A DNA stretch of 63,997 bases, filler included, from Perkinsus olseni (lineage: Eukaryota), in the NCBI GenBank assembly GCA_013115125.1. It is 18 parts of 18 records of this genome, joined end to end, with 100 filler letters (N's around TTAATTAATTAA, not from the genome) between each part and the next. Parts side by side here need not be neighbours in the genome. Positions count along the whole stretch, not along the records: positions 3,623 to 7,137 come from JABANN010001388.1; 17 more parts are not named here. One strand, written 5' to 3'. The notes below the pieces were generated by a model. That model was not told where the DNA came from. It ran no database searches and worked only from the letters and a program-made list of their open reading frames with translations. The position numbers and the translations under genes were made by a program. Numbering within the stretch: position 1 is the stretch's first letter; the number at the start of each line of letters is the position of its first letter. This document shows positions 1-63,997 of this stretch, piece after piece.

Positions 1-63
1 CGCCGAAATTTCATGAAATTTTCGAAATTGAAATGTCTGAAACGTGAAATTTCACAGGGCCTA
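1..63 (-). mobile_element. Probable DNA-transposon (hAT-like) terminus inserted into gag
   Basis: The minus strand reads TAGGCCCTGTGAAATTTCACG with repeated GAAATTT motifs and an abrupt compositional switch. Its TAG supplies the premature stop of the gag ORF. The other end is outside the window. Confidence 0.45.
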
Positions 64-543
64 CATAACCCTGGCCAACATGGTGCGCTTATCTTCCTCG
101 AAGGACTGGCCCGCGGCGTTCTCCTTCCAGCACTCAAAGTACTCTCCCGTCAGGTAGCTGCCCAAGCAGGCCGCCATCTGGGAGTCAGACCACCCCACAG
201 CCAAAGCGTCGCTCTCAAACCGCCTCAACCAGACCCTCAGATCTGAAGTCCCGTCGAACTTCTCAGGCATGGGGGCCACCACTTGCATCGCCATGGGGGG
301 CTGACCAACATCACCGGAACCCGTCGCCCTAGCCGAAGTTGCACTCCCCGTGGAGTTCACCCTTGCCGACAGGCTCTCGGCCGTCTCAACCAACGCGTTG
401 TACTCGCGGGCAGTCCGCTCAGCTTCCCTTCGGGCAGCATCACAGACCCCATCCTCGGCGCCTTGAGCGTGCAATTGGTCCCACGCTCTCTGACCCTCGT
501 CTTCAACCACCCGCCTAGCGGGAATCGCTGCAGCGGGTCTCAT
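61..543 (-). mobile_element. gag: Ty3/Gypsy-like Gag N-terminus, truncated
   Basis: PEKFDGTSDLRVWLRRFE...GWSD...YLTG matches the retrotransposon capsid N-terminal pattern (P..F.G....W...FE....W). Confidence 0.75.
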
Positions 544-1653
544 AACGACCGTAAGTTAACGATGTGAACCGATCTTCGACTGTCGCGGCTGTCGAACAAG
601 GAGCTGCTACCAGAAAGCTGTTACCTACCACTACTGGAGAAACGCAACGACAATCGAAGAGTAGCCTAGCAGGCAAAAAGATCTACGAGAATGATTCAGC
701 GACTGAGTACCAATAGCAGAGGTGACAACTCACACAATCTAAATGACTGTGCGTAAGTGAGAAGAACCAATAGTCCAACCCTAATCTTCCCGATTCGAGC
801 CGTATCTCACGCTGCGGTTGCACGCATGCACGCAGCGCAAGCACGCACAATAAATAGACAAGGGCGCCGCGAGGCAAGATACAAGCGGAACGAAACAGGC
901 AAACGAAGCCAGTTTCTACCCTATGCAACTTGCAGGCGTAACAAAGTGGACTGTGGCGAAGAACACTCGTCGTTTGCGGTCGTCCATCCAGTTCACAGAC
1001 TACACGATGTGATTCGCTTCTTATTTGATACGTGAGTAGTCTGCATCATCGTCCTCATATAAGCGGAGTGCGAAACACGTAACTCTCGGAGAATAGTGGG
1101 ATTATATGCTGCTGAATTAATAGTGCTGATCGTGTAATTTACGCGGGGACGGCGTGCGGCTACATTTTGCGTGGTCATGCGCTGCATTCTTGGGCAGAGA
1201 TAATTCTCCCCCGGAGGAGAAGTGGCAAAACTAAACGACGTCCTGGCCAAACTTGAACGTCGAGTCGTTCTCTCCGAAGGTATAATACGCTTGATACATA
1301 AGTGGGGGCCCCGTGCTCAGATTCATTCGATCGTTCTGCTCCAGGTAGAAGCCGGAAACCGGGCCTGTTCAGTTCAGAATTCGCAGCCGGAGTTCTCTCT
1401 CCACATTTCCAAGTCGCCTGTCGATGGTTTTTATTATTTTAGATGGATCCAGAAAGGCCAGTCGAACATCTTCTTGGCTTGGTGATTAAGCCCTTCGCTG
1501 CCGTTCAGCCTGATAAGCTCATCGGTTGTCGTTCCAGGGAAGCAGATTTGGGACGCATGTACATCACCATCTCGGACAACAAGTATGAGGGGTCATCGAG
1601 CGGACCAGTGGTGGAAACCCAAGAGGCATTTGCCGATGTCCTCCCCTTCCCTG

Positions 1654-2652
1654 GGGCCTATTTCAAAATTCTCTTTAAAGAAGCATTTTTGAGCTTCTTA
1701 CGCGTGAAACCGCCAAATTTTGCCTTAACGGCTTTCAAAATCCTCCTTTAAGAACCTTAAGAAGGATTCTTTAAACCATTAACTTCTTGAGGTTCAAGAA
1801 CCCTTCTTAAAGGAGCCATTCATTAAGGAAGGCTTCCTGTAAGAACCTCGTTTTCACACGTTGAAATGCGTAAGAAGCTTCAAGAAGGTCATAACCTATT
1901 TCAAAAATCTGATCTTCATGAACTTTTCGTTTCAAGAAACTTAACCTACCCGGGGGTAGGTTAAAGAGAAGTTTTGACGCTTCATTCGGTGGTCTCTGTA
2001 CAAGTCGGCCGCAAAGTTCGACAAAGTGTCTCTATCCACGAGCGGTGTTGTACCCTCGAATCGAACCCGCGACCTCGAGCGTGTAAGCCAGATGGCCCAA
2101 CCAGCCGACCAAACTAGCAAAAAAATTGTGGGCTGATTAGTCATCAGTAACGATACACTCTTTCGACTTGTCTGACTTGTTAGTACTCCCGCCTTGCCTC
2201 GCACGGTAGCGAGAGAGCCACACACACGAAGGCACTATAATGGAGGGTGAACTACGAACTCCTACCCCGGGCTACACCAAGACTTGGCGGCCAAGTCTTC
2301 GGGTATATCAACACTATCCATTCAACGAAGATTATGGAATAAGCGATATTAGTATGTAGTTCATATTATGAACTTCATAGGGTGTAGCCTGCACACTATG
2401 AAGCCTTCACCGTGTAGGCTGCGACACAACACAGCATGGGCCATTGGTCCCGGGTTCGAATCCCACGTGCGTCAAGTCCCACGTCGCCTCAAATTTCCCT
2501 TCAAGACCTTCAGGAAGACTTCCTGAGATTCAAGAGGTCCTCTTGAAGGAAGCTCAAAATTTTGAAATCCGTTATGGTTCCTGAGCTCCTTCTTTAAAGA
2601 GCTTCTTAAACCTCAAGAAGCTCTTCTTTAAAGAGAATTTTGAAATAGGCCC
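1654..2652. mobile_element. PIF/Harbinger-type non-autonomous element, 999 bp
   Basis: Perfect 30-bp TIRs GGGCCTATTTCAAAATTCTCTTTAAAGAAG. A 3-bp TSD, CTG, lies at 1651-1653 and 2653-2655 (CWG target). Subterminal regions are rich in AAGAA/TTCTT. Confidence 0.9.
2047..2118 (-). pseudogene. Degenerate tRNA-Val(UAC)-like sequence inside the MITE
   Basis: The minus strand reads ...TGGTCGGCTGGTTGGGC..CTTACACGCTCGAGGTCGCGGGTTCGATTC, giving A-box-like, anticodon-loop-like and B-box elements at tRNA spacing. The stems do not pair. Confidence 0.5.
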
Positions 2653-3522
2653 CTGATCTGTTCAACAAGCTCAAGAAGGCATTTGACCCGGAGATGACGC
2701 GGCAGAAATGCATCGACCTGATCATGGACATTAAGTCTGATCGACCCGTTGGTACCCCAGTGGGTAACGGTTCTGGGGTAACCCCACCGTCGGAGGGATG
2801 GGTCAACTCCTTCGTACGTGACAAAATGGCTGAATTTTTTTAGATTGTACGCAAACGCGGAGGTAAAGTCGAAGAGTATTGAATCTCTCCATTATGCTCA
2901 TCGTGATGTCGATGTTGACAGAGAAGAGTGTTGAGTTGGCGTGATAATTCCATCCGGGACACAGGCTCGTCGAACATGAATCTTGTTCGATCGATTCAAT
3001 GTTCAAGAACTTCTTCTACGATCTCGCTCACTCGGGAACCAGACAGTGGGGAACGACGCAAGCAAGTTAGCTTCCCAGACAGAGGGGCGTGAATATACCA
3101 GGATATGGAGAGCCACGAAGGCTGATCCCAAACCAGAAAGGGGCGGCCTGGGCTCGGAAACCGCCAAGTCGAGTATCCGAGATGCTCGACATGGCTAGGT
3201 CGGACCTAGTAGGTCCATAGGGGAGCTGGCGACATGAAGACGGAGGCACCATACCGCTTAACTGCGTGACACGGGCTTTCTCGGCCGCAGGCCTACCTCG
3301 AGGCGAGTTTTTCACCGATGGAACAAAGTTCATCGGAGTATCAAAAATTCCAAGCAGAATCACATTCTCGAGCCGGATGGAGTTAATAAGCCTGAAGGTG
3401 GGGGGGGGGGGGGGGGCGCAGGGGGCGACCCGGGGTTTGCAGCCATGCCACTGCCCAGCTGCGGATAAAGTGTAGGGCTATAGTTTGCCAAGGGCCCGGG
3501 CGTACGCAAGGCATAAACCCGG

Positions 3523-3622
3523 NNNNNNNNNNNNNNNNNNNNNNNNNNNNNNNNNNNNNNNNNNNNTTAATTAATTAANNNNNNNNNNNNNNNNNNNNNN
3601 NNNNNNNNNNNNNNNNNNNNNN
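3523..3622. other. Artificial contig-joining spacer (first of 17)
   Basis: 44 N + TTAATTAATTAA (stops in all six frames) + 44 N. The same spacer starts at 7138, 10740, 14338, 17935, 21531, 25121, 28706, 32280, 35845, 39398, 42946, 46493, 50040, 53571, 57093 and 60614. The contigs between them shrink from 3515 to 3421 bp. Plain 100-N scaffold gaps lie at 34405-34504 and 56723-56822. Confidence 0.99.
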
Positions 3623-4200
3623 ATACGGTCTTCATTGAGGTCACCAACCCCGCCAGCGAGCCTGTCCGCTTCTTATCAACTTCAGGTGCGTGGACGTTTA
3701 CACTGGCCCAACAGCACTACCACTCCAATCGACGGGAGCTTGCTGTAAAGCAGTCCAAGCAGCCGTTGATGTCATTGCCCATCTTGCATCATCATTGTCC
3801 GGAGACTTGCCCTCGCTTACCCTTACGGTGCGATCGGACAATCGCAGGGCCATGGCAGCATCTCTAGATCTTCTCTGGATCGACGCGCTGTCTTGAGAAC
3901 TCTTGATGCTCTGAAGGATGCGCTCGATTATCTGAAGACTTTAGGCTCGGGAGCGATACTGAATGAGCACATAGAGGGCAAAGCCAACATCATGCCTGAT
4001 ACGTTGTCGAGGCTTTTCGACCGAGAAGTGCCATTGCAGCCATAGTCAGGCGACGATGCTCTCCATGGTGGTTCCGACAACATCGCGGACTTTCCTGAGA
4101 TATTTCCTGAGCCACAGCAGGTCTCTCGGATCATGAGATCTGAGGGGGCGCAGCTGATAGGAGAAGATGCTCATGATGTCGACATCTACACCAGCAAACT
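3623..4200 (+). mobile_element. pol: Decayed Ty3/Gypsy pol fragment (RNase H region)
   Basis: LTVRSDNR, then a frameshift, then DRRAVLRTLDAL...HIEGKANIMPDTLSRLF (the RNase H C-terminal H..G..N..AD.LSR motif). It resembles the pol at 53722-55840. Confidence 0.75.
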
Positions 4201-4201
4201 T

Positions 4202-4256
4202 GAGTGAGCAAACATGAGTATAGTTAAATGTAGCTCCCCTCGCCCCCTCTCCAATG
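4202..4256 (+). repeat. 55-bp direct repeat, copy 1
   Basis: GAGTGAGCAAACATGAGTATAGTTAAATGTAGCTCCCCTCGCCCCCTCTCCAATG; 49/55 identical to 6804-6858. Confidence 0.9.
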
Positions 4257-4437
4257 TTCAAATCCTGCACTCCGCATAGTGCTAGCCTGATTCATGATAT
4301 AACATTGGAGGGGGGCTTGCGGCGAGCGCGCAATAGAGTCATACTTCTGCGATTGACTGCAGTAGGGAAAAGATTGGCGCTGACGCGCGCGAAACTCGTT
4401 TGCTGTCTCAGGTAGGGGACAGTCCAAGCAAAAGAAT

Positions 4438-5482
4438 GTGTACTCCATAACAGCATCGCAGAGAAAAGATATACTCAGTGACTGGCAGAGGGGTCTCTCT
4501 TCAAGAAAAATCGCTGCGAAAGTCGGCCGCAGCCAGTCACCAGTCGTCGAAATGGCCACAGCACAGATAGGCAACAGAGCGAGCACTATCCGGCAAAGCC
4601 GCTCGAGGTTGATCAATGCGCGGCAACGTCGCGGTATTATGAGGCAGTTTGCTTAGACTAGGACATCCCGACCTTTTTTAACCGCCAAAGCCTTCTTCGA
4701 GTCCCATGGGTATTTTTTTTCGTACGACACTTTCCTAAGGACAATCCACAGTGAGGGATGGCAGTGCATAAGGACGCCTAGAAGGTTCTTGCAGCGCAGA
4801 GGAGACCGCCAGAAGAGAATCAAATGGGCCAGATCAATAACACAAGCCTGCCTTGGACAGCCAAGTAGAATAGCAAATTTCTTTCGCAGAGGCGTTGGTA
4901 TGTACTTGGACGGTGTTACGATCGGGTTCGACGGTGGAAAGCCGGGCTGCTGCTAGAGAGAAATCCTGGGGTCACGCTGACCATACTCCATGCGCAGTGG
5001 GCTCTTGCTTCACGATGAGCAGGAAAATCAAGTTTGTCGGCGTCTTAGCATGGAAAGAGCGCCCAATAATAACTCTTATAGCAGACAACTCAGCAAGAGC
5101 GTACGAGAACTTCCTCGGCACTGTCGCCATACCCCTGCTGCGTAGAAGAGCGAAGCGGAATAAATCTAATCGAAAAAGAAAAATGTTAGATAACTACATT
5201 GCTCCAAGAACATCTTTATGCATGAGGGCCGTTGTGACTGGGGGCTGTCGATTTCTGAACTTCCCCCCACGAAGTCCAGACTTAACATATATCGAAACAC
5301 CGTTTGGGATATTGAAGAACAGGCTAAGGCTGGCAGTAACTTCAGAGAGTTTGTGCCCCACTGAACAGTCATTCATTGAAAAGGTTACACGTATATCCCC
5401 TGCTATTGATTGGTACCTCTTAATAGAGGGCATTAGTAAGCGTCTGCAGATGGTTTTGAAAAGCAGAGAAGATCTGGTCTGA
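4438..5482 (+). mobile_element. Tc1/IS630-family transposase pseudogene
   Basis: N-terminal HTH (GLSSRKIAAKVGRSQS), KRIKWAR, MLDNYIAPRTS (cf. QDNAP.H) and FPPRSPDLTYIE (cf. WPPxSPDLNPIE). It has an in-frame stop at 4654-4656 and a frameshift. Confidence 0.85.
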
Positions 5483-5490
5483 ATTAGGGT

Positions 5491-6641
5491 GTGCTTGGAC
5501 ATGTGAAGAGAATCCTTGATGAAATACATCGAATAATGGTTTTGCCGTCGCAATTCGCTCGATACTGGGCAATTTCCGCGCCGTACGCTCAACGATAAAG
5601 TAGCTACCTGAGCAGCTACAGTTATTCCACCAAAACTGACCCTGACTCATATTTGAGTGTTGGTCGTCCCTCCATAACACGCAAGCCATCATTATTGGAG
5701 TCGACAACCACCGACAATGAAGAAGAAACGGGACAGTCTTGCCGGATTTGAAAACTCAGCGATATTTCATCATGGATAGTGGCCAAAAAGCTGCGCACCG
5801 AGCGTGCGTTTTTGGCTGCTGCTCGCCAAGAGAAAAGGGTTAAAGAATACATTCTCAATCAGAAGGAGCCTGTAAAAAATCTCCTCGCTAGAGTCTGGGC
5901 CATGGAAAATGCCGCCCAAGAAGCTGCACTCGGCAATCAGAGTCGTTGAGACAAATTACACGAGGCTGCCCAGGCCGACTGCCTATGCAACGGAGTTACA
6001 CAAACAGCCCTGGTGGAAATTTTGTCCCGTAACGGTGTGCAGATCTCTCGCTTTTCTTCTGCCATCATTAATCTGCTCAAGGTTGGCCGAAGCCGAAATT
6101 AGAATCTGGCTATAGCTGGCTTATCGACTGTGCGAAGACGTATTCAGTAAGACATTTATCCAATATCAATCGTACTTGCTCTCTTTCTTCCGGTAGCTAT
6201 CGCCTGGCGATTCTCCTTGACAGAGAGGTTGAGCTGTTCATTTTCGATGATTTTCGCTACCACCTAAGACGAACCGGATTTGCTCTCTTTGATGCCCTGC
6301 CTTTCTTCGAAGGCAGAGAAGAAATTACGATTGCTCTACCCAAGAGTAGCACTAGGTGTGATGCTACTTATGAAAACAATGCACTCGTAATCATCACGGC
6401 GCCTGGAAGATTCAACTGTAAGGATTTGAGTCCAGATGATAACGAGATGCTCAACAAGAGCTTCTGCTCGCTCTACCTGACCAATCCCGTTAAAATACCC
6501 TGCCGTAAAGATTTCCCAGGATGTGGCGCCTGTTTCGCTAAAACGATACTTTCGAACAACACTCCCACTGATGCTCAGCTGTGTGTGATTCTTTTCGTCC
6601 GTTCGCATGATATATACCCAGTAGCTGAATATTACTACTAG
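5491..6641 (+). pseudogene. Rolling-circle Rep (HUH C-terminal part) plus SF3 helicase, parvovirus-NS1/CRESS-like, decayed
   Basis: Manual translation gives HVKRILDEIHRIMV..., YSYSTKTDPD (YxxK-like motif III), GRSRN*NLAIAGL/DCAKT (Walker A), LFIFDDFRY (Walker B), FFEG, VIITA (motif C-like), EMLNKSF and CGACFAK. Stops lie at 5596, 5749, 5947 and 6100, with one frameshift near 6125. Confidence 0.75.
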
Positions 6642-6803
6642 TACTACAATAGCTTGACCATGAGCGGTGTTTTGTTGCGTTTACTCACGTTGCCTTTGAG
6701 TACTCTTGCCGAGCCCCCTCAACTATCATGCCCGACAGAACGCGTTATACTTCAGCCATCTCCACCGCCCCAACTGCTGTCGAACGCAAAAGTGAGTCAG
6801 GAG

Positions 6804-6858
6804 GAGTGAGAAAACATGAGTATAGTAAAATGTAGTTTTCCTCGCCTCCTCTCCAATG
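6804..6858 (+). repeat. 55-bp direct repeat, copy 2
   Basis: GAGTGAGAAAACATGAGTATAGTAAAATGTAGTTTTCCTCGCCTCCTCTCCAATG, 2602 bp downstream of copy 1. Confidence 0.9.
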
Positions 6859-7072
6859 CGCCGCGCAAAAATAATTATTAGAAAACTCGCTAATTTTTGT
6901 CAGTTACCAGGTGTGCAGTGCATCATCCTCTGGGTCCTCCAGGTCTGTGGCCTTGAGTGTTAGCCCTCCTCATCGATAGATGTCACGAGCTGGAGGTAAC
7001 CCCGCCGGGGAAACCCTGGGCATTAATATCTACCCGTGGACATTCAGCCCTTTTGCCTTCTGGAGTGGAAAT

Positions 7073-7137
7073 GGGTTTTTGGCGAGTTGGTTAGGACAAC
7101 GGTTTTACACGTAAGTGGCATGAGTTCTAATCGCACT
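7073..7137 (+). pseudogene. Degenerate tRNA-like sequence (Val-UAC-like loop)
   Basis: A-box TGGCGAGTTGG, loop TTTACAC and B-box-like GAGTTCTAATC. The stems are broken and the sequence is cut by the contig end. Confidence 0.4.
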
Positions 7138-8356
7138 NNNNNNNNNNNNNNNNNNNNNNNNNNNNNNNNNNNNNNNNNNNNTTAATTAATTAANNNNNNN
7201 NNNNNNNNNNNNNNNNNNNNNNNNNNNNNNNNNNNNNGTGAAGTTTTGGTATGTACGAGTTGGTGGAGTGTTGGTATGTACCGATGTCAGAGAAGTGTAA
7301 ACTGGGCAACGCAATGAACAGATAATCATAGGGCAGGTTAATGTCAATCAATCACCAACAATGTAAAGGTAAATCACTGGAGCCTAGCAGAAGGCAAAAA
7401 CACAATCTTACCGCGTGTCGACCGCCGACACCCTAATAGTAAGCATGGTACGGCTGAAGACAGGAACATGTGAGGGAAACGTGCATGCTTCGACTCGTGG
7501 GTTGGGAGGCCTACAGTAGCAGCAGAGGAGACCAGCGGCTTGCAAGGCGGCAACGCCCTTTGATGAGAGTGTATTACGACCAGCAGTGACGCGATAGATA
7601 CCGAAGTTTGTACGTCCAGCACTGAATACCAGGCGGCCAGGGAATGGGCGCCGAAGAGCAGGTGTGTGTGAGTTTATAGTCCAACGCTTATGGTTCCGGC
7701 TTGGACGCCTTCCGATGTGCCCAGTTGAAGACAGACTAACAGTGCGCGGCTCAGTCAGGAGGACGCGATTAACTTGGCCGTGTGCCGCTAGATGTCCGAG
7801 GGAACATTCCCATCGTGTTAGTATGATCACTATAACACGAGGACAGGGATTGCTAGGGAATCTTAGGTTGATCCATGCATTACACAGAATCGCGCGTGGT
7901 GCGTCCGCGCTATCACAGTTGCATGAGCTTTCCACTTTCATGGTCATCACCCTGCAACGGTCGCGCGAAGTAGCATCTGTCCGTGCCATGCATGAAGGGT
8001 AACCGATGTTGACTCAACATTGTTGAGCATGGTGATGTTTCCATCATCATCTCAGGCGTGTGCTGATCGACTTCTGCGATGACCAGGCTGGTAAGTAGAG
8101 GGCGAGCTAGTCTGAACAATAGACCCTCTTGAGGGATTTGCTTGATGATCCTATCACTCCCAGTCGCCCTGGCGCAAGTCCTGATCATTGCTATGGCCAG
8201 GCACTGAGCCCCCCAGCGACACCTCAACAGAAGGAGCTGAGGGAGACAACTGGATGGAGGCTGTGTGTTTGGTCACCCATCAGCTGATCTCATAGTCTCG
8301 CTGCTTCGTCAGTACTTGACGAGCCCAGACTGCGAGTTGGAGTCGGTGGTTGTGGG

Positions 8357-9766
8357 GTGCAAGAAGGAGTTGTATCACCCTCCGCCAGCTGGTACCATCC
8401 CCACTGGTCACTTCTGGGCAGCCTGTCTGCTACAGAAGTGAACTCGAAGAAGGAGCCGGCCGATGATGACGAAGCTGATGCTGACAGAATGGCAACGGGT
8501 ATTCACGACAGAAGGCACCTGCCGCGACGGCTGATTGTGGCAGGCCCATCACTGCGGATGAACGGTGGGCATGATTCAATCGATCACATCATATTAGTGG
8601 TGCATGGCATGGGGACAGACGATGAGAATCTGAACAGAAATCTTGAAGTTATGAGGGAGACCTTCGAGTTTGTCAGGCTTCACTGGTGGGTGAATCTTTC
8701 CTCCCGTCATTCGACGCTCTGGACAGGTTCTGGTCCATGAAGGTTGATTGCCACATTGAGATGGTCAATTGGAAGCGGCACGTGTGTGACTCCCAAAGGC
8801 GCATGTTTGAGAAGATAACGCCCCTCCGGTCGGGCGGCGAACAGCATCGGGACACTCGAATGCTCCTCAATGTGGCCATTGCTGATGTTATTTATTACAT
8901 CACGCCCGACAAAAGGGAGCTGATACTCTCTACTGTGACGGAGCTTCTCAACGAAACCGTCTCACAGCTGAGAGCATTCAACCCACAGCGATTTGCTGGC
9001 AGCCGAGTGTCGCTAGTTGGGCATTCGTTAGGAAGCGTCATCATCCATGATATACTGAACAAGCAACCGAACCTGTTGGAATTCGAAGTGGATCGTCTTT
9101 TTCTGTGGGGGTCTCCTCTGGCCGTCTTCCTGAGCATCGCCAATAGCGATGATTTGGCTGAAGAAAGGTTTGACTTGCCAAGTCGACTGGATGTGTATAA
9201 CATATTCCATGCGCACGATCCGGTAGCGTTTCGGCTGGACCCGCTGATGGCCGAGCACTATCCCCGAGAGCCGTTGGTGTTGCCCCATTGGGAGGATAAT
9301 GAACACAAGTGGGCTGTCGAAGAGAGGTCAGCCGTTCTGATGATGTCTTCAGGTCGAACAAACTGTGGCAACGTGACATCAGTGACGCCAAGGGACAGTT
9401 GTCGTGGATACAGATGATGTTCTCCGGTCTCACTGCAGAGGACCCGCCGCCCGAGGACGCACTCCCTAAGGTCTGCTCAGAAGAGGGTACGGACCGCGCG
9501 GCGGCTTCTCCTCGCCGGAGCTGGTCTGACACTCAGAGACACGCCACCGGGTCGACTACATACTGCAGGAGTCCGCCACGGAGGGCATCGTCCACTCTGT
9601 GCATCGGATGAGCATCATCAGCGCGCACTCCTGTTATTGGAGTAGTCGGGATTTGGCGATGTTCATGCTGAAGGTGTTGGCTGGTAGCATTGCCGCTTTT
9701 GCTGCTGTGCGATTTGAGCATTATTGGGCCAGGTACCGACCCAACAGCACCGCTGTACATGGATGA
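8357..9766 (+). CDS. DDHD-domain intracellular phospholipase A1 (multi-exon; further 5' exons probably in 7400-8350)
   Basis: IDHIILVVHGMG, lipase motif GHSLGS, LFLWGSPLAVFL, YNIFHAHDPVAFRLDPL, and RVDYILQE...SAHSCYWSSRD. Boundaries are approximate. Confidence 0.88.
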
Positions 9767-10383
9767 TGAAATGTCCACTCGATGACTTCAACCAACTTTC
9801 TGCGTCTAGGGAGAAATTCTGTGTCCGTCTCTATGTATGCTTGGCGACATCTTCAACTTACCACACCTGCGAGTCATTTATGTTGCACCATGAGCAGCAA
9901 CCACAGTTGAGTGTATGATTTACTCGATGAGTGTTGCGTTGAGTGAGAATATCGCTCGATCTTTGAAGGCAGCCGCTGGTGAACGTCGTTAGCGTGGTAG
10001 TCAGGTGCTGTTCCGTTAGTATGGCTATTCAGAAACTTCGTCAGGATATGACTTCCGTTAGCTGGCTGACTGCACCGCTCTTCATAACGTGAGCTTAGCG
10101 TGTGTGAGGTTAGCCTGCTGCCAGACATCCCAAACATGTTACTCGGGTATGGCAGTAGCGCTCGCCTTTGTGTGATTGGGACATTCTATGCGTTTCATCT
10201 TTGCATGTTCATTGTTGAAACCGCCCATTGTTCATTGTCGATTACGCTTAAATCGTACGTCTTCTGTTAGATTCAGTGACTGATATTTCAAATTTTTCGC
10301 ATTCGGCGACCCTCTCCATGGTTCTTCCTGAGGGTGCAGTTGGCGTTTCATAGTTGAAGGCTTCACTCCTGTTCTGCTAAGTA

Positions 10384-10605
10384 ATGTTCGTCTACACCAT
10401 CCTCGCCATCATCTTCCTCCTGGCCCACTCCGTCCAAGCCTCGGGCTCTGCCTTTGTCATTGCCGATAAGCTCCTTCGCGCCAGTGGAGACCATTGCCAA
10501 CGTATTTGTGATGAGCGTCCCGATTGCATCTTCAGCTATTGTGGAGAAGACAAGAAGTGCCACAACCTCCACGAGGTCGGCTCAAACGATGAAATCCCCT
10601 GTTGA
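10384..10605 (+). CDS. Small secreted cysteine-rich protein, 73 aa
   Basis: Hydrophobic signal peptide (MFVYTILAIIFLLAHSVQA) and six Cys in C-x3-C-x5-C-x2-SYC-x5-C-x13-C. Single exon with clean ATG and stop. Confidence 0.8.
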   Translation: MFVYTILAIIFLLAHSVQASGSAFVIADKLLRASGDHCQRICDERPDCIFSYCGEDKKCHNLHEVGSNDEIPC

Positions 10606-12042
10606 AGTGGCCATACTGCCGTATCGGTCGTCTACTGATCTCCTCCAGTTATCTGGTTCTGTTGTTCCCGCTGAGTTTGACTTATTCTAGTATTTCCATG
10701 GAAGTATAAAGTAAGACGTGTGAATTAGAGTTTCGTTTGNNNNNNNNNNNNNNNNNNNNNNNNNNNNNNNNNNNNNNNNNNNNTTAATTAATTAANNNNN
10801 NNNNNNNNNNNNNNNNNNNNNNNNNNNNNNNNNNNNNNNGTAGTTAATCTGGGGCTTGAAGTTACCTTGGGGTTGTTGAGGCTGATCTGTACCGACCTTG
10901 GGGCTAGCTATTAGCTCCTTGTTATCAAAGACTACCCTCGGACTAGGACTTGCACCCTGGTGCCTTATCGTCTTCATGGAGGTCGAGCCCCAACCCTGAT
11001 CGTGCAACGAACTCTCCCTCATCAACTTGTTCTGTCTGGTGTCGAGCTGCTATAACACCCCGAGGCCTGCTATGTCCATACATTCAGCTGCTCTCACTAC
11101 AGTGTGGCTATTTGAGACGGAGCTCAAAGAAAGGCAATACGGACTCGTTATGAACTGATCGATAATGAGATTCTGCAGCATAATCTAGAACGCATACTCA
11201 TGCACGCGAGTGCACAGCGCAGAATGAGGCCGAGCTGGCATCTGGAACTAATAATACAACAGAGACAATTGCAGCGATGATGACCTAACAGCTGGATAGT
11301 TCTGGAGTCGATGGCAACTGTTACATGGCGTACACCGTAGTCGTCAACGTGCTGTCATTATAGTGCACGAGTGACGGAGACCTCAGCTTAGCTTATGAGT
11401 GTATGCGTTCCGCGATCGACGAAAGCTCCGACTCATAAGTACGAGAGGGGTACAAGAATATACACCTCACGAAGCTGATGCATGGGTAGACGTTTTGTGT
11501 CGTGGAGAGAGATGAGAAGCGGGTCTGTTGCTTCTCCGTTGTTGTTCTGACCAACTTGTTCATAGGCAACGCGAGACGGGAAGGAGTTTTAGCTGTATTT
11601 TCTTCTCTTTCGAGCTCACTCTCTTGAGAAGCCTCAGCTATGCGCGTGTACAAAGGCGATCGGCGCATAATGAGTGGCGGGGTCAAAGGGCACGCCACGG
11701 GAATGAGAGCTAATAAATTCCATATCGATAGCATGGACCTTCTGAGTGCCGATTGCAGAAGACCATCGCAGATTCTCGTGGGCAGCTCAATAGTTCCCAG
11801 ATGAGGAATGGGAGTGAGAAATCGAGACAGAGAGCTGCCGGTGATGCGCAGACGACTTGCCAACTCATCCCATGCCGAGGATTCATGAGGAATTCATTGT
11901 ACATTCGTGAACAGGTAGTCAAGTCTCCCTGTAATTGGGGTTTTCAGTCACTAATAACTCAACACACTCCGCATCAATGGATTAAAAGCACCGTAAGGTA
12001 GATGAGTTACGAATTATCAATAGTTTTCGAGACACGCATATT

Positions 12043-13101
12043 TCAAAAAGGTTGCGATATGTTTGGCGTGAGCACAGGACTAAAGCCGGCAGGAATTGAG
12101 TACATAGGAGCGATATGAAAAGAAAGGTTTGTAGACACCTCCGAGGCCATAGGGGTCATTCTTGGGAAAGCGGTCCCTGTTGGAGCCGCTGAGATAGGAG
12201 AGCTCCCCGGCTCATTTGCCCGGGGCGGCTGGGGATGGACTTTCTGGGGATCCCCAGTGGATCTCACTCTTCTCCGTCTACCACGGCCTTTAAACGGAGA
12301 GAATTTTGATGGGAATCTGCTGTCGAAAGGGGAATAGGCGATGAACTCGTCCGGGTCATCCTCCTGCCACCATCCGAGTTGGCATTGTTCTCCGAATCTG
12401 TCATCAAATGGTGAGCACACAACTAGCCCTTTGGCACGTTTATGCGTACTCGTCTTGGGATGGTAGCGACCGATTTTGGAAGTGAGTACCACAAATTTCG
12501 CATCGAATGGGCTCACCGACTCCCATCCGCAGGAACTTTGCACGGTTGGCCTTTTGGTCAGGTGTTGATGATAGGAGCGAATCTGCCAATTCTTCGGCTT
12601 CTCTCGAGACCCACCAGATGCCTTCAGATATTTCTTAGCAAGCCTCATCCTTTTTGTATTGCGTAAGCGGCGTCGCCCATCCGACCTCCTCCTTGAAGGC
12701 CACTTAGTAATCCTCTCAAAATCTTCAGAAAACGGGCTGTATGCTTGGAAGCCTTCGATGAAGCGAGGCTCATGAGCCATATAGAAAGGGAAGCGCTCGT
12801 CGAAGGGCGAGAAGGTCTCGAAGATACTCTTAGGGACCCTCTCCTTGTGGTGTGGTTTGTGCCTTATACATGTACAGTCCTTCACACCGCGACGACGCCT
12901 GGCCTTGCGCTTCCTGGGTACACCACCGAGCTGTTGACGGACATCCGGAGCCACAACACTGCCCGAGACGGCCCTCGTAGAGAATCTCTGCGTTCCTCTG
13001 TTCAGACTGCCATCATTCCACAACAGGAACCCGCCGGAAGCCCCTCTAGCGGGCGCAGTAGGAGCCGAGTATGGGCCAAAGGCGATCGGTGCTCGGATCA
13101 C
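12043..13101 (-). CDS. Large exon of an unknown basic protein with repeated SPF(D/S)xxF motifs
   Basis: 352-codon open frame. Plausible upstream Q/H-rich exons with GT-AG ends lie at about 13200-13280 and 13400-13500. Confidence 0.65.
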   Translation of the reverse strand: MIRAPIAFGPYSAPTAPARGASGGFLLWNDGSLNRGTQRFSTRAVSGSVVAPDVRQQLGGVPRKRKARRRRGVKDCTCIRHKPHHKERVPKSIFETFSPFDERFPFYMAHEPRFIEGFQAYSPFSEDFERITKWPSRRRSDGRRRLRNTKRMRLAKKYLKASGGSREKPKNWQIRSYHQHLTKRPTVQSSCGWESVSPFDAKFVVLTSKIGRYHPKTSTHKRAKGLVVCSPFDDRFGEQCQLGWWQEDDPDEFIAYSPFDSRFPSKFSPFKGRGRRRRVRSTGDPQKVHPQPPRANEPGSSPISAAPTGTAFPRMTPMASEVSTNLSFHIAPMYSIPAGFSPVLTPNISQPF

Positions 13102-15149
13102 TCCAGGCTGAACAACAGTGCTTGTTGCGTCCGAAACAGACTGGAGACGACTCTGCTGGCCAATGCCACCCAGGGATCCTTGCGGGGGAAGCGCGTTACC
13201 ATTCCAGTCTATGACGGCCAGCGGCTGATGCTGCTGTTGCTGCAGATGATGAGCCGGAGCCGACGCTTGTAGTGGGAACCTGACGACAGAACATGAGCAA
13301 ACGAGCAGCGCATGGAAGGTATCCGGTATTCTAGATCAGTACAGGCAGTATGATGTGACAGGGGAAAGACAGTTGATGGGCGTGGCAGGAATTATTACCA
13401 TTGAGAATGATGCTGTTGGTTGAATGCATGCGCGTACTGCTGGGAAGTTGTTGGACCTTCAGGCTGGTTGAGAGCGTTTTGGGGATGCTGCATTATGGCA
13501 ACCTCAACATCTTTGTGAGACGGCTGTGATTCGGCCACAAGCCCGACAGGCGGAGCGAAGCGAGTCATGCAGAATGCCTTCACCCATTCGCAGGTCACTT
13601 GGATTTGAGGCCGTATTCGAGTTACTTGTAAAGTGCCCCAGTGCTTCCTGGAGTCGGAGCCATCATTGCTAAGGCGACATTGCCCAAGTCCGATCATACA
13701 CGATAGTCAGCTGTGTCCAGCAGGTCTCTCAACCTGAGACCGGCTATGGAGACAGGATGCTTCCACTACGAAGCCGGAGACTGCGCAGACTCACTCGTTG
13801 CTGCCATTCCTTGAACGTCATAATCTCGCCACGCCCTTGTCTCCCAGCGGCACTTGGTAGTTGCTGGGACCATAGAGGCAGCACAGGCATTGGCAGCGGT
13901 TTGGTTGTATCTGCAGGGCTCCATCTCCCCAAGAACGGCGAACCTGACAGGAGTAACGATGCTAGCGCGGAGACCGCAGCCTCGCGCACTCCACCTCATC
14001 CAGAAGGTGGGGCTTTCCGCTGCCATTTTCGAGGCGACTCATCACACCATGCACCTGCCACCGGTGTAGTATCGCTTACGACGTTCGGAGCAACAACCGT
14101 TCATGCTAGCACGGATTCGCAGCCAATTGTCCTACTGAGGTAATTCCCGCAGGGTTTTATCGACGGTGAAACCGGCGCGAAAGGGGACGATATTTGTGTG
14201 CTAGCAGCATTGGCTAGAGCGCTAGCCAGGACGGGTTCACCTTCTCGTAATACTGGTCGTGGTTAGGGTGTAATATTCTAGTACTGTCGCGGTACTACCG
14301 CGGTATATCTTCCTCGACGAAAGGGAGGCGGTTCTGCNNNNNNNNNNNNNNNNNNNNNNNNNNNNNNNNNNNNNNNNNNNNTTAATTAATTAANNNNNNN
14401 NNNNNNNNNNNNNNNNNNNNNNNNNNNNNNNNNNNNNAGCGAGGTTAGGAAACCCGAGCTTTCACTCGAGTGCCTCCGATTTGGTCGAGATGAGTCGGCA
14501 AGAGATTATGGATGCTGAATACACCAGTCCGTTGCTGATCTCGGAGTACCGAGGGGGTAATGGCCGTTCAGCCATCTGCAGTACCGGTGCAGTCTGGTGC
14601 CGCGAGGGCCCTGGGTCATCACAGCGATTCCTTTGCTGCTACCAATGCAAATACCGGAGACTTCGTGACACGTCTCTAATGGTAGGGCTAAAATCCTTCT
14701 CCCGTTTCCGTAGTACGGAAGCAGCTCTGCCGCAGTGACAAATCATGTGGGTTATAAATTCTGTGGCATCGCAGCAGGCATTTCAGTGATTGCACTGTTT
14801 ACGCAGTATAACGTAAAAACCTCACGTTCTCCTGAGCGCAACGCGCTTGCTATGGCTTGATCTCTGGACTTCCGAAGGAATCCTGATCTTCGGAGAATTT
14901 TGGAAGGACGCGATGGAGTTGAAGCGCAGGGGAGTCATTGGCACTGAGAAGTTATCCACGATCAACCTTTTCGTTCGTTCGAGAATCGACTCTTCCTGAC
15001 AACTTCCTGATATCTACCGAAGGACTGACCGGGGTGCACTAAGGTGGGGAGCAGCATGTGCCACGCGGAAGGCCCTTTTGTCGCGAGGACGCTTCGTTTC
15101 TGACTATACTTATATGCACGACAGCTGCGACGAGCATGGCACAGAGTGG

Positions 15150-15270
15150 CAGGTCTTGGATGAGAGCCTTCGCCGACAGGATTGGCCCGCACGTATTGCT
15201 TTGGGGTCGTGTGACTCTTGACGAGGCGCATCGCATCAGTAACCGTAGAAATGAGCACAGCCAGGGCCGG
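15150..15270 (+). pseudogene. Possible SNF2/Rad5-16-like helicase fragment
   Basis: WGRVTLDEAHRISNR resembles the W.RVILDEAH.IKN Walker B motif. No other SNF2 motifs were found nearby. Confidence 0.35.
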
Positions 15271-15744
15271 GTACTACCTAGGCACACTCGCAGCGGTGCT
15301 GAGCAGAATATATTTGTCATATCAGAAAGATTTTGGTATCCAACGTTGGCGGCGACGCGACGATTCGTCGCAGAGGTGACTAGCAGGCACCGACTTAGTG
15401 GTAGCCTAATAAATTTAATCCAGTGGTACTCTTCCGTAATGTCAATCGTTACCTGATTCGCATTGTTTCTACCCATTAACGTGCGTTGTTCTCCGCTTAA
15501 CGAGGTTCCTGCTGCGGATATGCGCGAGTAGGGGTTGGATATTCGCTTTTGTAGTTCGAAAGTGGCCGAAAAGGGTATTCGGCCTCTTCGAAATTCGGAA
15601 TCACTTCACTCTCCATTTCATGAATTCTTATCAGGTACCTTACGATTCCTCCGAAGCTGTTGACTGTCGAAGTCCCTCGATAACCAGTGCGACTAAGAGA
15701 CCAGCTTCGATACTCGGAAACTTCTCTTTCACCTGCAACGTTAG

Positions 15745-17934
15745 CGTCCATCTGTTGCGTTCTTAACAGTCAATGGGTGGAGTTATCTTGGAACCTCTTA
15801 CTGGTACTGCACCAATCGTGGCTGCTCTGCTAGTCTTATTGTAAGGGGTGATACTGACCAGGGCCTATCGCTGGTGACGGTTTCAAAGGGCAAAAAACCT
15901 CATTCCTGCGAAGGCCCTTCGGCTGCCGTCAGTATCATACGGGAGACTCTTCGCAACAAGGCTTCTGGTGTGAAGGCCCACGTCACGATGCGGCCTATTT
16001 TCGACGAGGTTGTTGCCGCAGCTCCTAAGGAAGTCATAGAGCAGCTGCCGCCGATAAAGACCTGTTTGAACACGATGCGAATGCAGCGTAAGAGAGCAGA
16101 TCCTACCCCAACCGCTCCAGTATCTAGAGACGGTTGGTCCATCCCTTCTAAGTATCAAACGGCAACTATTGGAGGTGAGGAATATTGTACCCTAGCCTTT
16201 GATTCTGGTTTGACGAATCCTGATCGTATCATTTGCTATTTTAATCCGGCGGCTCTGCAGGAACTGAATACTAAGTGCTCTGAGTTTCACATTTCTTTAG
16301 ACGGAACTTTTGACTACTGTGCTCAAAGGTGGACTCAGCAGTACACCTGTTTGATTAAGAGCCCTAATTCGGGGAAGAGGTTCCCAATCTTCCTATTTCT
16401 CTTGCCGAACAAAAAGTTCGAAACGTACTATTTCGCCCTTTCTAAACTAAAGGACTTCTTACATAGACCAGTAGCGAGCTGTACTTTAGATTTCGAACCT
16501 GCCGCAGTGAGTGCCGTCGAGGCCATCTTTCCTCATTGTACAATCTCTCTGTGTTACTTTCATCTGTGCAAGAATCTCATAAAACAATTTAAAAATCTCA
16601 AGCTTTTGCAAGACGAAATCGGCTTCAAAGCTTACTACAATATGGCCTCCCTTCCTCTCCTGCCCCCAGGCCTCGTTTTGAAGGGCCTGGATGCCGCAGT
16701 TTCTGAAATTGATGTGCGCCAAGCTGCTCTCGTGAAAGCGTATTTCATTAACACTTACGTTGGTGAAGTTTTCAAACCGGCTCGGTGGTGTACCCGCTAT
16801 CGGGTACACGCCAATCTGGCACGCACGAATAACGATATTGAGGGGTTCCACTCGACTATCGCTAGCAAGTTCAACCGAACCCATCCTGTGTTTTGGACTT
16901 GGGCTGATGCGGTGAACAATTCCATGGCTGGTGTTTACGTTGATGTGGTTCATGCCATTCGCGGTGATAAGCACGTTCGACATCCCATCGATGTCATACA
17001 CGATGCTCGGATTCAAGAGTTCGTGTTCACAAACGTGCCCACCATTGACACTGATATGGCCGAATGGTTGTCCAAAGCGAGAGCAATCACACGCGCTGTC
17101 GCTCCACGGCCTGAGGACAACCGGCAACCAACTACGGATGGGTTTCCTTCCCCGCAACCTCCCACGTCACAGGCGACGAGCTACGCTCCTGAAGAGGACA
17201 CGGTGAGGATCGGCGAGGTAGCGAAGGAATTCTTGGACGCCAGTCAAGCGAGCAATTCGACTGCTGGGGCCTCACAACCTGCATCTACGAAGCGCCGTCG
17301 ACGGGGTACAGTGGCCTCCACTAGTTCGACTACTGGCAGAACTTTCGCAGCTCCCGATTCCACCATTGTATCGAGAGTGTCCTCGTTCCTCGCATCCGTT
17401 CGGCGCAATTCCAGCAGGCGGCTTTCCGGCACTCTGTACAGAGATGACCTGGTGGGCCTCTTGACAACTGGATCATTCGTGGGTGCGGGTGCCGTTGACG
17501 AGTTTATGTGTGTTCTGAAACGCCAATGCGGTGACATTCTATGTGAGCCTCACCCGCTGTCGGACTTCCACCCTGTATCAATACGTGATCGAGGGTACCC
17601 GCAAGCACCACAAGGCGATGGTATGGTCCTCCAACCGCTGCATGTAGATCGCTGCCATTTCATTGGAATGGTCCGGTCAAACGGACAGGTCTATCTGATT
17701 GATAGCTTATCTATGGATCACGCGGTGTCAGCTGACGTTCGTCAAATTGTTACTCATTTCTTCGCTTCTAATCCTCCGTCATCTCCAGTAGTAGCTGTCT
17801 TCCTCGGGCTTCAGCAGCAGAGCCCATTATCTAACTTGTGCGCGGTTCATGTTTTGGCCCGGTTTGTTGACATCATTCTCGGAACCCCTGATTTTAGTGA
17901 CATAGTGTATGACGAATCTCAGATGCGAGAGCAC
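15745..17934 (+). mobile_element. Mutator-like (MULE) transposase with N-terminal FLYWCH/WRKY-like finger and C-terminal Ulp1/C48-like protease; 3'-partial
   Basis: YWYCTNRGCSA...HSC, then SLDGTF, LDFEPA..AV..IFP....LCYFHLCK and RTNNDIEGFHS, then CHFIGM, LIDSL and QQQSPLSNLCAVH. The frame is open from a probable acceptor AG at 15744 to the contig end. Confidence 0.9.
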
Positions 17935-18466
17935 NNNNNNNNNNNNNNNNNNNNNNNNNNNNNNNNNNNNNNNNNNNNTTAATTAATTAANNNNNNNNNN
18001 NNNNNNNNNNNNNNNNNNNNNNNNNNNNNNNNNNTTGCTGTCGTCGATGTTTTAGAATAGCCGCTGTGTTGTATTTTGCCAGTCGAGAGGTCTAGGGGAA
18101 GCGGTTCCATTGTCGTGCGCAATACATGCCCGAGGAGTGTGCCGCCCGGGTAGCCTGCGCAGGGTACATGGGTTCCCTGAACGAAGTTAACAGCAGTGGT
18201 GCCAATTGTCCTTTCGGGCAGCAGCAGCATTCACGCATCGCTGTATTGTGGGCGGGTTTTCCGCGGAAACACACAGTCGCAGAAGCAGTGTCTCTGCGTT
18301 TCTGCGTACTTGTGTCCTGAGTAGTGCATCGCGATTCATGGTTCTCAAGCGCTCCTGGCTGGGTCCTGTTAGTTTTTCAGTCCATTTTGTCCTGCTCCAA
18401 GTGCCAAAGGCTGAGCTATCTTGGATTTTTCCTAGGTAGTTTCTCTTCACTTGGTCCTTTCCTCCG

Positions 18467-21280
18467 ATGTCCTATCGTAAGGTCTACAAAAAGGTTAAAA
18501 GTTCATCTCAAACAACACGGCACTTGTTCCTGTCGCCCTGCGGTAGTGTTGGGGGACTCATTGAATTTCGCCTTGCCTGCAGTGACAATCACGAATTGAT
18601 CATAATATTCGGGAATTCACTTTCGGGCTCGGATGTTCGCTCGCACGTGTTGTTGCTATCCATGAGGTATGTACTCGAATCAAAACTCGCAATCGTGAAC
18701 GTGAAATTACCAACAACTGGCCCTGAGTAACAGGGAATGGCTCGATCAATTCGCCCTTGTTGCCTCGCGGTTCCAGCTGCTGCTAACGATCCATACAACA
18801 CCGTCAATACATCCCGCTGTCCTTACGGGAAGGGCGTCGTCTGCCACGCCAATGTTTGCGGTCTTTGAGTGCTCAGTTGAGTGCATCACCGGCAGTAATG
18901 GTGTTATGTCAGGTCACACTAACGGTATCACGGACCTCGAAGGGTTACGGCGATTTCTTAATGATCCCTACGGTCTGATCGATTGCCTCATCGAAAACAA
19001 TTTCACGTTCGTTTCTTTTGAGACTGCTGAGGACTCGGTGCGATGTAGAGACAGTTTGCCATCTGGAATGTAAGCTAGGAGTGGAGCTTCAGGGAATCTT
19101 AGGTCGATGATAGGCCTTCATGAAAGAGGTTAAGGTTTACTAAATGGGAGCGGCGTTGTGTAGGAAACTATTATCAAACTTTTCGAACTCTCATCTGATG
19201 GTTGTGAGGATAGCCGTGCAGTAGATACGGGAAGAAAATGTTCAACTTTGCCTTGTCGCCCAGGTTGCTCATTAACCTATCCTTGAGCACAGGACAGGGT
19301 TCAGGAAATTTGTACGCGTTAAAAAACGATTTTCCGGGTGGTTCAATATTATCACCTCTCAGACGGGCCGAGTTCGTCACTAAGCGGGGTGACAGAGGCT
19401 CATCAACATCAGAGTCTGTATCAACCACCACTGATGAGCTTCCGCCAGGCCTCACGGTTATACCCGACTTCATAACGGAGGAAGAGGAGAAGAGGCTGTT
19501 GGCCGTAGTGGATGAAGGGGAATGGGATGAGACCATAAGAAGGCGGGTAATAGTTCAATCGTGGTGTATAAGGTTTGGGTTGTTGGACCAACACAGAATC
19601 TTCTTCGACAAACCCGGGTTGTTGGCTTATCGATTCGCCGGGGCCTTGCTTTTACTCGTATTTGGCCGCGCTAGTGCTCGCGATGCCGTTTGAAAAATGT
19701 CTCCGCGTTTCATGGACTAAAAATAGTTGTTACAGGAGGTATTGGTGCTAGAGTGAGAGTACTTAGGACAGGAGTTAACGCCTAGCTTTCGTCGCTGCTC
19801 GCAGAGTTCCACATTGGCCGAGATAATTTCACATTACTGGTTGGTCGATTGTAATGTTCCTTGGTACAGCGAGCTATACATGGTACGATTAGTCACGTCT
19901 TGGACGCCGCCGGCTTAGCACGTCAATAAATAATACTATTTTCTTGCCGTCGGGGTGGTCGAGGTTGACGATATATCATTGAAAAGGGTTTCGCCATTTT
20001 TCCTCGTAGGGAACGATCCAGACGAAAGTACGTACGAATTCTGAATCGCCGGGTTCTGTTGCATACCCCCGGGTGAAACTCGACCCGCCGGAGTTTCTCC
20101 CACTATTTCGTGCCGATGTGACAGCCGTGGATTGGACGTTCGTCGCCGTTCGTGTGAAGGTACAGCACTTTGGTCATGCTTTCAACTATGCTTCTCTGCG
20201 GGCTGAAGATGCCGACTTGAAAGGCGAAGCGATCATGCCTGCGTATACTGAGGAGTTGGTTAGACGTATCCGGGCTAATAGCGTCGACGAGGCACGGGAC
20301 TTCGAACCTGATCAGCTCACGATAAATGAGTAGTACTTTCTCTCGAATCGTGAAGGGACTGCGGGTGTAGGTACACACCGGGAGTTGGTATTGCCTTTCA
20401 TGTTGATACGCATTCGGCGTTTGAAGGACCGATAGTGATACTGTCGATTGCGGGGGGTAGGAGGGAGAAGCTGGTGGTGTGTTCATCATGGCGTGAAGTG
20501 CATACTGATGCTGAGGGAATGTTTTTAAGATGTACGCGATGTATAAGGGAAGCTTCAATCGGCACTGAAGGGACTGAGAAAGTTGAATTGCGTGACGGAT
20601 TTGTGGGAAAGTAGGTAGTGGTTGATCTGGTTTTTGGTATGTTCTTATTATTCTCGCACGTCGGGTTGGGGTTTTACCATTTTATGGTATTCAGGAAAGC
20701 CTTTGTAGCATGTAATTCTTATAGACTCTCTGGACGGACAAAATCCCGCAATTTGAGAACGGCTTCTTGTGAGCGAGGAAACTACTTTTTACTATTGACT
20801 ATCTTCATTTGACTGGGGCTCGTTGATGGTGCAGCCGTGAGTATCTTAGGTTGACTCAGGTATTGTGTTGGAATTCAGGAAGTCAGAAGGGGAGAAGGAG
20901 GAGAGGGCATTGCCGTTGTGGTTGCCGCGGAGAAGCTTAGCGGTTATGGGAGGAGAGTCGAGGTAAAATTTCGCGCGCCACGAAATTGTTTATCGCTTTC
21001 GAGCCGTTCAATAAAGCAACTCTGAAACTCAGAACTGATTCTTACGCGTAAGATGCGGCTCCTGAATCGATCCTGAGTTTTGGAGTTGGTTTATTGAACG
21101 ACCTCAGACTCTTCATCGCTGTCGTTGTGGTGTGAAATAAAAAAGGCGGAGCGAAGCTGGTCGTCTGTCGTTTTCAGATTTGGCTGGGTGCACGGTATAG
21201 CGGGTAGGAAGACTGACAGGGTCGGGCCTGATGGGAAGCTCGTTGGACGGCATCGACGAATATCTTTGACGTTCAGACAG
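18467..21280 (+). CDS. ALKBH8-like RRM plus AlkB 2OG-Fe(II) dioxygenase, multi-exon, probably 3'-partial
   Basis: Exons read PGLTVIPDFITEEEE, RR|VQHFGHAFNY, PDQLTINE|YTPGVGIAFHVDTH (HxD), LPRRSLAVMGGESR and WVHGIAGRKTD...RRISLTFR, with GT-AG introns. Confidence 0.9.
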
Positions 21281-21630
21281 GTAATGCGCACAGCGAAGCT
21301 CGTACATTATAAAGGGAGAATCTTTCGTCGCGGATATCTTGCGCGGTTGTACATGAAAAGTGGTTAAGGTTCAGAGTTGTGTGTCGGGAGGCCCAGGTTC
21401 AAATCTTGGGTTAAGTAAGTTCGTTCGTGGCTTCAATTTGAAGTGGGTTTTGCTGGGTGTATATGCCAGTCCTTCTTGAAGGCTTTGAATGTAGTGACGC
21501 GGTGGACAAGCTAGCCTGGGCAAGTTAGCTNNNNNNNNNNNNNNNNNNNNNNNNNNNNNNNNNNNNNNNNNNNNTTAATTAATTAANNNNNNNNNNNNNN
21601 NNNNNNNNNNNNNNNNNNNNNNNNNNNNNN

Positions 21631-21929
21631 CCATCAGTCCCACTGATGAGAGAATCTTGGAAGGTCGCAGTTTTACATCCCTCGACGGCAAAGTGAGGCT
21701 TACACGAGGGTTGGATGAGGATGGAGAATTCAACTGGCGCATTTGCTACGAACAGATGGAGGGCGATTACTGTAAACCATCCTCCGTTAAGAATAACGAA
21801 CACATCATCAGGAGCCAGCTTGATAACTTCAAGGGCACGTTCTACGACCTCGACCCTGGCCACGACGACCATATCATCATGTTGGCAAATTTCCTGGATA
21901 AGACTGTCCTACTAGTAAGAGAGAAGTGA
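21631..21929 (+). CDS. C-terminal part of a hypothetical protein
   Basis: Open frame with coding-like composition, ending ...LDKTVLLVREK*. The start is lost at the contig edge. Confidence 0.45.
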
Positions 21930-21969
21930 GATAGAACAATGCATGCTGTTAATAATGGAGATGCACCTG

Positions 21970-22222
21970 CATTACGTGTAAAACAGTTTTACGCCAGTGT
22001 AATTACGCGAAATACGCGAAGTGAAGTGTAGAAAATACACTCCGCCTAATAACACATGCGAAATACGCCATTACGCGTGATCACGCGGACGTATTACGCG
22101 TATTAACGCGTAGTACGCGTAATGGCATGTGTAAAGCGCGTTTTACACTTCGCGCAAAAATATCGCGTATTATATGCGTAAAACCACGTGATATAACGCG
22201 TAAACACATGCTATCATGCGTA
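21970..22222. repeat. Dense TACGCG/CGCGTA array, probably a transposon subterminal region
   Basis: Many ACGCG/ACGCC/ATGCG-type motifs in both orientations in an AT-rich background, downstream of the SWIM-transposase module. Confidence 0.6.
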
Positions 22223-22340
22223 CTTAGATGGCTGCCGTAGTCTATTATGAATCCAATCGGCACTTCTTAAATTCAAAGCACTCCTGGATCACAGAAACTC
22301 AGACAAAACACGTTTCAAATGGCACACACGAGTCTGTCGA

Positions 22341-22700
22341 TCACTTCCTGCGGCTCTTACGAGGGGGAGCCTTGCTTTTAGCCTCAGCTTTAGCCTTGGC
22401 TTTGGGTTTGATTGCACCTTGCCGGCGTTTGCGATCTTCACGAAGTTCCTTCTTCTGATCGTTCAAGCTGGGATGCCCTTCCACGTCAATGGCGGGCTCT
22501 TCTCCGGAGTTTGTAGAAGCAGCTTGTTCCCCACCATCTAGCTCAGCATCTTCTAGCAGAACGTTAGATGTCCTTCCCTCTTCGATGAGCGTGGTGAGCA
22601 GAGTCTGCATGCGGTCGAAACCTTCCACCAAACTGCCGTTTACGTTCTTGAGGGAGCTGGCGATAGTAGCAAGTCTTTCGTCAAGCCGCTTGTACCAGTA
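22341..22700 (-). CDS. Terminal exon of a hypothetical protein with a Lys/Arg-rich tail (possible transposon accessory gene)
   Basis: Helical segment followed by the NLS-like KPKAKAKAEAKSKAPPRKSRRK. Confidence 0.45.
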   Translation of the reverse strand, partial: YWYKRLDERLATIASSLKNVNGSLVEGFDRMQTLLTTLIEEGRTSNVLLEDAELDGGEQAASTNSGEEPAIDVEGHPSLNDQKKELREDRKRRQGAIKPKAKAKAEAKSKAPPRKSRRK

Positions 22701-23948
22701 GGACTCGGTAGTAGCTATAGGGGTCCCATCAAGCAGTATAACATGACTAATCCAAGCAACTGGAAGTAATCTATGCAACTTGTGCTAATCTATGCTTGTA
22801 ACGCAAATCCAAGCAATGCCACGTATTCTATGCTAATCGGCTATGCCATGCAACCTGGGTCCTGCGCTTAGATTTACACGGTACTAATTAAGGACAGTGG
22901 AATCACACTAGAGCCTTGTGGGTTGGTGTATTAATTTAATTAATTTAATTAGCAATACCACAAGTAATTTGCAATGAAACAGTTAGTTGAGCAGCCTTTC
23001 CCCAGAAATGGTATACGCTCTCGCAGGGAGATCAAGACTCTGCGCAATTCGAGCACCCACACATCAAGAACTCGTACATCATGGGACATGCGAGTCTCGC
23101 TCATAGAATCACAAGAGCGGGTGATATTCACTGCTGCTATCGCTGGAGACACTCGCTTCAGAGCAATCATCAACATGCTCCGACAAGTGAGAGCCTGACC
23201 ATATCAGAAGATCGATTATAACGTAGTAATACTAGGTAGTCTCGAAACGATTTGGTAAACCAGCACAACGACGTTGTTCTGTTGTGCCACAGTCGTGGCA
23301 ACGTGGATTCCTCTGTGGCTCAACGTGGATTCCTACCCGTTTCCTCAATCTCTTCCATAGGCGAATCAACTACGTGAGACTGAGTGGGGAGACGCAGCGG
23401 TTGATATTCATTAGTACTGTCACTCGACTCCTGCTCTTCGCAAGACGATTCATCCTCTGAGCATTGACGGTCCATGCGCGGATGCCGGATGAATCACTCC
23501 GATTAGCTTACCTTCGGAACTATCTGAGCCGCCATTAAGCGTAACATAGTCATCGTCGCTCGATACATCCGTACCAGATAGAAGCGAGCCGATGCCTGTC
23601 AGGAAGGTAGCCAGTGCTGCACTAAAACTTGTGAAAGATTGATGGTCGTACTTGATTCGCCGTCTGAAAGATTTCCCGCGTTATTTACAGAGCTGTCGGT
23701 CAACTCTCCATCTGAAAGATTGTCGTTCTTTTGAGCATATGATTCGCGCCATGCATAGGATTATACTCACCATCCTGTGGAATTGACACTGCAGAGTTGT
23801 ATCGACCTAAAACCCCACGATTCCGTGCAGTTGCTCGTCCACGCCGCAAGCCAGCCATTCTTCTATTTTCTGGGATGTACCTAAGGCCCTTAGGGTACCC
23901 TTAGGCTAAGGGTGCCTAGTAACAAAGTATAAAGCCGATGTTCTTCTC

Positions 23949-25120
23949 TCACGATGGCCGGCTTTCTAAGTAGGTTTCCACCGCATATCCGTGCCCACAG
24001 CATCCCCAGTCACGGTACTCCTTACAAGTACAGCTAGGAGGGATCCTCTGACGGCCGAACCCTGTCTGCTGTTGTTGAGGCGAGACTGTGACGAGGTAGT
24101 AACAGCAATATAGTCTCATGACCTCTGCCAAAGTCAAATCACCATCTGAAAAGTAATACAAATTCCCGAAGAGATGTCATTTAGAGACGGACGGTCCGTC
24201 ACGGACCTCCTTCGAGCTCATCCAGCAAAATCCCTCGGAGGAAGACCTGAATAGTCTCTCTCATTTCGGCATCGGTTTGCTGCCCCGGCGAACGGTTATT
24301 CGGGAGCAAGAAATATCGTGTTCCAACGTTGTTTTCCATCATATCAGGTATCATAGCTGTGACCTATAGAAATCGCGTCAAGCAGGAGAGCCTTCTGAGA
24401 CATCAAGCGAGTTAGCACTTACCTCTGCAACGCACCCACGTTGATGGAACTTAGTTCCCCGAAGCTTCATATCGTTCTTGTATTCCACTGCATTGATAGT
24501 TTCTGGCCTCCTCACGTAATGTTGAGGGCTCGATAGTTTGAGCGACGTTACAACCTAGCCGTGATCATGTTCAACACTAGCGAAACCAGTGTACAAGCAG
24601 TCAGAAGAAGTACTTTGCGAATTTTTGCCGCGAAAGCAGGCATGTTTAGCCGCTGACTCCCCATGATCCGTGTATGCGTTTTGTGAAAAGACTCTACGAT
24701 GTTTGTTAGGACCTGACACACCTCAGCGATAGACCTACGAATCGTGTGACACGATTCACAGAAGAACGGAGCTGGCAGACATGTATACAGAATGTGTACT
24801 GCAGACAGTACGCCAGAAAGGAGGTTACTACCTGATTTCCAACAACACCTTCATTCGTTATGGGCCATAACGAATGAAGGTGTTGTTGGAAATCAGCCAT
24901 AACTTATGGCTATATTAGGATAACCATACTGTTCGGTGTCTAAAGCCCTCCTAAGATATTCTCCGCCTCGGGGAGAAACGCCAGTGACGGCGTCGACCAT
25001 GGTGTCGGAGATTAAATCGTACAGGGCATCGGTAGGAGATGCGTGCAAGGGATGTTCACGTTTCGTACACCAAATAGTCGTACATTTTCGACTCATGTCT
25101 CCAATACTCATACATCTTCG
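23949..25120 (-). mobile_element. SWIM-finger-containing MULE-like transposase, spliced, partial and probably disrupted
   Basis: The last exon encodes SCTCKEYRDWGCCGHGYAV (SWIM CxC-x7-CxH). Upstream exon-like segments run to the contig end. Confidence 0.55.
24832..24896. repeat. Perfect 65-bp palindrome (32-bp arms, 1-nt centre)
   Basis: CTGATTTCCAACAACACCTTCATTCGTTATGG-G-CCATAACGAATGAAGGTGTTGTTGGAAATCAG. Confidence 0.97.
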
Positions 25121-25257
25121 NNNNNNNNNNNNNNNNNNNNNNNNNNNNNNNNNNNNNNNNNNNNTTAATTAATTAANNNNNNNNNNNNNNNNNNNNNNNN
25201 NNNNNNNNNNNNNNNNNNNNGGAAACTGTACGGATCAGGCTTGTACGAATGTAATTT

Positions 25258-25959
25258 CTACGAGTTGTCACTGTACTGAACGATCCTCACCGCTACTGGT
25301 GACCAGCCTGATTGCTCCAAGTCTTTCACCGCCTGGCGCTTTATAGTACGAAGTAGTCGTCGACCAGCCTGGGAGAGTAAATCAACAGGGAGAACAACAT
25401 TGATAAGGGATCCAGAAAGCATCTTCCAGATCGGCTCACGACCTTCATGCTCCTCATCACCGATCAACTTGGAAAGAACATAGTAGACCACGTCGGAAGC
25501 GAAGAGACCAAGGACCAAACACTTTGATGGCGGCTCAAGTGATTGACCGGAAAGAGCGGACATAAACCCATCTCGGATAGTAGACCAATCATCTAAAAGG
25601 CACTTCAGGCACTTTTTAGACCCGGGCTTTTCCTCAGACCGAGACCACACATCGATATAGTTGTGCAGCCGATTAGCCATAGTAGTAGCGAGAGAACGAT
25701 AAGGTACATAGGCAGCGACAGCGCTCTCGAAGGTACCATCAATTTCTTCTTGCTCGAAGGAGAGGTCTTCACGGGCTACACGTACAAGATCATCTTGTAG
25801 AGAGGACTCATTGGTAACGCGATCCCAAGCGACGGCAGGGACGAAGGCGGTAGCGAAGAGAAAATCCCATAAAGTTCTAGGGGCGGATCCTGCATCGGGT
25901 ACCTTGTCAGCTGCAGTCCCGGAATCCTGACCTCTAGAACTCAATGCCATGAGCCTCAT
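25258..25959 (-). CDS. Hypothetical protein, 233 aa (may continue by splicing)
   Basis: Long ATG-initiated ORF with globular composition and no recognised motif. Confidence 0.55.
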   Translation of the reverse strand: MRLMALSSRGQDSGTAADKVPDAGSAPRTLWDFLFATAFVPAVAWDRVTNESSLQDDLVRVAREDLSFEQEEIDGTFESAVAAYVPYRSLATTMANRLHNYIDVWSRSEEKPGSKKCLKCLLDDWSTIRDGFMSALSGQSLEPPSKCLVLGLFASDVVYYVLSKLIGDEEHEGREPIWKMLSGSLINVVLPVDLLSQAGRRLLRTIKRQAVKDLEQSGWSPVAVRIVQYSDNS

Positions 25960-27187
25960 GGCATGAGGGATTAGTGGAAATGAAAACTAGTAACCATAAA
26001 CCTTTTTAGTACAGAGCTCAACGGGACTATAGCGTGGGGGCGCTAGGGGGACAGCTCCATAGCACCAGCTTTGTGTGATATGATACGGAATCTCCTGGAC
26101 GGTGACAGCACCTCACACGATGCGGCGAGATCATCACGGACTCTATCGGTTACTACAACAATCGGTTTCTCAGTGTTTCCTCATAGAGTATAACTTGCAA
26201 TTCGTCCACGTTCCAACTGTGCCCACTGGGCATGATGTCTACAAGCTCATACTAAATTTGTGACCGGCTACCTCACCATCCTACTGTAGTGTGCGTCCAG
26301 TCGCTGCACAGGTCATCAGGTATGAGCCTGTCCGAACTCCGGTTCTTGCGATGGATTCCGTGCTCAGCTGGCGCCGTAGCCTGATGCCCTCGAAATCTGC
26401 CCAGCCCGATCTCGACATTTTGCTGAAAATTTTTTCCAGGCACTTGTCGCCAACTCGGCATTATTGTGGGTTTAACCCACTGGGTTATGACTCTGCATTC
26501 TGCTGCTGAGCCTTCTATTCCCGTTTCGTACATTACCATTTACTTGCATACATCCCATTGAGCCTCACTTGTAGAATCTACTTGATAACACATGTCTCGC
26601 TTGGGTTGACACGCGTGTGTTCGAGCGCACTAGAAATGGTTAGAGAACTTCCTACTGGAAACTTCACCGAAATGTTCCTCCGCTACGGACGATCTTTAAG
26701 AAACCCCGGTCTCCTTGTTAAAAACGTGGCCGAAGCAGCCTTCAGGTCTCTCCTGCTGCAGCCGGTAGCGTCGCTGGCTCCTGGATCAGTGTAGCTTTCG
26801 AAAGCAACACGAAACTGAAAGTTCTGCGTCCGGGATAGTCTATCCCGCAAGCAGAACTTCGCACCGCGCACCGATCCCGGGTTGTCCATGAAAATGGTGA
26901 ATCCTGAAAATGGTGAATCGGAAAAAATTACCCGCGAACCCCGATAGTGGTGAAGACACAAGCGCGCGCCACAGGCGGGCTGGGGGAAAAGCCTGACCCG
27001 GGGAGGGGGGAGAAGAAAGACGAGAAGAGAGGAAGAGGAGGGTGCTTGCCACAGGAAAGAAGAAAAGAGGAACAACTCCTCGATATCCGTGCTCTAGACG
27101 AGATTTAGAGCCCTCGACGGGTTGCAGGCTCCTTGTAGACCACATATTCATGAGCCCAACTGCTAGCAACCTCATAACAAGGGTCTG

Positions 27188-27394
27188 TTAACTGGGTGAC
27201 CCATGCGAACATCGATCAGCTGAGTAGCTAGATGTGTCAGCCTGCACTGTCCCCCGGGTGAAGTGGAAACTCAGAATGGCTGCCTTCCCCTTAGAGGCGT
27301 GCAGCGTATATGTCTTATCGATAGGATATCCGAACCCACCGCCGCCATACTGAGCAGCCAAGATGAAGTATAGACGAGCTAGGCGTGCGTTCAT
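27188..27394 (-). pseudogene. Truncated paralog of the secreted protein at 28161
   Basis: GGFGYPIDKTYTLHAS.GKAAILSFHFTR aligns with GGLGFPVDKTYVLYDS..KKAPIQSIRFTR, then similarity stops. Confidence 0.7.
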
Positions 27395-28160
27395 TTAATA
27401 AAGGCAAATTTGAACCTGAATTCTCCACACTCCACATGAGGAGACTATCGCGCCATCACCGTGGGTGACGCAGAGTCGCGTATGGTTTCCCTCAGCACAA
27501 TGTCCCGAGAACGGCGTCCTCTGTGGTCCGTTCTTACAAGCTGTTTTGCGATTCCCAGCATCGAAACGAAGTACGAAACGAGATGTCCCTAGTCCGAATT
27601 CACTGCCGATCGTCGTTGTGCGGAGCCCCGTGGCACGGGCCGTGTCTGCGAGGTACTGTGAGCCCACTGTGGTCAGCACAGAATAGCAAGAACGCACAGA
27701 AGGAGCGCACAAATTCAAGAACGACGTCCTATCGTGCTGCCACCACTGTTATCACCTAAAGACTTTGCGGTGAGGGTTGAAGAATCAGTGCGACCCTTCT
27801 CAACCAATCCTACTTGATGCGAAGTGAGTTCCTAGTCGGATGATAACTCCTGAACGATTCTGCACGCGTCAATCAGACAGGGCTCCCCACAACAAGGATC
27901 GAGCAGGAACACATGCATGGGCATGATAGACACGGCGAGCAGCTTGAGAGAAGGCTGCTCTGGGATGCTTTTCATGGACACAATAGCCGACTGGAACATC
28001 GTCAGTCAATTCAAACCCAGAACACTCTTCCCTGGGCATGCCTCGGAGGAGACCGTACGCGGCTTGGCAATTGGCTAAGAGCGCACAACGTTGTCGGCCT
28101 CGCTGACGGCGCACGGCTTTCTTTCATCAACCGCTTCGTCTTCAACATCGCCGTATATCA

Positions 28161-28610
28161 ATGTACCTGTGCCTAGCTGGTCTGTTCTTCATCTTCGCGG
28201 CTGCTCATTGCGATTCTGATGCCTTCCTTGGTGCGACAGAAAGTTCCAGTGGTGGGCTCGGGTTCCCCGTTGATAAAACATACGTCCTCTACGACTCCCC
28301 TACCAAGAAGGCCCCTATCCAAAGCATCCGGTTCACTCGTGAGCAAGGCGGCGTGGTATACATAACCACTCGCAAAGGCCGTCTACCCAGAGGTGAATAC
28401 GTCTGTGGGTACTATCTCTCTCACAAGGGCGGTGCACCCAGGTATACGTTGAGGCTGGCGAAAGAATGCGATGAGATCGTTAAGGACTCTGATGGTTATT
28501 ACGACGAATATTTTCTCACTGGTTGCAACATCGAGAATGACTACCAGTACCTAAATGTGCGCATCTCTCCCTCTGGGTATGATGTCTACCAGCTGGTTCC
28601 GTCAGACTAA
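28161..28610 (+). CDS. Secreted hypothetical protein, 149 aa
   Basis: Signal peptide MYLCLAGLFFIFAAAHC, single exon, Tyr-rich and beta-strand-like. Confidence 0.8.
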   Translation: MYLCLAGLFFIFAAAHCDSDAFLGATESSSGGLGFPVDKTYVLYDSPTKKAPIQSIRFTREQGGVVYITTRKGRLPRGEYVCGYYLSHKGGAPRYTLRLAKECDEIVKDSDGYYDEYFLTGCNIENDYQYLNVRISPSGYDVYQLVPSD

Positions 28611-28805
28611 GATGTCCGCGGCCGATGAGCCATTCCCTTTACAAGCTCGTCAAGGCGTTAGTCACCAAACTTTTTTTCCGGGATTATAGGGATCATGAGG
28701 GATGCNNNNNNNNNNNNNNNNNNNNNNNNNNNNNNNNNNNNNNNNNNNNTTAATTAATTAANNNNNNNNNNNNNNNNNNNNNNNNNNNNNNNNNNNNNNN
28801 NNNNN

Positions 28806-29384
28806 TTGTAGACAATCTCGGACGTGCGCTAAGAGCTATGGCGTGCGCTAGACATGCGCGTGCTGGTGGCATACCACTGAACTCGAGCTGGAAGCCGTAA
28901 TTCACGTACTTGCCTCCTCCCAACTTCCAGAACACCGGCACCTCATAAAGTAACTCAATGGTGATGCCAGGGATGATCTTGAACTGCAGGGGACTGTGAG
29001 TGAGATTGATTCTCAGTGGAGTTTCACCTTGTCGGACAAGGCTTGTCCGAAAGCTCCGACATCAATAACGTGACGAGTTCTTCTCGACGATATCACGAAC
29101 AGTTCGAAGTTAGCCGGCCACGGCCTCGAGGCCGGACCTGTCGGGGATTGCCAGAGCAACCCCGGGTTGACCAGCGTTACATTCGCCCGAACAAAATAGC
29201 AGTTGACTGTAGGCATGGGCACATCGAATGATGCGTTGATGCAGTCCTTCGGGTCCATGTAAACTGTTTTGAGGATGAACGGCGGGTCGAATATCTGCTC
29301 GTTACCAGCAACCATACCGGAGTCTCTGTAAGCATCGATAGATACCACGAGGATTTGAACCAGTGTGAGCTTGCTGGCAAACAT
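28806..29384 (-). pseudogene. Frameshifted tandem paralog of 30285-31085
   Basis: Colinear with the intact copy 1701 bp away. A 14-bp insertion at 29028-29041 shifts the frame, and the original frame resumes as GETPLRINLTHSPLQFKIIP. Confidence 0.8.
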
Positions 29385-30284
29385 TTGGTATTGATACGCA
29401 CTGATGTAGAAGAGGGAATCGAACAGACGAATGAATGATCCTGACGTCAATGAGCCTCCGTAGACAGGTCTTGATAGCTAAAGGAGTTGCAGCGCACAAG
29501 ACTCGCCATTGCGACAGCCCTGGAGAGCACCATAGTGTTAACCAATATTGCGCGCACTGCATGGCATTCGAGGAGAGGAGAGAATTCCTCATCATAGAGC
29601 CGAGATAACTCATGGTCATCGACCAGGAACAAATCTCCACAGTATACTCAGTGGCCCATCTTGTGCGGAAGGCGAGGCCGTGGCTCGTGTCACACAGGAC
29701 CGCACAAAGTGTGGTTAGTCATTCGAGGTCTTAGCAATGGAGCCTCCAGAGACCAACGGCTGTGCCAAACTGTGCCAAAGAGGTGCATTTGTATGCAGCG
29801 AGGTACGTCGAGCATTCTGTAGTCTCTCCAACTCAGCCCAGTGAAGTCCGACGATGGGTCGAATGGCCCGTCCAGGAAAGCGATGCGTGCGGGGCTTTAG
29901 TTGCGCACAAACCCTGGGTACCGTAGGCTTCGACGATGACAACTCGCGTGATGCGATTCGATTAGAATCATCCTAATCACATCCGCCTACCGTGCGAACC
30001 TACCCTAATTGGTTCTTTGAACTGAGTTACAGCCATGGCCCACGGGTGCGATGCGGAACTATAATTGGACTAACCTCGCTGTTAATGAACACATACTCTC
30101 AAGAATGTAGCGAAATCCATTCTCTACCCGGACGACCGATAAGCGGACATGAGATTCTATGGGAAGAAATTACCATCGTTAGGACCTTGCGAAAAAATCA
30201 AATTACCAATGACTGATGAAGATTCGAGATTCCGAACTTGTGAAGGCTGGCATCGGGCACCGCTCCAACAATATCACGTTGACA

Positions 30285-31085
30285 TCACAGACTCTTAATG
30301 AACAAGGGAAGCTTATTCTTGTACGTGAAGGTGAAGCCCTCCTTCGAGCCAGAGATCTCGAATGACACGTCAGAGTAGAAATTCCAATGGTAAAGAGATA
30401 CTGAGAAGAATCCTGCGAATATCCTTACTGCAGCAGTCAAGTTACCATTGGACCCCTGTGTAACGACCTTGGATAGTAGGTGGTGTGATAGACGAGTCCT
30501 AGGGCTCGTAAAAGCCGTAGCATTCCCAACATTGCGAGGAAGGACAACTGCGCCGAAATGAGGCACGGTGACCGTAGCATTCAAATATACTGGGAACTCG
30601 AGCTGGAAGCCGAAATTTACTTTGCGGCCTCCTCCAAGCTTCCAGATCACCGGCACCTCGTAAAATACCTCAATCGTGAGACCAGGGAGGATCTTGGACT
30701 CCAGGGGACTGTGAGTAAGATTAATTTTCAGGTTAGTTTGGCCTTGTCCGAAAGCTCCGACATCTATAACGTAACCGGTTCTCAGTGACTGAATGACGAA
30801 CAGTTCGAGATTAGCCGGCCACGGCCTCGAGGCCGGACCTGTCGGCGACTGCCAGAGCAATCCCGGGTTGACCAGTGTCGAATTCGCCCGAACGAAATAA
30901 CAGTTGACTGTAGGCATGGGTACATCGAATGATGCGTTGATGCAGTCCGGAGGGTCCATGTAAAGTGTTTTGAGGATGAACGGCGGGTCGGATATCTGCT
31001 CGTTACCAGCAACCATACCAAAGCCTCTGTAAGCATGGATAGATACCACGAGAATTTGAACCAATGTGAGCTGGGTGGCATACAT
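30285..31085 (-). CDS. Putative secreted beta-rich hypothetical protein, 266 aa
   Basis: ATG at 31085 follows a pyrimidine-rich tract ending in AG and begins a hydrophobic leader (MYATQLTLVQILVVSI). It is conserved in the neighbouring paralog. Confidence 0.75.
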   Translation of the reverse strand: MYATQLTLVQILVVSIHAYRGFGMVAGNEQISDPPFILKTLYMDPPDCINASFDVPMPTVNCYFVRANSTLVNPGLLWQSPTGPASRPWPANLELFVIQSLRTGYVIDVGAFGQGQTNLKINLTHSPLESKILPGLTIEVFYEVPVIWKLGGGRKVNFGFQLEFPVYLNATVTVPHFGAVVLPRNVGNATAFTSPRTRLSHHLLSKVVTQGSNGNLTAAVRIFAGFFSVSLYHWNFYSDVSFEISGSKEGFTFTYKNKLPLFIKSL

Positions 31086-32379
31086 CTGGTATTGATATAC
31101 ACTGATGTAGAAAAAGGGGATCGAACAGAAGAATGAGCGATTCTGACGCAAATGAGGCTCAGTGGACGGCTCTTGATAGCTAAAACCTCGCCACGCACAG
31201 CAATCAGATTCATCATTATGGCAACCCTCAGAGGCCCCGTAGTGCTCACCACTACCGCGAGCACTCCTCGCCCTTCAACGGACGAGAAAACTTCTAAGAT
31301 TGAAGCATAGAAGACTCGTGGTCCTCGATCAGGGCCAGATCTCTACAGTATACTTAGCGGCCCATCTTGTGTGGATGTGTGACCGTGTCTCGTGCCTCGC
31401 AGGGCCGCACGAAGTCTGGTTGGCCATGCAAGCTTCTATCAGTAAACCAATAATATAGTGGCAACCGTGACGGTTGCCGCTACGGTTAAAACGTCTGCAG
31501 CGAGATACGAGGCGCATTTTAGAAACTACGGATCTGGTTCATTATAACTCCGCCCAGTGGAGTCCGACGATTATCCAATAGGCCCACCAAGGTGAGCGAT
31601 GCGCACGGGGCTTCAGTTGCGCACAAACCGTAGTTCGTATGCTCGAATGATGATAACTCGCGTACTGTAATTAGAGCCACACTCAAGATGCGACCCATTA
31701 CCGTCAGACGTCTCAACAGGTCATTCACGGCCATATCCGAAAGAGGTGAACCACCGGCCTCCGATGTCTCCGAGCAGGAAGTACCTAGGAACACAACGGT
31801 CGCTCTCATGAGGACTCACACGTGTCTTCTGATGGGGACAAACTACCATAGTCGTGGAGACCCTCTCGCCATCTCAGCAAATGGTTCGCGTCTTCAACAC
31901 ACGATGAGGTTCACGACAGCGTTGATTCAGTTTGATTTTCGATCCTCCCAGAAGCAATGATCACCCCTGGCTCCGCATCGGAGGCTCTCGAGTCGCGGTG
32001 CTTGTGTTGGTTGAGGAACTTCTTCCGCCCTTCGCCAGGACTCTCATCGCACCTACACGAAGATGCGTTTGTCGGGGCGCAGCTATGAATTCGAGGCGGA
32101 AAAAAACTCAAGTCCCTCTCCTCGTTCCCCTTTAGAGCCCCACTGCTGATGAACACAGGCCTACGAGGGCATAACGAAACCTGTTATCTGCCCAGGTGGC
32201 CGATAAGCGGAAACCCATAGACGCTGAGGTTGGGAGAGGCATACGCGAAACCAGAACCCGCGAGAGGGGACACCAGGTGNNNNNNNNNNNNNNNNNNNNN
32301 NNNNNNNNNNNNNNNNNNNNNNNTTAATTAATTAANNNNNNNNNNNNNNNNNNNNNNNNNNNNNNNNNNNNNNNNNNNN

Positions 32380-33331
32380 AATATCGCTGACGATGTCGCG
32401 CACATGGCGACGCATCTTCAGGCCACTCAATGGGCACGTGCCCTGAAAGAGAAAGAAGTATGGTCGTGATATGGGACAACCCTGAGTCCGGGTCCCTGAT
32501 GGTAAGGATTATCACACTTCTCACAGCGATCAATTCCACGCAATACGCAACTACAACGACAAGATGCCCGATAAATGGTTGCTTTACCTGAATGGCCTTT
32601 GGATCCGCAAACAGTGCAGTGAGCTGATGACTGACGATCTCAAATGATCGGTTCAGCACACTACTCTTGAGAGTAAGTGAGATAGCCCACTTATGCACCG
32701 TGCGGTCGGTAGACTGACACGGACACTGCTTATTTGCCGGTGTCTGTGCATCGCAAAGGACGCCAGGACAACGATCCGAAACGACACCATTATGTATCAC
32801 TTCCAATGTAGGGATAAAGAAGTGATACATTTGGTATCGAAGGGAAAGTTCGATAGCCTTCGGGATGTTACCAAACTTTTCATCAGCTTCGATAGGAATG
32901 AGTCTATCTGAAGTGCGAATAAGTTTAGTTCCACCTTCCAACTGTCCGACCACCTCCGGCTCCACAACTGCTACCAAAGACCCTGGGTATATGTCACCCG
33001 TGAACTTCAGCAGCAGCTCACTCTCAGAGCTTGTCCTCGTGATGATAACAACAACCTCACTAGAGAGAAGACATCCGCAGAGAATCCACTTGTGGTAGGA
33101 TTGCTCCACGGACATCTTCTTCAGATTGTTGTTGCCACCACTCTGAACAAGTTGAGAGCGTGTGAAGCGGAGTGGCCTCTCCGGAGCGGCTTTGCAGTGC
33201 AAGATCCGACAAACAAGTTTAGCGTCAGTGGTTCCATCGCGACCGCACGGAGGAAGGTCTGAGGCTGGTATGGTGGCCAGCTCTACAACCTCCTGCATAG
33301 CTTCGGCATCATCAGCACTTAGAATCGACAT
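32380..33331 (-). CDS. Hypothetical protein with Cys cluster (CPGVLCDAQ...CPC); candidate accessory gene of a Helitron-like element
   Basis: ORF of more than 270 codons from ATG 33331, beta-rich with a four-Cys putative Zn site. It is on the same strand and scaffold as the helicase-nuclease ORF. Confidence 0.6.
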
Positions 33332-34187
33332 GTGGGGTGGGGAGGGGTGGGAAACTTGAAAACTTGAAAACTGATGAGTGTAAGGACCCGGGAAACGGTT
33401 GAGCGCAAGACATGGAAGTTATACAGATAGAGGATTCAGGATTGGGATCAGATTCTGAGACTGTGTAATGGGTATGAAGCGTGAATGTGGCGACTCTGAG
33501 TGAAGCAATACTAGTGCCAGGTCGTTGTGATATTAATTCATTGCTACGAAGGTATGCGAGGGATACACGACGGGATTCAGCTCTGTCGGAGCTTAATGTG
33601 GCCGAAGGAAGAAGATGAACTTATACAGAAATCATTAACATTTCGAAGTTTGAAGAGCGCGGAGATTGCTGTAATATTTACAAGTTGCAGAACCAGAATG
33701 CGGCACGATCGAATGCGGGTTCGCAGGCGTAATATAACGGAGCTATAGTGCGGAAGAACTATGCGATTGAGACGTATCGTTTGCAAGTGCTACTATCAGC
33801 GGACACCCACGGAAGACGGCGATTCTTACGACTGTGATAGACCATCGTGTATTCCAACTATCCCCGTATACCAGCTTCATGGCCGAGCATTCTCTACCAA
33901 AGTACCTGAAATCAGAAGACAATAATGCTTCTACCAGCAGGAAAGGGCTGTACCTTCCTCTTATCACCGCTTCATGTCGGCATCGTTCGAGTCGAAAGAC
34001 CAACGACAAGGCGAGAAGCCAGCCTATGAAGACAGCCATATAGCCGGGAAGAAACATGGTGAACGACAAAGACAGCCTGTAAATGACCGAAACGACGAAG
34101 CATGATTGATTGGATGTACTAAACGCAACACTGAGACTTGACACCCCTGACCGGAGACCGAGCTGTATATTGTTTGCAGTATGTGTG

Positions 34188-34237
34188 GCCGGGTTAGCCG
34201 GCACCCCGCTCCGCGGGGACCCCACCGGCAACCCGGC
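34188..34237. repeat. GC-rich nested hairpin
   Basis: Nested stems GCCGGGTT/AACCCGGC, GCCGG/CCGGC and CCCCGC-TCC-GCGGGG in an AT-richer intergenic context. Confidence 0.8.
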
Positions 34238-34582
34238 AGATGAGTAATGAATACATAGTACTTACGATGTCTTCTACAGAGTAATTGTAACTATAACAAC
34301 TCACAAGTCGATGTACTACAGCATTCAAGGCAGCCGATATCACAACTCTCATGAACAAGACTCGATATACGGTATAGGAAGCGCAGTTCCATAGGATCCG
34401 ATGCNNNNNNNNNNNNNNNNNNNNNNNNNNNNNNNNNNNNNNNNNNNNNNNNNNNNNNNNNNNNNNNNNNNNNNNNNNNNNNNNNNNNNNNNNNNNNNNN
34501 NNNNATAAACGTACGACAGATATACATCGAAACCACAGCCACCTATATATATAATGCCCTACAAAGTTGCTATTTACATATC

Positions 34583-35844
34583 CTACAAGTCCCCGCATTG
34601 CACCAGAAAGAGGTCGGGAAAGTCATCACTCAAGTAATGCCTATAAGCAAAGTCCCACGAATCCAGAACTTGTTGAGGGGTGGGACTTTGGTTATTGAGC
34701 GCCCGAGACGTTGCATCCCACGTGTGTTCGACACGCTGTCGGTCTCGTTCATTCCTCTGACTGTACGCCGATTGCCTGAATCCTACGACATACGCGTAAA
34801 CTCCCCAAGGAATCAGGTGCGCGGAGCTGGTGAACCCAGCAGCTTCACCTTCATTGTGTTGGTCTACGCGTCTCGCTAAACGATTGGTCTGACCAATATA
34901 AGAATATGAAGGTCTCTTGGTGGACACGAGGAGATACACGTAGCTCGCGTAGTCATTAGGAATCGGCGTATCACGGGGTCTGAACGGACGAGCGTGGAAT
35001 AGGATTCGCGGGGGACCATTAAAATTCACAACGGCATTCGCAGAAGATAGCCTACCGACCAGGTGGCGGACATACCCGTCCCATTGTGTCGATTGGACAA
35101 GGAGGACCTTAATAGCGTCCATTATATCACGCTTTGGGCCAACAAATATGATGTTATTCATCTCTCTCACTCGAGAGATAATAACGTACAACTGCGACTT
35201 CAGCCAAAGCTTATACGTAGAGTCGTGGACAGATATCTGGGTAGCTACCATCCCTAAGGTATCGCCCATAATCTTATGAATGGTAGAGGCTATGTAGTGC
35301 CTTATGGGATACTGCTCCCTTCTCACTAGCATACTTCCCTCCAACCGTTCAGGAATAGTGAACATCTTAGGCAGTCGAAGTTCATTCCATCCTTGTTGAC
35401 GGAACTCCTGCTCCGTCGGCGGAATAGTCCTTCTGCCTGGGGGAGCTACCCATAAACCTACTGATCCTCCATCAACGGGAAGTTCCCGAACTACGCAAAG
35501 CTGACTCTGATGGAAGAGCCTTCTGGTCGGAGAATCGTTACAAGTGAATCGCATCACTGCTCCAACATACAGAGTTATACTCTGAGGCGTCTGGAGCTTG
35601 CGATTCATCTTTTTCACTAGCCTTTCCTGCAACAATGCGGACCAGACATGCCCTCCATCCAGCGTATACTGGTCAAGAGAGTTGACTACAACCTTGACTA
35701 TCCTTGGGTCAGCCATGATATGATCGAGCTGTCGTTGGATGGCACCATACTCCGCTTTATGGCGACCAAATATTTGCAACGCTTCCGGTGGCACTTGATC
35801 CCAATTGTCCTTAAACTGGCATCGTTGGTCGATGAGCTCTTGTA
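34583..35844 (-). mobile_element. PIF1/RecD-like SF1 helicase C-terminus fused to a GIY-YIG endonuclease (Helitron-like), 5'-partial
   Basis: LYVGAVMRFTCN, RREQYPIRHYIASTIHKIMGDTL and QLYVIISRVR (PIF1 C-terminal motifs), then YVYLLVS..YSYIGQTNRLARRVDQHNEG (GIY-YIG). The frame is open to the contig end. Confidence 0.85.
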
Positions 35845-37642
35845 NNNNNNNNNNNNNNNNNNNNNNNNNNNNNNNNNNNNNNNNNNNNTTAATTAATTAA
35901 NNNNNNNNNNNNNNNNNNNNNNNNNNNNNNNNNNNNNNNNNNNNTTATTCAAGTTAGCCTTTTTCTTGAGACCTTAATGGCACTGAGTTCAGTCCAGGGC
36001 GGCTTACCCCCAACAATAGGTATCTATAATACGACGAGTGTCCACTCTTTCATCCAACCCGAAGCTAGCCAGTACTACTGCTGAACCAAACATGGGTAAC
36101 ATGGAAATAACATAGTTCAACGTCGAAGATATACAAGGTCGAATGCCTGCAAGGCAGGCAATATGACCCGGCAAAGAGGAGGCTAGTAAGATTCATAACA
36201 GGAAGTGGATGTAACGAAGTCATCATGATACTTCTTCACATCCGAGTGCTACTGCCGTGCCCACGACAGCTGCTATTAAACTTCACGTCCAGCGACCGGA
36301 GCAGTTGTTGAAGTGAAGGGCCCAACAGAAGCACCGACAGCGAAGAAATAAGAATCATCACTAAACCGCAGTAGATGACCAAAACATACAGCCACGATCA
36401 CCGTTGAATCTAGATAATAATGAAGGGTATCATCAGCACGCATCAATGGCAAGCTGCTGCGAGTATCTCTACAAGAGGGCACCGCAGTCAGTGACAACAG
36501 CCGGCCGTCCCTTGCAGAAAATTCAAATGCTTATTGATTGCGTACATCAAATACCAGCAGATAAGGATGTATGGAAGGCTACTGCTGGCAGGGCTGCTCC
36601 TGTTGTCTTGGCAGGAATGCGGTGACAACAGCACCGAAACGATAATGCCCGGCAGGCGCGAGGAGCAGCGACAACAACAGCAGAAGGCGATATGCATAAG
36701 TGATACAGTAGAAACACGAGTGGCAGTGATGACAACGAAGGTGTCGAATCACTAAAGGCTATCCTAACCTTTTAATAGACACTACGAAGAAGAGATGAGG
36801 TGACTAATAGGAAGATTACGGTGACCGAGGACAGAAGGCTGATGATGACGATCACAGCATGTTGCTGTTACTTGCAGGAGTCTCCACGAGGTTCTTCTCT
36901 AGTAAATCATAGAGGCAACAGAAGACTTGTCTGAGGCAGACACCACGTAGACGACGATGGCCGCATGCAACGATGGTCGGACTGACTCAAGTTGCAAGGG
37001 CATCAACTGACTTCATATAGTGGGAAGAGGAGGTTGGCGACGCCGTAGTTAAAGAGAGAGGACCGTGAAGACGAAAGAGACACTCAGTAAGAACAGTAGT
37101 GACAGACCTGCTGTTGTTAACTCACCACACCCGAGTGAGACACTGTGTAATGGGCAGTGAGTAATGATAGAGACAACAGCAGCAGCAGCAGAAGTCAAAC
37201 GGTGACCAACACGGAGAGCCAACACAACCTCCTATCAGCATTGCAACTACCGACCAGAGGATAGACCTAGCTGGCCGCATTACGTAGTTATCGGCAAGTC
37301 TGAGGCGAAGGGACAGACAGTTTCGTGTGCACAATCAGCAACAGCAGTGAAGAGGGCTGGTAGGGACGAACTCTGGAGCAACAACCAACGCAGACTCACA
37401 CGGGTATAATAACAATGACGGGAGTAACAGTTGATTGACAGCCCTCCAGAACACAGCCTTCTGTCAGGATCTCATCGTAGTGTGATAGATGATTTCAGTA
37501 GTCCTCAGAATCATTCTATCAACAATGATGGCACTGCAACTACTACCGGTGGAACAAGTTAACAAGTTGGAGTAGGAACAGTAGCATAAATCGTTATCGT
37601 AATCACGTATAGTTGATCGTTGCTACATTCAAGAGTCATCAT

Positions 37643-39097
37643 CTACTGAAAGAACTCTAGAATCTGGTAAACCGAGATCGCCGTGCCACCGACTAGAGTG
37701 ATGCAACCGAGGATGACGAAAGCGGCATATAGCCAGTTCTCGCGAGCAAAGAACTTCTTGCTCTTCGAAGTCGAGATGCAGAAGTAGCCGGGGGCGATGA
37801 AGCAAAGGATCGATCCGGCGATGGCACCAACGATACCCATAAGGATGGATACATCAGGCAAGGCGATATCGATGAGGTAGGAGATGATGACCGCGATGGT
37901 GACGACGACAACACCCCAGAAGTCAGCACGCTTGGGCTCGAACGTGTTAATGAGGGCAACACGAACAGGGTAGACCATGAAGGGGTAGGTGCCAATGAAA
38001 GAGATGCCAGTCCAAATGAAACCGATGATGACGACAACATCACCCTGAGGGATCCAGTCGGCCATGTTGATCAAGACACTGCTCTTGGCATCGGAACCGA
38101 AAACAAGAAGGAACGGGATGGCGATGACCAGGTAGACAGCAGTACTGACAATAGCCGACCAGATGGCCACCCATCGAAGCTTCTTCGGGCTCCTAGGGTT
38201 CATCTCCATGTAGATCTCCGGCATGTTAGCTTGATTGCAGTAACCGAAGATGTATGTGGTGACACCTTCGATGCAGGTGATCCAGCTGACGGGAGCATAG
38301 GCGTGGCCACGGTCGAAGTTCTCGGATATACCATTCGAACCGAGCAGGTAAAGTGCCACGACGGCTAACCAGAAGATACCGAGGATGCTGACAATGGTGA
38401 GGTACCTCAATGAACCGAGGCTCTTAACCAGACAGATGGGGTACATGACAATACCCAACATGATGAGGGAGAGGTAGTACCTCGAGGTGAGCATAATGTG
38501 GTACCAAGCATGTGGCTCATTGATGGTAAGTTGATTGAACAATGGTGCTAATGAATCGACAACAGTAACCAAATAGGAGGCGCTGCTACCAAGGCAGAAG
38601 ACGACCATGGCAATCTGGAAGACATATAATATTTTACGGCCGTAAAGATACTCAATGATGGTGGCATAAGACCTCTTGCCAGTCTTCTCAACAGTCTTCA
38701 CGATCATGTCCAAAGAGAGGACATTCAGCACAGCCATGAGGATCAATAGAGTGATGGCGGAGACATAACCGCCAATTGCCATCTCATAGGTATTGGATAG
38801 AATAGCACCACCCAGAGTTGCTTTGATGACAGCGATAGTCGCTGTAAACGATGAGCCGGGGGCGAATGTCCTGCTAGCCCAGGTGGTCTCCTTCTTGGGC
38901 TTCATCTCCTCCATAGGGATAGAGGTCTCCGAAGCACCAGACATCTGTGGCTTCAATCCATCATTCAGAGGGGCCACGCCGTGAGAGACGGCGGCGAGCT
39001 CATCCCGCACGGAGCCTTCAGTGCTGATGACGCTGACAACCTCAACCGGCATCTGGACGTCGTTAGTCGCCATAACAGTAGTAGCGTTAGAAGCCAT
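37643..39097 (-). CDS. Amino acid transporter, AAAP/SLC38-like family, 484 aa
   Basis: About 11 hydrophobic segments with KATLGGAILS, SLRYLT, FGYCNQANMPEIY and GAIAGSILCFIAPG. Intronless, with a (CAA)n tract just before the ATG. Confidence 0.93.
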   Translation of the reverse strand: MASNATTVMATNDVQMPVEVVSVISTEGSVRDELAAVSHGVAPLNDGLKPQMSGASETSIPMEEMKPKKETTWASRTFAPGSSFTATIAVIKATLGGAILSNTYEMAIGGYVSAITLLILMAVLNVLSLDMIVKTVEKTGKRSYATIIEYLYGRKILYVFQIAMVVFCLGSSASYLVTVVDSLAPLFNQLTINEPHAWYHIMLTSRYYLSLIMLGIVMYPICLVKSLGSLRYLTIVSILGIFWLAVVALYLLGSNGISENFDRGHAYAPVSWITCIEGVTTYIFGYCNQANMPEIYMEMNPRSPKKLRWVAIWSAIVSTAVYLVIAIPFLLVFGSDAKSSVLINMADWIPQGDVVVIIGFIWTGISFIGTYPFMVYPVRVALINTFEPKRADFWGVVVVTIAVIISYLIDIALPDVSILMGIVGAIAGSILCFIAPGYFCISTSKSKKFFARENWLYAAFVILGCITLVGGTAISVYQILEFFQ

Positions 39098-42000
39098 CGT
39101 TGTTGTTGTTGTTGTTGTGGGAATAGCAATAGGAGTCGAGTGGGTAAGTTATGAACACAAGGATGATGAGTGGAGATACCACCACCAACGCTGAAAAAGG
39201 ACAGTGATTTACACGTAAGATCTCTTTCTCTTAGAGCCGGAGTGCGGCCAAGCGAAAATAATCTGCAATTCAGCATGCTCATAAGGTCCCGAGGATGTTC
39301 TCGACGCATGAGCCTCACAGGAAAGATCAACGCCACCGCCCCTCAACGCAAGTCCAATCAACACTTCAACAGGCAGGCCTGATGCTGTTCATGATGCNNN
39401 NNNNNNNNNNNNNNNNNNNNNNNNNNNNNNNNNNNNNNNNNTTAATTAATTAANNNNNNNNNNNNNNNNNNNNNNNNNNNNNNNNNNNNNNNNNNNNGGG
39501 CCCGTTTACATTTTTATACCTCCAGAAAACCTTTAAAAATATTTCTATGAGCCTTACGCATTGCCTTGTTCTCGACAATGGATGGACAGATCCTGTTCAA
39601 CTCGCCCGAGAGGGACACTGTCGTCGTGAGGTCACTGCGAAAGGATCGGATGTGAGCCTGAGGCTGATCGTATGGCCGCGGATGCCGACTATGTTACCCG
39701 AACTGTCGAATTTCCACTTAAGATAAATGCTTCAAGCACGCTACATCTAACCTACAAATCGTCAGTTTTAGCGTTGAGCTCTTATTTACTCCTAGTTACT
39801 CTCACTTACTCTAGTTACTCTCGGTAGTTCTCTCTTCTCAGTTACTCGTTCACACTGAGCGGTTATGAGCCGCCGTCTGCCTCGGAGTACCTCGGTGATA
39901 CTGCAGTTGCTCCCACCATAGCAAAAAATGACGTCAGATCCTGAGCAGAGGTGGAGATTCGACCTCAAGTGTGGGTCAGCCTTCCCATCTCCGACGGATT
40001 CGAAGCAGCCAGCAGAATGCCCTCTGACTTTGCAAGCGACCCAAAAGCACCAAAGGCAAGCTGATCTGCGTTCCCTCGCTCGCCTCTGCCTTACGAATAG
40101 TTGCTCACGCTTCAGTGAGTCTGTCGATGCTATCCCCTCTTCGCAGGGCTATCACTGCTGTGAACCCTTCCTTCATCCCTGGCTGGCCGTACCACTGTTG
40201 TTCTCCTCACTATTCTCTGTGCGGTAGTGGCCCCCTCTTCTGCGACTGCAGAGGTTGTATTGACTACCAGGAAGTGTAAGCAAAAAATATTCCTCCAGTT
40301 AGCGCTTGAGCGACGGCTGATCTATAGGACATGAGACCTCAGATACGGCATGAAGATTCCGGCCGAACAAATCCACGTCATAGCGTAAGTTGGCAAGATT
40401 ACTTCGTTCGACGATAGCGTTGTGTACTTGTTGGAACGATCAGGAGTTTCCGTTACATAGTCGCAGCGGAGCTAATACGTAGCTAGTATGCATAATTATT
40501 TAACGAACGGTTCTGGGAGCGGACTCTTATGCGTTCGATCCAGGCACCTGCCGGTCATCAAATAGTCATCTCGATAGTAGCATCATGCACGGCGATTTTT
40601 CAGAGTCGAAACCCGCCGGTACATTCCGGCCTGGCCATACTGGCTCATTGTAATTCTCACTACCGTGGTCGTATGTGCGTCAGTTCATCGCTGCAGTGAG
40701 TATGCTTTTTCTCCAAGCCCTTCCTGTGAGCTTCATGTTCAGTCTCCAAAAGAATGGAGCAACGCCGATCCAATGCTCGGGCAGATGCAGGTTCGCCCGA
40801 CAACTCTTATCTGCAAGGTGAGCCTACGGATCCTAGCGCCTCATTGTGGGTATCTTTTCTGCTTCAGGCATGAATCTTGCGTATGTAGTCGGCAATCCTG
40901 TTGAGGATGAGAATGCTCTGGCTACTCTCGGGATTAGTCGCGTATGCGTTACTTCTGCTTGCGTCTTTCCGTCGCTGACTGTGTGCTGTTACTTCAGACT
41001 ACGCCGGTGAACAGACTATCTGTTGACGAGACGCGTAAGCGTCACTCTTCAATTGTAGGCATTAGCTAGAACATAACTTGGTTCGTAAGATACCGCCCAA
41101 GCTGAGCTGCCTGGCAGCAGTGAATCAGCTGGCAGCGACCAAGCACGTCCGACAAGTCCACATGTAGTCGGTGGAACTGTCTCGCAGAGCGCAAGTAAGT
41201 TTCGGTGTGCGCGCTGTCTTGGCGCCTCTCAGTACACCGTTTGCTGCTCTTACCGAGTTTCGAGGCGCCCATGTTCATGATTGCAGGTACATCCAAAGGA
41301 TGACTCACTGCAGCCCAACCGAACCGCCCCGATTCATGAAGCATGGTTCTATTGTGAGATCATGAATGAAGCCTCTATCGATCTCCGCTGTTTTGTTCAT
41401 GGCTGTCCGGTCATAACATCAAGGATGCGCGAACGGTCTGGAGTCGGCGAAACGCCATGATTAGCCTTTCCGGTTAGCGCATTCCTTTCTGAAGCTGGAC
41501 TGTGAATTTAGAGCGAATCCTATCTCACGCCTTGCTCACAATCAGTTTCCTAGAACTTTCCCCATGTTAGGGATTGGATGTGAGGGAGTGAACTTCTGCT
41601 TGTGCCTAGCGGATCTGGGTGACGAATATGAACCGGAGGAGCAACCGTTTTGTCACATCCCATCGTGGAAGTAACTCATTGAAGGTTGTGTTGACAGTCA
41701 CAGGAGACATCAGTCAAGGAATGTTTCGTCGAGCTGAACACGAGACACCTCAATAGCTGCGCGCGATGATTGAACAATACAGAATCATATGTCCGGTATA
41801 CTCGTCTGAGTATAATATATATTGCAACTGATTGAACTATTGAATACCGTAGAACCGCTGAATACCCCGAACCCACGCGCCCCATCACTGCCTTAGTGAA
41901 TGACCAGCTCCCTAACGAAACCACCGTAACCCCGTTCTCAGAAGCGCAGAAACGTAGGATCGTCATCGTGTTCAAATGGAGGGAGGGTTCAGCAGGACTT

Positions 42001-42327
42001 TTTTCCGACTCTGAGCAAGCAGAGCCGATACAAGTAGCCTGATCGGCTGAGCCGATACAGCGAGACAAGGGTGAGCGACCGAGAGACAATTCATAACCGC
42101 TGCCGGTATACCTCAAATATCATGATTGATTGACACTGGAACTGCAAAAACATCGTGGAGGTTGGAAAGACGCGTTGGGATCGGACGAGACCTACGACCT
42201 TGTAGGAATCGTCCACGCGCTATATGAGACTTCGGACGTATCAGTCCTCGTTGCTATTGCATCAGAATTAGGTAGAATGAAGGAAAAACTGGCGAAGGCA
42301 GAGATATATATGAGGCTCGGGTCTACG

Positions 42328-42945
42328 CTAAAATGCCTGCATCCCGCCGCATGAAAGATGGTTTCCCGGCGCCACATGGAAGTGGTTACTGAAGTTCTTA
42401 TAAAAATCGATGCGATTTACAGCTCTGGCATCAGTAGGACTATAGCACTCCAATCCGCCGTTGATGATGAGAGTAGTAACTCCGAACCCAGGGTAGCGTC
42501 CACCAGCCTTATCAGCAGCTGAAGGCTGCCATTTACCAACGATGATGTCGTGTATAGCGGGCTTGGGCATTTGCGGAGTCATCAAGAACCATATAGCGCT
42601 GGCGAAGGCGAGCACACCATTCTCGGCGGTTAGAAGCGAATCCGGATCGTCCAAGAGCTTGGACTTATCTCCATAAATAGCTTCGGAGAACGGGCCGTAG
42701 TTGAAGTTCCAAGACAGCTGCAGAGCACCTCTGCCAAAGTAACCCTTGCCAGCTACACACGGGTATTCAGTGCTGGGTGAGCAATAAGAACATGCGGCGA
42801 GCGCATCAGAGCAACCGAGCTCGCTGGTGAAGTAGAGGCCTTGTTTCCATCGAGGTACCGGCCCCCATCCGTTATTCTCTCCGGTCTCTTGGGTGAAATG
42901 GGCGAAGCTCACGGAGAGTTCCTTCCTGCATGCTGTGTCCGGGTC
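42328..42945 (-). CDS. Glycoside hydrolase family 19 chitinase catalytic domain, 5'-partial
   Basis: [55 protein letters not shown] and HLSC. Confidence 0.95.
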
Positions 42946-43045
42946 NNNNNNNNNNNNNNNNNNNNNNNNNNNNNNNNNNNNNNNNNNNNTTAATTAATTA
43001 ANNNNNNNNNNNNNNNNNNNNNNNNNNNNNNNNNNNNNNNNNNNN

Positions 43046-43482
43046 TTGATGTGTTTTCCCTGCTCTAGGGATCGTGAACTCCGTGTTTCCGGCCTGTTCG
43101 GTCTTGCGTTTTGCACTAATTTGCAGCTCTAAGGTCGGTTTTTGAAAAACCGACCGAGGCAAGAAAAACCGTTTTTCTACTTATGTGTTCGTATCAGGCA
43201 TGTTACTCTCCACCAGCGAGTGTCTGCGAAGTTCGCAGCCTCGCAAAGAGGCGTAGTATCAGGAGAAAGTCAAGTGTTTAAGAAGACCACTGCAGTGTTG
43301 AAAAAAACTGTTTCTGGTAGGACTTCTTCAACACTAGGATGTGTTGAAATAAGATGTGTTAGGAAAAACTCTCTGCAATGCCAAGTGTCGAAAATACTGC
43401 CTAAGTGTTGGCACGAACCACCCTTGTGGTGAAATTCTCCGTGTGTTAAGAATGATGGTGTTAAAAATAATTGGTCACCCTG
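43046..43482 (-). mobile_element. End of a DNA transposon (CAGGGTGACC terminus, hAT-like) disrupting a POT gene
   Basis: Transporter homology stops exactly at CAGGGTGACCAATT, followed by repeated AACAC/GTGTT subterminal motifs. The partner TIR is not seen. Confidence 0.6.
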
Positions 43483-43935
43483 CATCTGTTGCGCTCCCAT
43501 CACGTTCACACACGCCTTAATGCCGCCGGCACCGACTGTGATCAACACTAGTAATGAGAGATGTATCATCCATGCCTCGGTGATAGACCTTATCGAAGCT
43601 ATAGTGAGGAGGACCAGACCCAGCATGTAGAGAATCGAGAATCCCAGAATGGTGTGGTAAACGCCGACCAAAGTATCAGCCAGGACTCCCGCGAGCAAAG
43701 GTGTGACATAGAGGATGGCGTTAAAGCTCGAGACGTAGGAGTCAGCGGCCGAGTCCGAGTAACCGAGGTAGCTCTTGAGGAAGAGCTGAAGGTTGGGGGT
43801 CAAACCGTAGAAGGCCAGACGTTCGCAGAACTCCTGCATGAGGATGAAGACACATGCCATGAACATAGGGTTCTCGAAGTAGTGGTAGATGTTGCCGGAC
43901 CTGTCAGTCCAAGAAAAAGGTTTGTGATAAGGCAT
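43483..43935 (-). pseudogene. POT/PTR peptide transporter paralog, interrupted
   Basis: QEFCERLAFYG (ExxER motif) and GAGGIKACVNVMGAQQ, then the insertion. Confidence 0.85.
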
Positions 43936-44304
43936 TGGTGGAAAAATAGATGATAATAATAATGCCCTATTTAGCAACCACACTAAGCATCAGACGCTGG
44001 CCAAGTAACAGAGACGAACGAAACCAAACGTCGTACTAGCGAAGGCCTCCCCTGTGCGGAGCTTTTAGGGGTGTTAACGACATCTACATAGAGGCATAAT
44101 TCCGGGGGTGAAGCCTTTCGCACGCGTCACCCCCTAGCACGCGTGCACTGATGGCGAGCCCTAACCATTCCAGTGCCGGGCGGAGTAGAGGTGGTCGGAT
44201 TCATGTAATTGAGACTATTAACGATAACCCCAGTGAAACTTAATAGTCATATTCTAAACAACGTGGTAAATGTTCAATCTGATCGAACTTCAATTGAACT
44301 TCAA

Positions 44305-45930
44305 TCAGGCCATCGATGCTACGGACCTCCTTCGCAGGGCCCCTTCGGTAGCGACGGAAGACTCCGCGAAACTGGATGCCGGAGGCCTCAGTCCACCTCG
44401 GTCAACTTCTGCTTGGCGTTGAGCGCTCCTCTTCTTAACCTTGTTGAAATAGGGAACACTGAGTATAGCCCCGATTGCGCCTAGCAGGCAAAGCCCGATG
44501 AGGAGGTAGTAGTAGTAATCATAATGAGCACCCCTATGCGACGACTCAGTCGGATTGGCTGGGTCAAAGTCCGGCAACCACGGCTGGCATAGGGAGAACA
44601 GTACGGCAGAAAGTGCACTAGCAATAGCGAAGAAGCACAGGTTGAATGCCGAGGCGACAGCCTTCAGAGAGACCGGTGAATACGTGAAGGCCACTTCGTA
44701 CGAGGTCGACATTAGGAAGATCTCACCGAGGGCGATCATCCAGAACTGTGGAACTTGATACCAAACCGATACAGTGAATAGGGGCTGTGATTTTATCTGG
44801 TATTCAACGACCAAGGCACAAGCCAAAGCCACCGCTCCGAAGAGCGAACCTATGCAGAACCTGACCAATGGCTCGGGCATCCAATCATGCTTCCGTAGAT
44901 ACGGGAAGAGGAAGGAGTCCACCACGAAGGAGCTGATGACCACCGCAATAGGATCTACGTTTTGGATCATCGCGGGGGGCATAATCCAGCCGAACGTATC
45001 ACGATCCATTTTCTTGGCTTGAGTGAGGAAAGCGGTGGTCATGTTGTTGTAGGCCATACAGAATGGTATGATCAACACGAACATCGGTAGGAGTGTGAAT
45101 ACAGCTTTGGCGTCTTCAATGAAGTTGTCCTCGAACTTTCCACCGCGGGAAACTTTATTCTTCTCTAAGGAGCACTTGAAGACAGAGTACACCACCACTT
45201 TAAGAATCTGCAACACTGCTGACCCCTGGGGTTTGGGCTTGACGTATCGATCCATGAGGTTGCCGATGATGAATAGAATCGTGGCTAGGATGAAGAAAGC
45301 CAAAGGGAAGGCGAAGCTTGCCGTGAATCCAGCCTCCTGAAGCAGGATTGGAGTGACAATGCCACCAACGATCGATCCAAGATTGATGGCCGCGTAGAAG
45401 TAGGTGTAAAAGCGTGTTATGAGGTCCCTGTGATGCTCAGGATGGAACTGCTGGGCTCCCATTACATTAACACAGCTCTTGATCCCACCAGCACCGAAGG
45501 CGATCAGCACGAGTAGAGAAAGGTGGATCATCCATGGTTGGCTGATCGATTTCACCGAGGATACCGTAAGTAGGGCCAAGCCCGCCATGTAGACGAATGA
45601 GAAGATTACTATTGTATAGTAGAGGCCGAGGAGAGTATCTGAGATGACCGCCGAGATCAGAGGCGTCACATACAGAATCGAGTTGAATGATGATATGTAC
45701 GAGTTCGCTGAAGTGTCGGTGTAACCCAGATACTCCTTGAGGAACGTCTGGAGGTTTGGAGTGAGACCGTAGAAGGCCAGGCGTTCACACAGCTCTTGTA
45801 GTAGCACGAATGATACAGCGTCTTTCATAGGGTCCTTGTAGTAGAAATACTCATTGCCATAGAGGTCCTTCCATGAGTATTCCTTCTTGATGCTTGCTGA
45901 ACTCAGCACGCGCTTAGTGTCGCCACTCAT
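44305..45930 (-). CDS. Proton-dependent oligopeptide transporter (POT/PTR2, MFS), 541 aa
   Basis: QELCERLAFYG, GAGGIKS, FYTYFYAAINLGS (PTR2 signature), P.PQGS and W.QVPQF...GEI. Intronless. Confidence 0.96.
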   Translation of the reverse strand: MSGDTKRVLSSASIKKEYSWKDLYGNEYFYYKDPMKDAVSFVLLQELCERLAFYGLTPNLQTFLKEYLGYTDTSANSYISSFNSILYVTPLISAVISDTLLGLYYTIVIFSFVYMAGLALLTVSSVKSISQPWMIHLSLLVLIAFGAGGIKSCVNVMGAQQFHPEHHRDLITRFYTYFYAAINLGSIVGGIVTPILLQEAGFTASFAFPLAFFILATILFIIGNLMDRYVKPKPQGSAVLQILKVVVYSVFKCSLEKNKVSRGGKFEDNFIEDAKAVFTLLPMFVLIIPFCMAYNNMTTAFLTQAKKMDRDTFGWIMPPAMIQNVDPIAVVISSFVVDSFLFPYLRKHDWMPEPLVRFCIGSLFGAVALACALVVEYQIKSQPLFTVSVWYQVPQFWMIALGEIFLMSTSYEVAFTYSPVSLKAVASAFNLCFFAIASALSAVLFSLCQPWLPDFDPANPTESSHRGAHYDYYYYLLIGLCLLGAIGAILSVPYFNKVKKRSAQRQAEVDRGGLRPPASSFAESSVATEGALRRRSVASMA

Positions 45931-46592
45931 AGTGTAGGGTTACTCACCACATCCTCAATACACTGAGAAGGAAAGATGCCCCGAACTTCCCCTCACTCAG
46001 GTTCCTCTGATGATTCGACCAACGCAAGTACTACTTCGCAACGCGCCGAAACGCTATGACCGGGCTTGCACGCATGCGCACGGCCCGTGCGGCACGGGTG
46101 TCGGCGGTGGGCGGACGATGGCCCCTAAGGAGGACGACCGTCCTCACTATAAGACACCCTTTGCTTGAAGGGCCCCTACAATGAATCTGATTTAGTGAAT
46201 GCTGTGATAGAACGGTACTCGACTGAGTAAGCACGCCCCAACTTGGGGCCCCCAAGAGGCAGTTGCATCTTAACCCGTCCCGCCCTTGCCAAAAATGTTA
46301 TCTGTGGGTCGAACTGGTACTCGTAGCGATGCCACCGCTGCATCCAATTCGGAAAATAAACTTCTTCCTTATCCTTGAGAATAAAAATGGTCTCAGAGCA
46401 ATCGAGACTCTCAGTCGGAGTGTTGTGGAGCGCTGTTGACTGGCGCGGTTGTCGCTGTCGACTGGCGCGGTGATCGATTTGATGATGATCGANNNNNNNN
46501 NNNNNNNNNNNNNNNNNNNNNNNNNNNNNNNNNNNNTTAATTAATTAANNNNNNNNNNNNNNNNNNNNNNNNNNNNNNNNNNNNNNNNNNNN

Positions 46593-46846
46593 CTATATGG
46601 GGGTCGAGGATGATATCATCACATTAGCGAGTTGTTGTTGTTGTTGTTGAGACATCAGCAAATTGACGGAAGCGTCGAGATGGGGGGATACAATTGGCGG
46701 ATAAGGAAGTCATTCTAGCGGCAGGCCTCAAATAAGGAATTCATTTCCGCGAATAAAGCACACAAATTCATCATTAGGGAAATCAATTTCGCCGATAAGG
46801 GCGTCGATTTCGGGGGGTCAACTCCGCCAAATAGGCTTCTGAATGG
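46593..46846. mobile_element. TA-flanked MITE, part 1 (Tc1/mariner/pogo-like)
   Basis: Ends TCCGCCAAATAGGCTTCTGAATGG|TA. The first 41 bp are the exact reverse complement of 50140-50180, and there are internal GC(G/C)GATAAGG-like repeats. Confidence 0.7.
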
Positions 46847-47390
46847 TATATTGCGAGTTGTACCTATCGCGGTTGTTTCATTGGAAGTATGCTTCGTCTT
46901 ACTGAAGCTGAGCTAGTGTTATGTCGCTGATGAGGAGCCCACAGATGATAGATTGGGTTCCAGACGGCAAAGCTCGTCTCGAGCTCATCGGGTGTTGTGT
47001 TCTCGATCAGGCAAAATGTCGTATTGATCTTCCTGGAACTATTATATAATTATAGAATTATATTATTCTTCCAGTGGAATAGTTAATCCGGGTCCGAGTC
47101 AAGTGAGTCCGTTCATTTCAAATTAAGATTCCATCGCGGACATGCTTCGAGTATGCGTGTCTGAGGTGATTACGGACATCTTTTTCGATTGACTTGTGAG
47201 GTCACGTGGTGCGCGCAGGTGAGTGAGACGATGCCCTGTTTCAGCCTACAACTTTCAGGTACGGCCTTCTCACTTGAACATTTAGCGAGAGATATGAGCA
47301 AGGGGTAATAGAAGTAAGCTCGGGCAAACCAGGTTTTGCAAAGAAGGATTATCTGCACCGCCAGTGGCGATCCGCCGGCTCAAATTCTAG

Positions 47391-47510
47391 CATCACCTAT
47401 AATGGTGCTATCAACGTCATTAACAGCATTGAAATCATCACCAATGGTGGTCCTATCAACGTCATTAACAGCATTGAAAACATCTCCAAAGGTAGTGCTA
47501 ATAATGTCAT
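47391..47510. repeat. 45-bp tandem repeat, about 2.7 copies
   Basis: Units start at 47391, 47436 and 47481. The first two share CTATCAACGTCATTAACAGCATTGAAA and the third is diverged. Confidence 0.9.
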
Positions 47511-48909
47511 CGAGGAAGTTCTATGTCACTAGGAGTCCTAGTCTAGGACTCCTAGTCTAGGAGTTCATCCGGTGTCCTCAGTGCCAGGCACCCGCCGTAT
47601 CCTTTAGTTTTTGAGATCTCTCAAAAACTGGAATGCGCTCACGCTTAGCACTATTGTGTAATGGCTACCGATCCGGGAGCAGTTCCGAGGCATATTCTGG
47701 AACAGGCCCCCTGTAGATATTAGATAGGATCCACCGGATCGCTCAACTGAGTTGTGTTTTAGCAGCCTAGAGCGCGACGAGGCAAACAGATGGAATTCTC
47801 CGAGCCCGAAAAGTTTGAGAAAAGTTCCCGAAATTTCCCAACAACGCCGGTACCTCCTCCACACGCTTCAAAGTCGCTTCGAGGATTGTCTTCAATGATG
47901 CCCTTCTTGGAAAGTGCCAGTTTCGAGTAAGCATGTGTAAAACCGTTTTTCGGAAAACCCCCTGCCGAGTCACTCAACCAATGGCTCGATAACTTAACGA
48001 ACCCTCTTTAGTTATTAGTGATAACCGAAGAGGGTCATATGGACGATTTCTCAGATTCCAGACTTATCACATGGAGTTTTGGTGAAGTTATGTACACGAA
48101 ACATATACCACTGCATGCGAGAACGAGATAACCCGCTATTTCTCGTCTCGTTCTCGGTCATGAAGGAGAGCTCTCGTCTCGTTTCGGTCTCGGATCCGAG
48201 AACGAACGAGGACCGAGAATCTCGGTCAACCGAGCCCCGGTGTGCGGGTCTGCTCGAGGAGAGTCTTCTCAAGATGAACACGTTCACTGACCTGTTTCCT
48301 CAGGAGACCCTCCCATGCCGTTGTTCTAAAAAACTTGTTCATTGCCCCAGCGCCAACAGACGAGAAACACTCTACGTTCAATGAGACTCATACCGAAGGC
48401 TGCTCCCAGTTATTCAACTACAGGCTGTAGTCTACAGCTTTCACTTGGCTTTGGGATTCATCGGGAAGGCAGTAGACCGCTCGCCTACTACCTTCCCGAT
48501 GAGCCCATGAAACGTCAGTCAGCCTTTTCCGCGTATCTGACTCCGCTTTCCGCTTACTCATCATCAGAATACTGATGATCGCAGGTCGAGGGCGATTTTC
48601 TTCAACTCCAGAATCGCTGGATATATCAGGCACTCGTATAACACAAAATTGAAGATAATACGAGCTGATAGAGATGAGGCGAACCCCAATCAATAATCGA
48701 TATACCCCAGTGATGTGCCGACCCTGTTGCACAGTCAAAGATGAAGAGAAAGTGATTGTACAAGCGTGAGTTGCTAGAAAAATAAATGAATGGATGATCA
48801 TCGATATGAATAGTAAAGTATAGAATCACATCGCTAAGTACCCAGCTTGGAGGGAGCACCAATGCGTCAAATTGGGATGCTGGTATTCGTGGCCCTACGC
48901 CAGTACTCC

Positions 48910-49473
48910 TCATACGGGGAAGAGAATGCGGCCGTTGGGGGCGCCGTTGCCACCACCACCGCCATCGCCACCGCCGTCACTGTCACCGTTGCCGCCTGGA
49001 CCGCCGCGCCCGCCATTGTTGTCAGCACCGTTGCCGCCCGAACCACCCCTGCCGCCACCACCGTCTCCGCCGGCTGCGCCGCCCCCGCCGCCTGGACCGC
49101 CGTTGCCGCCCTGATTGCTGCCACCGCGGCCACCAGAACCGCCGTCCCCGCCAGCAAAATGGCCGTTGCCGTTACCGCCATTACCGCCAGCACCACCGTT
49201 GCCGCCGGAACCGGCGTGGCCACCATTACCGCCGTTACCACCAGCACCACCGGCACCGCCTTGAAGGAGGCGGAGAGCATCGCTAGACAGGAAGCGACCG
49301 AGATCTAGAGCACCAATGACGGAGTCATCATGGAGCAAGTAGCGCTTTCTCGCGTCGTCATCCTGGGGGGCCTGGACGTTGAACATTTTCACAGCGGCAT
49401 GCAGAGGATCATCGTCTTGAATAGCAACGACGAGAGAGATGATGAGCAGAGCAGCCACGAAAGGGGAGTTCAT
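48910..49473 (-). CDS. Secreted glycine-rich (GGX-repeat) protein, 187 aa
   Basis: Signal peptide MNSPFVAALLIISLVVA, an acidic pro-like region ending RLLQ, then about 110 aa of GGA/GGN/GGD/GGR triplets. Confidence 0.85.
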   Translation of the reverse strand: MNSPFVAALLIISLVVAIQDDDPLHAAVKMFNVQAPQDDDARKRYLLHDDSVIGALDLGRFLSSDALRLLQGGAGGAGGNGGNGGHAGSGGNGGAGGNGGNGNGHFAGGDGGSGGRGGSNQGGNGGPGGGGGAAGGDGGGGRGGSGGNGADNNGGRGGPGGNGDSDGGGDGGGGGNGAPNGRILFPV

Positions 49474-50139
49474 GTGACAAGCTTGAACCTAATAGTGAAC
49501 TCGTCAAAGCTCTTATGTAAGTTTACTTCCCGACCGGAGTTATTGCCAGGTGAATGAATCTCCACGCTTGTTGGCACAAGCGGCCTGGATGAAATATATG
49601 CCGAAGATGAGCATGTTTCGCGCTGAGTTATAATCGATCATCCCACGCTGTATGGGACACACTGCACGCATGCAGTTGGCGCCACCGGTCGAATCGACCG
49701 AACGTATCGTCGAACTCGAAACGTAGTATTGAATGGGAAAAATCACGCGAAATGATCGTAGAAGAATAAGCAGGAACGTAACAGCGTTGAAGGATAAGCG
49801 GCTGCTGAGCGTACGAGTGAACGTGAAGAAATTTATGGAGAGAACACGGAAGTTAGCGCGGAGACAGCTCACGGGACATTACTAGCTCCGTGCGCGTACA
49901 GGATAGCTTGCCTAGACCTCTCTCAGGTCTCAAATGATCCGCATCGACTCCTCTCGGGAATAGAAATGTTGCCGAACCCCTTCGCCGCCCGCTCCACTCG
50001 GACTTGGGAGAACACTAGACACATTGGACATAGAGGTAANNNNNNNNNNNNNNNNNNNNNNNNNNNNNNNNNNNNNNNNNNNNTTAATTAATTAANNNNN
50101 NNNNNNNNNNNNNNNNNNNNNNNNNNNNNNNNNNNNNNN

Positions 50140-50228
50140 AACTCGCTAATGTGATGATATCATCCTCGACCCCCATATAGGCTACGGCAACGGCAACGGC
50201 CCTATCCGCCAAATAGGCTTCTGAATGG
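50140..50228. mobile_element. TA-flanked MITE, part 2
   Basis: Carries the same 24-bp TIR (50205-50228) followed by TA and overlaps part 1 by 41 bp in inverted orientation. Confidence 0.7.
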
Positions 50229-50355
50229 TATGTTGTTGAACAAATACTAGCCTCTTCTCCTTCTGTTAGAAGGAGCTTGAACGGTAGAGATTTCGCATCG
50301 AGTTGAAGACACCAGATGAACTCCAAATAAGCCGCTCAAGAAGAAGGCTTCTCAC

Positions 50356-51507
50356 CATTCTATCTGGTCCTCCGTGACGCATCCCCAGCCCTTCAACCCC
50401 ATGCAGTAATCGACCTCGGAGTCCAACATCCACAACACACCAGTCGGTCTGCCCTCCGCCGTCGAGTTCTCATAGACCGGTACGTAGTAGACAGACCCAC
50501 CACTGACTCCGGGAGGGGCTAAGATCAGGGGGAAGGGTGGTTCGGGTGCTCCGTGACTCTGATGATACCTTTCCTTGAGAGGCTCCACTCGCTGTGTGTA
50601 CTATCATAAGTTATGACGGACTTCCCATCGGGTTTAACTCCGGCGGGAAGATGGTCATGGTTGCCCAGTGTGAAGGCATACGGTATCTAAGATGGTGGAG
50701 ATGGGGCTACTAACGACCCCGCAGCCAATCCCAACCGCCATAATGGTGGCACCATTCTCTTAGCAATCACCTGGTGTTTCCTGACTGTGGCGGTAAAGCG
50801 GCCCCACTGTGTCTGGAACCATTCAGTACAGTTACGAAACAGCTTGCAGATGCCGGGAGCACTGTAATCAGAGTAGGCGTCACCGTTGAAGACTACCTGC
50901 GACACAGTAGTTCACTCATAGTCGAGGAGGACTCTCCGAAAGAGTTATCGTTGGCTCACCATGTCGGGCCGCTCAGCTTCCACGAGCGTCTCCTGGAATG
51001 CCTGAGCAACGGCAATGAACACTGCATCAATCATCCGCCACGGGGTCACCGAGCAAAAGCAACTCCGAGCAGAGCGGGTACGATATTCACCCGCTTCATA
51101 AAGCTGGCTTCCAGACCCGCTTTGCGCTCCTAACCATACTCACGAAGTAGCCGCTTTCGATGCGCCAAGTCGACAGGCGCTTCGCTACTCAGGTTCAAGT
51201 AGCAATTTCATCGTGTGAATTATGATCGGAGAACCGCCGGTAACAGATTTTATAGAGGTAACCAATCAAAGAGGTTTCACCACGATAAGCCCGCTCAGCC
51301 ATGCGGCACGATTGTCTTTTTATAGTAAGCCTTGCCTACGTCCGATCGACGGTCCTTGTCTTCCCCCTCGCCGTAGTGCAGATCGCTGAACACGAGTATC
51401 TTAAGTTCACCCGTGTTGTCGTTGAAATGCATCCGAGGTTTCCCCTCAGTGCCGACGAAGAGGGATGTGGTGACGAGAAGAGCCTTATGGACGCTCACGA
51501 GGTGCAT
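50356..51507 (-). CDS. Calcineurin-like metallophosphoesterase (Dcr2/PAP14-like), multi-exon, 3'-partial
   Basis: KILVFSDLHYGE, VVFNGD, IPYAFTLGNHD and LWMLDS...GWGCVTEDQIEW, with a hydrophobic leader. Confidence 0.9.
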
Positions 51508-53721
51508 GAAGTCACAAGTGACGCACTGACTTGACTCAGGAACACACTCATCCTCCGGTCCAATTTCCATTATTCCATCATTATCCGAGATGAGGAAGTA
51601 ATGCGGTTCGCCACCGCGGCTTATGAAGGCAAAAACTCCAGAGAGAATGCACAGCATACAAGCGTTCACGGTAGTGGCAAAATCAGTGTCACTGCAGGCC
51701 CTGCGACATCGGCACCAGTCCCCATGTTTGCGCGGCTTTTGCGTGCATTTGTCCCTTCACTAGCGTGCAACTAGTCACCCTCCCCTTGCCACTCTTTTGC
51801 GTACGACAGTGCATGCGAATGTGGTGTCAGACTCTGACAGTCAGAGTTACTCTCAGTTTTACTGGATGCACTCCGTACGGTCAGAGTACATTGTCCTTCC
51901 CACTTGAAACTCAACACTTTCAAGGCAAGCGTAGAGACGATGGCTTTTCATGCTGATTCACTAGTTCACGGGGGGCTGCTCCCACCTGCAGGCGAGAGAA
52001 GGCATGGACGTCTGCCGTCCTCGCCCAGCGAGACAAGCGCCGGAGAGACGATTCCTGTGAGCGTTGCAGCAGCCCTTCACAAGGAAAACTGTTGGCTTCT
52101 CGGGAATCCTAGTGCTATGTGAGTCACCTAGCACGAAGGTGAGCCACCTAAGGTGACGTGCTCCCATTCTTACCCGTGACGAGCGTACCGTCTCCTACTT
52201 CATCATGAGTAATGCTGGGGTACTACTCACGCCCGGCAACTCCCTCTGCTGAGCAGGCGCTACCTGATCACTGCAGTGCGCTCGATTAAGGTAGGGAATA
52301 TTCCCACAAGGTACGTGAATCGTCAACCTTCGCCTGAAGGCTGTCCATCTGTCGTCCTACTTCGAGCGTCTGTTGCTCTCCCCGAGTTGAGGCGATATCT
52401 AATGGACTTATGTGAAGCGGTGCCATTTTCTCACCACTCACTAATCGCTCTGAAGGCCTGCATGTACGTGGAGTGCAGTTCTTCATCGGCGACTCCACGC
52501 GGACGCCGCTCTAATGACTCTAGTTGGTCATGCAATTTGACGGTTTTTTCATCAGTTTCCGCTCTTATCCTCCCAAGCTACTCCAAAAGCCCCACAAGGG
52601 ACTGCCGAAGGAAGGCTGCTCTTTCCCGGACCTAGGGCGAGCTCCTCATGCTACTGCTGCGTTACCTGTCGAGACGCAGCTCCGATACGCGCGGTCATTT
52701 TTTCCTCAACTTCGTTCACCTCCGCCCTCACAGCGGCCAACTGAACAGGCCAACGCTGTCCAAGCAACAGCTACTGTGGCTACTTCTCATCGGGCCCGTT
52801 GCTCGCCCCTACGGCGCCGTGAGCTCTCGACCCTTAATGCTTCCCTGAGCCCTTCTACTGTGGTTGTCGAACTTCTGAGTTGACTCTTCAGCGAAAGGAT
52901 CTCTGAAGATTTGCACCAGTCGTGTTTTTTAAACCACCGAAAACCGATACGGGAGCAGTCGGGGTAACGTGATGGCGACCTTCTCGGAGAGGGCTCGACG
53001 CGACCCGAAGGATACTCACCCGTGGAGCTCGGGATTGCACACGCGTGCATGTTATCGGCAGTATCGGATACCATTCCTTTCACAACTCGTAATTCCAACG
53101 AGGTCTTCGGCTCGGCATCTCTTCGTGACGCCACAGCAGAGGGCAGCCAGTGTTCGAAAGTCGAAAGGACGGGGTCGGCCTGAAACGGGACAACCCTTCC
53201 CCCTGTGCTAGGTATTGTATCCCGGTGACCTCCCTGGCCCATTATCCCCCTTCTCACGAATGACTCTTTCTTAGAATCGTTCAAAGGTGCAGCACGAGCA
53301 GTTGCTCCCGTCGCGTCACGCTCCCGCTCCCGTCCGACAACTGTTTCTCATCGTCAGGGCCGCTTCCCTTTACACCAGCCTCAGTCTGTGCAACGCACAG
53401 CCTTGTGCATGCGTGCAGCGAAAGGTCCAAGGTTCGATTCCCAGCGGTCGCATATTCTTCGTCTTCGAACTGAGAGAGCGATACCATCTTTAAACTCGTG
53501 TTCTGGACGAGGGTCTGCGTGCAAGGCTTTACGCAAGTTGCAGGAAGACTGAAGTCCCACTCTACCGCTGNNNNNNNNNNNNNNNNNNNNNNNNNNNNNN
53601 NNNNNNNNNNNNNNTTAATTAATTAANNNNNNNNNNNNNNNNNNNNNNNNNNNNNNNNNNNNNNNNNNNNTACTTCGATCAATAATGTCTCCATCACACA
53701 AACGAGAGAGATTCTACACAA

Positions 53722-55840
53722 TCACGAGTTCGGACTCTCACAGCTCGCCCCCCAGAATCTCTTGAGGTTGGAGCAATGTTCTCGAACAACATCAGAGTCA
53801 CCATCATTATTATCAGCGTCTACAGCCGATCTCACCGGCCTCACATAAGTCGTGACACCATCTCCACCAAGACGGACCACCTCGTAGATCGTCTTATCCT
53901 GTCGCAGACGTCCACTGCGATCACTAGGCGGGACCCTTATCACGGTCGAGCCGACAGGAGGCTGACTAGGGACTCGGTTCGGGTCTTGGGGAGAATCTCT
54001 TCGTTCACGATCTTCTAAGACTTCCGACACCACCAGCTTCTGCTGCAGCTGCAGATTACGAGCAGCCTCATTATCCGGGGTCAGGTCAATCTGGGAAGAG
54101 TCCTCTTCAGCGGACAGCCGGGTCTCAAGTTCCTCTGGATAAGGTCGTCCGAACAGTATCTCGAAGGGCGATTTTCCTTCTGGGAGAGGCTTTGTGTTCA
54201 GCCGACGTGCCACCACCGGGATGAACCGACTCCAGCGACGGGTATCGGACTTGTTCAAACCACTGATGAAGCCTTTAACGGTAGACATTACTCGTTCACA
54301 TACTCCGTTGGACCACGGAGAATATCGGCTGACGCTCTGGGTACGGATACCCTCACTACTCATCTGCCTCTTAAATTGGCCCCGAAAGGCCGGGCCGTTA
54401 TCGGCCCGTAACACCACCGGCCGACCCCATAGGCACCAGATATCATGGAGAGCGTCGACAACGGACCGAGTAGAGGCATCCTTGAGAGCGCTCAGGACAA
54501 CAAAGCGACTCAGGTGACATATCGCCACCAGCACATACTGCATTCGAAAGACGTCCGCCTTCAGGGGACCAAGTAAATCGATGGAGACAACTTGCCAGGG
54601 CAACCGAGCTGAGGTATCCAAGTGACGCTTGATACTTCGTGACCGACGATAGGCAGCAACAAACTGGCACCGTACACATCGTCGGCACACGCGCTCGATA
54701 TCTCGTCTCATATGCGGCCATCTGAACGCACGCCCAATTCTCCATCGGGTATGTCGACTATTGGTGTGGCCGCCCTTCTCATGATAAAATAATATAATAG
54801 AGTCGATGATGCTCATATCATCAGTTGGTAGAAGATAGCACTCGTTGGGGATGGCAAGGATATCACCATATGGGTACCGTAACTCCACAAGTATACCATC
54901 GGCTGTCATGGAATAATACGGGCCACCGTACGCCTTCACACCGGAATAACGGCTTATGGAAGATGGTCTCTGAAGCACCCTATCAAAGACTCCTCGAAGA
55001 GAATGGGAACCTCGTTGCCAATCACGTAGCCACCTACGTGCCCGCTCCCCATTTTGAGTGGTGAGTTCCTTCGTCCCAACATCATGACGAGTAGCTTTCC
55101 ATGATCGAAAGGCTCTGAACAGCAATAAGTTATCATAGAGGTTGGTCAAGTCTTCACACTCCGCTCCTGCTGGGGCCTTCAAGGTGGGCTCTAGATCATC
55201 AGATGGCGCTTGACCAATACCATCATCAACGGCCGATATGACATCCGGAAAATTATCAATTTGGGTATCAGTACCGTACAGAGCTTCTACGAGTCCATGC
55301 TCGTATACTAGTCTACTCAGCTTATCAGACACCACATTGGACTCGCCCTTTATCTTCTCAACGGAGACTGGTACCTTATGCCGTCGCCACTCTTGCGATA
55401 GATCAGAGTAAATACCGACCAACCTATTAATAGCATGGCGCTCGAGAGTCTTACACAACACCTTGTTGTTCTGTACCCATCTCGCCGCTGCATTAGAGTC
55501 GACTTGGAAGCTGACAGTACAGGTCTTACCAACAGCTAGGGCGTCGGTAACCAATTCATCAACAAATAAAGCGGCATCGCATAAGCTGAATAATTCTTGA
55601 CGATTTATATGCCAATGTCGCTGCCCTTGCCGCCATATACGTGCACAGCTGTGCTCATAACATGACGAGGGCTTATTCTGACCATCAGTAACCTGCCAAC
55701 CGTACCCATATGGGCTAGCATCAGACGTCACTTTGAAGTCAAGCTTGTTACTACTTGCAAATCCATGTTTGCAGTCCTTAGTAAGCTCCTCTTCGATAAT
55801 GTCAACACACTTCTTGACAGCGGTTTCTTCTGTGTTGCCC
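53722..55840 (-). mobile_element. pol: Ty3/Gypsy pol: RNase H and integrase, 5'-truncated
   Basis: VTSDASPYGYG, INRQEL, IKGESNVVSDKLSR, HHCC finger (H..GGH...CVRC), IDLLGP, RADNGPAF and SNGVCER. The frame is open for more than 669 codons. Confidence 0.95.
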
Positions 55841-56131
55841 AGTCGAAGTCTTCGACTGTCGAAGTACTCGTATTCAATACGAGTACAGCTAGAGTAATTA
55901 ATCGTCTAGTTTTCTGCAGTCAGCCATTGGTCTAACTGGCGGACACTTCCAGCACATGGGGTCTCGATTCTGTGGTATGACGGTACACTAGCATCCGTGG
56001 TCGATGACTTCTTTTGCTTCCGACTCCTGAGTTGGCTAGTTCACTACAGTGAGAAGAAGTTCCATTTGCATCACCCACACAGTCAGTGACACTGAGCACG
56101 CAGGTAAGTGTGGTATTTCTCTTCTGTGTAG

Positions 56132-57092
56132 TGGGGACCCAGTCTTGAGGAGAGAGTTCACTACAGGCAGTGCGAAGTCTCGTCATCTCCTGGGGTTATC
56201 ACCGACGAGGTCTCGGTCACTACAACACCTTCTGAAGCTCCTGGTCGCGAGGACAAGGACGAGGAGACCACCACTCATGTGACCACACAAACGGCTGTCA
56301 TTGCCACCACTGCAGCTCTGGCTACGACCTCGGGCACTGAAGATACTACTGAGGCTTCGACTGTCGAGACGACAGCTGCCTCGGAGGTTACTAGTATGAC
56401 TACGGCTGTTGTCGACACCACAGAGTTGAGCACTCCAACCGTCGTTACCGACGAGTTTGATGTTACCACTGCGCCTGGTGAATCGCCTGGCCGTGACCAG
56501 AAGGATGATGACCAGACTACAACTGCCGAGGCTACTGTAGTTACCACTACAGCTGTTCCCATCGTGGATGTGACGACCCCTTCCACGTCCAGCGCTGATA
56601 CCCCCGTGGAGACTTCTGCCCCGGTCACGCCCCTGGCAACCTCCACCATGGCTCCCGTCACTGGCGAAGTGGTCGTTACCACCGAGGCCGGAGAATCTGC
56701 CGGCAGGGAGAAGGACGAAGGTNNNNNNNNNNNNNNNNNNNNNNNNNNNNNNNNNNNNNNNNNNNNNNNNNNNNNNNNNNNNNNNNNNNNNNNNNNNNNN
56801 NNNNNNNNNNNNNNNNNNNNNNGATGCTCCTGTAGAGACTACGACTGATGCTCCTGTAGAGACTACGACTGATGCTCCTGTAGAGACTACGACTGATGCT
56901 CCTGTAGAGACTACGACTGGTGCGACCCCCGAACCCACCAGCACGGCGGCCACCTCAGAGCAGATAACGCCAGCGGTTGTCACTAATGAGGCTACTGTCA
57001 CTACTCCTATCGACGAGGGGGACGGACGAGATCAGAAGGATGAATCGACCGAGACTACTCAGCCTTCTACTAAAGCTGTTATCTCAACAGTC
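56132..57092 (+). CDS. Thr/Glu-rich mucin-like protein exon, partial
   Basis: The frame opens after an acceptor AG at 56131 and is T/V/E/A/P-rich on both sides of the N gap. Confidence 0.75.
56823..56918 (+). repeat. 24-bp coding tandem repeat x4 (DAPVETTT)
   Basis: GATGCTCCTGTAGAGACTACGACT, four identical copies abutting the N gap, so the true number is probably higher. Confidence 0.95.
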
Positions 57093-57897
57093 NNNNNNNN
57101 NNNNNNNNNNNNNNNNNNNNNNNNNNNNNNNNNNNNTTAATTAATTAANNNNNNNNNNNNNNNNNNNNNNNNNNNNNNNNNNNNNNNNNNNNGAGAGGTG
57201 TTTCAACGAATGTTTAACGTTTCGCTAGGTTTGGGTATGGTTGATAACCATTGGTTGTTTTCGATTGTTGCAAATTAACTTGTAACTACTATCACTCAAG
57301 CCATCAAAAGTAAAACAAAGAAAGGTTATATCATGCCTAGTACTATCATTACTGATATTGTGGTATCATGTGATATCACTGATATTATCATGTGATTGGT
57401 CAACTGAACTACTCTACGCTAGACTACGGAGACTACACGATACAGCGAAATACAGCATACGATACAAGGAAAATATACAGTATACAGTATATTATACATG
57501 TATACAGTATACAAGGAAAACAATAGCATACGAGAAATAGGATCATAGATCAGATGAGCTCTCTGCCTCACTCTCATCAGGCAGGTCAACACCCATATTA
57601 CCAAGTTTGGTGGCGAAGAATAAAGATTTTAATCTCAAAACCTTCCTTCTCAGTTTTGCTGTTTTCAGCTCTTCCAGAAGCATACGATCTTCGAGGCTCT
57701 TAGTGTTACTATTTCTTTTCCTTCCAGCCGCTTTGACTGGAGGTTGCCACTTCGATCCTCGCGAAGGCTTGGGAAGGGGAGGAGGGAAACTGGAAGCTGA
57801 GGATGATTGCTGAGGTTTATTATCATCACCATGATTCTTCACCACTTCGATAACAGTACGTTCCCAGTACGATAACGATAACAGTACGATAACAGTA

Positions 57898-58074
57898 CGA
57901 GTTCGTTCCCAGGAACGTTCTTGAAGAACGTTCCTCAAGAACGTGTTTGATGAACATGCCTGAAGTTCATGCCCAGGAACGTTCCCGAAACTTTTCAGGA
58001 ACGTGTTTATTGAACACAATCGCAGGAACGTTCTTGAACAACGTTCTTCAAGAACGTTCCTGGGAACGAACTCG
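57898..58074. mobile_element. 177-bp foldback/MITE-like element
   Basis: Perfect 35-bp inverted arms CGAGTTCGTTCCCAGGAACGTTCTTGAAGAACGTT with many internal GAACGT motifs. No clear TSD. Confidence 0.75.
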
Positions 58075-58167
58075 CGCTTGTCTATTGAACAGCCCGAATG
58101 TCATACACAGATGTTCCCATAGATTGATCCATAATCGTGATGCGGATGTCTCATGTCCCCATTCATC

Positions 58168-58240
58168 GGTCCTGTAGCTCAGTGGTTAGAGCGACGGTCT
58201 TATGAGCCGTAGGTCGTGGGTTCGATCCCCGCCGGGACTA
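58168..58240 (+). tRNA. tRNA-Ile (anticodon UAU), intronless
   Basis: Full cloverleaf: acceptor GGTCCTG/CGGGACT, D-arm GCTC/GAGC, anticodon arm ACGGT-CTTATGA-GCCGT, T-arm GTGGG-TTCGATC-CCCGC. Confidence 0.95.
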
Positions 58241-59216
58241 TTCGTATATTGTTTTCGCGCACCGCTTGCGAATTTTGTGAGAATGGAGTCGAGGGAGTGG
58301 CGGCGACGATGGGAGGAGGATGCCTGCTATCAACAGAAGGAACATCATCCGATTCATCATAAAGATACGAAGTCGATGACTTAGACTTGGCCTTGGCCGT
58401 AGTCTTAGGTCTAGGGATTCTAGACGCGTTAGATGCGTTAGACGCGATAGACTCTGAATCACCAATCTTATTAGATCTAGTCACAACCATCCCGACTATT
58501 CTCAGCGCGACAAGATAAGTCTGATACAATTACTAGGATAAGCAGATAGTCAGTCATGACTCACGATAGTCAATCAACGACCAGATGCAGACGATAGAAT
58601 CCGAAGATTCGAGACTCTAAATCGGAGTTAGATCCAATTCGAAATTCACTTAATCGTAGATCCATCAGTGCCAGATATCCGAAACGGTTGGATATGAGGC
58701 GTGCGCCATCGTAGATGCGCCGATAAAATGTGGCTAATCAATGCGCGTGTAGCTGGGGCGAGCGAAGTGAGTCTTAGCGGAGCGTAGCAGTGATAGCATC
58801 AAAAGTTTGCCAACCAGCTCGGGCACGCATTCATTGTGTTGTGGTTGCGTGGGTTGCTATCAGCACCAGAGATTCTGGAGAGGTTTCCCTCCCTCCCACC
58901 CTTGGGTGATGGGTTCGAAAGTCGCTCACGTACGAAACGTTGTCTCGACTGGGATCTGTGGTCTGCTCCTTGATCCCATAGAACTCAGTAGTCACAGAGC
59001 GAGTTGAGCAAAGCTTTTGATGCAAGAACGTGTGATATTCGCTCCGCTTTCCCGGGTTGCCACAATTTCCGCGTCATCCTGCATTAATAACTACTTCGGC
59101 AGTCGTCGTAACGTCCATGATAGCTGCGATCACCATCATCATGGCGACCGTCTTGAGCTCGTCGTAGCAATAATCCCGCGGAGAACAGCTCCTGCCCTTC
59201 GCAGTTTCAGCAAAGA

Positions 59217-60465
59217 ATGGCTACCACTACCTCGTCACCATCATCACTGTCAGAGGGTATTTACTGGCTTCCGGATACTCCACTGCCCTCGGCCTCGGAT
59301 GCCATCGAGATTCGCCAGGCCCCGGGGGAAGTCCAGTTCAGCGAGGAAACTATGCGAGGTAGAAACGGGCTAGAGTGTCTCAGAATCTGCCTAGCCCCGG
59401 GGCTCCAGCGAACCTTCGGCCGTTCTTGCTTGCGTCAAATCCGTCTGGACCCAGGTTTGGGAACGGATTACACTGCTCACCGTAGGGTCAGTCGAGGGCC
59501 TCTCGGGATTGAATCACGCTGTAGATACGCAGAATTACTGGGACAATGTTGTTGCGCCGTCAAATCCCAGGACCTTCGACGGTCGCGTGTGGGGAGTGCG
59601 GCAATGGCGCGGAATCGGGCCGAACAAGCTGCAGGTTGAGCTGCAGAGGTCTTGGTATCGGTATCAGCTGTAAGAAGGGGTTGAGGTTCGGTTGCATTCT
59701 TATAGAGGTGGACAGTTGGCCCAATGAGAGACCGAACGTACCGCCCCAGCGAGCTTGTGGCTCTACTCTCACGGACGGTTGGCGGACTTCTGTCTACCAT
59801 TACCGTGCCACCGCTAGGTACCTCCACTTCTCTCCTCGGGCTCTCGAGATGAAGGAGAAGTTGAATCCATTCGGCTGTTGTGCGATCACTTTGGTGGATG
59901 GCGGTACGGCGATAATGGCTGGCAGGAGGTCCTCACAAGTCGCCTGCTGCCCCAACATGTGGCATCTCACGCCCGCTGGTAGGCCTGCCTTCCTCTTCCC
60001 ACGCTGATGATAGCACCTTCTCTCGCTGAGGAATGTGAACATGGATGTGCGGCGTCCCTGCCAGGTACAGTAGACGTCGACGACCCCGTTGCAGTGATAA
60101 GAAAAGAGATGCCGGAAGAACTTGGAGTTCCAGGAGACTCTCTCGACGTCCGCCTCCTCGGTAAGGTTACCGGTATTAAGGCCGCTCTTGACGGGGGTCC
60201 AGTTGATTACTATGCCGTTAGCACGTGGTCTGGTGCGCTGTTAAATACCAGTCATATCGATATCTGCGCTGCTGGATACACTTGGAATGCTGTCCTCCTC
60301 CTCCTCCTCCACCTTCTTGTTAGGTTTGTTCGACACAGGAGCTGAGCAGGCCCACAAGCCGGAATTAGTTTTTGTCATCGACTTGGGCTCTACCAAATCA
60401 TCAGATATTCTCGCGAGAACGAAGACGGAAGCCGTTGATAAGTGGGAGCATAGCAGAATCCAGGC
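59217..60465 (+). CDS. NUDIX-fold hydrolase (NUDT22-like), multi-exon, probably 3'-partial
   Basis: NPFGCCAI..., GRRSSQVACCPNMWHLTPAG|TVD...IRKEMPEELG (degenerate Nudix box), and HKPELVF...WEH. Confidence 0.65.
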
Positions 60466-62502
60466 GGTAATACTTGGTGGGGGCGCTCTCGTCAGTGCTG
60501 TCCATGATACTAGTGTGAATTGTCGAGCGTGTGGTACTGTCACGCACCATTCTAATGTCGCAGACAGGGTAGCGTAGGGGTTATCGAATGGAGTTCGGGA
60601 CATAAATGCCCCCNNNNNNNNNNNNNNNNNNNNNNNNNNNNNNNNNNNNNNNNNNNNTTAATTAATTAANNNNNNNNNNNNNNNNNNNNNNNNNNNNNNN
60701 NNNNNNNNNNNNNGAAACTTGGAGGTTATATCCTGGGAAGCATAAGAATAAACCTCCTCGAGTTACAGTTCCGTACTCGTCCAGGTAACAGTGCACGAGT
60801 CGAAAAACCGGATATGCTAAGAATTTGTGGAGGGGTGTATACTGCGAGTAGAACCAATGACTCAAGAAATATTGTAGCAGATCGACGAACCCCACGAGAG
60901 GTGTTCTCTTTGATGCCAGCAAGCATTCCTCCGCGAACTCTCTCTCTCCCGTTCCCACTACTACACCGCCACGATTGCCATGAGCGTGAGGAGAAGATAG
61001 ACCAAGTTCATGTAGCCACCGACGGGCTGCCCAGAACCCTCATTACCTTCTACCAGCTTCCGTGTACCCAACCTACGACACGAGAGAATCATGAGGAAGG
61101 AAATCAACTGGTTATCCCATCCAAACCCCAGGAGATACACACGCCGCTGCGCTCTCTTTGAAGGAGGCAGCGAGTGAGCTTAACTCGGGGATAAAACTTA
61201 GTCTCGCAGAGACTAGTAAAGAGTACTCAGTGCGATGTAACTCCATGTTACATCACAGTGCACCCACGCATCCAACTTCTACACGTGACGTGTACTAAGG
61301 GTAAGAGTTACAGGCGAATCACTCGAGATTACCGAGCATCAAGGTGCTAGATATGACCCTTCAGACCATCAGAATTCGAATTCAAGCTTTACTAGAAACA
61401 CTGTACCCACACATTTTTACAGCGTTGGGTCTATTATGGAAACTATAGGTATTTGACAAATGTTCTCGTTCGACCCACAACTAGAGACTGCAGCTCAAAA
61501 CAGAACCCAGCGGCTTGTACTTTACTATTTCTATGATAAATTCAACAGCCTGGCCTGTGCTGCCTGTCGGCTGATGGTTGAGGCATATGAGGCTTCCTCT
61601 CGTGACTAACTTAATCCGCCATGTCAGAGGTATTCCGTTGCTACTCGAGATGCGGGAATTGTTCCTTCCGTCGTTAGTTCGAGACCTCCCACCTGGCACT
61701 CGGAGTATTCCAATAGATAAGTCCAACGATGCAAGCAAGAAACATACCCAACGTGAGGGCGAATACGGCGTACCTAAACCGTCACTCGCCACGAAATTCC
61801 CTGGCACTCGGACATTGACCCTTCCAATGTGAACGGCTAGTCACCAGGTCCTGTCCTCCCTCAAGAAACTCACCTCGCCACAACCCCATTGCCATTGTAA
61901 TGCTTCAGTCATTCCGTGCGATGACGTCCAAAAACGGTCCCTTGGGGCTTGCACACGGACCCCGTACTATCATCATCATTTCGCGCCGCTCAACCTTCCA
62001 CCATAACAACAGGCCCTCCCCCAGTACTACCTTGCAATAGGGTACTGGAAACGACGCCTGTCCCTTTCTTCTCCTAGCGCTTCCTTCATCAGTATGGATG
62101 ACATCCTTCTGGCCTCGAGGGACCGCTCAGCCTCCTCGTCACGCTCCTGGCGAGTCTGCAGTCTAACAGCACCCCCTTGGGGCACCCGATAGGACCCAGA
62201 CCTTTCACGCATACTAGACACTACAAGAGCCACTCCTGACCACTGGGGAACGCCAACACGCTGTGCCGTTAGAAATACGGTATTTATCGCCTAGTATGGG
62301 ACGAATACAGTTCGGCTTAGTCAATCATAGAGCATTCACGCATCTGCCACCTTCGGGCTCCTCTGAGAAACAACAATATAACAGGCACGTCGGAGTTCTA
62401 TACCATTCTTTCACCAACTCGTCGGATCTTCCAAAACAGTGAGGATAGCGTATCAGGCATTACTAGCGCGGTAGACACCCTACGCTTGTCGAAGACTACG
62501 CA

Positions 62503-63339
62503 TTAGACCGAGAGTACGTTCGCAATGCCTGCCTTCTTGTCATTCTCCTTATCATCATCCTCAACAACGCTTCCCTTCTTCTGCTCCTCTTCAGTGGCCA
62601 CGGGCTCGTCGAGGTCGGGGAGATCGTCCGCATCGCTCTCGTCATCCGAGTCCGGAGGAGCCTCACCACCTTGACCTGCTCCCATCAAATCTCATCGATC
62701 CGCCATCAGCCAGAGCGGCCCTACCCATCTGGCTCATGAAGCTTTCCATGCCCTCCATGTCGAAGGGGTTCCCACCACCAGGCTGGAACGATCGGATACT
62801 CTCAGACAACATCATCATGATGCATTACCTGCTCGGAGTCTTCACCATCATCCCATCGCGACCAGTCAATTTGGATCCACGAGGCCTGAACATCGAAGCT
62901 GACCTTACTTGTATCTTGCTCGCATCGAGCAAAGATTCTTGTTAGACGACTCACCCGGATTTTCTCGCTCGTGAGACGAGGCCACTCATCAGCCTCCTTT
63001 TTCTTTAAACAGAACTCGACGAGTCTTTTCTGGGAGTACCTAAAATTACGAAAATCATCCTCCGCCACCACCCATCCCAGGCACCTACTTGGACTCCTCG
63101 GGAACTATCTCCGCAAAAAATGTAATATCGAAGGCGTACTTATCGCCATGAGAGACGCCAGAAAATTTTAAAGTGGCAGGTTGAAGATCGACCTGAGGAA
63201 GCCGTACACCGAGCTGAAAAGTACCGCAGTAGAATGATACCTTCATGTCCTCTACGCCTGTGAGGTCCACAGTGAGCCAGATGTGCTCATCACGTTGGGC
63301 CCACTTGAGATTAGGTCGAAGTGTGGTAGGAGCGGACAT
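62503..63339 (-). CDS. Hsp90 co-chaperone p23 (Sba1/PTGES3 family), multi-exon
   Basis: PNLKWAQRDEHIWLTV, WPRLT, IDWSRWDD, a G/M-rich linker and the acidic tail DSDDESDADDLPDL. The last exon is uncertain. Confidence 0.93.
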
Positions 63340-63767
63340 TAGATGCTTTTGGAAGAGTTATTAAACTATCTGACCACGCACAGCCATCACCCTTAATGTC
63401 ACAGTAACTACTACGTCGTCGTTGATAGGATTACGGCAGAGCAGACTAAGACGATTCCCACGAAGCGACGCGTCAGCCCAAGAGCAGGGCGCCGTCGGGC
63501 AGGTCCCCGCGTGCCGGGCGAATAACTTTATTAAGCATAACTGCCGTGGGGGGATGGACGACGAATACTATGATTTGGTCGACATCACCAAGGGCTGTGA
63601 ATGATACTACCACAGACACTCCCCCTCGAGTGGCAGACGACCGGACCTAATCAGTACGAGGATAGGTATCTATCGACCTCTCTAGGACACGGTCAAGTCA
63701 TGTAGTATCTAGGTACTTAAGACCATTTGTAATCGTGCCGGACGATTTGAAGGATTAAAATCTTTTT

Positions 63768-63906
63768 CCTAAGGAGAAAGTATATTTTCTAAGGAAGAGA
63801 TCTCGCTCGCCCTCGACATTTTTCTACGCGCGCGTGCCGCACGACGCGCCGGCGTATTTTCGGGCGAGCGAGATTTCTTCCTTAGGAAATATACTTTCTC
63901 CTTAGG
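63768..63906. repeat. 139-bp inverted-repeat element (45-bp arms, 43/45 match)
   Basis: CCTAAGGAGAAAGTATATTTTCTAAGGAAGAGATCTCGCTCGCCC paired with 63862-63906 around a CG-rich spacer. Confidence 0.85.
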
Positions 63907-63997
63907 TTTCTGCATTTCACCCGATCAAAAATCGAGTCACTCCCGGGAATACTCAACATTGGGAAACATGAAACCGGCGAGTATTACCGAGCGACTC

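What the first reader, a model, noticed from the sequence alone, without database searches (positions are those of the whole stretch)
5491..6641. Hidden rolling-circle Rep plus SF3 helicase gene (ssDNA-virus-like) that the ORF track barely shows
Seen: reading through four stops and one frameshift gives a protein of about 380 aa with a YxxK-like motif (YSTK), Walker A (G..DCAKT), Walker B (FIFDDFR), a motif-C-like strand and a terminal CxxC. Established: HUH endonuclease plus SF3 helicase is the architecture of parvovirus NS1 and CRESS-DNA Rep, whereas Helitrons use SF1 helicases. Inference: this is an endogenous ssDNA virus or an uncharacterised rolling-circle element in a protist genome. HUH motifs I and II are not visible and may be deleted.
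Basis: partly seen in the sequence, partly recalled or inferred. Interest (0 to 1): 0.8.

Follow-up and report, generated by a model that had tools for sequence, protein, structure and literature searches.

The report
Decayed Rep-helicase gene of mobile element
This is a broken, front-truncated copy of a virus-like replication gene (a DNA-nicking enzyme fused to a helicase) in a small repeat unit of a Perkinsus-like protist genome, and its intact relatives define an apparently undescribed family of capsid-less rolling-circle-type elements.

Summary
Frame 1 from 5488 has four stops, and the reading moves to frame 3 near 6126-6129. Only 5602-6575 is homologous to anything. It matches residues 169-493 of an intact 493-aa Perkinsus olseni protein at 85-89% identity.

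The gene lies in a 2.66-kb unit (4202-6858) with 55-nt direct repeats and a hairpin. The same hairpin recurs beside distant relatives. A Tc1-like transposon piece replaces the Rep 5' part. Sequencing-run contigs show a head-to-tail junction of the unit. No capsid gene was found.

Best reading: a dead copy of a capsid-less Rep element. Whether it was a virus, a transposon or an episome is unresolved.

The parts
4202..4256 (+). Left copy of the 55-nt direct repeat. It holds the C-rich arm of the hairpin and ends in CCAATG.
   Evidence: It is 89% identical to 6804-6858, with a spacing of 2602 nt. A contig of run X7 starts to fit the window at exactly 4202, after 442 letters that do not lie on the stretch (table 8, record 17).
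4241..4324 (.). Hairpin: C-rich arm + CCAATGTT, a loop of about 45-55 nt, then AACATTGG + G-rich arm. I infer it is the origin or nick region.
   Evidence: DNA fold -29.7 kcal/mol, z -4.66, 0 of 200 shuffles as stable. The same architecture occurs beside Rep relatives L004, L009, L017 and L006. There were 0 hits in 200 dinucleotide shuffles of 128 kb.
4360..5601 (+). Tc1/mariner-like transposon piece that takes the place of the Rep 5' part. It starts with CAGT.
   Evidence: A contig of the second (about 90% identical) copy fits 6515-6845 and then 4243-4359. It runs on for 30 letters that do not fit the window after 4359 (table 8, record 2). Rep homology resumes at 5602.
4384..5482 (+). Transposase pseudogene: HTH region, then the DDE core with YLDG (4903-4914) and PPRSPDL (5264-5284). 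It has one in-frame TAG (4654) and one frame change between 4874 and 4956.
   Evidence: Pfam gives HTH_38 E 0.0033 and DDE_3 E 0.0044, both below cut-off. tblastn to the L009 transposase gives E 2.5e-7, 31% over 84 aa.
5602..6128 (+). Rep pseudogene, frame 1. It corresponds to aa 169-343 of P0013: end of the nuclease domain, linker and helical domain. In-frame stops at 5749, 5947 and 6100.
   Evidence: 156 of 175 residues identical to P0013.
5623..5634 (+). HUH motif III (YSTK), holding the putative catalytic tyrosine. This is the only nuclease motif left.
   Evidence: It aligns with Y176-K179 of P0013. Y176 is conserved in 19 of 19 family members, K179 in 9 of 19.
5980..5994 (+). CLCNG: the conserved CxC pair.
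   Evidence: C295 is conserved in 18 of 19 and C297 in 20 of 20 family members.
6126..6140 (+). Remains of Walker A (DCAKT), with a one-base frameshift just before it (frame 1 to frame 3 at 6126/6129).
   Evidence: P0013 reads GPSGCAKT here. K347 is conserved in 19 of 19. A contig of run X6 has one more base at this place, so the shift is not shared by all samples (table 4).
6129..6641 (+). Rep pseudogene, frame 3: the SF3 helicase core and the C-terminal CxxC, corresponding to aa 345-493 of P0013. The frame runs on to a stop at 6639-6641.
   Evidence: 126 of 149 residues identical to P0013 over 6129-6575.
6234..6257 (+). Walker B (LFIFDDFR).
   Evidence: D385 and R387 are each conserved in 19 of 20 family members.
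6384..6404 (+). Motif C strand (LVIITAP).
   Evidence: T434 is T in 16 of 19 members and S in 2. It aligns with the motif C strand of AAV2 Rep40 in the profile match.
6444..6464 (+). Arginine-finger region (EMLNKSF). The conserved Arg is replaced here.
   Evidence: R455 is conserved in 18 of 18 family members; the window has Ser at the aligned place.
6522..6542 (+). C-terminal CxxC (CGACFAK).
   Evidence: C476 is conserved in 18 of 19 and C479 in 19 of 19 family members.
6804..6858 (+). Right copy of the 55-nt direct repeat. It has the C-rich arm ending in CCAATG and no G-rich partner behind it.
   Evidence: The fold of 6798-6940 gives only z -1.92. Contigs of another repeat family join from 6890 on (table 7).

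Best explanation
Window 5602-6641 is the dead 3' two-thirds of a Rep gene.

The intact protein has about 450-500 aa. It starts with a CRESS-type HUH nuclease with a single catalytic tyrosine in motif III. A linker and a helical domain carrying a CxC pair follow. Then comes a superfamily-3 helicase of the parvovirus/papillomavirus type, ending in a CxxC.

The gene belongs to a Perkinsus-specific clade of a wider eukaryote-associated family. It sits in a 2.66-kb unit (4202-6858) with 55-nt terminal direct repeats and one conserved hairpin.

Inferred mechanism for intact elements:
- Rep binds the hairpin region and nicks one strand there.
- It stays bound to the 5' end through the motif III tyrosine.
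- Its SF3 hexamer unwinds the DNA while host polymerases copy it.
- The product is unit-length circles or head-to-tail arrays that can end up in the chromosome.

No capsid is involved. In this copy a Tc1-like transposon piece has replaced the promoter and the first 168 codons, which held motifs I and II. Three stops, a frameshift in Walker A and loss of the arginine finger finish it off, so it does nothing now.

What is shown: the homology, the folds, the lesions, the repeats, the hairpin and its recurrence, and the head-to-tail junction. What is inferred: that the hairpin is the origin, that nicking occurs at it, and that the element has no capsid.
For: Homology and lesions.

Family architecture and conservation.

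SF3 helicase:
- The C-domain profile hits AAV2 Rep40/Rep68 at E 2.6e-6. The 15 best PDB hits are all parvovirus Rep/NS1 or papillomavirus E1.
- Foldseek: Rep68 E 1.5e-11, E1 1.3e-8, at least 75 hits at E<=0.001.

HUH nuclease:
- 9 of 9 PDB profile hits are Rep nuclease domains, best E 0.0013.

Hairpin:
- z -4.66 in the window. The same C-arm/CAATGTT/loop/AACATTG/G-arm design lies beside relatives that share only about 24% Rep identity with the window.
- Strict motif: 5 hits at 4 loci in 128 kb, against 0 in 200 shuffles.
- Relaxed motif: hits only in L004, L006, L009, L017 and the window, against 0 in 60 shuffles.

Head-to-tail form:
- Contigs of runs X1 and X6 join 6845 back to 4243 (table 5).
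- L004 has a 157-nt terminal redundancy at 99.4% (unit 3687 nt). L009 repeats its first 155 nt 6010 nt later.

No capsid:
- 0 of 35 other ORFs of the 20 metagenome loci hit a capsid family.
- No relative was found in IMG/VR.

The Perkinsus clade has 100/100 support, and the window is sister to P0013 at 100/99.
Against: - No circle and no nicking has been shown. The junction contigs could come from a chromosomal tandem duplication, and they belong to the diverged second copy.
- The hairpin loops are long (40-65 nt) and not conserved in sequence. I saw no conserved loop motif of the kind CRESS origins have.
- The hairpin motif was defined after seeing three of the cases. Only L017 and L006 were found afterwards.
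- The termini of intact Perkinsus copies could not be seen, because no genome is held.
- In L004 and L009 the hairpin is framed by inverted repeats that look like Tc1-type ends, and a Tc1-like transposase shares the unit. Mobility there may depend on the DDE transposase and not on Rep.
- Novel capsid proteins would escape a Pfam scan.
- Intact, divergent paralogues in three Perkinsus species would also fit a host gene family.
Confidence: 0.5

Rival explanations
1. Endogenous viral element. The Rep gene is what is left of a true encapsidated ssDNA virus of Perkinsus (or of its prey or host) that integrated. The capsid gene was lost, or lies on another segment, or is too novel to recognise.
For: - The best structural matches are all viral replication proteins. 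The top 50 in BFVD are all Rep, NS1, E1, LT and the like, best E 9.7e-15. The PDB matches agree.
- A hairpin next to Rep is what ssDNA virus origins look like.
- Greater-than-unit-length integrated copies are known for geminivirus-related DNA (recalled, not checked here).
- Liu et al. 2011 (PMC3198968; abstract and section 8 read) report many Rep-derived insertions in eukaryotes.
Against: - No capsid-like ORF in any of the 20 metagenome loci (0 of 35 other ORFs) or in the window unit.
- No relative in IMG/VR viral contigs, by two protein-pattern scans and one hairpin-pattern scan.
- None of the 20 contigs ends in an exact terminal overlap.
- Several contigs carry eukaryotic transposons beside Rep.
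- Some members are fused to SAM, DEK_C or DnaJ domains.
Confidence: 0.2
2. Cargo or partner of a Tc1/mariner-type transposon. The unit is moved by the DDE transposase. The 'hairpin' is nothing but two inverted terminal repeats lying end to end in tandem or circular copies. Rep is a passenger or helper gene.
For: - A related Tc1-like transposase lies downstream of and convergent with Rep in L004, L009, L015/L016 and L019/L020. That is 4 of 17 distinct metagenome elements. Evidence: DDE_3 E 7.4e-14, SB100X E 2.8e-9, and 37-44% identity among them.
- A decayed Tc1-like gene lies in the window unit.
- In L009, 36-nt arms at 97% identity enclose Rep plus transposase. L004 shares the arm core ATGATTGTCTG.
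- No inverted repeats were found around the transposase alone.
- In the window, L004 and L009 a Tc1-like end lies 22-55 nt from the G-rich arm.
- Precedent: a Tuber melanosporum element with a Rep-like ORF, transposase ORFs and 37-bp TIRs (PMC3198968, section 8).
Against: - In the window the Tc1-like piece appears copy-specific. The second copy's contig stops fitting exactly where CAGT begins at 4360.
- L006 has the hairpin and Rep but no transposase on its 2.6-kb contig.
- Other loci carry unrelated transposons (Harbinger-type DDE_Tnp_4, pogo-type DDE_1), so these are simply transposon-rich regions.
- Rep catalytic residues are conserved across the family, which a mere passenger would not need.
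- The window transposase matches the others only weakly (31% over 84 aa).
Confidence: 0.15
3. Domesticated host gene family. Perkinsus keeps Rep-derived genes for a cellular task, and the window holds a duplicated pseudogene of one of them.
For: - Intact paralogues of 41-66% identity exist in P. olseni, P. marinus and P. chesapeaki, on contigs of 36-306 kb.
- They form one well-supported clade on a long stem.
- Other lineages have members fused to SAM and DEK_C domains, which looks like host use.
Against: - The conserved hairpin, the direct repeats and the head-to-tail junction beside the gene are features of a replicon, not of a host gene.
- All nuclease and ATPase residues are kept.
- Synteny could not be examined.
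Confidence: 0.1
4. Helitron or other known rolling-circle transposon, or a chance run of motifs.
For: It is a eukaryotic genome, Rep and helicase lie in one protein, and there is a hairpin near one end.
Against: - The helicase is SF3, not the SF1B/Pif1 type of Helitrons.
- Only one tyrosine sits in motif III.
- Replitrons have no helicase (PMC10288648; abstract and passages read).
- Chance is excluded by E 5e-156 to an intact homologue.
Confidence: 0.01

Closest known systems
Parvovirus Rep68/Rep78 and NS1 (Parvoviridae), with papillomavirus E1 as next neighbour
Rep of CRESS-DNA viruses (geminiviruses, vientoviruses, circoviruses, nanoviruses)
Replitrons (eukaryotic HUH transposons; PMC10288648, abstract and passages read)
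   Same: A eukaryotic element with a one-tyrosine Rep weakly linked to CRESS Reps, short direct repeats at or near the ends, and copy-and-paste behaviour.
   Different: Replitron transposases have no helicase domain. This family has a complete SF3 helicase.
Geminivirus-like transposon of Tuber melanosporum and the parvovirus-like repeats of lower animals (Liu et al. 2011, PMC3198968, section 8 read)
   Same: A Rep-like ORF together with transposase ORFs inside inverted repeats, as in L009 and L004. Repeats bearing Parvo_NS1 and PPV_E1_C domains occur in Hydra and other invertebrates.
   Different: Different hosts and a different Rep lineage. I could not compare sequences, so identity with any of those elements (for example DENSOV_HM) is neither shown nor excluded.
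Helitrons
   Same: A eukaryotic rolling-circle element whose protein joins Rep and a helicase, with a hairpin near an end.
   Different: Helitrons have two catalytic tyrosines and an SF1B (Pif1-like) helicase (PMC10288648 passages). Here there is one tyrosine and an SF3 helicase.

Membership tests
HUH endonuclease superfamily, Rep class | Motif I (uuTu) | tested here: met
   Family: YLITx, with T83 in 18 of 18 members that cover it. The window copy has lost this part.
HUH endonuclease superfamily, Rep class | Motif II (His-hydrophobic-His) | tested here: met
   Family: H135 and H137 each in 18 of 18. The middle residue is F, Y, L or W in 17 of the 18 rows counted; L011 reads HDH. The window copy has lost this part.
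HUH endonuclease superfamily, Rep class | Motif III with catalytic Tyr (YxxK) | tested here: met
   Y176 in 19 of 19, K179 in only 9 of 19. The window keeps YSTK at 5623-5634.
HUH endonuclease superfamily, Rep class | Fold of the nuclease domain | tested here: met
HUH endonuclease superfamily, Rep class | Nicking and joining of single-stranded DNA | not testable with these tools
   This needs a biochemical assay.
Superfamily 3 helicases | Walker A, Walker B, motif C and arginine finger in SF3 order and spacing | tested here: met
   Family: K347 19 of 19, D385 19 of 20, T434 16 of 19 (plus S in 2), R455 18 of 18. They align with the same elements of AAV2 Rep40 over 160 residues. In the window, Walker A is frameshifted and the Arg is replaced.
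Superfamily 3 helicases | Fold | tested here: met
Pfam Parvo_NS1 / PPV_E1_C / RNA_helicase / Gemini_AL1 / Viral_Rep | Score at or above the curated gathering cut-off | tested here: not met
   Best scores against cut-offs: PPV_E1_C 24.1 vs 26.5, Parvo_NS1 16.7 vs 20, RNA_helicase 14.6 vs 21.5, Gemini_AL1 19.5 vs 24, REP_ORF2-G2P 22.9 vs 27.8. This covers the 22 family proteins scanned. The window pieces gave nothing.
Cressdnaviricota (CRESS-DNA viruses) | Capsid gene on a small circular genome | tested here: inconclusive
   No capsid family in 35 other ORFs. There is terminal redundancy in L004 and L017 and a head-to-tail junction in the window's organism. Circles are not shown, and novel capsids cannot be excluded.
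Parvoviridae | Linear genome with a hairpin at each end, plus VP capsid gene | tested here: inconclusive
   There is one hairpin per unit in the window, L004 and L009. L017 has a 234-nt terminal repeat that is both direct and inverted. No VP-like ORF was found.
Replitrons | Rep transposase without a helicase domain | tested here: not met
   This family has a full SF3 helicase. The Replitron definition is from PMC10288648 (abstract).
Helitrons | Two-tyrosine Rep fused to an SF1B helicase | tested here: not met
   Single Tyr in motif III, and an SF3 helicase.
Tc1/mariner transposase (the neighbouring gene 4384-5482) | HTH plus DDE_3 catalytic core | tested here: inconclusive
   Window: DDE_3 17.3 bits (cut-off 28.6) and HTH_38 17.5 bits (cut-off 27); the gene is decayed. 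It matches the L009 transposase at E 2.5e-7. L004's transposase passes: DDE_3 52.3 bits and SB100X E 2.8e-9.

The most novel reading that the evidence does not exclude
The window holds a fossil of an undescribed lineage of capsid-less eukaryotic replicons. Each is a 2-4-kb unit made of one conserved origin hairpin and one Rep gene. That Rep joins a CRESS-type HUH nuclease to a parvovirus/papillomavirus-type SF3 helicase.

These units would live as rolling circles or head-to-tail arrays in hosts as far apart as Perkinsus and (probably) cnidarians. In one branch they would have joined forces with a Tc1-type transposase for integration.

Such a lineage would sit between Cressdnaviricota and Cossaviricota. 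It would be a living model of the capsid-less stage proposed for the origin of parvo-, papilloma- and polyomavirus replication proteins.
Probability: 0.3. Interest if true: 0.85.

Novelty: new variant of a known kind. Interest (0 to 1): 0.6.

Why it matters
Rep-derived insertions in eukaryotic genomes are known, so the copy in the window, being dead, is ordinary in itself. Three things make the family behind it worth attention.

First, its Rep combines a nuclease nearest to CRESS-DNA viruses with a helicase nearest to parvoviruses and papillomaviruses. How those two virus phyla are linked is an open question.

Second, a specific hairpin travels with the gene across very distant hosts, and head-to-tail or circular contigs are seen. 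That points to a working replicon without a capsid gene. In eukaryotes that kind is so far represented mainly by Replitrons (no helicase), Helitrons (a different helicase) and a few algal plasmids.

Third, in some relatives the Rep shares inverted-repeat-bounded units with a Tc1-like transposase. That would be a rare marriage of a rolling-circle module with a cut-and-paste module.

I found no paper on such elements in Perkinsus in the library searched. Supplementary tables of the papers read were not available and might list some of these proteins.

Tried and rejected
- **Whole genome.** None is held, so copies and termini in the assembly could not be searched.
- **Pfam on the window's own pieces.** No SF3 or Rep family at E<=1.
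- **Longer homologues by word search.** None of 432 candidates.
- **Rep homology upstream of 5602.** By eye I thought I saw remains of motif II near 5488-5530 and an 'NFR' match in another frame. The frameshift-aware alignment did not beat shuffles, so I dropped it.
- **Rep N-terminus elsewhere in the window.** tblastn with 11 homologues found nothing.
- **Other Tc1-like copies in the window.** None.
- **Viral contigs (IMG/VR).** Two protein-pattern scans matched 33 stretches each, and none was a relative. One hairpin-pattern scan gave 0.
- **Exact terminal overlaps.** None in the 20 contigs. Near-exact ones were then found in L004 and L017 by BLAST.
- **Inverted repeats around the transposase alone.** Not above shuffles in L004, L015, L016 and L019. 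L009's is a poly-A match. The window has a 14-nt pair that 2 of 200 shuffles reach.
- **Rfam.** No family in the window contig or in 7 loci.
- **Tandem repeats.** None.
- **Expression.** No RNA holder is listed. Run X9 is only guessed to be RNA; it holds a 93%-identical contig over 5605-5837 at depth 4.6. This is no evidence either way.
- **Cover of 4360-5601 by the second copy.** I saw no second contig there in run X1. A part without cover proves nothing by itself, so I rely only on the contig that stops fitting at 4359.
- **Contig depths.** They differ between runs, but I did not read them as copy numbers.
- **The 35-nt likeness of the L004 and L009 spacers.** It is C-rich and partly low-complexity. 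I count only the hairpin architecture.
- **L016 candidate inverted repeats** (1078-1107 / 6680-6708). Too weak to use.
- **Earlier findings of this scan.** Not open.
- **Literature.** A search for DENSOV matched 'densovirus' papers only. No paper held SF3 helicase + HUH + mariner + transposase + eukaryotic together. One search gave nothing pertinent.
Full report
**1. The observation**

The window is a chain of small contigs of about 3.5 kb, joined by N44-TTAATTAATTAA-N44 linkers. The finding lies in the contig 3623-7137.

Frame 1 from 5488 has four stops: TAA 5596, TGA 5749, TGA 5947 and TAG 6100. An open frame 3 runs from 6072 to 6641. The window's own pieces match no Rep or helicase family in Pfam, so the sequence alone would not have settled the matter.

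**2. Homologues**

A search of 1.84 billion representative proteins with the 189-aa frame-3 piece found 8 proteins at E<=0.001. The word-index search found one, and a profile search added three. Their sources name them hypothetical proteins of Perkinsus olseni, P. marinus and P. chesapeaki. The others come unnamed from metagenomes and sequencing-run assemblies.

The closest full-length one is P0013 (493 aa, on a 56-kb contig).
- Its residues 169-343 align to 5602-6126 (156 of 175 identical).
- Its residues 345-493 align to 6129-6575 (126 of 149 identical).
- The three later stops fall at sense codons.
- A one-base frame change falls in the Walker A glycine codon.

Upstream of 5602 there is no detectable homology, and the N-terminal 168 residues are nowhere else in the window. 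The copy is therefore a 5'-truncated pseudogene. It has also lost the invariant His of an 'HP' motif and the arginine-finger Arg. A contig of run X6 does not share the frameshift (table 4), so that lesion is recent.

**3. What the protein is**

I aligned 21 family members: 10 database proteins and 11 ORFs from metagenome loci. Conserved features, in order (counts):

| Feature | Conservation |
|---|---|
| Motif I YLITx | T in 18 of 18 |
| Motif II HxH | both His in 18 of 18 |
| Motif III tyrosine | 19 of 19 |
| HP pair | 19 of 19 |
| CxC pair (after a basic linker and a helical region) | 18 of 19 and 20 of 20 |
| Walker A GPxNCGK[ST] | K in 19 of 19 |
| Walker B | D in 19 of 20, followed by an almost invariant Arg |
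| LEG/P[KQ]N stretch | present |
| Motif C | T in 16 of 19 |
| MMxxR | R in 18 of 18 |
| C-terminal CxxCF | present |

Pfam gives only sub-threshold hits, but they are consistent. N-terminal hits are REP_ORF2-G2P and Gemini_AL1. C-terminal hits are PPV_E1_C, Parvo_NS1 and RNA_helicase.

Domain profiles against all PDB sequences are clearer.
- The C-domain profile hits the AAV2 Rep40/Rep68 helicase at E 2.6e-6 over 160 residues. The 15 best hits are all parvovirus Rep/NS1 or papillomavirus E1.
- The N-domain profile's 9 hits are all Rep nuclease domains, best E 0.0013.

The AlphaFold2 model of P0013 has mean pLDDT 78.8, with ordered parts 77-190 and 215-490.
- Foldseek finds AAV2 Rep68 at E 1.5e-11, and then E1, Rep40, SV40 LT, B19V NS1 and a vientovirus Rep.
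- In BFVD the top 50 are all viral replication proteins.
- The nuclease part scores 12.9 against TYLCV Rep (rmsd 2.7, 106 of 108 residues) and 12.6 against wheat dwarf virus Rep.

The language-model Atlas gave the same split as a lead: Parvo_NS1/PPV_E1_C clusters for the helicase half, and Gemini_AL1/Viral_Rep clusters for the nuclease half. It also listed two cnidarian clusters of similar proteins.

So the protein is a Rep with a CRESS-type HUH nuclease and a parvovirus/papillomavirus-type SF3 helicase. The four conserved cysteines may bind zinc; that is inference only.

**4. The surroundings in the window**

| Coordinates | Feature | Basis |
|---|---|---|
| 3623-4193 | Retroelement-like repeat; many contigs part from the window at 4193 | |
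| 4202-4256 | 55-nt repeat, found again at 6804-6858 (89% identical) | |
| 4241-4324 | Strong hairpin overlapping the repeat (z -4.66, 0 of 200 shuffles) | |
| 4360-5601 | Tc1/mariner-like piece with a decayed transposase gene | |
| 5602-6641 | Rep remnant | |
| 6642-6803 | 3' flank | |
| 6804-6858 | Second repeat copy; holds only the C-rich arm and ends, like the first, in CCAATG | |
| 6890 onward | Another repeat family takes over | |

The hairpin's outer stem is C-rich/G-rich and its inner stem is CCAATGTT/AACATTGG.

Laying contigs of four public runs on the contig gave three positive observations.
- A contig of a second copy, about 90% identical, fits 6515-6845 and then goes back to 4243-4359. 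This is seen in X1 and X6. In that copy the Rep 3' flank is followed by the repeat and the complete hairpin, which is a head-to-tail or circular arrangement of the unit.
- That contig runs on for 30 letters that do not fit the window after 4359. Position 4360 begins with CAGT, the usual first letters of Tc1-type ends (recalled). So the transposon piece looks specific to the window's copy and seems to have replaced the Rep 5' part.
- A contig of run X7 starts fitting at exactly 4202 after 442 unrelated letters. So 4202 is probably a true end of the unit.

**5. Relatives elsewhere**

A pattern scan of JGI metagenomes matched 401 stretches. Of these, 20 encode relatives (L001-L020), mostly on contigs of 1.6-3.9 kb. 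L014/L015/L016 and L019/L020 are repeats of the same elements, which leaves 17 distinct ones.

None has a recognisable capsid gene: 0 of 35 other ORFs scanned, out of 63 listed. The rest were overlapping duplicates or the transposase ORFs already scanned. No relative turned up in IMG/VR.

The same hairpin design lies beside Rep in several loci, and it occurs nowhere else in the 64-kb window.
- L004 (z -2.66), L009 (z -3.99, twice) and L017 (z -2.94).
- L006, with one mismatch and a non-significant fold.
- The strict motif gives 5 hits at 4 loci in 128 kb, against none in 200 dinucleotide shuffles. The relaxed motif hits only these five loci, against none in 60 shuffles.

The motif was defined after the first three cases, so L017 and L006 are the independent ones. 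The Perkinsus Rep shares only about 24% identity with the L004 Rep. A cis-element kept over that distance argues for function.

L004 has a 157-nt terminal redundancy at 99.4% (unit 3687 nt). L017 has one of 234 nt. L009 repeats its first 155 nt after 6010 nt. Head-to-tail or circular forms therefore recur.

**6. The transposase question**

In L004, L009, L015/16 and L019/20 a Tc1-like transposase lies downstream of Rep on the other strand.
- Pfam DDE_3 gives E 7.4e-14, and SB100X gives E 2.8e-9.
- The transposases are 37-44% identical to one another.
- In L009, 36-nt arms at 97% identity enclose both genes. L004 shares the arm core, and in both the arms frame the hairpin.
- No inverted repeats surround the transposase alone.

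This could mean a composite element, for which Liu et al. 2011 give a precedent in truffle (PMC3198968, section 8). It could instead mean a Tc1 family that likes to land beside the hairpin. Other transposons on these contigs, the transposase-free L006, and the copy-specific piece in the window speak for caution. I leave this unresolved.

**7. Comparison and novelty**

| Known kind | Why the family is not simply that |
|---|---|
| Helitron | The helicase is SF3, and there is one tyrosine |
| Replitron | It has a helicase (PMC10288648) |
| Recognisable CRESS virus or parvovirus | No capsid; Pfam thresholds are missed |

It works like the Rep of those viruses and is best filed as a new variant of the known kind 'Rep-encoding ssDNA-replicon-derived elements in eukaryotic genomes'.

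In a tree of the helicase half, the six Perkinsus-type rows form one clade (100/100). The window is sister to P0013 (100/99), and all the difference lies on the window's branch.

Searches of the paper library found nothing on such elements in Perkinsus. No paper joined SF3, HUH, mariner and transposase.

**8. Verdict**

The copy in the window is dead and in itself ordinary. The interest lies in the family:
- a Rep bridging CRESS-type and parvo/papilloma-type modules;
- a conserved hairpin;
- head-to-tail units;
- an unexplained link with Tc1-like transposases.

Noticed in passing
window, whole (N runs listed): The window is not one piece of chromosome. It is about 18 small contigs of about 3.5 kb in falling order of size, joined by N44-TTAATTAATTAA-N44 linkers, plus two N100 gaps. 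Neighbourhood across a linker means nothing.
   Followed up: partly
window 3623-4193: ORF 3770-4045 ends in a motif that I recall from the C-terminal RNase H region of LTR/DIRS retroelement Pol proteins. Pfam gave no hit. Many diverged contigs of all four runs cover it and part from the window at 4193.
   Followed up: partly
window 6890-7137: Another repeat family: several contigs per run join here from different upstream sequences (tables 2 and 7).
   Followed up: no
L010, L011, L013: A well-supported clade (100/100) of longer Rep-like proteins (524-694 aa). L011 has an N-terminal DEK_C match just below its cut-off (E 6.3e-5, 23.2 vs 24.8 bits) and a C-terminal SAM domain (E 4.2e-11). The Walker A variant is GLxGNEGK, and motif II in L011 is HDH. 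These look like host-fused or domesticated forms. L002 has a DnaJ-like N-terminus just below its cut-off (E 1.9e-5, 25.1 vs 27.8 bits).
   Followed up: partly
L005 3831-3901: A perfect 34-bp palindrome at the contig end (fold -46.4 kcal/mol, z -12.3). It is either a terminal hairpin of the element or an assembly artefact.
   Followed up: no
L008 3' end; L017 both ends; L007 3' end: Short iterated repeats at contig ends: CCCCACGTAAC about six times (L008), GGTAACCAC-like about five times (L017) and GTCACCAATGC three times (L007). The L017 repeats lie inside a 234-nt terminal repeat that is both direct and inverted. The L007 repeat shares CCAATGCG with the end of the window's right repeat. They may be Rep binding sites.
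   Followed up: no
L014/L015/L016 upstream of Rep; L013 1088-2092: Other transposase genes sit on the same contigs: Harbinger-type DDE_Tnp_4 (E 2.3e-17) and pogo-type DDE_1 (E 1.4e-9). The relatives sit in transposon-rich eukaryotic DNA.
   Followed up: partly
L009 2125-2486: The Rep reading frame of L009 is interrupted by about 360 nt, flanked by a 62-nt inverted repeat (arms 2148-2209 and 2626-2687). This may be an intron or a small insertion.
   Followed up: no
window 4402-4415 and 5604-5616: A 14-nt inverted pair near the two borders of the Tc1-like piece; 2 of 200 shuffles reach its score. It may be chance.
   Followed up: partly
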